64,000 nt of DNA from Centroscyllium fabricii (taxonomy: Eukaryota). Shown here piece after piece: positions 1-64,000 of this stretch. Under the pieces are notes generated by a model, which was not told the origin of the DNA, made no database searches, and was given only the letters and a program-made list of their open reading frames with translations. The stretch is taken from NCBI GenBank assembly GCA_051313645.2, contig JBNRSN020000011.1, forward strand, positions 930,001 through 994,000, in the 5' to 3' direction. Numbering within the stretch: position 1 is the stretch's first letter; each line of letters opens with the position of its first letter. The position numbers and the translations under genes were made by a program.

Positions 1-193
1 AAAAAACAAGGTGCTTCCTAGAAACTTTAAAAAAACAAGGTGCTTCCTAGAAACTTAAAAAAAACAAGGTGCTTCCTAGAAACTTAAAAAAAACAAGGTG
101 CTTCCTAGAAACTTAAAAAAACAAGGTGCTTCCTAGAAACTTAAAAAAAACAAGGTGCTTCCTAGAAACTTAAAAAAAACAAGGTGCTTCCTA
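1..193. repeat. 29-bp tandem minisatellite, 7 visible copies (A-run + CAAGGTGCTTCCTAGAAACTT), truncated by window start
   Basis: CAAGGTGCTTCCTA starts at 7, 36, 65, 94, 122, 151 and 180. Units differ only in A/T run length. Confidence 0.95.
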
Positions 194-431
194 CCCGATA
201 TTCTTTGTCCTGAGGCCGATTCTGTGCTTTGTGCGGGGGGGAAAGCCGACCTCAGTGGGCGTGGCCTGCTCACAACCTACGCACAAAGCACCACGCACCA
301 AAAAAACCCAGACCCCTACGCAGGAAAAAAAAACGGCATTTTCCACAGGAAATTGCCATCAGAAAAAAAATTAAAATTACGTGCGCGTGCGCCGCGGGTG
401 CACGTGAGCGCGCACCCGCAGCAATCGGGCC
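194..431. mobile_element. Possible terminal part of a non-autonomous DNA element (MITE-like)
   Basis: CpG-rich segment ending CCCGCAGCAATCGGGCC (415-431), resembling the right end CCCCGCAAAATCCGGGCC of the element at 52063-52789. The other end is not visible. Confidence 0.3.
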
Positions 432-540
432 ACAGGAAAACAGGGCCCATTTGTAAATTGAATCGTTTTCCAGTGGCTTGTTACAGGGAGTGGGGGCACT
501 GTTGGGCCCCCGGGTGACAGTCTCTGTCTTGAATGGAAGG

Positions 541-774
541 TTGTAAGAAGTCACACAACACCAGGTTATAGTCCAACAGTTTTATTTGAAATCACAAGCT
601 TTTGGAGTGCTGCTCCTTCCTCAGGTGAAGTGACGAGATGAATCTCGTCACTTCACCTGAGGAAGGAGCAGCGCTCCGACAGCTTGTGATTTCAAATAAA
701 ACTGTCGGACTATAACCTGGTGTTGTGTGACTTCTTACAATTGTCCACCCCAGTCCAACACCGGCACCTCCACA
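541..774. mobile_element. Penelope-like element terminal fragment (pLTR) in inverted configuration, with ~14-bp target-site duplication
   Basis: Arms 541-639 and 642-740 are near-perfect reverse complements, followed by a 34-bp extension. TCTTGAATGGAAGG is duplicated at 527-540 and 775-788. Sequence matches the shark Penelope terminus as I recall it (GGACTATAACCTGGTGTTGTGTGA...CCCCAGTCCAACACCGGCA). Confidence 0.85.
653..689 (+). ncRNA. Degenerate minimal hammerhead ribozyme of Penelope type (mirror copy on - strand at ~592-628)
   Basis: TCAC-CTGAGGA-A-GGAGC-AGC-GCTCC-GACA-GCTT-GTGA gives stem I TCAC/GTGA, CUGANGA box and stem II GGAGC/GCTCC. The GAAA box reads GACA on + and AAAA on the - copy. 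Confidence 0.7.
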
Positions 775-914
775 TCTTGAATGGAAGGGTAACTGATTCA
801 GGACGGTAAATGTGGAAATTGCAGCTTATTGAGCTACAGCATGTAATAATATCCTGACAATAGCTTGTGGACAGAATTCACTGGTGGCTGGTGGACAGGT
901 AGAAGGAATGATTA

Positions 915-1464
915 AAAGCGCTAATGCAATGTTGGTCTTTATCTCAGAGGGTTGGAATACAAAGAGGTGGAAATTATGTTGCAGATACAAAGCTCTGGCT
1001 AGACTCCATTTCGAGTAATGCGCTCAGTTCTGGGCACCGCACATTAGGAAGGATATAATGGCCTTGGAGGGGGTGCAGTGTAGATTCACCTGAATGATAG
1101 TGGGGCTATAAGGGCTAAATTATAAGGGCAGGCAGCATTGACCAAGTTTGTATTCCTTCAAGTATAGAAGATTAAAGGGTGATCTAATTCAGGTGTTTAA
1201 TATGGTTAAAGAGTTGATAGGGTAGATAGAGAAATAACTTTCTCCTGTGGGGAGAGTCCAGAACAAGGTGCATAACCTTAAAGTTGGAGCTTGGCCGTTC
1301 AGGGGTGATGTCAGGAAGCACTTCTTCATCAGAAGGTAGTGGAAATCTGGAACTCTTTCCCCCAAAAGCTGTTGAGGCTGGGGGTCAACTGAAAATGTCA
1401 AAACTGAGATGAATAGATTTTTGTTAGACAAGGGTATTAAGGTTTACGGAACCAAGGAGGTAAA
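915..1464 (+). mobile_element. Decayed CR1 LINE, 3' part of ORF2
   Basis: CR1 C-terminal motifs (CAGTTCTGGGCACCG = QFWAP; AGGAAGGATATAATGGCCTTGGAGGGGGTGCAG = RKDIMALEGVQ; ATCTGGAACTCT) with stops and indels. Similar to 49100-49650 and 54500-55050. Confidence 0.85.
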
Positions 1465-1592
1465 AACATAGAAATATAGAAGATAGGAGCAGGAGTAGGC
1501 CATTCGGCCCTTCGAGCCTGCTCCACCATTCAATGAGATAATGGCTGATCATCCAAACCCAGCACCCCGCCCCTGCCCTCCCCCCATATCCC
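1465..1592 (-). mobile_element. CR1 LINE 3' UTR/tail fragment fused to the HE1 SINE
   Basis: Reverse strand reads GATCAGCCAT...GGAGCAGGCTCGAAGGGCCGAATGGCCTACTCCTGCTCCTATCTTCTAT..., the same tail type as the insert at 17934-18168. Confidence 0.85.
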
Positions 1593-1854
1593 TATCGAGC
1601 CTACACCGACACATATCCCACCCTATCCCCGTAACCCCACATATTCAACCCCCCTAACACTAAGGGTCAATTTATCATGGCCAATCAACCTAACCCGCAC
1701 ATCTTTGGACTGTGGGAGGAAACCGGAGCACCCGGAGGAAACCCACGCAGACACGGGGAGAATGTGCAAACTCCACACAGATAGTACCTGAGGCTGGATT
1801 TGAACCCGGGTCTCCAGAGCTGTGAGGCAACAGTGCTAACCACTGTGCCACCGT
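1593..1854 (-). mobile_element. HE1-type tRNA-derived SINE (V-SINE) of elasmobranchs
   Basis: Minus strand carries Pol III A box GGTGGCACAGTGG (~1840-1852), B box GGTTCAAATCC (1796-1806) and the V-domain GTGGAGTTTGCACATTCTCCCCGTGTCTGCGTGGGTTTCCTCCGGGTGCTCCGGTTTCCTCCCACAGTCCAAAGA. Confidence 0.92.
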
Positions 1855-1868
1855 AGATGTGGGAGCAC

Positions 1869-2026
1869 CTTTTTTTTTTTTATTCGTTGATGGGATGTGG
1901 GCGTCGCTGGCTGGCTAGGCCTGCATTTAGTGCCCATCCCTAATTGCCCTCGATAAGATGGTGGCAAGCCGCCGCCTTGAACCGCTGCATTCCAGATGGT
2001 GTAGGTACACCCACAATGTTGCGTAG
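1869..2026 (-). mobile_element. 3' end of a CR1/L2-group LINE with poly(A) tail
   Basis: Reverse complement of GGGCAATTAGGGATGGGC...CCAGCGACGCCCACATCCC...GAATAAAAAA. Same family as 2053-2176, 51497-51597 and 55705-55820. Confidence 0.8.
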
Positions 2027-2052
2027 CGGTTGTTTACAACTGAGTGGCTTCA

Positions 2053-2176
2053 CCACACGGACTGCAGCGGACCAGGAAGCAGCTCACCACCACCTTCTCG
2101 AGGGCAATTAGGGATGGGCAATAAATGCTGGCCTTGCCAGCGACGCCCACATCCCGTAAATGAATGGGAAAAAAAG
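2053..2176 (+). mobile_element. 3' end of the same CR1/L2-group LINE, opposite orientation
   Basis: GGACTGCAGCGG...GCTCACCACCACCTTCTCGAGGGCAATTAG (AHHHLLEGN*), then UTR and A-tail. Confidence 0.8.
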
Positions 2177-2373
2177 GTACATATCAGCCGTGACCTAGTT
2201 GAAACCCGGGTGACGGGCTCTATCTTGAATGTAAAGGTAATTGATTCAAGTAAAGCCAAGTATATGCGGATCTTACAGCTGAGTAAGAGTGGAAACTGCA
2301 ATAATAGCTTGACAAATGTTATGTAAAGACAATACCGATTGACTAATGCAGCTTGGTTTTGTTTTACGCACAG

Positions 2374-2540
2374 ATAAGAGGGTGTACATGACTGTAGCAG
2401 TGGACTTGGTAATCACTGAGGTGGTAGAGCCAGTCCGGTTTCAGTTGGAAACGGTGGTCCGTGTGTATCCAACCAATGAGAGATTCTGGTACTTCAGCAG
2501 AAAAACCTTCACAGAAGCGTTCTACATGAAGCTGAAACAG
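2374..2540 (+). CDS. RABGAP1L: Internal coding exon of Rab GTPase-activating protein 1-like (region N-terminal to the TBC domain)
   Basis: Branch-like GACTAAT, acceptor TTTTGTTTTACGCACAG| and donor CAG|GTACGG. 167 bp, phase 1 to phase 0. Encodes (D)[55 protein letters not shown], matching my recollection of vertebrate RABGAP1L ([47 protein letters not shown]) better than paralog RABGAP1. Confidence 0.93.
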
Positions 2541-5500
2541 GTACGGGTTTCAAGAAGAAAAAAGACACCTTATCTCGGGATTGTAGAAAGGAAGCACTTT
2601 CTGATTGGCAGCAACATTGACACCTAACTACCTGTAGCCTGATTTGAGAGTCACAATTCCGCATACAATGTCTCAGTTGCAGTTGGGTTTCTGAGCCATA
2701 AACCCTCTACCCTGGCACTGGGAGCTAAATCTTCCACCCTGGCACTGGGCGATGTATCCTCCACCCTGGCACTGGGAGATCAATCCTCTACCCTGGCACT
2801 GGAAGATAAATCTCCTCCCCTGACACTGGGAGATCAATCCTCTCCCCTGGCACTGGGAGATCAATTCCCTCCCCTGGTACTGGGAAATAAATCCCTTCCC
2901 CTGGCATGGGAGATCAATCCTCTACCCTGGCACTGGGAGATCAATCATCTATCCTGGCACTGAGAGATGTATTCTCCACCCTGGCACTGGGAGATCAATC
3001 CTCTACCCTGGCACTGGGAGATAAATCTCCTCCCCTGACACTGGGAGATCAATCACCCACCATGGCACTGGGAGAGAAATCCCCTCCCCTGGCACTGGGA
3101 GATAAATCCCCTCCCCTGGCACTGGGCGATCAATCCCCTACCCTGGCACTGGGAGATCAATTCCCTACCCTGGCACTGGGAGATCAATCTCCTACCCTAG
3201 CACTGGGGGATCAATCCCCTGTCCTGGCACTGGGAGATCAATCCCCTAGCCTGGCACTGGCCGATAACTCACCTAGCCTGGCACTGGCTGATAAATCCCC
3301 TAGCCTGGCACTGGCCGATAAATCCCCTAGCCTGGCACTGGCCGATAAATCCCCTACCCTGGCACTGTGGGATAAATCCCCAACCCTGGTGCTGGGAGAT
3401 AAATCCCCATCTCTGGCACTGGGGGATAAATCCCCATCTCTGGCACAGGGGGATAAATTCCCTACCCTGGCGCTGGGAGATAAATCCCCATCCCTGGCAC
3501 TGGGGGATAAATCCCCATCCCTGGCACTGGGGGATAAATCCCCATCCCTGGCACTGGCCGATATATCCCCTACCCTCGCACTGGCCGATAAATCCACTCC
3601 CCTGGCACTGGGGGATAAATCCCCATGCCTGGGGCAGGGAGAAAAATCCCCAAATCCGGCACTGAGGGATATATCCCCTACCCTGGCACTGGCTGATATA
3701 TACCCTGCCCTGGCGCTGGGGGATAAATCCCCTACCCAGGCACTGACCGATAAATTCCCTACCCTGGCATTGGGAGATAAATCTCCTATCTGGTCTCTGG
3801 GAGATAAATCCCCTACCCTGGCACTGGGTGATAAATCACCTACCCAGGCTCTGGCCGATAAATTCCCTCCCCTGGCACTGGGAGATAAATTCTCTTCCCT
3901 GGCACTGGGCGATCAATCCCCTCCCCTGGCACTGGGAGATCAATCCCCTCCCCTGGCACTGGGAGATCAATCCCCTACCCTGGCACTGGGAGATCAATCC
4001 CCTACCCTGGCACTGGGAGATCAATCCCCTACCCTGGCACTGGGAGATCAATCTCCTACCCTAGCACTGGGGGATCAATCCCCTGTCCTGGCACTGGGAG
4101 ATCAATCCCCTAGCCTGGCACTGGCCGATAAATCCCCTACCCTGGCACTGTGGGATAAATCCCCAACCCTGGTGCTGGGAGATAAATCCCCATCTCTGGC
4201 ACTGGGGGATAAATCCCCATCTCTGGCACAGGGGGATAAATTCCCTACCCTGGCGCTGGGAGATAAATCCCCATCCCTGGCACTGGGGGATAAATCCCCA
4301 TCCCTGGCACTGGCCGATATATCCCCTACCCTCGCACTGGCCGATAACTCCACTCCCCTGGCACTGGGGGATAAATCCCCATGCCTGGGGCAGGGAGAAA
4401 AATCCCCAAATCCGGCACTGAGGGATATATCCCCTACCCTGGCACTGGCTGATATATACCCTGCCCTGGCACTGGGAGATAAATTCCCTACCCTGGCATT
4501 GGGAGATAAATCTCCTATCTGGTCTCTGGGAGATAAATCCCCTACCCTGGCACTGGGTGATAAATCACCTACCCAGGCTCTGGCCGATAAATTCCCTCCC
4601 CTGGCACTGGGAGATAAATTCCCTTCCCTGGCACTGGGCGATCAATCCCCTCCCCTGGTATTGGGAAATAAATACCCCTCCCCTGGCATGGGAGATCAAT
4701 CCTCTACCCTGGCACTGGGAGGTCATTCATCTACCCTGGCCACTGGGAGGTCATTCATCTACCCTGGCCACTGGGAGATGTATTCTCCACCCTGGCACTG
4801 GGAGATCATTCCTCTACCCTGGCAGTGGGAGATAAATCTCCTCCCCTGACACTGGGAGATAAATCCCCCACCCTGGCCCTGGGAGATAAATACCCCACCC
4901 CGGCACTGGCCGATAAATCCCCTACCCTGGCGCTGGGAGATAAATCCCCATCCCTGGCACTGGGGAATAAATCCCCATCTCTGGCACTGGGGGATAAATC
5001 GCCTCCCCTGGCACTGGCCGATAAATCCCCTGCCCTGGCACTGGCCGATAAATCCACTCCCCTGGCACTGGGGGATAAATCCCCATGCCTGGGGCAGGGA
5101 GAAAAATCCCCATATCTGGCACTGAGGGATATATCCCCTACCCTGGCACTGGCTGATATATACCCTGCCCTGGTGCTGGGAGATAAATCGCCTGCCCCGG
5201 CACTGGGAGATAAATCCCTTACTCTGGCACTGGGGGATAAATCCCCTACCCAGGCACTTACCGATAAATTCCCTACCCTGGCATTGGGACATAAATCTCC
5301 TATCCTGTCTCTGGGAGATCAATCCCCTCCCCTGGCACTGGGATATAAATCCCCTCCCCTGGCACTGGGAGATCAATCCCCTCCCCTGGTACTGGGAAAT
5401 AAATACCCTCCCCTGGCATGGGAGATCAATCCTCTACCCTGGCACTGGGAGATCAATCATCTACCCTGGCCACTGGGAGATGTATTCTCCACCCTGGCAC

Positions 5501-8500
5501 TGGGAGATCAATCCTCTACCCTGGCAGTGGGAGATAAATCTCCTCCCCTGACACAGGGAGATCTATCCCCCACCCTGGCACTGGGTGATAAATCCCCCAC
5601 CCTGGCCCTGGGAGATACATTCCCTCCCCTGGCACTGGGAGATCAATCCGCTCCACTGGCACTGGAAGATCAATCCCCTACCCTGGCACAGGGAGATCAA
5701 TCCCTTACTCTGGCACTAGCCGATAAATCCCCTCCCCTGGCACTGGCCGATAAATCCCCTACGCTGGCACTGGGAGATAAATCCCCTACCCTGGCACTGG
5801 GAGATAAATCCCCTACCCTGGCACTGGGAGATAAATCCCCTACCCTGGCACTGGGAGATAAATCACCTACCCTGGCACTGGGAGATAAATCACCTACCCT
5901 GGCACTGGGAGATAAATCACCTACCCTGGCACTGGGAGATAAATCACCTACCCTGGCACTGGGAGGTAAATCTCCTACCCTGTCTCTGGGAGATAGATCC
6001 CCTACCCTGGCACCGGGAGATGAATCCCCTACCCTGTCTCTGGGAGATAGATCCCCTACCCTGGCACCGGCAGATATATCCCCTACCCTGGCACTGGGCG
6101 ATAAATCCCCTCCACTGGCAATGGGGGATCCATCCACACCCCTGGCACTGGGGGAATAAATCCCCATCCCTGGGGTAGGGAGAAAAATCCCCTACTCCGG
6201 CACTGGGGGATAAATCGCCTACCCTGGCACTGGCTGATATATCCCCTGCCCTGGCACTGGGAGATAAATCCCCTCCCTTGGAATGGGAGATCAATCCTTG
6301 ACCCTGGCACTGCAGAGATCAATCATCTACCCTGGCACTGGGAGATGTATTCTCCACCCTGGCACTGGGAGAATAATCCTCTATCCTGGCACTGGGAGAT
6401 AAATCTCCTCCCCTGACACTGGGAGAGCAATCCCCCACCATGGCACTGGGAGATAAATCCCCTCCCCTGGCACTGGGAGATCAATCCAGTCCACTGGCAC
6501 AGGGAGATCAATCTCCTACCCTGGCACTGGGATATCAATCTCCTACCCTGGCACTGGGAGATCAATCCCCTACCCTGGCACTGGGTGATCAATCCCCTAG
6601 CCTGGCGCTGGCCGATAAATCCCCTAGCCTGGCACTGGCCGATAAATCCCCTACCCTGGCACTGGGGGATAAATCCCCTACCCTGGCACTGGGGGATAAA
6701 TCCCCTACCCTGGCACTGGCGGATAAATCCCCTACCCTGGCATTGGGGGGATAAATCCCCTACCCTGGCACTGGGAGATAAATCCCCATCCCTGGCACTG
6801 GGAGATAAATCAGCTACTCTGGCACTGGGGGATAAATCCCCTCACCTGGCACTGGCTGATAAATCCCCTACCCTGGCAATGGCCGATAAATCCCCTACCC
6901 TGGCATTGGTCGATAAATCCCCTACCCTGGCACTGGCCGATAAATCCACTCCCCTGGCACTGGGGGATAAATCCCCATCCCTGGGGCAGGGAGAAAAATC
7001 CTCTAATCCGGCACTGAGGGATAAATCCCCTACGCTGGCACTGGCTGATATATACCCTGCCCTGGCGCTGGGAGATAAATCGCCTGCCCCGGAACGGACC
7101 GATAAATTCCCCACCCTGGCACTGGGAAATAAATCCTCTCTCCTGGTACTGGGAAATAAATACCCTCCCCTGGCATGGGAGATCAGTCCTCTACCCTGGC
7201 ACTGGGAGAGCAATCATCTACCCCGGCACTGGGAGATGTATTCTCCACCCTGGCACTGGGAGATCAATCCTCCACCCTGGCAGTGGGAGATCAATCTCCC
7301 CCCCTGACACTGGGAGAGCAATCTCCCACCCTGGCACTGGGAGATAAATCCCCCACCCTGGCACTGGGAGATAAATCCCCCACCCTCGCCCTGGGAGATA
7401 AATACCCCACCCTGGCACTGGGAGATCAATCAGCTCCACTGGCACTGGGAGATCAATCCCCTACCCTGGCAAAGGGAGATCAATCACTTACTCTGGCACT
7501 GGACGATAAATCCCCTACCCTGGCACTGGGAGATCAATCGCCACTCCCCCCCCCCCCCCGGCACTGGGAGATCAATCCCCTACCCTGGCAGTGGGCGATC
7601 AATCCCCTACCCTGGCACTGGGAGATCAATCGTCTACCCTGGCAGTGGGCGATCAATCCCCTACCCTGGCACTGGGAGATCAATCCCCTACCCTGGCACT
7701 GGGAGATCAATCCCCTACCCTTGCACTGGGAGTTCAATCCCCTACCCTGGCACTGGGAGATAAATTCCCTACCCTGGCACTGGGAGATAAATTCCCTACC
7801 CTGGCACTGGGAGATCAATTCCCCACCCTGGCACTGGGCGATCAATCCCCTACCCTGGCACTGGGCGATCAATCCCCTACCCTGGCACTGGGCGATCAAT
7901 CCCCTACCCTGACACTGGGTGATCAATCCCCTACCCTGGCACTGGGAGATCACTCCCCTACCCTGGCACTGGGCGATAAATCGCCTGCCCTGACACTGGG
8001 CGATAAATCCCCAAACCTGGTTCTGGGGGATAAATGCCCTACCCTGGCACTGTGGATATATCCCCTACTCTGGCACTGGGAGATAAATCCTCTAACCTGA
8101 GACTGGGAAATAAATCTCCTACCCTGTACCTGGGAGATAATTCCCCTCGCCTGGCACTGGGAGTGCAACCCCCTACCCTGGCACTGGGCGATTAATTCCC
8201 TACCCTGGGGCTGGGAGATCAGTCCCCTACCCTGGCACTGGGAGATAAATACCCTACCCTGGCACTTGGGGATAAATCCCCATCCCTGGAGTAGTAAGAA
8301 AAATCCCCTACTCCGTGACTGGGGGATAAATTCCCTACACTGGCACAGGCTGATATATCCCCTGCCCTGGCGCTGGGAGATAAATCCCCTCCCCTGGAAT
8401 GGGAGATCAATCATCTACCCTGGCACTGGGAGATGTATTCTCCACCCTGGCACTGGGAGAATAATCCTCTACCCTGGCACTGGGAGATAAATCTCCTCCC

Positions 8501-11500
8501 CTGGCACTGGGAGATAAATCACCAACCCTGACTCTGGGAGATAAATCCCCTACCCTGGCACTGGGAGATGAATCGCCTACCCTGCCACTGGGAGACCAAT
8601 CCCCTAGCCTGGCGCTGTGAAATAAATCGCCTCCCATGACACTGGGAGATCAATCCCCATCCATGACACTGGGAGATCAATTCCCTGCACTGGCACTGGG
8701 AGATCAATTCCCTACCCTGGCACTGGAGGATCAATTCCCTACCCTGGCGCTGTGAGATAATTCCCATCCTCTGACACTGGGAGATCGATCCCCTCCCATG
8801 ACACTGGGAGATCAATCCCTTCCCCCGGCACTGGGAGATGAATCCCCTTCTCTGGCACTGGGGTTAAATCCCCTACCCTGGCACTAGGAGATAAATCTCC
8901 TGCCCTGGAACTGGGAGATAAATTCCCTCCCCTAGCACTGGGGGATAAATGCCCTCATCTGGCACTGGGATATCAACCACCTATGCTGGCATTGGAGATA
9001 AATCGCCTACCCTGGCACTGGGAGATAAATCCCCTACCCTCTCTGGGAGATAATTTCCCTCCCCTGTCTCTGGGAGATAATTTCCCTACCCTGGCACTGG
9101 GAGATAAATCCACTCGCCTGGCACTGGGAGATCAACCACCTACCCTGTCACTGGGCGATCAATCCCCTACCCTGGCACTGGAAGATTAATCCCCGACCCT
9201 GGCACTGGAAGATTAATCCCCTACCCTGGCACTGGGGATAAATCCCCTACCCTGGCACTGGGGGATAAATCCCCTACCCTGGCACTGGGAGATAAATCCC
9301 CTACCCTGGAACTGGGAGATAAATCCCCTCCCCTGGCACTGGGGGATAAATGCCCTTGCCTGACACTGGGAGATCAACCCCCTGTGCTGGCACTGGGCGA
9401 TAAATCCCCTACCCTGGCACTGGGAAATAAATCCCCTACCCTGACGCTGGGCGATAAATCCCCTACCCTGGCACTGAGATGAATCCCCTACCCTAGCACT
9501 GGGAGATAAATCCCTTACCCTCTCTGGGAGATAATTTCCCTTCCCTGTCTCTGGGAGATAAATCCCCTCGTCTGGCACTGGGAGATAAATCCCCTCGTCT
9601 GGCACTGGGAGATCAATCCCCTACCCTGGCAGTGGGCGATCAATCCCCTACCCTGGCACTGCCTGATAAATCCCCTACTCTGGCACTGGGGGGTAATTCT
9701 CCTCCCCTGGCACTGGCCAATAAATCCCCTACCCTGGCACTGGAAGATTAATCCCCTACACTGGCACTGGGAGATAAATCGCCAACCCTGACTCTGGGAG
9801 ATAAATCGCCAACCCTGGCACTGGGAGATCAATTCCCCACCCTGGCACTGGGAGATCAATTCCCCACCCTGGCACTGGGAGATCAATTCCCCACCCTGGC
9901 ACTGGGAGATCAATTCCCCACCCTGGCACTGGGAGATCAATTCCCCACCCTGGCACTGGGAGATCAATTCCCCACCCTGGCACTGGGAGATCAATTCCCC
10001 ACCCTGGCACTGGGAGATCAATTCCCCACCCTGGCACTGGGAGATCAATTCCCCACCCTGGCACTGGGAGATCAATTCCCCACCCTGGCACTGGGAGATC
10101 AATTCCCCACCCTGGCACTGGGAGATCAATTCCCCACCCTGGCACTGGGAGATCAATTCCCCACCCTGGCACTGGGAGATCAATTCCCCACCCTGGCACT
10201 GGGAGATCAATTCCCCACCCTGGCACTGGGAGATCAATTCCCCACCCTGGCACTGGGAGATCAATTCCCCACCCTGGCACTGGGAGATCAATTCCCCACC
10301 CTGGCACTGGGAGATCAATTCCCCACCCTGGCACTGGGAGATCAATTCCCCACCCTGGCACTGGGAGATCAATTCACCACCCTGGCACTGGGAGATCAAT
10401 TCACCACCCTGGCACTGGGAGATCAATTCACCACCCCGGCACTGGGAGATCAATTCACCACCCTGGCACTTGGAGATAAATCACCAACCCTGACTCTGGG
10501 AGATAATTTCCCTCCCCTGTCTCTGGGAGATAATTTCCCTACCCTGGCACTGGGAGATCAACCCCCTACCCTGGCACTGGATGATTAATCCCCTACCCTG
10601 GCACTGGAAGATTAATCCCCTACCCTGGCACTGGGAGATAAATCCCCCACCCTGGCACTGAGATAAATCCCCAACCCTGGCACAGAGATAAATCCCCCTA
10701 CCCTGGCACTGGGAATAAATCTCCTACCCTGGCATTGGGGATAAATCCCCTACCCTGTCACTGGGCGATCAATCCCCTACCCTGGCACTGGAAGATTAAT
10801 CCCCTACCCTGGCACTGGAAGATAAATCCCCTACCCTGGCACTGGGGATAAATCCCCTACCCTGGCACTGGGAGATAAATCCCCTACCCTGGAACTGGGA
10901 GATAAATCCCCTCCCCTGGCACTGGGGGATAAATGCCCTCGCCTGACACTGGGAGATCAACCCCCTGTGCTGGCACTGGCCGATAAATCCCCTACCCTGG
11001 CGCTGGGAAATAAATCCCCTACCCTGACGTTGGGCGATAAATCCCCTAGCCTGGCACTGAGATAAATCCCCTACCCTAGCACTGGGAGATAAATCCCTTA
11101 CCCTCTCTGGGAGATAATTTCCATTCCCTGTCTCTGGAAGATAATTTCCCTACCCTGGCACTGGGAGATCAATCCCCTCGTCTGGCACTGGAAGATCAAT
11201 CCCCTACCCTGGCAGTGGGTGATCAATCCCCTACCCTGGCACTGGGAGATCAATCCCCTACCCTGGCACTGGGAGATCAATCCCCTAACCTGGCACTGGG
11301 AGATAAATTCACAACCCTGGCACTGGCCGATCAATCCCCTACCCTGGCACGGGGCGATCAATCCCCTACCCTGGCACTGGGTGATCAATCCCCTACCCTG
11401 GCACGGGGCAATCAATCCCCTACCCTGGCACTGGGTGATCAATCCCCTACCCTGGCACTGGGCGATCAATCCCCTACCTTGGCTCTGGGCGATCAATCCC

Positions 11501-14500
11501 CTACCCTGGCACTGGGCGATCAATCCCCTACCCTGTCACTGGGCGATCAATCCCCTACCCTGGCACTGGGCGATCAATCCCCTACCCTGGCACTGGGAGA
11601 TCACTCCCCTACCCTGGCACTGGGAAATAAATCCCCTACCCTGACGCTGGGCGATAAATCCCCTACCCTGGCACTGAGATGAATCCCCTACCCTAGCACT
11701 GGGAGATAAATCCCTTACCCTCTCTGGGAGATAATTTCCCTTCCCTGTCTCTGGGAGATAAATCCCCTCGTCTGGCACTGGGAGATAAATCCCCTCGTCT
11801 GGCACTGGGAGATCAATCCCCTACCCTGGCAGTGGGCGATCAATCCCCTACCCTGGCACTGCCTGATAAATCCCCATCTCTGGCACTGGGGGGTAATTCT
11901 CCTCCCCTGGCACTGGCCGATAAATCCCCTACCCTGGCACTGGAAGATTAATCCCCTACACTGGCACTGGGAGATAAATCGCCAACCCTGACTCTGGGAG
12001 ATAAATCACCAACCCTGGCACTGGGAGATCAATTCCCCACCCTGGCACTGGGAGATCAATTCCCCACCCTGGCACTGGGAGATCAATTCCCCACCCTGGC
12101 ACTGGGAGATCAATTCCCCACCCTGGCACTGGGAGATCAATTCCCCACCCTGGCACTGGGAGATCAATTCCCCACCCTGGCACTGGGAGATCAATTCCCC
12201 ACCCTGGCACTGGGAGATCAATTCCCCACCCTGGCACTGGGAGATCAATTCCCCACCCTGGCACTGGGAGATCAATTCCCCACCCTGGCACTGGGAGATC
12301 AATTCCCCACCCTGGCACTGGGAGATCAATTCCCCACCCTGGCACTGGGAGATCAATTCCCCACCCTGGCACTGGGAGATCAATTCCCCACCCTGGCACT
12401 GGGAGATCAATTCACCACCCTGGCACTGGGAGATCAATTCACCACCCCGGCACTGGGAGATCAATTCACCACCCTGGCACTTGGAGATAAATCACCAACC
12501 CTGACTCTGGGAGATAATTTCCCTCCCCTGTCTCTGGGAGATAATTTCCCTACCCTGGCACTGGGAGATCAACCCCCTACCCTGGCACTGGATGATTAAT
12601 CCCCTACCCTGGCACTGGAAGATTAATCCCCTACCCTGGCACTGGGAGATAAATCCCCCACCCTGGCACTGAGATAAATCCCCAACCCTGGCACAGAGAT
12701 AAATCCCCCTACCCTGGCACTGGGAATAAATCTCCTACCCTGGCATTGGGGATAAATCCCCTACCCTGGCACTGGGAGATAAATCCCCTACCCTGGAACT
12801 GGGAGATAAATCCCCTGCCCTGGCACTGGGGGATAAATGCCCTCGCCTGACACTGGGAGATCAACTCCCTATGCTGGCACTGGGAGATAAATCCCCTACC
12901 CTGGCGCTGGGAAATAAATCACCTACCCTGAAGCTGGGTGATAAATCCCCTACCCTGGCACTGAGATAAATCGCCTACCCTAGCACTGGGAGATAAATCC
13001 CTTACCCTCTCTGGGAGATAATTTCCCTTCCCTGGCACTGGGAGATAAATCGCCTACCCTGGCACTGGGAGATAAATTGCCTACCCTGGTACTGGGAGAT
13101 AAATCCCTAATCTGGCACTGGGCGATCAATCCCCTCCCATGGCACTGGGAGACCAATCCCCTCCCATTAAACTGGGAGATAAATCCCCTACCCTGGCACT
13201 GGGCGATCAACCCCCTATGCTGGCACTGGGAGATAAATCCCCTTCCCATGCGCTGGGAAATAAATCGCCTACCCTGAAGCTGGGCGATTAATCCCCTACC
13301 CTGAAGCTGGGCGATTAATCCCCTACCCTGGCACTGAGAGAGAAATCTCCTCCCCTAGCACTGGCAGATAAATCCTCTCCCCTGGCACTGGGGGATAAAT
13401 CACCAACCCTGGCACTGGGCGATAAATCGCCTACCCTGGCACTGGGAGATCAATCCCCTACCCTGGCACTGGGAGATAATACCCCTACCCTGGCACTGGG
13501 AGATCAATCCCCATCTCTAGCACTGGGGGATAAATCCCCTACTCTGGCATTGGGGATATATCTCCTACCCTGTAACTGGGAGATAATTGGCCTACCCTGG
13601 CACTGGGCGATCAATCCCCTACCCTGACACTGGGCGATAAATCCCCTACCTTGGCACTGGGAGATAAATCCCCTACCCTGTCACTGGGCGATCAATCCCC
13701 TACCCTGGCACTGGAAGATTAATCCCCTACCCTGGCACTGGAAGATAAATCCCCTACCCTGGCACTGGGGATAAATCCCCTACCCTGGCACTGGGAGATA
13801 AATCCCCTACCCTGGAACTGGGAGATAAATCCCCTCCCCTGGCACTGGGGGATAAATGCCCTCGCCTGACACTGGGAGATCAACCCCCTGTGCTGGCACT
13901 GGGCGATAAATCCCCTACCCTGGCGCTGGGAAATAAATCCCCTACCCTGACGTTGGGCGATAAATCCCCTAGCCTGGCACTGAGATAAATCCCCTACCCT
14001 AGCACTGGGAGATAAATCCCTTACCCTCTCTGGGAGATAATTTCCATTCCCTGTCTCTGGAAGATAATTTCCCTACCCTGGCACTGGGAGATCAATCCCC
14101 TCGTCTGGCACTGGAAGATCAATCCCCTACCCTGGCAGTGGGTGATCAATCCCCTACCCTGGCACTGGGAGATCAATCCCCTAACCTGGCACTGGGAGAT
14201 AAATTCACAACCCTGGCACTGGCCGATCAATCCCCTACCCTGGCACGGGGCGATCAATCCCCTACCCTGGCACTGGGTGATCAATCCCCTACCCTGGCAC
14301 GGGGCAATCAATCCCCTACCCTGGCACTGGGTGATCAATCCCCTACCCTGGCACTGGGCGATCAATCCCCTACCTTGGCTCTGGGCGATCAAGCCCCTAC
14401 CCTGGCACTGGGCGATCAATCCCCTACCCTGTCACTGGGCGATCAATCCCCTACCCTGGCACTGGGCGATCAATCCCCTACCCTGGCACTGGGAGATCAC

Positions 14501-17500
14501 TCCCCTACCCTGGCACTGGGCGATAAATCGCCTACACTGACACAGGGCGATAAATCCCCAACCCTGGTACTGGGGGATAAATGCCCTACCCTGGCACTGG
14601 GGATATATCCCCTACTCTGGCACTGGGAGATAAATCGCCATACCTGACACTGGGAAATACATCTCCTACCCTGTACCTGGGGGATAATTCCCCTCGCCTG
14701 GCACTGGGAGTGCAACCCCCTACCCTGGCACTGGGCGATTAATCCCCTACCCTGGGGCTGGGAGATCAATCCCCTACCCTGGCACTGGGAGATAAATCCC
14801 CTACCCTGGCACTTGGGGATAAATCCCCATCCCTGGCATAGGAAGAAAAATCCCCTACTCCGGCACGGGGGGATAAATTCCCTACCCTGGCACAGGGTGA
14901 TATATCCCCTGCCCTGGTGCTGGGAGATAAATCACCTCCCCTGGCACTGGGAGATACATCCCCTGCCCTGGCACTGGGATATAAATCCCCGACTCTGGCA
15001 CTCGGGGCTAAATCCCCCCCCCCCCCCCCACACCTCTGGCACTGGGAGATCAATCCACACCCCTGGCACTGGGGCTGGGAGAAAAATCCCCTACTCTGGC
15101 ACTGGGGGATGAACCCCCTACCCTGGCACTGACTGATAAATCCCCTACTCTGGCACTGGGGGATAATTCTCCTCCCCTGGCACTGGCCGATAAATCCCCT
15201 ACTCTGGCACTGGAAGATTAATCCCCTACCCTGGCACTGGGAGATAAATCGCCAACCCTGACTCTGGGAGATAAATCCCCTACCCTGGCACTGGGAGATC
15301 AATTCCCCACCCTGGCACTGGGAGATCAATTCCCCACCCTGGCACTGGGAGATGAATTCCCCACCCTGGCACTGGGAGATGAATTCCCCACCCTGGCACT
15401 GGGAGATGAATTCCCCACCCTGGCACTGGGAGATCAATTCCCCACCCTGGCACTGGGAGATCAATTCCCCACCCTGGCACTGGGAGATGAATTCCCCACC
15501 CTGGCACTGGGAGATCAATTCCCCACCCTGGCACTGGGAGATCAATTCCCCACCCTGGCACTGGAAGATCAATTCCCCACCCTGGCACTGGGAGATGAAT
15601 TCCCCACCCTGGCACTGGGAGATGAATTCCCCACCCTGGCACTGGGAGAACAATTCCCCACCCTGGCACTGGGAGAACAATTCCCCACCCTGGCACTGGG
15701 AGATCAATTCCCCACCCTGGCACTGGGAGATCAATTCCCCACCCTGGCACTGGGAGATCAATTCCCCACCCTGGCACTGGGAGATCAATTCCCCACCCTG
15801 GCACTGGGAGATCAATTCCCCACCCTGGCACTGGGAGATCAATTCCCCACCCTGGCACTGGGAGATCAATTCACCACCCTGGCACTGGGAGATCAATTCA
15901 TCACCCTGGCACTGGGAGATCAATTCACCACCCTGGCACTGGGAGATAAATCACCAACCCTGACTCTGGGAGATAATTTTCCTCCCCTATCTCTGGGAAA
16001 TCATTTTCCTAACCTGGCACTGGGAGATAAATCCACTCGCCTGGCACTGGGAGATCAACCCCCTACCCTGGCACTGGGAGATCAACCCCCTACCCTGGCA
16101 CTGGGCGATCAATCCCCTACCCTGGCACTGGAAGATTAATCCCCTACCCTGGCACTGGAAGATTAATCCCCTACCCTGGCACTGGAAGATTAATCCCCTA
16201 CCCTGGCACTGGGCGATCAATCCCCTACCCTGGCACTGGGTGATCCACCCCTACCCTGGCACTGGGAGATCAATCCCCTACCCTGGCACTGGGAGACCAA
16301 TCCCCAACCCTGGCACTGGGAGATCAATCCCCAAACCTGGCACTGGGAGATCAATCCCCAAACCTGGCACTGGGAGATAAATCCCCATACCTGGCTCTAG
16401 ACGATCAATCCCCTACCCTGGCACTGGGAGATCAATCCCCTAACCTGGCACTGAGATAAATTCCCCACCCTGGCACTGGAAGATAATTCCCCTACCCTGG
16501 CACTGGGAGATAAATCCCCATCTCTAGCACTGGGAGATAAATTCCCTACCCTGGCACTGGGCGATCAATCCCCTCCCCTGGCACTGGGCGATCAATCCCC
16601 TCCCCTGGCACTGGGCGATCAATCCCCTCCCCTGGCACTGGGCGATAAATCCCCTCCCCTGCCACTGGGGGATAAATCCCCTCCCCTGCCACTGGGGGAT
16701 AAATCCCCTCCCCTGGCACTGGGGGATAAATCCTCTCCCCTGGCACTGGGCGATCAATCCCCTACCCTGGCACTGGGCGATAAATGCCCTACCCTGACAC
16801 TGGGCGCTAAATCCCCTTCCCTGGCACTGGGAGATAAATCCCCATACCCTGTCACTGGGAGATAATTCCCCTACCCTGACACTGGGAGTTAAATCCCCAT
16901 CTCTAGCACTGGGAAGATAAATCCCCTACCCTGATACTGGGAAATAAATTTCCTACCCTGTACCTGGGAGATAATTGCCCTACCCTGGCACTGGGATATA
17001 AATCGCCTATCCTGGCACTGGGAGATAATTCCCCTCGCCTGGCACTGGGAGATAGATCCCCTACACTGGCACTGGGAGCTCAATCCCCTAACCTGGCACT
17101 GGGTGATAAATGTTCTCCTCTGGCACTGGGAGATCAATTCCCCACTCTGGCACTGGGAAATCAATTCCCCACCCTGGCACTGGGAGATCAATTCCCCACC
17201 CTGTCAATGGGAGATCAATCCATTACCCTGGCACTGGGAGATCAATCGCCTAGCCTGGCACTGGAAGATAAATCCCCTACCCTGGCACTGGGAGATCAAT
17301 CCCCTACCCTGGCGCTGTGAAATAAGTCCCCTCCAATGACACTGGGAGATCAATCCCCTCCCATGACACTGGGCGATATATCCCCTACCCTGGCGTTGGG
17401 CGATAAATCCCCTACTCTGGCACTGGGAGATCAGTCCCCTCTCCTGGCACTGACCGACAAATCCCCTACCCTGGCACTGGGGGTTAACCCCCTACGCTGG

Positions 17501-17933
17501 CACTGGGAGATCAATCCCATTCCCTGGGGCTGGGAGATCATTCTCCTACCCTGGTACTAGGCAATAAATCCTCTCCTCTGGCACTGCGGTTAAATCCCCT
17601 TGCCTGGCACTGGGAGATCCACCCCTACCCTGGCACTGGGAGATTAATCCCTTAACCTGGCACTGGGAGATAAATTCCCCATTCTGGCACTGGGGGATAA
17701 TTGCCCTCACCTGACACTGGGAGATTGACCCTCCTACGCTGGCACTGGAAAATAAATCCCCTACCCTGTCTCTGGGAGATAATTTCCCTACCCTTGCACT
17801 GGGAGATAAATCCCATATCCTGGCACTGGGAGATAAATCCCCTGCCCTGGTACTGGGAGATAAAACTCCTAATCTGGCACTGGGCGATCAATCCCTTCCC
17901 AGGGCACTGGGAGATCAATCCCCTCCCATTACA

Positions 17934-18168
17934 GAGAGTGGTGAGCCTGTGGAATTCCTTGCCACAGAGGGCGGTGGAGGCCAGTTCATTAAACATATTC
18001 AAGAGGGAATTAGATATATTTCTTCAAGCTAAAGGGATTAAAGGTTACGGAGAAAAGGCGGGGACGGGGTACTAGCTTACTAAAGATCAGCCATGATCTC
18101 ATTGAATGGCGGAGCAGGCTCGAAGGGCTGAATGGCCTACTCCTGCTCCTATCTTCTATGATTCTATG
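17934..18168 (+). mobile_element. 5'-truncated CR1 LINE (235 bp) inserted in the array, TSD ATTACA
   Basis: ORF2 C-terminus RVVSLWNSLPQRAVEASSLNIFKRELDIFLQAKGIKGYGEKAG, 3' UTR hairpin and TTCTATGA-type tail. ATTACA at 17928-17933 and 18169-18174. Confidence 0.95.
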
Positions 18169-21100
18169 ATTACACTGGGAGATAAATCCCCTACCCTGGC
18201 ACTGGAGGATAAATCCCCTACCCTGGCACTGGGCGATCAATCCCCTACCCTGGCACTGGGAGATCAATCCCCTACCCTGGCACTGGGCGATCAATCCCCT
18301 AATCTGGCACTGTGCGATCAATCCCCTAATTTGGCTCTGGGCGATCAATCCCCTACCCTGGCACTGGGCGATCAATCCCCTACCCTGGCACTGGGCGATC
18401 AATCCCCTACCCTGGCACTGGGCGATAAATTCCCTACCCTGGCACTGGGCGATCAATCCCCTCCCCTGGCACTGCGAGAGAAATCCCCTCCCCTGGCACT
18501 GGGAGTTAAATCCCCTCCCCTGGCACTGGGTGATAAATCCCCTCCCCTGGCATTGGGAGATCAATCCCCTACTCTGGCACTGCGCGATAAATTCCCTACA
18601 CTGACACTGGGCGATAAATCCCCTACCCTGGCACTGGGAGATAAATCCCCTACCCTGTCACTGGGAGATAAATCCCCATCCCTAGCACTGGGGAATAAAT
18701 TCCCTACCATGGCACTGGGGATATATCACCTACTCTGGCACTGGGAGATAAATCCCCTACCCTGACACTGGGAAATAAATCTCCTACCCTTTACCTGGGA
18801 GATAATTGGCCTACCCTGGCACTGGGAGATAAATCCCCTACCTTGGCACTAGGAGATAATTCCCCTCGCCTGGCACTGGGAGAGCAACCCCTTACCCTGG
18901 CACTGGGCGGTCAACCCCCTACCCTGGCACTGGGCGGTCAACCCCCAACCCTGGCACTGGGCGATCAATCCCCTACCCTGGCACTGGAAGATTAATCCCC
19001 TACCTGCCACTGGGAGATAAATCCCCTACCCTGGCACTCGGGATAAATCCCCTCACATTACACTGGGAGATAAATCCCCTACCCCGGCACTGGGCCATCA
19101 ATCCCCTACCCTGGCACTGGGCCATCAATCCCCTACCCTGGCACTGGGCGATCAATCCCCTACCCTGGCACTGGGCGATCAATCCCCTACCCTGGCACTG
19201 GGCGATCAATCCCCTACCCTGGCACTGGGCGATCGATCCCCTACCCTGGCACTGGGCGATCGATCCCCTACCCTGGCACTGGGCGATCGATCCCCTACCC
19301 TGGCACTGGGAGATCACTCCCCTACCCTGGCACTGGGCGATAAATCGCCTACCCTGACACTGCGCAATAAATCCCCAACCCTGGTACTGGGGGATAAATC
19401 CCCTACCCTGGCACTGGGGATATATCCCCTACTCTGGCACTGGGAGATAAATCCCCATAACTGACACTGGGAAATAAATCTACCCTGTACCTGGGGGATA
19501 ATTCCCCATGCCTGGCACTGGTAGTCCAACCCCCTACCCTGGCACTGGGTGATTAATCTCCTACCCTGGGGCTGGGAGATCAATCTCCTACCCTGGCACT
19601 GGGAGATAAATCCCCTACCCTGGCACTTGGGGATAAATCCCCATCCCTGGGGTAGGAAGAAAAATCCCCTACTCCGGCACTGGGGGATAAATTCCCTACC
19701 CTGGCACAGGCTGATATATCACCTGCCCTGGCACTAGGAGATACATCCCCTTCCCTGGCACTGGGGGATAAATCCCCATCCCTGGGGCTGGGAGAAAAAT
19801 CCCCTACTCTGGCGCTGAGGGATCAACCCCCTACCCTGGCACTGACTGATAAATCCCCTACTCTGGCACTGGGGGATAATTCTCCTCCCCTGGCACTGGC
19901 CGATAAATCCCCTACCCTGGCACTGGAAGATTAATCCCCTACCCTGGCACTGGGCGATCAATCCCCACCCTGGCACTGGGTGATCAATCCCCTACCCTGG
20001 CACTGGGAGATCAATCCCCTACCCTGGCACTGGGCGATCAATCCCCCATCCTGGCACTGGGCGATCAATCCCCCACCCTGGCACTGGGCGATCAATCCCC
20101 TACCCTGGCACTGGGCGATCAATCCCCTACCCTGGCACTGGGCGATCAATCCCCTACCCTGGCACTGGGCGATCAATCCCCTACCCTGGCACTGGGCGAT
20201 CAATCCACTACCCTGGCACTGGGCGATCAATCCCCTACCCTGGCACTAGGAGATAAATCCCCATCTCTAGCACTGGGAGATAAATTCCCCACCCTGGCAC
20301 TGGGAGATCAATCCCCTACCCTGACACTGGGCGATCAATCCCCTCCCCTGGCACTGGGCGATAAATCCCCTCCCCTGACACTGGGGGATAAATCCTCTCC
20401 CCTGGCACTGAGTGATCAATCCCCTACCCTGGCACTGGGCGATAAATCTCCTACCCTGGCACTGGGAGATAATTCCCCTACCCTGACACTGGGAGATAAA
20501 TCGCCATCTCTAGCACTGGGAAGATAAATCACCTACCCTGGCACTGGTGATATATCCCCTACTCTAGCACTGGGAGATAAATCCCCTACCCTGATACTGG
20601 GAAATAAATCTCCTACCCTGTACCTGGGAGATAATTGCCCTACCCTGGCACTGGGAGATAAATCGCCTATCCTGGCACTGGGAGATAGATCCCCTACACT
20701 GGCACTGGGAGCTCAATCCCCTAACCTGGCACTGGGCGATAAATGTTCTCCTCTGGCACTGGGAGATCAATTCCCCACCCTGGCCCTGGGAAATCAATTC
20801 CCCACCCTGGCACTGGGAGATCAATTCCCCACCCTGTCACTGGGCGATCAATCCATTACCCTGGCGCTGGGAGATCAATCGCCTAGCCTGGCACTGGAAG
20901 ATATATCCCCTACCCTGGCACTGGGAGATATATCCCCTACCCTGGCGTTGGGCGATAAATCCCCTACTCTGGCACTGGGAGATCAGTCCCCTCTCCTGGC
21001 ACTGACCGACAAATCGCCTACCGTGGCACTGGGGGTTAACCCCCTACGCTGGCACTGGGAGATCAATCCCATTCCCTGGGGCTGGGAGATCAATCTCCTA

Positions 21101-24100
21101 CCCTGGCACTAGGAAATAAATCCTCTCCTCTGGCACTGGGGTTAAATCCCCTTGCCTGGCACTGGGAGATCGACCCCTACCCTGGCACTGGGAGATTAAT
21201 CCCCTCCCCTGGCATTGGGAGATCAATCCCCTACCCTGGCACTGGCCGATAAATTCCCTACCCTGACACTGGGCGATAAATCCCCTACCCTGGCACTGGG
21301 AGATAAATCCCCTACCCTGTCACTGGGAGATAAATCCCCTACCCCGGCACTGGGAGATAAATCCCCATCCCTAGCACTGGGGGATAAATTCCCTACCATG
21401 GCACTGGGGATATATCACCTACTCTGGCACTGGGAGATAAATCGCCTACCCTGACACTGGGAAATAAATCTCCTACCCTTTACCTGGGAGATAATTGGCC
21501 TACCCTGGCACTGGGAGATAAATCCCCTACCCTGGCACTGGGAGATAATTCCCCTCACCTGGCACTGGGACAGCAACCCCCTACCCTGGCACTGGGCAGT
21601 CAACCCCTTACCCTGGCACTGGGCGATCAATCCCCTACCCTGGCACTGGAAGATTAATCACCTACCTGGCACTGGGAGATAAATCCCCTACCCTGGCACT
21701 GGGGATAAATCCCCTACCCTGGCACTGGGAGATCGATCCTCTCCCTGGCACTGGGAGATCAATCCCCTCCCATTACACTGGGAGATAAATCCCCTACCCC
21801 GGCACTGGGCGATCAATCCCCTACCCTGGCGCTGGGCGATCAATCCCCTACCCTGGCACTGGACAATCAATCGCCTACCCTGGCACTGTGCGATCAATCG
21901 CCTACCCTGGCACTGGGAGATCAATCCCCTACCCTGGCACTGAGCGATCAATACCCTACCATGGCACTGGGCGATCAATCCCCTACCATGGCACTGGGCG
22001 ATCAATCCCCTACCCTGGCACTGGGCGATCAATCCCCTACCCTGGCACTGGACGATCAATCCCCTACCCTGGCCCTGGGAGATAAATTCCCTACCCTGGC
22101 ACTGGGCGATCAATCCCCTACCCTGGCACTGGGAGATCAATCGCCTATTCTGGCACTGGGCGATCAATCCCCTACCCTGGCCCTGGAGATAAATCTCCTA
22201 ACCTGGCACTAGGCGATCAATCCCCTACCCTGGCACTGGGAGATCAATCCCCTACCCTGGCACTGGGAGATCAATCCCCTACCCTGGCACTGGGAGATCA
22301 ATCCCCTACCCTGACACTGGGCGATAAATCCCCTACCCTGGCACTGGGAGATAAATCCCCGACCCTGTCACTGGGAGATAAATCTCCTACCCTGTACCTG
22401 AGAGGAAATTGGCCTGCACTGGGAGATAAATCCCCTACCCTGGCACTGGGAGATAATTCCCCTCGCCTGGCACTGGGAGAGCAACCCCTGCCCTGGCACT
22501 GGGCGGTCAACCCCCTACCCTGGCACTGGGAGATAAATCCCCTACCCTGGCACTGGGGATAAATCCCCTTCCCTGGCACTGGGGATAAATCCCCTACCCT
22601 GGCACTGGGGATAAATCCCCTACCCTGGCACTGGGGATAAATCCCCTACCCTGGCACTGGGGATAAATCCCCTACCCTGGCACTGGGGATAAATCCCCTA
22701 CCCTGGCACTGGGGATAAATCCCCTACCCTGGCACTGGGGATAAATCCCCTACCCTGGCACTGGGGATAAATCCCCGACCCTGGCACTGGGAGATAGATC
22801 CTCTCCCTGGCACTGTGAGCTCAATCCCCTCCCATTACACTGGGAGATAAATCCACTACCCCGGCACTGGGCGATCAATCCCCTACCCCGGCGCTGGGCG
22901 ATCAATCCCCTACCCCGGCACTGGGCGATCAATCCCCTACCCTGGCACTGGGCGATCAATCCCCTACCCTGGCACTGGGAGATCAATCCCCTACCCTGGC
23001 ACTGGGCGATCAATCCCCTATCCTGGAGCTGGGCGATCAATCCCCTATCCTGGAGCTGGAAGATCAATCCCCTCCCATGACACCGGGAGATAAATCCCCA
23101 TCCCTGTCACTGGGAGATAATTCCCCTACCCTGGCACTGGGAGATAAATCCCCATCTCTAGAACTGGGGGATAAATCCCCTACTCTGGCACTGGGGATAT
23201 ATCTCCTACCCTGTACCTGGTAGATAATTGGCCTACCCTGGCACTGGGCGATCAATCCCCTACCCTGGCACTGGGAGATAAATCCCCTACCCTGGCACCG
23301 GGAGATAAATCCCCTAACCTGTCACTGGGAGATAAATCCCCTACCCCGGCACTGGGAGATAAATCCCCATTCCTAGCACTGGGGGATAAATTCCCTACCA
23401 TGGCACTGGGGATATATCACCTAATCTGGCACTGGGAGATAAATCCCCATACCTGATACTGGGAAATAAATCTCCTACCCTGTACATGGGAGATAATTGG
23501 CCTACCCTGGCACTGGGAGATAAATCCCCTACCCTGGCACTGGGGATAAATCCCCTACCCTGGCATTGGGAGATAGATCCTCTCCCTGGCACTGGGAGAT
23601 CAATCCCCTCCCATTACACTGGGAGATAAATCCCCTACCCCGGCACTGGACAATCAATCGCCTACCCTGGCACTGTGCGATCAATTGCCTACCCTGGCAC
23701 TGGGAGATCAATCCCCTACCCTGGCACTGGGAGATCAATACCCTACCATGGCACTGGGCGATCAATCACCTACCATGGCACTGGGAGATCAATACCCTAC
23801 CCTGGCACTGGGCGATCAATCCCCTACCCTGGCACTGGGCGATCAATCCCCTAACCTGGCACTGGGCGATCATTCCCCTACCCTGGCACTGGGAGATCAA
23901 TTCCCCACCCTGGCACTGGGAGATCAATTCCCCACCCTGGCACTGGGAGATCAATTCCCCACCCTGGCACTGGGAGATCAATTCACCACCCTGGCACTGG
24001 GAGATCAATTCATCACCCTGGCACTGGGAGATCAATTCACCACCCTGGCACTGGGAGATAAATCACCAACCCTGACTCTGGGAGATAATTTTCCTCCCCT

Positions 24101-26207
24101 ATCTCTGGGAAATAATTTTCCTAACCTGGCACTGGGAGATAAATCCACTCGCCTGGCACTGGGCGATCAATCCCCTACCCTGGCACTGGGCGATCAATAA
24201 CCTACCCTGGCACTGGGCGATCAATAACCTACCCTGGCACTGGGCGATCAATCCCCTACCCTGGCACTGGGCGATCAATCCCCTACGCTGGCACTGGGTG
24301 ATCAATCCCCTACCCTGGCACTGGGTGATCAATCCCCTACCCTGGCACTGGGCGATCAATCCCCTACCCTGGCACTGGGCGATCAATCTCCTACCCTGGC
24401 ACTGGGCGATCAATCCCCTACCCTGGCACTTGGCGATCAATCCCCTACCCTGGCACTGGGCGATCAATCCCCTACCCTGGCACTGGGTAATCAATCCCCT
24501 ACCCTGGCACTGTGCGATCAATCCCCTACCCTGGCACTGGGTGATCCACCCCTACCCTGGCACTGGGAGATCAATCCCCTACCCTGGCACTGGGAGACCA
24601 ATCCCCAACCCTGGCACTGGGAGATCAATCCCCAAACCTGGCACTGGGAGATCAATCCCCAAACCTGGCACTGGGAGATAAATCCCCATACTTGGCTCTA
24701 GACGATCAATCCCCTACCCTGGCACTGGGAGATCAATCCCCTAACCTGGCACTTAGATAAATTCCCCACCCTGGCACTGGGAGATAAATTCCCTACCCTG
24801 GCACTGGGCGATCAATCCCCTCCCCTGGCACTGGGCGATCAATCCCCTCCCCTGGCACTGGGCGATAAATCCCCTCCCCTGCCACTGGGGGATAAATCCC
24901 CTCCCCTGCCACTGGGGGATAAATCCCCTCCCCTGGCACTGGGGGATAAATCCCCTCCCCTGGCACTGGGGGATAAATCCTCTCCCCTGGCACTGGGCAA
25001 TCAATCCCCTACCCTGGCACTGGGCGATAAATACCCTACCCTGACACTGGGCGCTAAATCCCCTTCCCTGGCACTGGGAGATAAATCCCCATACCCTGTC
25101 ACTGGGAGATAATTCCCCTACCCTGACACTGGGAGTTAAATCCCCATCTCTAGCACTGGGAAGATAAATCCCCTACCCTGGCACTGGTGATATATCCCCT
25201 ACTCTAGCACTGGGAGATAAATCCCCTACCCTGATACTGGGAAATAAATTTCCTACCCTGTACCTGGGAGATAATTGCCCTACCCTGGCACTGGGATATA
25301 AATCGCCTATCCTGGCACTGGGAGATAATTCCCCTCGCCTGGCACTGGGAGATAGATCCCCTACACTGGCACTGGGAGCTCAATCCCCTAACCTGGCACT
25401 GGGTGATAAATGTTCTCCTCTGGCACTGGGAGATCAATTCCCCACTCTGGCACTGGGAAATCAATTCCCCACCCTGGCACTGGGAGATCAATTCCCCACC
25501 CTGTCAATGGGAGATCAATCCATTACCCTGGCACTGGGAGATCAATCGCCTAGCCTGGCACTGGAAGATAAATCCCCTACCCTGGCACTGGGAGATCAAT
25601 CCCCTACCCTGGCGCTGTGAAATAAGTCCCCTCCAATGACACTGGGAGATCAATCCCCTCCCATGACACTGGGCGATATATCCCCTACCCTGGCGTTGGG
25701 CGATAAATCCCCTACTCTGGCACTGGGAGATCAGTCCCCTCTCCTGGCACTGACTGACAAATCCCCTACCCTGGCACTGGGAGATCAATCCCATTCCCTG
25801 GGGCTGGGAGATCATTCTCCTACCCTGGTACTAGGCAATAAATCCTCTCCTCTGGCACTGCGGTTAAATCCCCTTGCCTGGCACTGGGAGATCCACCCCT
25901 ACCCTGGCACTGGGAGATTAATCCCTTAACCTGGCACTGGGAGATAAATTCCCCATTCTGGCACTGGGGGATAATTGCCCTCACCTGACACTGGGAGATT
26001 GACCCTCCTACGCTGGCACTGGAAAATAAATCCCCTACCCTGTCTCTGGGAGATAATTTCCCTACCCTTGCACTGGGAGATAAATCCCATATCCTGGCAC
26101 TGGGAGATAAATCCCCTGCCCTGGTACTGGGAGATAAAACTCCTAATCTGGCACTGGGCGATCAATCCCTTCCCAGGGCACTGGGAGATCAATCCCCTCC
26201 CATTACA

Positions 26208-26442
26208 GAGAGTGGTGAGCCTGTGGAATTCCTTGCCACAGAGGGCGGTGGAGGCCAGTTCATTAAACATATTCAAGAGGGAATTAGATATATTTCTTCA
26301 AGCTAAAGGGATTAAAGGTTACGGAGAAAAGGCGGGGACGGGGTACTAGCTTACTAAAGATCAGCCATGATCTCATTGAATGGCGGAGCAGGCTCGAAGG
26401 GCTGAATGGCCTACTCCTGCTCCTATCTTCTATGATTCTATG
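26208..26442 (+). mobile_element. Duplicate of the same CR1 insertion, 8274 bp downstream
   Basis: Identical by eye to 17934-18168, with the same TSD (26202-26207, 26443-26448) and the same flanking monomer variants. Confidence 0.95.
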
Positions 26443-29400
26443 ATTACACTGGGAGATAAATCCCCTACCCTGGCACTGGAGGATAAATCCCCAACCCTGG
26501 CACTGGGCGATCAATCCCCTACCCTGGCACTGGGAGATCAATCCCCTACCCTGGCACTGGGCGATCAATCCCCTAATCTGGCACTGTGCGATCAATCCCC
26601 TAATTTGGCTCTGGGCGATCAATCCCCTACCCTGGCACTGGGCGATCAATCCCCTACCCTGGCACTGGGCGATCAATCCCCTACCCTGGCACTGGGCGAT
26701 CAATCCCCTACCCTGGCACTGGGCGATAAATTCCCTACCCTGGCACTGGGCGATCAATCCCCTCCCCTGGCACTGCGCGAGAAATCCCCTCCCCTGGCAC
26801 TGGGAGTTAAATCCCCTCCCCTGGCACTGGGAGTTAAATCCCCTCCCCTGGCACTGGGTGATAAATCCCCTCCCCTGGCATTGGGAGATCAATCCCCTAC
26901 TCTGGCACTGCGCGATAAATTCCCTACACTGACACTGGGCGATAAATCCCCTACCCTGGCACTGGGAGATAAATCCCCTACCCTGTCACTGGGAGATAAA
27001 TCCCCTACTCTGGCACTGGGAGATAAATCCCCATCCCTAGCACTGGGGAATAAATTCCCTACCATGGCACTGGGGATATATCACCTACTCTGGCACTGGG
27101 AGATAAATCCCCTACCCTGACACTGGGAAATAAATCTCCTACCCTTTACCTGGGAGATAATTGGCCTACCCTGGCACTGGGAGATAAATCCCCTACCTTG
27201 GCACTAGGAGATAATTCCCCTCGCCTGGCACTGGGAGAGCAACCCCTTACCCTGGCACTGGGCGGTCAACCCCCTACCCTGGCACTGGGCAGTCAACCCC
27301 CAACCCTGGCACTGGGCGATCAATCCCCTACCCTGGCACTGGAAGATTAATCCCCTACCTGCCACTGGGAGATAAATCCCCCACCCTGGCACTGGGGATA
27401 AATCCCCTCACATTACACTGGGAGATAAATCCCCTACCCCGGCACTGGGCCATCAATCCCCTACCCTGGCACTGGGCCATCAATCTCCTACCCTGGCACT
27501 GGGCGATCAATCCCCTACCCTGGCACTGGGCGATCAATCCCCTACCCTGGCACTGGGCGATCAATCCCCTACCCTGGCACTGGGCGATCGATCCCCTACC
27601 CTGGCACTGGGCGATCGATCCCCTACCCTGGCACTGGGAGATCACTCCCCTACCCTGGCACTGGGCGATAAATCGCCTACCCTGACACTGCGCAATAAAT
27701 CCCCAACCCTGGTACTGGGGGATAAATCCCCTACCCTGGCACTGGGGATATATCCCCTACTCTGGCACTGGGAGATAAATCCCCATAACTGACACTGGGA
27801 AATAAATCTACCCTGTACCTGGGGGATAATTCCCCATGCCTGGCACTGGTAGTCCAACCCCCTACCCTGGCACTGGGTGATTAATCTCCTACCCTGGGGC
27901 TGGGAGATCAATCTCCTACCCTGGCACTGGGAGATAAATCCCCTACCCTGGCACTTGGGGATAAATCCCCATCCCTGGGGTAGGAAGAAAAATCCCCTAC
28001 TCCGGCACTGGGGGATAAATTCCCTACCCTGGCACAGGCTGATATATCACCTGCCCTGGCACTAGGAGATACATCCCCTTCCCTGGCACTGGGGGATAAA
28101 TCCCCATCCCTGGGGCTGGGAGAAAAATCCCCTACTCTGGTGCTGAGGGATCAACCCCCTACCCTGGCACTGACTGATAAATCCCCTACTCTGGCACTGG
28201 GGGATAATTCTCCTCCCCTGGCACTGGCCGATAAATCCCCTACCCTGGCACTGGAAGATTAATCCCCTACCCTGGCACTGGGAGATAAATTGCCAACCCT
28301 GACTCTGGGAGATAAATCCCCTACCCTGGCACTGGGCAATCAATCCCCTACCCTGGCACTGGGCGATCAATCCCCACCCTGGCACTGGGTGATCAATCCC
28401 CTACCCTGGCACTGGGAGATCAATCCCCTACCCTGGCACTGGGCGATCAATCCCCTACCCTGGCACTGGGCGATCAATCCCCTACCCTGGCACTGGGCGA
28501 TCAATCCCCTACCCTGGCACTGGGCGATCAATCCCCTACCCTGGCACTGGGCGATCAATCCCCTACCCTGGCACTGGGCGATCAATCCCCTACCCTGGCA
28601 CTGGGCGATCAATCCCCTACCCTGGCACTGGGCGATCAATCCCCTACCCTGGCACTGGGCGATCAATCCCCTACCCTGGCACTAGGAGATAAATCCCCAT
28701 CTCTAGCACTGGGAGATAAATTCCCCACCCTGGCACTGGGAGATCAACCCCCTACCCTGACACTGGGCGATCAATCCCCTCCCCTGGCACTGGGTGATAA
28801 ATCCCCTCCCCTGACACTGGGGGATAAATCCTCTCCCCTGGCACTGAGCGATCAATCCCCTACCCTGGCACTGGGCGATAAATCTCCTACCCTGGCACTG
28901 GGAGATAAATCCCCATACCCTGTCACTGGGAGATAATTCCCCTACCCTGACACTGGGAGATAAATCGCCATCTCTAGCACTGGGAAGATAAATCACCTAC
29001 CCTGGCACTGGTGATATATCCCCTACTCTAGCACTGGGAGATAAATCCCCTACCCTGATACTGGGAAATAAATCTCCTACCCTGTACCTGGGAGATAATT
29101 GCCCTACCCTGGCACTGGGAGATAAATCACCTATCCTGGCACTGGGAGATAGATCCCCTACACTGGCACTGGGAGCTCAATCCCCTAACCTGGCACTGGG
29201 CGATAAATGTTCTCCTCTGGCACTGGGAGATCAAATCCCCACCCTGGCCCTGGGAAATCAATTCCCCACCCTCGCACTGGGAGATCAATTCCCCACCCTG
29301 TCACTGGGCGATCAATCCATTACCCTAGCGCTGGGAGATCAATCGCCTAGCCTGGCACTGGAAGATATATCCCCTACCCTGGCACTGGGAGATATATCCC

Positions 29401-32400
29401 CTACCCTGGCGTTGGGCGATAAATCCCCTACTCTGGCACTGGGAGATCAGTCCCCTCTCCTGGCACTGACCGACAAATCGCCTACCGTGGCACTGGGGGT
29501 TAACCCCCTACGCTGGCACTGGGAGATCAATCCCATTCCCTGGGGCTGGGAGATCAATCTCCTACCCTGGCACTAGGAAATAAATCCTCTCCTCTGGCAC
29601 TGGGGTTAAATCCCCTTGCCTGGCACTGGGAGATCCACCCCTACCCTGGCACTGGGAGATTAATCCCCTCCCCTGGCATTGGGAGATCAATCCCCTACCC
29701 TGGCACTGGCCGATAAATTCCCTACCCTGACACTGGGCGATAAATTCCCTACCCTGGCACTGGGAGATAAATCCCCTACCCTGTCACTGGGAGATAAATC
29801 CCCTACCCCGGCACTGGGAGATAAATCCCCATCCCTAGCACTGGGGGATAAATTCCCTACCATGGCACTGGGGATATATCACCTACTCTGGCACTGGGAG
29901 ATAAATCGCCTACCCTGACACTGGGAAATAAATCTCCTACCCTTTACCTGGGAGATAATTGGCCTACCCTGGCACTGGGAGATAAATCCCCTACCCTGGC
30001 ACTGGGAGATAAATCCCCTACCCTGGCACTGGGAGATAATTCCCCTCACCTGGCACTGGGACAGCAACCCCCTACCCTGGCACTGGGCGGTCAACCCCTT
30101 ACCCTGGCACTGGGCGATCAATCCCCTACCCTGGCACTGGAAGATTAATCACCTACCTGGCACTGGGAGATAAATCCCCTACCCTGGCACTGGGGATAAA
30201 TCCCCTACCCTGGCACTGGGAGATAGATCCTCTCCCTGGCACTGGGAGATCAATCCCCTCCCATTACACTGGGAGATAAATCCCCTACCCCGGCACTGGG
30301 CGATCAATCCCCTACCCTGGCGCTGGGCGATCAATCCCCTACCCTGGCACTGGACAATCAATCGCCTACCCTGGCACTGTGCGATCAATCGCCTACCCTG
30401 GCACTGGGAGATCAATCCCCTACCCTGGCACTGGGCGATCAGTACCCTACCATGGCACTGGGCGATCAATCCCCTACCATGGCACTGGGCGATCAATCCC
30501 CTACCCTGGCACTGGGCGATCAATCCCCTACCCTGGCACTGGGCGATCAATCCCCTACCCTGGCACTGGGAGATAAATTCCCTACCCTGGCACTGGGCGA
30601 TCAATCCCCTACCCTGGCACTGGGAGATCAATCGCCTATTCTGGCACTGGGGATAAATCCCCTTCCCTGGCACTGGGGATAAATCCCCTACCCTGGCACT
30701 GGGGATAAATCTCCTACCCTGTCACTGGGGATAAATCCCCTACCCTGGCACTGGGGATAAATCCCCGACCCTGGCACTGGGAGATAGATCCTCTCCCTGG
30801 CACTGTGAGCTCAATCCCCTCCCATTACACTGGGAGATAAATCCACTACCCCGGCACTGGGCGATCAATCCCCTACCCCGGCGCTGGGCGATCAATCCCC
30901 TACCCTGGCACTGGGCGATCAATCCCCTACCCTGGCACTGGGAGATCAATCCCCTACCCTGGCACTGGGCGATCAATCCCCTATCCTGGAGCTGGAAGAT
31001 CAATCCCCTCCCATGACACCGGGAGATAAATCCCCATCCCTGTCACTGGGAGATAATTCCCCTACCCTGGCACTGGGAGATAAATCCCCATCTCTAGAAC
31101 TGGGGGATAAATCCCCTACTCTGGCACTGGGGATATATCTCCTACCCTGTACCTGGTAGATAATTGGCCTACCCTGGCACTGGGCGATCAATCCCCTACC
31201 CTGGCACTGGGAGATAAATCCCCTACCCTGGCACTGGGAGATAAATCCCCTAACCTGTCACTGGGAGATAAATCCCCTACCCCGGCACTGGGAGATAAAT
31301 CCCCATTCCTAGCACTGGGGGATAAATTCCCTACCATGGCACTGGGGATATATCACCTAATCTGGCACTGGGAGATAAATCCCCTAACCTGATACTGGGA
31401 AATAAATCTCCTACCCTGTACATGGGAGATAATTGGCCTACCCTGGCACTGGGAGATAAATCCCCTACCCTGGCACTGGGGATAAATCCCCTACCCTGGC
31501 ATTGGGAGATAGATCCTCTCCCTGGCACTGGGAGATCAATCCCCTCCCATTACACTGGGAGATAAATCCCCTACCCCGGCACTGGACAATCAATCGCCTA
31601 CCCTGGCACTGTGCGATCAATTGCCTACCCTGGCACTGGGAGATCAATCCCCTACCCTGGCACTGGGAGATCAATACCCTACCATGGCACTGGGCGATCA
31701 ATCACCTACCATGGCACTGGGAGATCAATACCCTACCCTGGCACTGGGCGATCAATCCCCTACCCTGGCACTGGGCGATCAATCCCCTAACCTGGCACTG
31801 GGCGATCATTCCCCTACCCTGGCACTGGGAGATAAATTCCCTACCCTGGCACTGGGAGATCAATACCCTACCATGGCACTGGGCGATCAATCCCCTACCA
31901 TGGCACTGGGCGATCAATCGCCTACCCTGGCACTGGACAATCAATCACCTACCCTGGCACTGTGCGATCAGTCGCCTCCCCTGGCACTGGGCGATCAATC
32001 CCCTACCCTGGCACTGGGCGATCAATCCCCTACCCTGGCACTGGGCGATCAATCCCCTACCCTGGCACTGGGCGATCAATCCCCTACCCTGGCACTGGGA
32101 GATAAATTCCCTACCCTGGCACTGGGCGATCAATCCCCTACCCTGGCACTGGGAGATCAATCGCCTATTCAGGCACTGGACGATCAATCCCCTACCCTGG
32201 CCCTGGAGATAAATCTCCTAACCTGGCACTAGGCGATCAATCCCCTACCCTGGCACTGGGAGATCAATCCCCTACCCTGGCACTGGGAGATCAATCCCCT
32301 ACCCTGGCACTGGGAGATCAATCCCCTACCCTGACACTGGGCGATAAATCCCCTACCCTGGCACTGGGAGATAAATCCCCGACCCTGTCACTGGGAGATA

Positions 32401-35400
32401 AATCTCCTACCCTGTACCTGAGAGATAATTGGCCTGCACTGGGAGATAAATCCCCTACCCTGGCACTGGGAGATAAATTCCCTACCCTGGCACTGGGCGA
32501 TCAATCCCCTACCCTGGCACTGGGAGATCAATCGCCTATTCTGGCACTGGGCGATCAATCCCCTACCCTGGCCCTGGAGATAAATCTCCTAACCTGGCAC
32601 TAGGCGATCAATCCCCTACCCTGGCACTGGGAGATCAATCCCCTACCCTGGCACTGGGAGATCAATCCCCTACCCTGGCACTGGGAGATCAATCCCCTAC
32701 CCTGACACTGGGCGATAAATCCCCTACCCTGGCACTGGGAGATAAATCCCCGACCCTGTCACTGGGAGATAAATCTCCTACCCTGTACCTGAGAGATAAT
32801 TGGCCTGCACTGGGAGATAAATCCCCTACCCTGGCACTGGGAGATAAATTCCCTACCCTGGCACTGGGCGATCAATCCCCTACCCTGGCACTGGGAGATC
32901 AATTGCCTATTCTGGCACTGGGCGATCAATCCCCTACCCTGGCCCTGGAGATAAATCTCCTAACCTGGCACTAGGCGATCAATCCCCTACCCTGGCACTT
33001 GGAGATCAATCCCCTACCCTGGCACTGGGAGATCAATCCCCTACCCTGGCACTGGGAGATCAATCCCCTACCCTGACACTGGGCGATAAATCCCCTACCC
33101 TGGCACTGGGAGATAAATCCCCGACCCTGTCACTGGGAGATAAATCTCCTACCCTGTACCTGAGAGATAATTGGCCTGCACTGGGAGATAAATCCCCTAC
33201 CCTGGCACTGGGAGATAATTCCCCTACCCTGGCACTGGGAGATAATTCCCCTCGCCTGGCACTGGGAGAGCAACCCCTGCCCTGACACTGGGCGGTCAAC
33301 CCCCTACCCTGACACTGGGCGGTCAATACCCTACCCTGGCACTGGAAGATTAATCCCCTACCTGGCACTGGGAGATAAATCCCCTACCCTGGCACTGGGG
33401 ATAAATCTCCTACCCTGGCACTGGGGATAAATCCCCTACCCTGGGCACTGGGGATAAATCCCCTACCCTGGCACTGGGGATAAATCCCCTACCCTGGCAC
33501 TGGGGATAAATCCCCCACCCTGGCACTGGGGTTAAATCCCCCACCCTGGCACTGGGCGATCAATCCCCTACCCTGGCACTGGGCGATCAATCCCCTACCC
33601 TGGCACTGGGGATAAATCCCCTACCCTGGCACTGGGAGATCAATCCCCCACCCTGGCACTGGGCGATCAATCCCCTACCCTGGCACTGGGCAATCAATCC
33701 CCTACCCTGGCACTGGGAGATCAATCCCCTACCCTGGCACTGGGAGATCAATCCCCTACGCTGGCACTGGGAGATCAATCCCCTACCATGGCACTGAGCG
33801 ATCAATCTCCTACCCTGGCACTGGGAGATCATTCGCCTACCCTGGCACTGGGCGATGAATCCCCTACCCTGGCACTGGGCAATCAATCCCCTACCCTGGC
33901 ACTGGCGATCCACCCCTACCCTGGCACTGGGCGATCCACCCCTACCCTGGCACTGGGAGATCAATCCCCTACCCTGGCACTGGGAGATAAATCCCCATAC
34001 CTGGCACTGGGAGATAAATCTCCATACCTGGCACTAGGCGATCAATCGCCTACCCTGGCACTGGGCGATCAATCCCCTACCCTGGCACTGGGAGATAAAT
34101 TCCCTACCCTGGCACTGGGCGATTAATCCCCTACCCTGGCACTGGGAGATAAATCCTCTCCATTGGTACTGGGGGATAAATCCTCTCGCCTGACACTGGG
34201 CGATCAATCCCCTACCCTGGCACGGGGCGATCAATCACCTAACCTGGCACTGGGCGATCAATCCCCTACCCTGGCACTGGGAGATAAATTCCCTACCCTG
34301 GCACTGGGCGATTAATCCCCTACCCTGGCACTGAGAGAGAAATCCCCTCCCCTAGCACTGGGGGATAAATCCTCTCGCCTGACACTGGGAGATCAATCAC
34401 CAACCCTGTACTGGGCAATAAATCCCCTACCCTGGCACTGGGAGATAATTTCCCTACCCTGTCACTGGGAGATAATTCCCCATCTCTAGCACTGGGGGAT
34501 AAATCCCCTACTCTGGCATTGGGGATATATCTCCTACCCTGTACCTGGGAGTTAATTGGCCTACCCTGGAACTGGGCGATCAATCCCCTACCCTGACACT
34601 GGGCGATAAATCCCTTACCCTGGCACTGGGAGCTAAATCCCCTACCCCCGGCACTGGGAGATAAATCCCCATCCCTAGCACTGGGGGATAAATTCCCTAC
34701 CATGGCACTGGGGATATGTCACCTACTCTGGCACTGGGAGATAAATCCCCTACCCTGGCACTGGGCGATCAATCCCCTACCCTGGCACTGGGAGATCAAT
34801 CGCCTATTCTGGCACTGGGCGATCAATCCCCTACCCTGGCCCTGGAGATAAATCTCCTAACCTGGCACTAGGCGATCAATCCCCTACCCTGGCACTGGGC
34901 GATCGATCCCCTACCCTGGCACTGGGCGATCGATCCCCTACCCTGGCACTGGGAGATCACTCCCCTACCCTGGCACTGGGCGATAAATCGCCTACCCTGA
35001 CACTGCGCAATAAATCCCCAACCCTGGTACTGGGGGATAAATCCCCTACCCTGGCACTGGGGATATATCCCCTACTCTGGCACTGGGAGATAAATCCCCA
35101 TAACTGACACTGGGAAATAAATCTACCCTGTACCTGGGGGATAATTCCCCATGCCTGGCACTGGTAGTCCAACCCCCTACCCTGACACTGGGTGATTAAT
35201 CTCCTACCCTGGGGCTGGGAGATCAATCTCCTACCCTGGCACTGGGAGATAAATCCCCTACCCTGGCACTTGGGGATAAATCCCCATCCCTGGGGTAGGA
35301 AGAAAAATCCCCTACTCCGGCACTAGGGGATAAATTCCCTACCCTGGCACAGGCTGATATATCACCTGCCCTGGCACTAGGAGATACATCCCCTTCCCTG

Positions 35401-38400
35401 GCACTGGGGGATAAATCCCCATCCCTGGGGCTGGGAGAAAAATCCCCTACTCTGGCGCTGAGGGATCAACCCCCTACCCTGGCACTGACTGATAAATCCC
35501 CTACTCTGGCACTGGGGGATAATTCTCCTCCCCTGGCACTGGCCGATAAATCCCCTACCCTGGCACTGGAAGATTAATCCCCTACCCTGGCACTGGGAGA
35601 TAAATTGCCAACCCTGACTCTGGGAGATAAATCCCCTACCCTGGCACTGGGCAATCAATCCCCTACCCTGGCACTGGGCGATCAATCCCCACCCTGGCAC
35701 TGGGTGATCAATCCCCTACCCTGGCACTGGGAGATCAATCCCCTACCCTGGCACTGGGCGATCAATCCCCTACCCTGGCACTGGGCGATCAATCCCCTAC
35801 CCTGGCACTGGGCGATCAATCCCCTACCCTGACACTGGGCGATCAATCCCCTACCCTGGCACTGGGCGATCAATCCCCTACCCTGGCACTGGGTGATCAA
35901 TCCCCTACCCTGGCACTGGGCGATCAATCCCCTACCCTGGCACTGGGCGATCAATCCCCTACCCTGGCACTAGGAGATAAATCCCCATCTCTAGCACTGG
36001 GTGATAAATTCCCCACCCTGGCACTGGGAGATCAATCCCCTACCCTGACACTGGGCGATCAATCCCCTCCCCTGGCACTGGGCGATAAATCCCCTCCCCT
36101 GACACTGGGGGATAAATCCTCTCCCCTGGCACTGAGCGATCAATCCCCTACCCTGGCACTGGGCGATAAATCTCCTACCCTGGCACTGGGAGATAAATCC
36201 CCATACCCTGTCACTGGGAGATAATTCCCCTACCCTGACACTGGGAGATAAATCGCCATCTCTAGCACTGGGAAGATAAATCACCTACCCTGGCACTGGT
36301 GATATATCCCCTACTCTAGCACTGGGAGATAAATCCCCTACCCTGATACTGGGAAATAAATCTCCTACCCTGTACCTGGGAGATAATTGCCCTACCCTGG
36401 CACTGGGAGATAAATCGCCTATCCTGGCACTGGGAGATAGATCCCCTACACTGGCACTGGGAGCTCAATCCCCTAACCTGGCACTGGGCGATAAATGTTC
36501 TCCTCTGGCACTGGGAGATCAATTCCCCACCCTGGCCCTGGGAAATCAATTCCCCACCCTGGCACTGGGAGATCAATTCCCCACCCTGTCACTGGGCGAT
36601 CAATCCATTACCCTGGCGCTGGGAGATCAATCGCCTAGCCTGGCACTGGAAGATATATCCCCTACCCTGGCACTGGGAGATATATCCCCTACCCTGGCGT
36701 TGGGCGATAAATCCCCTACTCTGGCACTGGGAGATCAGTCCCCTCTCCTGGCACTGACCGACAAATCGCCTACCGTGGCACTGGGGGTTAACCCCCTACG
36801 CTGGCACTGGGAGATCAATCCCATTCCCTGGGGCTGGGAGATCAATCTCCTACCCTGGCACTAGGAAATAAATCCTCTCCTCTGGCACTGGGGTTAAATC
36901 CCCTTGCCTGGCACTGGGAGATCCACCCCTACCCTGGCACTGGGAGATTAATCCCCTCCCCTGGCATTGGGAGATCAATCCCCTACCCTGGCACTGGCCG
37001 ATAAATTCCCTACCCTGACACTGGGCGATAAATTCCCTACCCTGGCACTGGGAGATAAATCCCCTACCCTGTCACTGGGAGATAAATCCCCTACCCCGGC
37101 ACTGGGAGATAAATCCCCATCCCTAGCACTGGGGGATAAATTCCCTACCATGGCACTGGGGATATATCACCTACTCTGGCACTGGGAGATAAATCGCCTA
37201 CCCTGACACTGGGAAATAAATCTCCTACCCTTTACCTGGGAGATAATTGGCCTACCCTGGCACTGGGAGATAAATCCCCTACCCTGGCACTGGGAGATAA
37301 ATCCCCTACCCTGGCACTGGGAGATAATTCCCCTCACCTGGCACTGGGACAGCAACCCCCTACCCTGGCACTGGGCGGTCAACCCCTTACCCTGGCACTG
37401 GGCGATCAATCCCCTACCCTGGCACTGGAAGATTAATCACCTACCTGGCACTGGGAGATAAATCCCCTACCCTGGCACTGGGGATAAATCCCCTACCCTG
37501 GCACTGGGAGATAGATCCTCTCCCTGGCACTGGGAGATCAATCCCCTCCCATTACACTGGGAGATAAATCCCCTACCCCGGCACTGGGCGATAAATCCCC
37601 TACCCTGGCGCTGGGCGATCAATCCCCTACCCTGGCACTGGACAATCAATCGCCTACCCTGGCACTGTGCGATCAATCGCCTACCCTGGCACTGGGAGAT
37701 CAATCCCCTACCCTGGCACTGGGCGATCAATACCCTACCATGGCACTGGGCGATCAATCCCCTACCATGGCACTGGGCGATCAATCCCCTACCCTGGCAC
37801 TGGGCGATCAATCCCCTACCCTGGCACTGGGCGATCAATCCCCTACCCTGGCACTGGGAGATAAATTCCCTACCCTGGCACTGGGCGATCAATCCCCTAC
37901 CCTGGCACTGGGAGATCAATCGCCTATTCTGGCACTGGGCGATCAATCCCCTACCCTGGCCCTGGAGATAAATCTCCTAACCTGGCACTGGGAGATCAAT
38001 CCCCTACCCTGGCACTGGGAGATCAATCCCCTACCCTGGCACTGGGAGATCAATCCCCTACCCTGGCACTGGGAGATCAATCCCCTACCCTGACACTGGG
38101 CGTAAATCCCCTACCCTGGCACTGGGAGATAAATCCCCGACCCTGTCACTGGGAGATAAATCTCCTACCCTGTACCTGAGAGGAAATTGGCCTGCACTGG
38201 GAGATAAATCCCCTACCCTGGCACTGGGAGATAATTCCCCTCGCCTGGCACTGGGCGGTCAACCCCCTACCCTGGCACTGGGCGATCAACCCCCTACCCT
38301 GGCACTGGGCGATCAATACCCTACCCTGGCACTGGGAGATAAATCCCCTACCCTGGCACTGGGGATAAATCCCCTTCCCTGGCACTGGGGATAAATCCCC

Positions 38401-41400
38401 TACCGTGGCACTGGGGATAAATCCCCTACCCTGGCACTGGGGATAAATCTCCGACCCTGGCACTGGGAGATAGATCCTCTCCCTGGCACTGTGAGCTCAA
38501 TCCCCTCCCATTACACTGGGAGATAAATCCACTACCCCGGCACTGGGCGATCAATCCCCTACCCCGGCGCTGGGCGATCAATCCCCTACCCTGGCACTGG
38601 GCGATCAATCCCCTACCCTGGCACTGGGAGATAAATCCCCTACCCTGGCACTGGGCGATCAATCCCCTATCCTGGAGCTGGAAGATCAATCCCCTCCCAT
38701 GACACCGGGAGATAAATCCCCATCCCTGTCACTGGGAGATAATTCCCCTACCCTGGCACTGGGAGATAAATCCCCATCTCTAGAACTGGGGGATAAATCC
38801 CCTACTCTGGCACTGGGGATATATCTCCTACCCTGTACCTGGTAGATAATTGGCCTACCCTGGCACTGGGCGATCAATCCCCTACCCTGGCACTGGGAGA
38901 TAAATCCCCATTCCTAGCACTGGGGGATAAATTCCCTACCATGGCACTGGGGATATATCACCTAATCTGGCCTACCCTGGCACTGGGAGATAAATCCCCT
39001 ACCCTGGCACTGGGGATAAATCCCCTACCCTGGCATTGGGAGATAGATCCTCTCCCTGGCACTGGGAGATCAATCCCCTCCCATTACACTGGGAGATAAA
39101 TCCCCTACCCCGGCACTGGACAATCAATCGCCTACCCTGGCACTGTGCGATCAATTGCCTACCCTGGCACTGGGAGATCAATCCCCTACCCTGGCACTGG
39201 GAGATCAATACCCTACCCTGGCACTGGGCGATCCACCCCTACCCTGGCACTGGGAGATCAATCCCCTACCCTGGCACTGGGAGATAAATCCCCATAACTG
39301 GCACTGGGAGATAAATCTCCATACCTGGCACTAGGCGATCAATCGCCTACCCTGGCACTGGGCGATCAATCCCCTACCCTGGCACTGGGAGATAAATTCC
39401 CTACCCTGGCACTGGGCGATTAATCCCCTACCCTGGCACTGGGAGATAAATCCTCTCCATTGGTACTGGGGGATAAATCCTCTCGCCTGACACTGGGCGA
39501 TCAATCCCCTACCCTGGCACAGGGCGATCAATCACCTAACCTGGCACTGGGCGATCAATCCCCTACCCTGGCACTGGGAGATAAATTCCCTACCCTGGCA
39601 CTGGGCGATTAATCCCCTACCCTGGCACTGAGAGAGAAATCCCCTCCCCTAGCACTGGGAGATAAATCCTCTCCCTTGGCACTGGGGGATAAATCCTCTC
39701 GCCTGACACTGGGAGATCAATCACCAACCCTGTACTGGGCAATAAATCCCCTACCCTGGCACTGGGAGATAATTCCCCTACCCTGTCACTGGGAGATAAT
39801 TCCCCATCTCTAGCACTGGGGGATAAATCCCCTACTCTGGCATTGGGGATATATCTCCTACCCTGTACCTGGGAGTTAATTGGCCTACCCTGGAACTGGG
39901 CGATCAATCCCCTACCCTGACACTGGGCGATAAATCCCTTACCCTGGCACTGGGAGCTAAATCCCCTACCCTGTCACTGGGAGATAAATCCCCTACCCCC
40001 GGCACTGGGAGATAAATCCCCATCCCTAGCACTGGGGGATAAATTCCCTACCATGGCACTGGGGATATGTCACCTACTCTGGCACTGGGAGAAAAATCCC
40101 CTACCCTGGCACTGGGCGATCAATCCCCTACCCTGGCACTGGGAGATCAATCGCCTATTCTGGCACTGGGCGATCAATCCCCTACCCTGGCCCTGGAGAT
40201 AAATCTCCTAACCTGGCACTAGGCGATCAATCCCCTACCCTGGCACTGGGAGATCAATCCCCTACCCTGGCACTGGGAGATCAATCCCCTAAACTGGCAC
40301 TGGGAGATCAATCCCCTACCCTGGCACTGGGAGATCAATCCCCTACCCTGACACTGGGCGATAAATCCCCTACCCTGGCACTGGGAGATAAATCCCCGAC
40401 CCTGTCACTGGGAGATAAATCTCCTACCCTGTACCTGAGAGATAATTGGCCTGCACTGGGAGATAAATCCCCTACCCTGGCACTGGGAGATGAATCCCCT
40501 ACCCTGGCACTGGGAGATAATTCCCCTCGCCTGGCACTGGGAGAGCAACCCCTGCTCTGACACTGGGCGGTCAACCCCCTACCCTGGCACTGGGCGATCA
40601 ATACCCTACCCTGGCACTGGAAGATCAATCCCCTACCTGGCACTGGGAGATAAATCCCCTACCCTGGCACTGGGAGATAAATCCCCTACCCTGGCACTGG
40701 GGATAAATCCCCTTCCCTGGCACTGGGGATAAATCCCCTACCCTGGCACTGCGGATAAATCCCCTACCCTGGGCACTGGGGATAAATCCCCGACCCTGGC
40801 ACTGGGAGATAGATCCTCTCCCTGGCACTGGGAGCTCAATCCCCTCCCATTACACTGGGAGATAAATCCACTACCCCGGCACTGGGCGATCAATCCCCTA
40901 CCCCGGCGCTGGGCGATCAATCCCCTACCCTGGCACTTTTCGATCAATCCCCTAACCTGGCACTGGGCGATCAATCCCCTACCCTGGCACTGGGCGATCA
41001 ATCCCCTATCCTGGAGCTGGAAGATCAATCCCCTCCCATGACACCGGGAGATAAATCCCCATCCCTGTCACTGGGAGATAATTCCCCTACCCTGGCACTG
41101 GGAGATAAATCCCCATCTCTAGAACTGGGGGATAAATCCCCTACTCTGGCACTGGGGATATATCTCCTACCCTGTACCTGGTAGATAATTGGCCTACCCT
41201 GGCACTGGGCGATCAATCCCCTACCCTGGCACTGGGAGATAAATCCCCTACCCTGTCACTGGGAGATAAATCCCCTACCCCGGCACTGGGAGATAAATCC
41301 CCATTCCTAGCACTGGGGGATAAATTCCCTACCATGGCACTGGGAAATAAATCTCCTACCCTGTACATGGGAGATAATTGGCCTACCCTGGCACTGGGAG

Positions 41401-44400
41401 ATAAATCCCCTACCCTGGCACTGGGGATAAATCCCCAACCCTGGCATTGGGAGATAGATCCTCTCCCTGGCACTGGGAGATCAATCCCCTCCCATTACAC
41501 TGGGAGATAAATCCCCTACCCCGGCACTGGACAATCAATCGCCTACCCTGGCACTGTGCGATCAATCGCCTACCCTGGCACTGGGAGATCAATCCCCTAC
41601 CCTGGCACTGGGAGATCAATACCCTACCATGGCACTGGGCGATCAATCCCCTACCATGGCACTGGGAGATCAATCCCCTACCCTGGCACTGGGCGATCAA
41701 TCCCCTACCCTGGCACTGGGCGATCAATCCCCTAACCTGGCACTGGGCGATCATTCCCCTACCCTGGCACTGGGAGATAAATTCCCTACCCTGGCACTGG
41801 GAGATCAATACCCTACCATGGCACTGGGCGATCAATCCCCTACCATGGCACTGGGCGATCAATCCCCTACCCTGGCACTGGACAATCAATCGCCTACCCT
41901 GGCACTGTGCGATCAATCGCCTCCCCTGGCACTGGGAGATCAATCCCCTACCCTGGCACTGGGCGATCAATCCCCTACCCTGGCACTGGGCGATCAATCC
42001 CCTACCCTGGCACTGGGCGATCAATCCCCTACCCTGGCACTGGGCGATCAATCCCCTACCCTGGCACTGGGAGATCAATCGCCTATTCTGGCACTGGGCG
42101 ATCAATCCCCTACCCTGGCCCTGGAGATAAATCTCCTAACCTGGCACTCGGCGATCAATCCCCTACCCTGGCACTGGGAGATCAATCCCCTACCCTGGCA
42201 CTGGGAGATCAATCCCCTACCCTGGCACTGGGAGATCAATCCCCTACCCTGACACTGGGCGATAAATCCCCTACCCTGGCACTGGGAGATAAATCCCCGA
42301 CCCTGTCACTGGGAGATAAATCTCCTACCCTGTACCTGAGAGATAATTGGCCTGCACTGGGAGATAAATCCCCTACCCTGGCACTGGGAGATAATTCCCC
42401 TCGCCTGGCACTGGGAGAGCAACCCCTGCCCTGACACTGGGCGGTCAACCCCCTACCCTGGCACTGGGCGATCAATACCCTACCCTGGCACTGGAAGATT
42501 AATCCCCTACCTGGCACTGGAAGATTAATCCCCTACCTGGCACTGGGAGATAAATCCCCTACCCTGGCACTGGGGATAAATCCCCTACCCTGGCACTGGG
42601 GATAAATCCCCTACCCTGGCACTGGGGATAAATCCCCTACCCTGGCACTGGGGATAAATCCCCGACCCTGGCACTGGGAGATAGATCCTCTCCCTGGCAC
42701 TGGGAGCTCAATCCCCTCCCATTACACTGGGAGATAAATCCACTACCCCGGCACTGGGCGATCAATCCCCTACCCCGGCGCTGGGCGATCAATCCCCTAC
42801 CCTGGCACTGGGCGATCAATCCCCTACCCTGGCACTGGGCGATCAATCCCCTACCCTGGCACTGGGAGATCAATCCCCTACCCTGGCACTGGGCGATCAA
42901 TCCCCTATCCTGGAGCTGGAAGATCAATCCCCTCCCATGACACCGGGAGATAAATCCCCATCCCTGTCACTGGGAGATAATTCCCCTACCCTGGCACTGG
43001 GAGATAAATCCCCATCTCTAGAACTGGGGGATAAATCCCCTACTCTGGCACTGGGGATATATCTCCTACCCTGTACCTGGTAGATAATTGGTCTACCCTG
43101 GCACTGGGCGATCAATCTCCTACCCTGGCACTGGGAAATAAATCTCCTACCCTGTACCTGAGAGATAATTGGCCTACCCTGGCACTGGGAGATAAATCCC
43201 CTACCCTGGCACTGGGGATAAATCCCCTACCCTGGCATTGGGAGATAGATCCTCTCCCTGGCACTGGGAGATCAATCCCCTCCCATTACACTGGGAGATA
43301 AATCCCCTACCCCGGCACTGGGCGATCAGTCCCCTACCCTGGCGCTGGGCGATCAATCCCCTACCCTGGCACTGGGCGATCAATCCCCTACCCTGGCACT
43401 GGGCGATCAATCACCTACCCTGGCACTGGGAGATAAATCCCCTACCTTGGCACTGGGCGATCAATCCCCTACCCTGGCACTGGGTGATCAATCCCCTACC
43501 CTGGCACTGGGAGATAAATCCCCATCTCTAGAACTGGGGGATAAATCCCCTACTCTGGCACTGGGGATATATCTCCTACCCTGTACCTGGTAGATAATTG
43601 GCCTACCCTGGCACTGGGCGATCAATCCCCTACCCTGGCACTGGGAGATAAATCCCCTACCCTGTCACTGGGAGATAAATCCCCTACCCCGGCACTGGGA
43701 GATAAATCCCCATTCCTAGCACTGGGGGATAAATTCCCTACCATGGCACTGGGAAATAAATCTCCTACCCTGTACATGGGAGATAATTGGCCTACCCTGG
43801 CACTGGGAGATAAATCCCCTACCCTGGCACTGGGGATAAATCCCCTACCCTGGCATTGGGAGATAGATCCTCTCCCTGGCACTTGGAGATCAATCCCCTC
43901 CCATTACACTGGGAGATAAATCCCCTACCCCGGCACTGGACAATCAATCGCCTACCCTGGCACTGTGCGATCAATCGCCTACCCTGGCACTGGGAGATCA
44001 ATCCCCTACCCTGGCACTGGGAGATCAATACCCTACCATGGCACTGGGCGATCAATCCCCTACCATGGCACTGGGAGATCAATCCCCTACCCTGGCACTG
44101 GGCGATCAATCCCCTACCCTGGCACTGGGCGATCAATCCCCTAACCTGGCACTGGGCGATCATTCCCCTACCCTGGCACTGGGAGATAAATTCCCTACCC
44201 TGGCACTGGGAGATCAATACCCTACCATGGCACTGGGCGATCAATCCCCTACCATGGCACTGGGCGATCAATCCCCTACCCTGGCACTGGACAATCAATC
44301 GCCTACCCTGGCACTGTGCGATCAATCGCCTCCCCTGGCACTGGGAGATCAATCCCCTACCCTGGCACTGGGCGATCAATCCCCTACCCTGGCACTGGGC

Positions 44401-47400
44401 GATCAATCCCCTACCCTGGCACTGGGCGATCAATCCCCTACCCTGGCACTGGGCGATCAATCCCCTACCCTGGCACTGGGAGATCAATCGCCTATTCTGG
44501 CACTGGGCGATCAATCCCCTACCCTGGCCCTGGAGATAAATCTCCTAACCTGGCACTCGGCGATCAATCCCCTACCCTGGCACTGGGAGATCAATCCCCT
44601 ACCCTGGCACTGGGAGATCAATCCCCTACCCTGGCACTGGGAGATCAATCCCCTACCCTGACACTGGGCGATAAATCCCCTACCCTGGCACTGGGAGATA
44701 AATCCCCGACCCTGTCACTGGGAGATAAATCTCCTACCCTGTACCTGAGAGATAATTGGCCTGCACTGGGAGATAAATCCCCTACCCTGGCACTGGGAGA
44801 TAATTCCCCTCGCCTGGCACTGGGAGAGCAACCCCTGCCCTGACACTGGGCGGTCAACCCCCTACCCTGGCACTGGGCGATCAATACCCTACCCTGGCAC
44901 TGGAAGATTAATCCCCTACCTGGCACTGGAAGATTAATCCCCTACCTGGCACTGGGAGATAAATCCCCTACCCTGGCACTGGGGATAAATCCCCTACCCT
45001 GGCACTGGGGATAAATCCCCTACCCTGGCACTGGGGATAAATCCCCTACCCTGGCACTGGGGATAAATCCCCGACCCTGGCACTGGGAGATAGATCCTCT
45101 CCCTGGCACTGGGAGCTCAATCCCCTCCCATTACACTGGGAGATAAATCCACTACCCCGGCACTGGGCGATCAATCCCCTACCCCGGCGCTGGGCGATCA
45201 ATCCCCTACCCTGGCACTGGGCGATCAATCCCCTACCCTGGCACTGGGCGATCAATCCCCTACCCTGGCACTGGGAGATCAATCCCCTACCCTGGCACTG
45301 GGCGATCAATCCCCTATCCTGGAGCTGGAAGATCAATCCCCTCCCATGACACCGGGAGATAAATCCCCATCCCTGTCACTGGGAGATAATTCCCCTACCC
45401 TGGCACTGGGAGATAAATCCCCATCTCTAGAACTGGGGGATAAATCCCCTACTCTGGCACTGGGGATATATCTCCTACCCTGTACCTGGTAGATAATTGG
45501 TCTACCCTGGCACTGGGCGATCAATCTCCTACCCTGGCACTGGGAAATAAATCTCCTACCCTGTACCTGAGAGATAATTGGCCTACCCTGGCACTGGGAG
45601 ATAAATCCCCTACCCTGGCACTGGGGATAAATCCCCTACCCTGGCATTGGGAGATAGATCCTCTCCCTGGCACTGGGAGATCAATCCCCTCCCATTACAC
45701 TGGGAGATAAATCCCCTACCCCGGCACTGGGCGATCAGTCCCCTACCCTGGCGCTGGGCGATCAATCCCCTACCCTGGCACTGGGCGATCAATCCCCTAC
45801 CCTGGCACTGGGCGATCAATCACCTACCCTGGCACTGGGAGATAAATCCCCTACCTTGGCACTGGGCGATCAATCCCCTACCCTGGCACTGGGTGATCAA
45901 TCCCCTACCCTGGCACTGGGCAATCAAATCGCCTACCCTGGCACTGTGCGATCAATCCCCTACCCTGGCACTGGGAGATCAGTCCCCTACCCTGGCACTG
46001 GGTGATCAATCCCCTACCCTGGCACTGGGCGATCAATCCCCTACCCTGGCACTGGGCGATCAATCACCTAACCTGGCACTGGGCGATCAATCCCCTACCC
46101 TGGCACTGGCAGATAAATTCCCTACCCTGGCACTGGGAGATCAATCCCCTACCCTGGCGCTGGGCGATCAATCACCTACCCTGGCACTGGGCGATCAATC
46201 ACCTACCCTGGCACTGGGAGATCAATCCCCTACCTTGGCACTGGGCGATCAATCCCCTACCCTGACACTAGGTGATCAATCCCCTACCCTGGCACTGGGC
46301 GATCAATCCCCTACCCTGGCACGGGGCGATCAATCACCTAACCTGGCACTGGGCGATCAATCCCCTACCCTGGCACTGGGAGATAAATTCCCTACCCTGG
46401 CACTGGGAGATCAATCCCCTACCATGGCACTGGGCGATCAATCCCCTACCCTGGCACTGGGAGATCAATCGCCTATTCTGGCACTGGGCGATCAATCGCC
46501 TACCCTGGCCCTGGAGATAAATCACCATACCTGGCACTAGGTGATCAATCCCCTACCCTACCCTGGCACTGGGAGATCAATCCCCTACCCTGGCACTGGG
46601 CGATCAATCCCCTACCCTGGCACTGGGCGATCAATCCCCTACCCTGGCAATGGGAGATCAATCCCCTACCATGGCACTGAGCGATCAATCTCCTACCCTG
46701 GCACTGGGAGATCAATCGCCTACCCTGGCACTGGGCGATCAATCCCCTACCCTGGCACTTGGCAATCAATCCCCTACCCTGGCACTGGGCGATCCACCCC
46801 TACCCTGGCACTGGGAGATCAATCCCCTACCCTGGCACTGGGAGATCAATCCCCTACCCTGGCACTGGGAGATCAATCCCCATACCTGGCGCTGGGCGAT
46901 CAATCCCCTACCCTGGCACTGGGCGATCAATCCCCTACCCTGGCACTGGGCGATCAATCACCTACCCTGGCACTGGGAGATAAATCCCCTACCTTGGCAC
47001 TGGGCGATCAATCCCCTACCCTGGCACTGGGTGATCAATCCCCTACCCTGGCACTGGGCAATCAAATCGCCTACCCTGGCACTGTGCGATCAATCCCCTA
47101 CCCTGGCACTGGGAGATCAGTCCCCTACCCTGGCACTGGGTGATCAATCCCCTACCCTGGCACTGGGCGATCAATCCCCTACCCTGGCACTGGGCGATCA
47201 ATCACCTAACCTGGCACTGGGCGATCAATCCCCTACCCTGGCACTGGCAGATAAATTCCCTACCCTGGCACTGGGAGATCAATCCCCTACCCTGGCGCTG
47301 GGCGATCAATCACCTACCCTGGCACTGGGCGATCAATCCCCTACCCTGGCACTGGGCGATCAATCACCTACCCTGGCACTGGGAGATCAATCCCCTACCT

Positions 47401-48701
47401 TGGCACTGGGCGATCAATCCCCTACCCTGACACTAGGTGATCAATCCCCTACCCTGGCACTGGGCGATCAATCCCCTACCCTGGCACGGGGCGATCAATC
47501 ACCTAACCTGGCACTGGGCGATCAATCCCCTACCCTGGCACTGGGAGATAAATTCCCTACCCTGGCACTGGGAGATCAATCCCCTACCATGGCACTGGGC
47601 GATCAATCCCCTACCCTGGCACTGGGAGATCAATCGCCTATTCTGGCACTGGGCGATCAATCGCCTACCCTGGCCCTGGAGATAAATCACCATACCTGGC
47701 ACTAGGTGATCAATCCCCTACCCTGGCACTGGGAGATCAATCCCCTACCCTGGCACTGGGCGATCAATCCCCTACCCTGGCACTGGGCGATCAATCCCCT
47801 ACCATGGCACTGAGCGATCAATCTCCTACCCTGGCACTGGGAGATCAATCGCCTACCCTGGCACTGGGCGATCAATCCCCTACCCTGGCACTTGGCAATC
47901 AATCCCCTACCCTGGCACTGGGCGATCCACCCCTACCCTGGCACTGGGAGATCAATCCCCTACCCTGGCACTGGGAGATCAATCCCCTACCCTGGCACTG
48001 GGAGATCAATCCCCATACCTGGCACTGGGAGATAAATCTCCATACCTGGCACTAGGCGATCAATCCCCTACCCTGGCACTGGGAGATCAATCCCCTACCC
48101 TGGCACTGTGAGATCAATCACCTAACCTGGCACTGCGAGATAAATTCCCCACCCTGGCACTGGTAGATCAATCGCCTACCCTGGCACTGGGCGATCAATC
48201 CCCTACCCTGGCACTGGGAGATAAATTCCCTACGCTGGCACTGGGCGATTAATCCCCTACCCTGGCACTGAGAGAGAAATCCCCTCCCCTAGCACTGGGA
48301 GATAAATCCTCTCCATTGGCACTGGGGGATACATCCTCTCGCCTGACACTGGGCGATCAATCCCCTACCCTGGCACGGGGCGATCAATCACCTAACCTGG
48401 CACTGGGCGATCAATCCCCTACCCTGGCACTGGGAGATAAATTCCCTACCCTGGCACTGGGCGATTAATCCCCTACCCTGGCACTGAGAGAGAAATCCCC
48501 TCCCCTAGCACTGGGAGATAAATCCTCTCCCTTGGCACTGGGGGATAAATCCTCTCGCCTGACACTGGGAGATCAATCACCAACCCTGTACTGGGCAATA
48601 AATCCCCTACCCTGGCACTGGGAGATAATTCCCCTACCCTGTCACTGGGAGATAATTCCCCATCTCTAGCACTGGGGGATAAATCCCCTACTCTGGCATT
48701 G

Positions 48702-49746
48702 AGGAAGCAGAGGGTAGTGGTAGAAGGCCAATACTCGAGCTGGAGACCGGTCACCAGCGGGGTACCACAGGGGTCGGTGTTGGGGCCACTACTGTTTGTA
48801 ATCTTCATCAATGACTTGGAGGAGGGGGCTGAGGGGTGGGTCAGCAAATTTGCAGATGACACAAAGATTGGGGGAGTAGTGGATGAGGAGGAAGGGAGTA
48901 GAACGATTCAGAGGGATATAGACAGGATGCAGAGCTGGGCTGAAGAATGGCAAATGGAGTTCAACACGGGGAAATGCGAGGTGATGCACTTCGGTAGGGC
49001 AAATAGGAAGAGGGAATATAGGGTCAACGGCAGGGTCCTGAGTGAAGCAGAGGAGCAAAGGGATCTGGGAGTATATGTACACAGATCACTGAAGGCTGCC
49101 ACCCAGGTGGACAAAGCAGTAAAAAAGGCCTATGGTGTATTGGCCTTCATCAACAGGGGAATAGAGTTTAAGAACCGGGAGGTCATGCTGCAGTTGTACA
49201 GGTCACTGGTGAGACCACACGTGGAGTACTGTGTGCAGTTCTGGGCACCGTACTACAGGAGGGATGTGGAGGCACTGGAAAGAGTGCAGAGGAGATTCAC
49301 CAGGATGCTGCCGGGAATGGGGGGAAAGTCATATGAGGAACGGTTAAGGGAACTGGGACTCTTCTCCCTGGAACGAAGAAGGAGGAGGGGGGACCTGATA
49401 GAGATGTATAAAATGATGAAGGGGATCGACAGAGTAAATGTGCAAAGACTGTTTCCCCGGGCGGGAAGAACGACAACAAGAGGACACGAGCACAAGATTC
49501 AAGGAGGAAGATTCAGACGGGATGGCAGGGGCAAGTTCTTCACACAAAGAGTGGTCGGGGAATGGAATAGGCTACCATCTGAAATAGTGGATGCGGACAG
49601 TCTGGGTGCTTTTAAAAGGATGATAGACAGGTACATGGAAGGGAAGGAACAGTAGGGGGGACAGGAAAAATCAGACGGAATAAGGGCGGCACTACATTGA
49701 GGGCCCAAGGGCCTGTACAGTGCTGTATGTTCTATGTTCTATGTTC
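48702..49746 (+). mobile_element. Young 5'-truncated CR1 LINE (~1.05 kb) with uninterrupted RT C-terminal ORF
   Basis: Open frame to stop at 49655 with VPQGSVLGPLLF, KFADDT and YCVQFWAP. (TATGTTC)n tail. No TSD. Confidence 0.96.
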
Positions 49747-51496
49747 TATATCTCCTACCCTGTACCTGGGAGTTAATTGGCCTACCCTGGAACTGGGCGA
49801 TCAATCCCCTACCCTGACACTGGGCGATAAATCCCTTACCCTGGCACTGGGAGCTAAATCCCCTACCCTGTCACTGGGAGATAAATCCCCTACCCCGGCA
49901 CTGGGAGATAAATCCCCATCCCTAGCACTGGGGGATAAATTCCCTACCATGGCACTGGGGATATGTCACCTACTCTGGCACTGGGAGATAAATCCCCTGC
50001 CCTGACACTGGGAAATAAATCTCCTACCCTGTACCTGGGAGATAATTGGCCTACCCTGGCACTGGGAGATAAATCCCCAATTTGGCACTGGGATATAATT
50101 CCCCTCGCTTGGCACTGGGAGAGCAACCCCCTACCCTGGCACTGGGCGGTCAACCCCCTACCCTGGCACTGGGCGGTCAACCCCCTACCCTGGCACTGGG
50201 CGATCAATCCCCTACCCTGGCACTGGACGATTAATCCCCTACCCTGGCACTTGCCGATCAATCCCCTACCCTGGCACTGGGAGATCAATCCCCTACCCTG
50301 GCACTGGCAGATAAATTCCCTACCCTGGCACTGGGAGATCAATCCCCTACCATGGCACTGGGAGATCAATCCCCTACCCTGGCACTGGGCGCTAAATTCC
50401 CTACCCTATCACTGGGCGATAAATCCCCTACCCTGGCACTGGGCGATTAATCCCCTACCCTGGCACTGGGAGATAAATCCCCTACCCTGGCACTGGGAGA
50501 TAAATCCCCATCCCTAGCACTGGGAGATCAATCCCCAAACCTGGCACTGGGAGATAAATCCCCATACCTGGCTCTAGGGGATAAATCCTCTCCCCTGACA
50601 CTGGGGGATAAATCCTCTCCCCTGGCACTGGGCGATAAATCTCCTACCCTGGCACTGGGAGATAAATCCCCTACTCTGGCACTGGGGTTAAATCCCCTAC
50701 CCTGGCACTGGGAGACAAATTCCTCACCCTGGCACTGGGTGATCAGTCCCCTACCCTGGCACTGGGCGATCAATCCCCTACCCTGGCACTGGTAGATAAA
50801 TCCCCTACCCTGGCACTGGGCGATCAATCCCCTACCCTGGCACTGGAAGATCAATTCCCCACCCTGGCACTGGGCGATCGATCCCCTACCCTGGCACTGG
50901 CAGATCTATTCCCTACCCTGGCACTGGCAGATCTATCCCCTACCCTGGCACTGGGCGATCAATCCCCTACCCTGGCACTGGGAGATCAATCCCCTACCCT
51001 TGCACTGGTAGATAAATTCCCTACCCTGGCACTGGGCGATCGATACCCTACCCTGGCACTGGGAGATCAATCCCCTACCCTGGCACTGGGTGATCAATCC
51101 CCTACCCTGGCACTGGGAGATCAATCCCCTATCCTGGCATTGAACCATAAATCATCTATCCTGGCACTGCACAATGATTCTGATTCACTCAGTTGGTAAG
51201 ATGTTTACAGATTTCATGAAAAGGTCCATTAAATAGATTCCATTATGAGAGCAGAAAGCTGTAGCACGTTGGACCCTTTAGGGAAGTCACAGTGGGACTG
51301 AGGAATGAGTCCGATAGCTGTTTAATGTTTGCTAATTGGCTTTGTTTGAATTGACTTTTCTTGATTTCCATAGTGACAATTCAAGTATGAAATCAAGATA
51401 TTATAGCTTGCCATTATCACCATTGCGTTCAGGTGGCATCTATATTTGTCAATTGGGTCCCAAACGTACTGTTACTCACTCGCTTCCTTCCTTTCA

Positions 51497-51597
51497 TGGG
51501 AACACCAGCACCTGCAAGTTCCACTCCAAATCAAGAAGGCTCACCACCACCTTCTCCAGGGCAATTAGGGATGGGCAATAAATGAATAAAAGAAAAA
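51497..51597 (+). mobile_element. Internally deleted 3' end of CR1/L2-group LINE
   Basis: GGGAACACCAGCACCTGCAAGTTCC...GCTCACCACCACCTTCTCCAGGGCAATTAGGGATGGGCAATAAATGAATAAAA. Confidence 0.7.
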
Positions 51598-51611
51598 CAC
51601 TTGGTACCCAC

Positions 51612-51905
51612 AATTCACAATTCACAATTCAAAAGGCTTTATTGGCATGAATGGTATCAACCGTTGTTGCCAAAGCAGTGCAACATACATAAGAATATTA
51701 CATTAGTAGAGCATTGTAACATACATAAGAATAATACATTAGTAGACGTACTACATAGAATAATACATTAGTAGACTTATTGACAACCGTACATTAGTTA
51801 CGCACACATGTACATTTATACCCGCATATAGAGCTTGTATGCTCATCCTAGCTTCAATGTCAATGGTCACTGGTTGTCCCTCTGCTTATGGCAAGCTGTG
51901 ACGTA
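51612..51905 (-). mobile_element. 5'-truncated non-LTR retrotransposon 3' end (RTE-X-like), TSD GTACCCAC
   Basis: Minus strand shows ORF end YVTACHKQRDNQ*, UTR TGCTTTGGCAAC...CATGCCAATAAAGCC and a (GAATTGT)n tail. GTACCCAC at 51604-51611 and 51906-51913. Clade assignment is from memory. Confidence 0.65.
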
Positions 51906-52062
51906 GTACCCACTCACTCGCCTAATCACTTGCGCTTGTTAGACTAGGTATAAAGCTCTTGAAGCCTCAGCCCTTACTCGTGAGGAGGATGAATGGTTCA
52001 CAAGCAATGATATTAAGGCTGTGGTGGGTTTGAGGTTAAATTAATTGTGGAGCTGAAATTTT

Positions 52063-52789
52063 GGGCAGAAATTTGCGGTTGGAGGCTCCCGACCCAAAAA
52101 CAACAGAGCCTACCTGCTGACACCTGGGCTTCGGTGTCTTTGGGTCCTGGCCCTGCGTGACGGCTCAGGGACACAGGCGGTTTGGAAGTGTCCCTGGGAT
52201 CACGTGGGCCAGGCCAACAACTTTGAAAGAGGGATTCCTCATAAGCTATTGGGGATTCCATTTACGAATGGAATTTCCATAAGCTTATGAGAAATCCCCA
52301 AATAAATAACTCTATTAAATCTAAATATTCTCCTGTTCAAAATTAATTAAAAGTCCCTTTGATTAAGCATTTAAAATTAAAATGTTAAGCATTTTAATCC
52401 GGGCCAAAATTTACATAAACTAATTTGAAATGTTTTTGTACGTTTTAATCATTTAAAACATTTTAATTTAACATTTATTTTGACCCATACGCTGGTAAAA
52501 GCAGGCCCAACTCCAGCTTTTACCAGGTGTTAGGGTTTCGGGACATTTGCTGGGCCGTAGATAGCCCCACTCTGCGCCAGTGAAAGTGTTTTTGTGGCGC
52601 ATGCGGACGATCTGTCCGGGCAAACCTTGACATCACAAGTTCCGGGTTTTCGTGCATGTGCAGCACATGTGGAAACCTGGAACTTACGGGGCCGTTCTGA
52701 GGGCTTACGATGGTGTACGCTGTTGCTAGTGAATCTGCTTCCACCACACTAGTGGTTTGAGCCATCATTAGCCCCGCAAAATCCGGGCC
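52063..52789. mobile_element. Putative non-autonomous DNA element with imperfect terminal inverted repeats
   Basis: Left end GGGCAGAAATTTGCGG versus right-end reverse complement GGCCCGGATTTTGCGG. GC-rich arms around an AT-rich core; no coding capacity. Confidence 0.45.
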
Positions 52790-52967
52790 TTTGTTGTTGT
52801 GTGTGATCTAACCTAGACAATGTGAACAGGGACAAATACTGAAACATAACAGCCCTGCTCTGTAAAAGGCTATTTTCCAGCTGAGTGAAATACAGCATGG
52901 TGTATTCAGTTTCAGAGTATTATGGAAGTTTTAAGTCATTGGAGATTTCCTACATAAACTGCCAACT

Positions 52968-55172
52968 TCCAAGGAAGAGGATGCTGCTATAGACATAGTA
53001 AAGGAGGAGGTCGAGGAGATACTGGATGGGATAAGAATTGATTAAGATGAGGTACTTACAGTAGATATGTCACCAGGACCGGCTGGGATGCATCCTAGGA
53101 CGCTGAGGGAGGTGAAGGAAGAAATTGCTGAGAAACTGCAAATGTTACACTCTTGCTCAAAATAGGGTGTAAAGATAACCCAGCAACTATAGGTTTTACC
53201 TTGATAGTGAGGAAGCTTTTAGAAACAATAATCAGGGACAAAATTAGCAGTCACTTGGACAAGTGTTTATTAATTAAGGAAAGCCAGCACAAATTTGTTA
53301 AAGGCAAATCGTGCTTAACCAACTTGATCGAGTTTTTTGATGAGGTAACAGAAAGGGTTGGTGAGGGCAGTGCACTTGACGCGGTGTACATGGAATTCCA
53401 AAAGGCATTTGACAAATTGCCATATAATAGGCTTGCCAGCAGATTTGAAGCCCATGGAATAAAGGGGACAGTGGCAGCATGGCTAAGTGACAGGAAACAG
53501 AGAGTAGTGGTGAACTGTTGTTTTTCAGACCGGAGGAAGGTCCACAGTGCTGTCCCCCAGGGGTCGGTTCTAGGACCACTGCTTTTCTTGATGTATATTA
53601 ATGACTTGGACTTGGGTGTACAGGGCATCATTTCAAAATTTGCAGCTGACACAAAACTTGAAAGTATAGTGAACAGTGAGGAGGATAGTGATAGACTTCA
53701 AGAGGACATTCAATTCAATTCAATTCAAGTTTTATTGTCATTGCAGAGTACTAGTACAATACAACGAGACGAAGACTCGACTCTCCCGAGAGTAGTGTAG
53801 ACAAAAGAAATAAATTACATAAATAAATTGCATACAGTAAAGTTCATTATCAGGCGTGCAGGTACCGGAGTTTCTTTTTAGAGTTCAGGAGGCTGACAGC
53901 CCTGGGGAAGAAGCTGTTCTGAAATCTAGTCGTGCGGGTGCAAATTGCTCTGTAGCGTCTCCCGGAGGGCAGAGGGGCGAACAGACTGTGGCTGGGGTGT
54001 GTGGGGTCTTTTATAATGTTCATAGACCTCCGTAAGCAGCGTTTGAGGTAGATGCTTTCCACTGACGGTAGCTGTGTACCGGTAATTCGTTGGGCAGTTT
54101 TGACTACCCGCTGCAGGGTTTTCCGGTCCGAGATAGTGCAATTACCATACCAGACAGTGATGCAGCTTGTCAGTATGCTTTCTATTGTGCAGCGGTAGAA
54201 GTTGGAGAGGATGCCGGATGACAGCCTGGCTTTCTTCAGCTTCCTAAGGAAGTACAGGCGCTGTTGGGCCTTCTTAACCAGAGAGGAGGTGTTTAGTGAC
54301 CAGGAGAGATCTTCCGAGACATAGACAGGCTGGTGGAATGGGCGGACACGTAGCAGATCAAATTTAATGCAGAAAAGTGTGAAGTGATACATTTTGGTAG
54401 AAAGATTGCAGAAAGGACATATAAACTAAAGGGTAAAATTCTAAAGGGGGTGCATGAACTGAGAGACCTGGGGGTATATGTGCGCAAATCATTGAAGGTG
54501 GCAGGGCAGGTTGAGAAAGCAATTAAAAAAGCTTATGGGATCCTGGGCTTCATGAATAGAAGTATAGAGTACAAAAGCGTGGAAATTATGATGAACCTTT
54601 TTATAAAACACAGGTTTGGCCTCAACTGGATTATTGTGTCGAATTCTGGGTGCCGCAATAGGAAGGATGTGACGGCCTTAGAGAGGGTGCAGAAAAGATT
54701 TACGAGAATGATTCCAGGGATGAGGGACTTCCATTCTGTGGATAGACTAGAGAAGCTGGGGTTGTTCTCCTTAGAGCAGAGAAGATTGAGAGGAGATTTG
54801 ACAGAGGTGCTCAAAATCATGAGGGGTCTGGACAGAGTAGAGGGAGAGAAACTGTTCCCATTGGTGGAAGGGTCGAGAACCAGAGGACACAGATTTAAGG
54901 TGATTGGCAGAAGAACCAAAGGCGACATGAGGAAAAACTTTTTTCCGCAGTGAGTGGTTAGGATCTGAAATGCACGGCCTGAAAGGGGGGTGGAGGCAGA
55001 TTCAATCATGGCTTTCAAAAGGGAATGGGATAAGTACCTGAAAGAAAAACATTTGCAGGGCTACGGGGAAAGGGCGGGGGATTGGGACTAGCGGTGGTGC
55101 TCTTGCAGAGAGCTGGCACGGGCTCGACTGGCCGAATGACCTCCTTCTGTGCTGTAACCATTCTATGATTCT
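52968..55172 (+). mobile_element. Decayed CR1 LINE (ORF2 RT to 3' tail), split by a Rex1/Babar insertion
   Basis: KSCLTNLIEFF, FQKAFDK, VPQGSVLGPLLF and KFAADT at 53153-53709. Resumes at 54318 through QRRLRGDL to tail ACCATTCTATGATTCT. Confidence 0.93.
53710..54317 (-). mobile_element. 5'-truncated Rex1/Babar-type LINE nested in CR1, TSD GACAT
   Basis: Uninterrupted ORF end KKAQQRLYFLRKLKK...IESILTSCITVWYG...LPSGRRYR...SFFPRAVSLLN and (TTGAA)n tail. GACAT at 53705-53709 and 54318-54322. Confidence 0.9.
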
Positions 55173-55527
55173 TATCGCAATAACGTGATTTTCTTTAAAA
55201 AAAAATATTATCCAGTCTCTTCCCTCCCCCCACCCCTGTCCCAACCCCCTGACTGGACTGACCTTAATGGGGTGTATTTCCATCTTCCTGTACTTCACCC
55301 ATGTGTGTGTTGGCAAGCTCTTTGATGGGGAAGGGTTTGGGAGACTAGAAAGTTCTCAGATGAGCCCAAACACATCCTCGCCAATGTCCACACAAGCACA
55401 CTTTCCTGCAGGGGGCAATGGATAGCGGTCGGGAGTGGAACACTTCCCGCTTTGATGGAGGGGAACTGAGGCTAATTTTACTGCACCAACTGTATTGTAA
55501 GGAGTTGGGCAGTTTCCTTCCAGTTCC

Positions 55528-56005
55528 AATGTTCACCTCCATTCACAGCACCTCTGATAATGAAGCAGTGCTTGCCAGCCTGCAGTGCTTGCCAGCCTAC
55601 AGCAAAACCTGGACAACATCCAGGCTTGGACTGACGAGACACAGGTATCATTAATGCCGCACAGGTGCCAGGCAATGGCCATCCCCAGTAAGAAAAAGCC
55701 CTCGCGGACTGCAGTGGTACAAGAAGACGGCTCACCACCATCTTCTCGAGGACAATTAGGGATGGGCAATAAATACTGGCCTTGCCAGCGACGCCCACAT
55801 CCCAGGAACGAATAAAAAAACACTTCCCCTGTGGTTCAACAGCGCCATCTTGCTGAGTACTCCAATTCAACATCTTTGGGGTCACCCTGACCAGAAGCTG
55901 AACACATGAACTGGCTCCAAGAGTAGGCTAGGTCGAGTACTCTTCCATGAGTGGAACACCTCCTGACCCCTTGGAGCCTCTCCACCATCGATAAGACTCA
56001 AACCA
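55528..56005 (+). mobile_element. Old CR1/L2-group LINE RT fragment containing a nested 3' end of the same family (55705-55820)
   Basis: QQNLDNIQAW...PHRCQAMAI is interrupted by GGACTGCAG...GAATAAAAAAA, then continues with degenerate INI-GVT-DQKLN and SLSTI-K-Q motifs. Confidence 0.7.
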
Positions 56006-56077
56006 TTAGTGTGGTGGAAGCAGATTCACTAGTAACTTTCGAAAGTAAAATGATAGATACTTGAAAAGGAGAAATAA

Positions 56078-56140
56078 TGCTCCTGTGAAGTGCCTTGGGA
56101 TATTTTACTACGTTAAAGGTGCTATATTAATGCAGGTTGG
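56078..56140 (+). mobile_element. L2-type LINE/SINE 3' tail fragment
   Basis: CCTGTGAAGTGCCTTGGGATATTTTACTACGTTAAAGGTGCTATATTAATGCAGGTTG resembles the conserved L2 3' stem-loop tail. Confidence 0.6.
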
Positions 56141-56180
56141 TCTATGTCTCGGTGTTACACTAAGGTATATTTTACCGCTT

Positions 56181-57330
56181 GATGCGGGGAAGGGGGTAGG
56201 CGTCGAGCCCGGTGTAGCGGTTAACTGTCTGGCTATAGTCAATGACCATGCGCAGCTTCTCTCCCGTCTTAACCACCACGACCTGGGCCCGCCAGGGGCT
56301 GGTGCTGGCCTCAATGATCCCCTCTTGCAGCATAGGCCCGACTTCCGACCTGATAAACGCCCGGTCCCCTGCACTGTAACGCCGATTCTTAGTAGCAATG
56401 GGTTTGCATTTGGGATCAAGGTTGGCGAACAGCGAGGGGGGGTCGACTTTCAGTGTGGATAGGCCGCAAGTCGAGCTCTGCTTTAAGTGGGGATTGTTCC
56501 GGCTACTGACGGTGAGGGGGGCCAGGGTCCCACCGAAATCCATTGTCACGCTCTTCTGGTGGCACTGGAAATCCAGTCCCAGCAAGACTGGGGCACACAA
56601 CTGCTGGAGGATGTATAGCTTGAAATTGCGGGACACGCAGTCCCTGACCGTGAGCGTGACGGAGCAGTAGCCGGTGACGTCCGCCGTGTGGGACTTTGAG
56701 GCAAGGGAGATTTGGTAGTGCATGGGCTGGGTCTGTAGTGCATAGCGCCGCACTGTATCAGGGTGGATGAAGCTCTCTGTGCTACCGGTGTCAAACAGGA
56801 CGTTAGTGATGTGCCCGTCCACTTTAATCCCCATCATGGAATTTGATAGGGTGTGCGGCCTAGCCTGGTCGACAGTGGCTGAGGCTGAGGTGTGTGTGCG
56901 TAAGTGGGGGGCCTCCGCTAGCTGGGGCCCCAGCCGGGGCAGTTGGCAAGATGGCCGCTCGCAAGATGGCGGCGCTGGCAATGCGTTTGAGTCCGGCTGT
57001 TTTGGACAAGATGGCGGCGACCGTGGTTCGCACGCGGCTGACCGCGGTGGATAAGATGGCGGCGCCGGGGGGTCGCACATGGCCGGCCGCTGAGGACAAG
57101 ATGGCGGCGCCTGTGATTCGCACGCGGCTGACCGCGGTGGACAAGATGGCGGCGGCCGTGATTCGCACGCGGCGGACCGCGGTGGACAAGATGGCGGCGC
57201 CCGTGATTCGCACGCGGCGGACCGCGGTGGATGAGGTGGCGGCGCCCCTGGTTCGCACGCAGCGGACCGTGCTGGGCAAGATGGCGGCGCCGGGGGGTTG
57301 CACATGGCCGGCCGCTGTCGCCTTTGGGGG
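56181..57330 (-). mobile_element. Gypsy internal fragment (gag C-terminal repeats, protease, start of RT), same family as element B
   Basis: Open frame with LFDTGS protease, SPWRAQVVVVK and YTGLDAYPLPRI. Closely similar to 60746-61840 in reverse orientation. Confidence 0.93.
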
Positions 57331-57629
57331 GGGGGCTGCTGCTCGTTGGGGCGGGGCGGGGGCTGCTGCTCGGGGTGGGGGGGGGGCTGCTCGGAGGGGT
57401 GGCTCCATCACCTGTGTCCCGACATTTGCTCTGTCCGCCTTTGGCTTTTTTTGTCCAACGTTAGTCACTGTTTTCGCACATTTCCCATTGTTTCACTTTC
57501 CCAGTTCTTCCCGTTCCCCAGATTTAGTGCTCCGAGCCTCTGCTCACAAATTCTTCACACATTTACTTGAAATCACTTTTTAACGTCTTGCCTCCGTGTC
57601 TACTATTCTGGCTCTTCAGTTTTCATTCC

Positions 57630-57699
57630 TTCTGTGCGGCCCGGTAAAAATGATCCACGGCCCGGTACCGGTCCGCGGCCCGGTGGTTGGGGACCCCTG
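57630..57699 (-). mobile_element. hAT-Charlie (MER1-like) DNA transposon terminus; body may extend left to ~57330
   Basis: Minus strand starts CAGGGGTCCCCAACCACCGGGCCGCGGACCGGTACCGGGCCGTGG. Adjacent 8-mer TTCTACAC is close to the Charlie NTCTAGAN target preference. Confidence 0.75.
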
Positions 57700-57781
57700 T
57701 TCTACACCGTCCCATCAAACACTCCCAGGGCAGGTACAGCACGGGTTAGATACAGATAAAGCTTCCTCTACATTGCCCCAC
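57700..57781. repeat. Fragment of a common elasmobranch interspersed/tandem repeat
   Basis: TCTACACCGTCCCATCAAACACTCCCAGGGCAGGTACAGCACGGGTTAGATACAGATAAAGCTTCCTCTACA, recognised from memory of shark repeats. The TCTACA motif recurs at both ends. Confidence 0.5.
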
Positions 57782-58214
57782 TGAGTGGGCTGGCTGCAGG
57801 CCGCTGCTGTGTGGGTTTGGGTGGAGTGGCTGAGGAACCTGTATTCACAGCTGCTGTGCTGAGAGAATCTGTGTTTCAAACGAATCTTTGAACAACATGC
57901 TGTATGGTGGAGCTGGCTCAGAGTGCTGGCCTCAATGAGAGGTAGATTTCCAGACTAGTGTACGACCTAGTACCGAGGACATGCACTGTAGCGAGTACTC
58001 CCAATACGAAAGAGGACCAGTCCTTTGCCAGAATAAGCCTAATCCTACTACATACAGCATGGAGGAGGCAAGTCTCCCGACCTGGAGTCACAGGAACTTC
58101 TGCCCATAATGAGCTTTTACGTAGTAAGGTGCATACTTTTCCTTGGAGAGCCGTATTGCAGCAAAAAGTAGCAGTATTAGGTGAGCCTTGTTTACCAATG
58201 AACAATCTTGTCCA

Positions 58215-58275
58215 TTGTAAGAAGTCACACAACAAACACCAGGTTATAGTCCAACAGTTTTATTTGAAATCACAA
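58215..58275 (-). mobile_element. Penelope-like terminus fragment
   Basis: Near-identical to 541-597 apart from a 4-bp insertion. Confidence 0.85.
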
Positions 58276-59518
58276 CCCCGTCTCCCAACCCCCACTCAGT
58301 CTGGGACCAGTCGACCAGCAGAGGCATGCTCCTGTTCTTTAGCTAATAAAAGCCTATCGTTTATTCACATAACTTCTAGTCTTTTGAGGTTATTGATAGC
58401 GCATCAATTTTATTAGCTAAATTTTTTCACCATGGAGCAAATCTTGAAACCTGCAACGCTAGAGCTGGATCCCCAATCGCCAGATGCTGCTGACACTTTT
58501 GAGCACCGGCTGAACTGCTTCGAAGCGTTCCTTCATGCCTCCAGAGCGACCGTCTGAACCGACGCCGACAAACTGCTGGTCCTCAACTCCCGGGTGGGCC
58601 CTCGAGTGTACTCGCGAATCAGAGATGCTACGTTGCACAACGAAGCGATCAGACTTTTAAAAGGCCAGTATACCAAGAAAGTCAATATGGCTACCCGCAG
58701 GCAACAACCCGGGGAGTTGAGTGACGAATACCTGCAGATGCTGAGAGTCCTCCGTCGGGCCTGTGACTGTAAAGCCGTGACGGCCATAGCGCACAAAGAG
58801 GCCCTGATCAGAGACGCCTATGTCGCCGGCATCAGGTCAGACTATGCCCGACAGAGACTGCTGGAACAGGGTGGGCTCGACCTACAAAAGACAATAGAGC
58901 TCGCTGACTCGTAAGACGTGGCCCTCCGGAACATGGACGCCTACTCCCCTGACCATGCGGCCGCCTCGTGGATGTCGCGGGCGCCGCCATCTTGGGACTC
59001 GGGAAGGCCGCAGGCCTGCGCCACACCGCCACCGTCGCGCCACACCAGCGACCCGACTACAGCTGCGATATCGGGCGGCCCGAAGTGCTACTTCTGCGGC
59101 CAGGCCAAACACCCCAGACAACGCTGTCCAGCAAAGGACGCGATCTGCTCTGGATGCAGTAAGAAGGGGCACTACACCAAGGTGTGCAGAGCCAAACCGG
59201 CCCCCAAATCGAGCAGCGCCGCGTGGGGGCCGCCATCTTGGACGCCGCCAGCCGCGTGTGGGCCGTGCAGGCCGCCATCTTGGGACCGGGCCCCCGACCT
59301 CCCCACCGCCTCAACGGGGTACGACAGCGATTCACCGCACCTAACGCTGGCCTCCATCACCCTGGACCAATCTAGACCTCACCAACTCACCAGGTCAATG
59401 ATGGCCATTAAGGTAAACGGCCGCGCGAAGAACTGCCTATTCGACAGCGGGAGCACGGAGAGCTTCATCCATCCGGACACGGTGCGGCGCTACTCCCTGT
59501 CGGTATCGCCAGCAAGCC
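58276..59518 (+). mobile_element. Gypsy LTR retrotransposon A: partial 5' LTR (58276-58406), defective gag and start of protease; interrupted by element B
   Basis: LTR has AATAAA and ends ...GCATCA. ATG at 58432 (MEQILKP...), in-frame stops at 58555 and 58912. Two CCHC knuckles (CYFCGQAKHPRQRC, CSGCSKKGHYTKVC) and CLFDSGS. Confidence 0.92.
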
Positions 59519-59799
59519 TGTGGTAACCGTATTACCGCTTGTATATAGTTGTTTGTATAGTTGCGGGTGCATGGGCGGGACCTGTACACTGTGGGGTCAC
59601 TCATGTATAGATACTGTATGTAAGGCCAGGTCAGCCACACCTCTAACTCCTCCCCTCAGGTGGGAGCTTATAGGTAAGGTCTGCCCTGCCCCCATTCATT
59701 CTCGCCTTGTGCTCGACTGGAGACTAGCTCCATTATAAAGTTAATAAAAGCCTGTAGTTAAGGTAACTACTCGTCTTTCGTATTATTGACGATACGTCA
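59519..59799 (+). repeat. 5' LTR of Gypsy element B (281 bp, TG...CA)
   Basis: Starts TGTGGT where element A protease homology stops. AATAAA at 59743-59748. Ends ...ACGTCA at the position equivalent to the end of LTR A. Confidence 0.8.
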
Positions 59800-59822
59800 A
59801 TTTTATTAACTTTATTTTTAAA

Positions 59823-62800
59823 ACGGAAAGTAACGCAGTGAAACCGGACAGACTGGATATAAATCCACAAGAACCAGACGCTGCTAACGTTTTCGAACAT
59901 TGGTTCGGTCTAGTCGAGGCCTACATGAAGGCCGCAAAGGCAACGAGCGACGGGGACAAACTGCAGGTCCTCTCGTCCCAAATCAGCAGCCGGGTGTACT
60001 CCTTCATCTGCGGCCGCACGACAGACACGGAGGTGGTGAAAAAGTTGAAGGACTGCTACTTGCGCCCGGTACACTCGGTCTATGCCAGACATGTCCTGGC
60101 GACCAGACAACAGCGACTCGGTGAGTCGAATGAACAATTCCTTTTGGCGCTTCAAGCCCCCGCACGGGCCTGCGACTGCCAGCCACGAACAGCGCAAGAG
60201 GAGACGAATCTCCTCCTACGGGACGCATACGTGGCTGGAATCAGGTCCAACCAGGCCCGCCAGCGGCTGCTGGAAAAGGACACTCTGTCGCTGGAAGAGG
60301 CAATCTCGATTTCGAATGCGGTGGACGGAGCGCGCCACAAGCTAGAGGCGTATGGTGGCCAAGGCCCACATGATACCCTCGATCCCTGGGCGCCACCACG
60401 ACAGGCCGAGAACCTCACGGTGGCAGCGGCAGCTGCGAAGACGCCGGCGGGGCGAAAGTGCTACTTCTGCGGCCAGGGACAGCACCCGCGAGCGCAGTGC
60501 CCCGCGAGGAGCGCGACCTGCGAGCGGTGCACCAAAAAGGGACACTACGCCAGAGCCTGCAAGTCGACCCGAGCGTCCAGCTCCAGACCCAGCAGCGCGG
60601 CCTGCGAGAACTCCAACGCCATCCCATGGCCTAAGGTAACATGTTGCAGCGCGACCCAGCAGCGGTCCGGGGGTAAATTGCGGGCGCTTCAGTCCCCCAT
60701 ATCTGTATGGCGGAGGCCGGCCGCGCGCGCGGCACAGGCGCTGCCACCCCAGAGGCGACAGCGGCCGGCCATGTGCGACCCCCCGGCGCTGCCATCTCGC
60801 CCAGCGCGGTCCGCTGCGTGTGAATCACGGGCGCCGTCATCTTGTCCTCAGCGGCCAGCCATGTGCGACCCCCCGGCGCCGCCATCTTGCCCACCGCGGT
60901 CCGCCGCGTGCGAATCACGCCCGCCGCCATCTTGTCCTCAGCGGCCAGCCATTTACGACCCCCCGGCGCCGCCATCTTGTCCACCGCGGTCAGCCGCGTG
61001 CGAACCACGGGCGCAGCCATCTTGTCCACAACAGCCGGACTCAAACGTGCTGCCGGCACCGCCATCTTGTGAGCGGCCATCCTGTCAACAGCCCAGGCTG
61101 GGGCCCCAGCTACCGGAGGGCCCCCACACACACACACACACACCTCGGCCTCAGCCATTGTCGACCAGGCTAGGCCGCACACCCTATCAAATTCTATGAT
61201 GGGGATTAAAGTGGACGGGCACATTACTAACTGCCTGTTCGACACCGGAAGCACAGAGAGCTTCATCCACCCCGACACAGTGCGGCGCACTGCGGACCCA
61301 GCCGACGCACTACCAAATCTCCCTTGTCTCAAAGGCCCACACGGCGGACGTCACCAGCTACTGCTCCGTCACGCTCACGGTCAGGGACTGCGTGTACCTA
61401 AATTGTATACCTTCCAACAGTTGTGTGCCCCAGCATTACTAGGTCTGGACTTCCAGTGCCACTTCAGGAGTGTGACAATGGAGTTCGGCGGGACTTTACC
61501 CCCCCTCACCCTCAGTAGCCGGGACAATCTCCTCCCAAAGCGGACCCCAGCCTGTGGCCTCTCCACCCTGAGAATCGATCCCCCCTTGCTGTTCGCCAAC
61601 CTCGATCCGAAGTGCTAACCTATCGCCACTAAGAGTCGGCGGTATAGCGAGGGGGACCGCACGTTTATCAGGTCGGAGGTCGGGCGGCTGCTAAAGGAGG
61701 GGATTATTGAGGCCAGCACCAGCCCCTGGCGGGCCCAAGTTGTAGTCGTTAAGACTGGTGAGAAACACCGGATGGTTATCGATTACAGCCAGACCATTAA
61801 CCGCTACACCGGGCTCGACGCCTACCCCCTTCCCCGCATCTCAGAAATGGTCAATCAGATCGCCCAGTACAAGGTGTTCTCCACGATCGACCTTAAATCG
61901 GCGTATCACCAGCTCCCGATCCGGGGAACCGACCGCCCCTACACCGCCTTCGAGGCGAACGGCCGGCTCTACCACTTCCTCCGGGTCCCCTTTGGCGTCA
62001 CCAACGGAGTGTCAGTGTTCTAGCGGGAGATGGACCGTATGGTTGATCACAATGACTTGCAGGCCACCTTCCCTTACCTGGACAACGTGACCATCTGCGG
62101 CCACGGCCAGCAGGACCACGATGCCAACCTGGCCAAATTTCTTGACACGGCGGCTAAGCTGGACCTTACGTATAACAAAGACAAATGTGTCTTTAATACA
62201 ACCCGGCTCGCCATCCTCGGATACGTGGTGGAGAACGGGGTCCTCGGCCCCGACCCACAGCATATGCGACCCCTGCTCGAACTGCCCCTACCTCACAACC
62301 CCAAATCCTTGAGGAGATCTCTAGGATTTTTCTCCTATTATGCACAATGGGTCCCGCAGTTCGCAGATAAGGCTAGACCACTCCTCAAGGCTGCCGTCTT
62401 CCCTCTTTCTATAGAAGCGCAAACAGCATTCGAAAAGATAAAAGGAGATATCATCAAGGCGACGATGGTCGCTATTGATGAATCCATCCCTTTCCAGGTG
62501 GAGAGTGACGCTTCGGACTTTGCCCTTGCTGCCACCCTCAATCAGGCAGGCAGGCCCGTAGCGTTCTTCTCCCGCACCCTACAAGGACCCGAAACCCGCC
62601 ACTCGGCAGTGGAAAAGGAGGCCCAGGCCATTGTGGAGGCCGTGCGCTACTGGCGTCATTACCTGGCCGGTAAGCGTTTTACCCTGCTCACCGACCAACG
62701 GTCGGTGGCGTTTATGTTCAACAATAAACTACGGGGTAAAATCAAGAATGACAAGATCATGCGGTGGCGGATCGAACTCTCCACTTATGAGTATGACATT

Positions 62801-64000
62801 CTTTACCGACCAGGTATACTCAATGAACCCCCGGACGCACTGTCCAGGGGAACGTGCGCCAGTACCCAGCTAGACCGGCTGAAGGACCTCCACGACCGCC
62901 TCTGCCACCCGGGTGTCACCAGACTCGCCCATTTTGTCAAAGCTAATAATCTCCCCTACTCCATCACGGAGATCAAAGCCATGACCCGAGAGTGCGCCGT
63001 CTGCGCCGAGTGCAAACCCCACTTTTTCCGGCCAGACACGGCGCACCTCATTAAGGCCACCCGCCCCTTTGAACGTCTCAGCGTGGACTTCAAAGGCCCC
63101 CTCCCTTCCACCGACCGGAACTCATATTTCCTCACGGTAGTGGATGAGTTCTCCCGCTTCCCCTTCGCCTTCCCCTGCCCAGACATGACGAGCGCAACGG
63201 TGATCAAACACTTCACCACGCTGTTCGCCATCTTCGGTTTCCCCAGCTACATTCATAGCGACCGGGGGTCATCGTTCATGAGCGATGATCTGCGCCAGTT
63301 TCTGCTCCAGAAAGGGGTTGCCACGAGCAGAACGACCAGTTACAACCCCCGGGGGAACGGCCAGGTAGAAAGGGAGAATGGGATTATCTGGAAGGCGGTT
63401 ACTCTAGCCCTCAAGTCCAGAGGCCTTCCAGTGTCCCACTGGCAGGCAGTCCTCCCAGGCGCGCTGCACTCTATTAGGTCGCTATTATGTACAGCTACTA
63501 ATGCCACCCCGCACGACCTTGTCTTCTCTTTCAGCAGGAGATCATCTTCGGGGACGGCGCTCCCACCATGGCTGACGACCCCTGGGCCGGTGTTTCTTAA
63601 AAGGCACGTTCGGGGCCACAAGACGGACCCCCTGGTGGACAAGGTACAACTCCTACACGCCAACCCACAATATGCCTTTGTGCAGTTCCCAGACGGGCGT
63701 GAGGACACCGTGTCCATCAGGGACCTGGCCCCGGCCGGCAACACCACCACAGCTCCTCCTGCTGGCCAGCAGGTCGACCTACCATCGACCACAAGACGGC
63801 CCCCGAGTTCCCCCGCAGATGCACAAGACGAGGTTCCGCAGAGTCACGAAACTACAGCACCGACGGAGACAGACTATTCGGCCATGGGGCAATCACCGCC
63901 AACATCGGAACCCTGGCGGTCAGCAAGACAAACGCGGCCGCCGGAGAGACTCATTGTGAACTGTTCAATTTATCTTCCCCCCCCCCCGGACTCAAAGTTT
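59823..64000 (+). pseudogene. Disabled gag-pol of element B
   Basis: Start appears mutated to ACG (59823). Frameshifts at the (CA)n run near 61125-61143 and in the protease region. Stops at 61616 and 62021. The frame from 62024 appears open to the window end. Confidence 0.85.

What the first reader, a model, noticed from the sequence alone, without database searches (positions are those of the whole stretch)
58338..59815. Two divergent Gypsy elements replace the tRNA primer-binding site with a perfect complement of their own LTR poly(A)-signal region, with covariation
Seen: neither 5' LTR is followed by a TGG tRNA PBS. In A, TTTTATTAGCTAAA (58408-58421, 1 nt after the LTR CA) is the exact 14-nt reverse complement of TTTAGCTAATAAAA (58338-58351). 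In B, TTTTATTAACTTTAT (59801-59815) is the exact 15-nt complement of ATAAAGTTAATAAAA (59735-59749). The two LTRs are otherwise poorly alignable, and the stems differ at paired positions in both arms together (GCT/AGC vs GTT/AAC; TTT/AAA vs ATAA/TTAT). Established: Tf1/sushi elements self-prime using the first ~11 nt of their RNA, and HIV-1 hides its 5' AAUAAA in a hairpin. Inference: this lineage may prime minus-strand synthesis without tRNA, using its own AAUAAA-containing segment (folded back at the 5' end, or from the RNA 3' end). It may also silence the 5' poly(A) signal with a leader present only at the 5' LTR. I do not know whether this has been described.
Basis: partly seen in the sequence, partly recalled or inferred. 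Interest (0 to 1): 0.85.

Follow-up and report, generated by a model that had tools for sequence, protein, structure and literature searches.

The report
Retrotransposon primed by its own leader
A jumping gene present in over 200,000 copies in this genome carries, where a host tRNA should bind, a perfect match to its own poly(A)-signal region, and copying errors preserved in the genome suggest it likely starts DNA synthesis with the first ~53 bases of its own RNA, a longer and differently placed self-primer than the one known from yeast Tf1.

Summary
Confirmed. Both complements are exact, and both 3' LTRs end at CA without them. The design marks a whole non-chromovirus Gypsy lineage: 209,652 genome matches against 86 in the control. 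In 126 junctions, 96 pair 13/13 in 25 different sequences, and the hexamer is always AATAAA or ATTAAA. The paired arm lies ~40 nt inside R, not at the RNA 5' end as in Tf1 and in this genome's own chromoviruses. 1,663 copies carry an over-long inverted copy after the PBS. Of 115 distinct events examined, 30 stop at the predicted start site, 10 inside U3 and 6 run past the PPT. The best reading is self-priming by a cap-to-AAUAAAA fragment of ~53 nt. Cis or trans, the cut and poly(A) silencing are untested. The scan found this design before in other genomes; the genome-wide mapping of the primer's 5' end is new here. Self-priming itself is known (Tf1/sushi), and Repbase may list it for such elements (recalled, unchecked).

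The parts
58278..58406 (+). Element A, 5' LTR remnant (R-U5; U3 lost in this copy), ends in CA
   Evidence: 125 of 129 nt identical to A's 3' LTR beyond the window; family copies match from this point
58298..58298 (+). Predicted transcription start of A (the A of an initiator-like CTCAGTC; motif name recalled)
   Evidence: Read-through fossils of A's family stop here, 54 nt from the arm end (L309, L319, L321; L315 one base further)
58338..58351 (+). A arm: poly(A) hexamer plus flank, predicted 3' end of the self-primer
   Evidence: Exact complement of 58408-58421
58408..58421 (+). A primer-binding site, 1 nt after the LTR, no TGG
   Evidence: absent after the 3' LTR
58432..59518 (+). A gag and start of protease, broken by stops, cut by insertion of B; last 5 nt are the target duplication
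59519..59799 (+). Element B, full 5' LTR (TG...CA), TATA-like box at 59669
   Evidence: 275 of 278 nt identical to a B-type LTR beyond the window that is followed by the duplication AAGCC
59698..59698 (+). Predicted transcription start of B (the A of TCATTC, 29 nt after TATA)
   Evidence: Fossils of B-type families stop at this motif; spacing 28-32 nt in 98 of 98 junctions where both motifs were found, of 126
59735..59749 (+). B arm with AATAAA, predicted 3' end of the self-primer
   Evidence: Exact complement of 59801-59815
59801..59815 (+). B primer-binding site, 1 nt after the LTR, no TGG
59823..63990 (+). gag-pol after B's LTR (zinc knuckle, protease, RT, RNase H, integrase; no chromodomain), broken in this copy; possibly a mosaic with a third family

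Best explanation
The 13-15 bases after the 5' LTR are the exact complement of the element's own poly(A)-signal segment across many families, and they likely serve as the primer-binding site for a self-made RNA primer that runs from the transcript's start to the end of AAUAAAA (about 53 nt). Shown: the pairing, its position, its compensated changes, and over-long inverted copies after the PBS that stop at the predicted start site. Inferred: the arm pairs with the PBS; the RNA is cut or trimmed just after A(A/U)UAAAA (by RNase H, by analogy with Tf1); the freed 3' end primes minus-strand synthesis through U5; plus-strand strong-stop DNA later copies the primer and so rewrites the PBS, which would keep the match perfect. 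Normally 13-15 nt of that copy survive. When RT reads through the whole primer, or the free PBS end snaps back on its own LTR, the fossils arise. Whether the primer comes from the same RNA, from the partner RNA or from a short R-only transcript is open. The same duplex would also hide the poly(A) signal at the 5' LTR only (inferred, untested).
For: 209,652 matches to arm...CA-A-TTTTA against 86 for the reversed pattern. 126 junctions: 1604 of 1638 cells Watson-Crick, 8 G-U, 26 mismatched; 96 perfect in 25 haplotypes; positions 6, 8, 9, 12 and 13 beat all 500 permutations; pairing drops to 59% at position 14 (positions 1-4 were fixed by the pattern). 30 non-redundant junctions: 5 of 12 pairs change on both sides. 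Gag-anchored set, chosen without the repeat: 21 of 30 loci with 13 nt or more exact, three families. 3' LTR found in 32 of 40 full-length fetches, followed by the complement in 1. Fossils: 578 + 1,070 + 15 matches, 0 in controls; 135 examined, 115 distinct: 30 end 24-49 nt from the arm end, 31 at 50-56 nt (30 after dropping L147), 10 at 57-185 nt, 44 beyond 185 nt; P about 1e-22 against uniform stops over 24-185 and 8e-7 against uniform over 24-56. Primer direction fits: the arm's 3' end faces U5. Tf1 cDNA keeps a DNA copy of its primer at the 3' end (PMC11042837, passages).
Against: No RNA end, primer or cut was observed; the start site is predicted from TATA and initiator motifs plus the fossils themselves. 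The stops at the start site could also arise if a short PBS copy switched onto the 5' end of another RNA. 6 fossils run on through U3 and the PPT, as a 3'-end primer would predict. In 4 of 7 LTR mosaics the switch lies upstream of the arm, against a strict cut-in-cis model, though uniform recombination would give about the same. The fossil sets were picked by patterns that demand an LTR complement, so other kinds of extension were not looked for. The P values treat de-duplicated events as independent. Outside this genome only one family showed the exact pairing (8 of 25 loci with 13 nt).
Confidence: 0.62

Rival explanations
1. Self-priming with a short 13-15 nt primer (the arm cut on both sides). 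The fossils arise afterwards, when the PBS end of plus-strand DNA anneals to another RNA's arm and is extended to that RNA's 5' end.
For: The normal PBS match stops sharply at 13 nt; a short primer would explain this without a stop signal. Snap-back products show that the PBS end does re-anneal to arms (18 hairpin LTRs with 5-bp duplications by eye, 17 by script).
Against: It needs an extra step to reach the commonest internal stop. In an intact RNA the 5' arm should be hidden by the PBS and the 3' arm free, yet start-site stops outnumber PPT run-throughs 30 to 6.
Confidence: 0.14
2. The primer is the 3' end of genomic RNA (the 3' R copy cut after AAUAAAA), in cis or from the partner RNA.
For: 6 fossils continue through U3 and the PPT into internal sequence (L145, L154, L163, L185, L199, L284). 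4 of 7 mosaics switch upstream of the arm. An earlier scan note argued this from mutation footprints (e1-7857552, unchecked).
Against: It predicts read-through into U3 with no stop at the start site. Seen: 30 stops in a 7-nt window and 10 over the next 129 nt.
Confidence: 0.12
3. The hairpin only hides the 5' poly(A) signal (as recalled for HIV-1), and priming uses some other RNA or site.
For: The hexamer is AATAAA in 99 and ATTAAA in 27 of 126 junctions; the duplex can form only at the 5' LTR.
Against: A purely structural RNA stem should tolerate G-U pairs; 8 of 1638 cells are G-U. The complement sits exactly at the PBS position, no TGG site exists there, and the fossils show DNA synthesis running from the PBS into a complement of R.
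Confidence: 0.06
4. A tRNA, tRNA half or other host small RNA is the primer and the LTR match is incidental.
For: Half-tRNA priming exists in Copia lineages (PMC6317226, passages). The host tRNA set was not searched.
Against: 25 different PBS 13-mers in one genome each match their own LTR; no TGG follows the LTR in the Gag-anchored loci; no Rfam match over 58200-59900.
Confidence: 0.02
5. The perfect match is kept by DNA-level correction of near-palindromes after insertion and has no role in replication.
For: L230 has the same private change in the 5' arm and PBS but not in its 3' LTR.
Against: One case among 32 elements. Mismatches (30 of 126 copies) fit ordinary decay at the LTR divergence seen (mostly 94-99% identity). 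It does not explain the missing tRNA site or the stops at the start site.
Confidence: 0.02

Closest known systems
Tf1/Tf2, Tj1, Tosmo and the Tf1/sushi group of chromoviruses (passages of PMC7175516, PMC10085805, PMC6317226; primary papers not held or not seen)
   Same: No tRNA site; the bases right after the 5' LTR complement the element's own R; priming by the element's own RNA after a cut at the duplex end (shown for Tf1, inferred here).
   Different: [quoted passage not shown] Six of 8 chromodomain loci fetched from this genome show an 11-nt match; in the four with a TATAAA box it starts about 29 nt after that box, and it lies some 340-390 nt upstream of AATAAA. Here the match is 13-15 nt, starts about 40 nt after the start site and ends on the poly(A) hexamer. 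No chromodomain; RT-RNase H 30-35% identical to those chromoviruses.
TAR / Houba / Osr-1 plant Copia elements (PMC6317226, passages)
   Same: Self-priming predicted from an LTR complement at the PBS position, outside Tf1/sushi.
   Different: Copia superfamily, plants; here the domain order is PR-RT-RH-IN.
Cigr-1 clade of Gypsy (named in PMC6238403 and PMC8556966, passages; assignment from scan note e1-9160346)
   Different: No Cigr-1 reference sequence was in hand, so the name is untested; the two papers do not mention a PBS.
'Self-primed Gypsy' families of sea anemone and amphioxus in Repbase Reports (Kapitonov and Jurka, about 2007-2008; recalled, from no call)
   Same: As recalled: a 12-13 bp palindrome between LTR and start of the internal region proposed as self-primer. 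A sea anemone relative is 63% identical in RT-RNase H.
   Different: Not found in the library; whether it is this lineage, and whether primer length or the poly(A) signal were noted, could not be checked.
HIV-1 5' poly(A) hairpin (recalled)
   Same: AAUAAA hidden by base pairing near the RNA 5' end.
   Different: HIV's hairpin lies within R-U5 and priming uses tRNA; here the partner strand is outside the LTR, at the PBS.
Troyka (PMC12440569, abstract and first part)
   Same: Animal LTR lineage once filed under Gypsy.
   Different: Troyka has 3-bp duplications and CG...CG ends; here 5 bp and TG...CA.

Membership tests
Ty3/Gypsy LTR retrotransposon | gag-PR-RT-RH-IN order, no env | tested here: met
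   Pfam on 5 long ORFs and on the window
Ty3/Gypsy LTR retrotransposon | TG...CA LTRs, PPT, 4-6 bp target duplication | tested here: met
   32 of 40 fetched elements with both LTRs; about 28 with a 5-bp duplication (4 or 5 of 5 letters, read by eye)
Tf1/sushi chromoviruses | Chromodomain after integrase | tested here: not met
   None in 5 long ORFs at E up to 0.1, 6 relatives or the 120 listed homologues
Tf1/sushi chromoviruses | RT groups with chromoviruses | tested here: not met
   18 rows of this lineage form a group apart from 6 chromovirus rows (100/100), 30-35% identity; only one chromovirus family and no outgroup, so sister relations are not tested
Tf1/sushi chromoviruses | Self-primer is the first ~11 nt of the RNA | tested here: not met
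   Arm ends 51-54 nt after the initiator motif in 97 of 98 junctions; fossil stops agree; the start site is predicted, not measured
Tf1/sushi chromoviruses | PBS complementary to own LTR, no tRNA site (works-like feature) | tested here: met
Tf1/sushi chromoviruses | Three-duplex 'pretzel' around the PBS | tested here: inconclusive
   RNAalifold found only the central helix; two side hairpins placed by hand were 44-47% paired and probably out of register
Tf1/sushi chromoviruses | RNase H cuts the RNA duplex to free the primer | not testable with these tools
   Needs biochemistry
Troyka | 3-bp duplication, CG...CG termini | tested here: not met
Cigr-1 clade | RT/RNase H groups with Ciona Cigr-1 | not tested
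   No reference sequence available; name from scan note e1-9160346
tRNA-primed Gypsy | TGG-led PBS matching a tRNA 3' end within a few bases of the LTR | tested here: not met
   Window and Gag-anchored loci; tRNA halves not searched

The most novel reading that the evidence does not exclude
This lineage makes its own tRNA substitute: a capped R-only RNA of about 53 nt that ends at the poly(A) hexamer, supplied in trans by the partner genome or by short transcripts from any of the many LTRs. One 13-bp duplex would then serve as primer site and as 5' poly(A) switch, in a self-priming system that arose independently of Tf1/sushi and spread through animals.
Probability: 0.25. Interest if true: 0.85.

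Novelty: new variant of a known kind. Interest (0 to 1): 0.62.

Why it matters
How LTR elements start reverse transcription is thought to be tRNA-based, with Tf1-type priming by the first 11 bases as the one worked-out exception. A second geometry, in a broad animal lineage that makes up a large part of this genome's LTR elements, ties priming to the poly(A) signal and would free the elements from tRNA supply and from silencing by tRNA fragments (inference). The fossils also give a way to read primer ends and start sites from genome sequence alone, and they reveal a class of hairpin-LTR insertions with proper target duplications.

Tried and rejected
RNA evidence: no RNA holder listed; contigs of two runs were laid but cannot show ends. 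Poly(A)-tailed retrocopies to map the cleavage site: 1 match each for two patterns, uninformative. [quoted passage not shown] Segment linkage in 47 LTRs: arm with upstream R 0.47, arm with U5 0.43, no verdict. Mosaic search: 12 candidates, 7 distinct parent pairs, inconclusive. Side hairpins and pairing with the gag start codon: seen in single folds (z -3.2 for A, -1.65 for B) but not supported on the alignment. Troyka rejected. No tRNA gene in the window, no Rfam match. Clade name: the motif search found no paper and nothing in the mollusc paper's supplements, one of which could not be read. Ten library searches found no description of a self-primer on the poly(A) signal; Repbase Reports and most subscription papers are not in the library, and two Tf1 papers were not held. 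17 of 25 metagenome loci lacked a 13-nt exact match; they look decayed or truncated.

Full report
Setting. The window is G000:C113:930001-994000 of a 7.2-Gb genome. The closest named relatives of the proteins are from sharks and rays, then a sea anemone, a crinoid, a prawn, a damselfly and nematodes; 1,083 proteins match the RT-RNase H region at E up to 1e-60. Most of the window is a 27-bp satellite. The finding lies in two nested Gypsy elements: B sits in A's protease region with the 5-bp duplication AAGCC.

Observation. Both complements are exact and start 1 nt after the LTR's CA. The 3' LTRs beyond the window end at the same CA and are not followed by the complement. Among 40 further elements fetched at full length, 32 had a 3' LTR within 6.5 kb; 31 aligned to the CA, and 1 (L235, a nested repeat) was followed by the complement. 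The complement therefore lies outside the LTR, at the PBS position.

Scale and covariation. The pattern TAAAAGCC N45-70 CAATTTTA has 209,652 matches against 86 for its reversal. In 126 junctions followed by gag, 96 pair 13 of 13 in 25 different sequences. Positions 6, 8, 9, 12 and 13 from the arm's 3' end pair in 91-99% of copies against 41-66% in permutations, and pairing falls to 59% at position 14. The pattern fixed positions 1-4, and about half of these copies belong to families A and B. On 30 non-redundant junctions, 5 of 12 pairs change on both sides. Loci chosen by Gag similarity alone gave 21 of 30 with 13 nt or more exact, in three families. The hexamer is AATAAA in 99 and ATTAAA in 27 of 126, and only 8 of 1638 cells are G-U. 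Near-absence of G-U fits a PBS rewritten by templating better than a stem selected only for folding (inference). In metagenome contigs, 8 of 25 loci, one family, show 13 exact nt, one with a compensated change (L258).

Position in the transcript. In 98 of 126 junctions both a TATA-like box and an initiator-like motif were found, 28-32 nt apart; the initiator A lies 51-54 nt upstream of the arm's end in 97 of them. The arm thus starts about 40 nt inside R. As a control, chromodomain-bearing elements of the same genome were fetched: 6 of 8 loci show an 11-nt complement, about 29 nt after TATAAA where that box is present and 340-390 nt upstream of AATAAA. That is the Tf1 layout (PMC7175516 and PMC10085805, passages). 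The lineage studied here has no chromodomain and is 30-35% identical to those elements in RT-RNase H (two groups, no outgroup).

Fossils of reverse transcription. One of the first 30 pattern hits, L115, had the PBS continued by a 242-nt perfect inverted copy of the LTR. Three patterns for such extensions gave 578, 1,070 and 15 matches, with 0 in the controls. I examined 90, 30 and 15 of them. After merging copies with the same junction, 115 events remain: 30 end 24-49 nt from the arm end, 31 at 50-56 nt, 10 at 57-185 nt and 44 beyond. L147 is a deletion and was dropped, leaving 30 at the predicted start site, in all three sets (11, 15, 4). These stops fall on or within a few bases of the initiator A and then jump to gag, pol or unrelated DNA. 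Against uniform stops P is about 1e-22 over 24-185 nt and 8e-7 over 24-56 nt. Of the 45 long copies before merging, 18 are hairpin LTRs with a 5-bp duplication (17 by script, plus L148 by eye), 6 run on through the PPT, 15 reach the LTR start with a broken left LTR, and 6 are unresolved or lack a duplication. Read on the minus strand, a start-site fossil is the first ~53 bases of the RNA joined to the complement of U5, which is what a retained primer looks like. Tf1 cDNA is reported to keep a DNA copy of its primer (PMC11042837, passages). A DNA snap-back has no reason to stop at the start site; an RNA template that begins there does. Some start-site derivatives were amplified as families (5 and 6 copies), so a 53-nt PBS match seems compatible with replication (inference).

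Mechanism. Shown: pairing, position, compensation, stops at the predicted start site, hairpin insertions. Inferred: a cut or trim after A(A/U)UAAAA, priming from that end, rewriting of the PBS from the primer, and hiding of the 5' poly(A) signal. Against or open: 6 PPT run-throughs fit a 3'-end primer; a short primer followed by a template switch could give the same stops; 4 of 7 mosaics switch upstream of the arm, which argues against a strict cut in cis but is also what uniform recombination gives. Tests of the strong-stop end and of the poly(A) site had too few events. No RNA data were available.

What is known. Self-priming is established for Tf1 and predicted for Tf1/sushi, Tcn1 and the TAR Copia lineage (PMC6317226, passages). 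Other tRNA-less designs, GalEa hairpins and the Skipper pyrimidine tract, differ (PMC5445492, PMC6934838, PMC5006619, passages). PMC3601003 (passages) notes hairpin priming only for chromoviruses. Ten searches found no account of a self-primer on the poly(A) signal. I recall Repbase Reports on self-primed Gypsy families in sea anemone and amphioxus; I could not check them, and they may cover this lineage. The scan noted this design in other genomes five times, and one over-copied primer once; these are unchecked AI notes and are not counted as support. One of them favoured the RNA's far end or a second RNA; the fossils here favour a 5' end and leave a second RNA open. A note on this genome names the clade Cigr-1; I saw the same RT motif variation but could not test the name.

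Verdict. A real, lineage-wide feature. It works like Tf1 self-priming but fails the Tf1/sushi membership tests, and it uses a different, probably longer primer that ends on the poly(A) signal. New variant of a known kind; interest 0.62.

Noticed in passing
L115/L122, L123, L133, L139, L140, L171, L173, L282, L323 and others: Hairpin LTRs (LTR, PBS, inverted U3 back to TG) inserted with 5-bp target duplications: integrase apparently accepts a product with two U3 ends. 18 of 135 fossils examined.
   Followed up: partly
L136, L158, L167, L187, L206; L128, L150, L159, L170, L200, L210: Two amplified derivative families with a 53-nt complement of R joined to the same region of gag; they lack the gag start and look non-autonomous.
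   Followed up: partly
window 62065-62090 and relatives: The RT catalytic motif reads YLDN in this genome's families and YLDD in some invertebrate relatives; already noted by the scan (e1-9160346).
   Followed up: no
L031:1066-1743 (just beyond the window): The pol after B's 5' LTR ends in a third LTR type, then a protease fragment and a 5'-shortened B LTR; element B is a mosaic or nested structure.
   Followed up: partly
window 2570-51000: A 27-bp satellite array of about 48 kb with strong GC skew and longer internal duplications.
   Followed up: no
L359-L363, L365: Young chromovirus-type elements (LTRs 99.6-99.8% identical) with an 11-nt Tf1-style self-complement that also varies in step between families.
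   Followed up: partly
L325, L326: Two LTRs are preceded exactly at the predicted start site by what looks like the 3' end of another element, both ending in CCTTACA.
   Followed up: no
window 60700-61100, and gag-protease spacers of relatives: A GC-rich tandem repeat between zinc knuckle and protease; similar GCCGCCATCTT units occur reversed at window 56900-57310.
   Followed up: no
L230: 5' arm and PBS share a private compensated change that the 3' LTR lacks.
   Followed up: no
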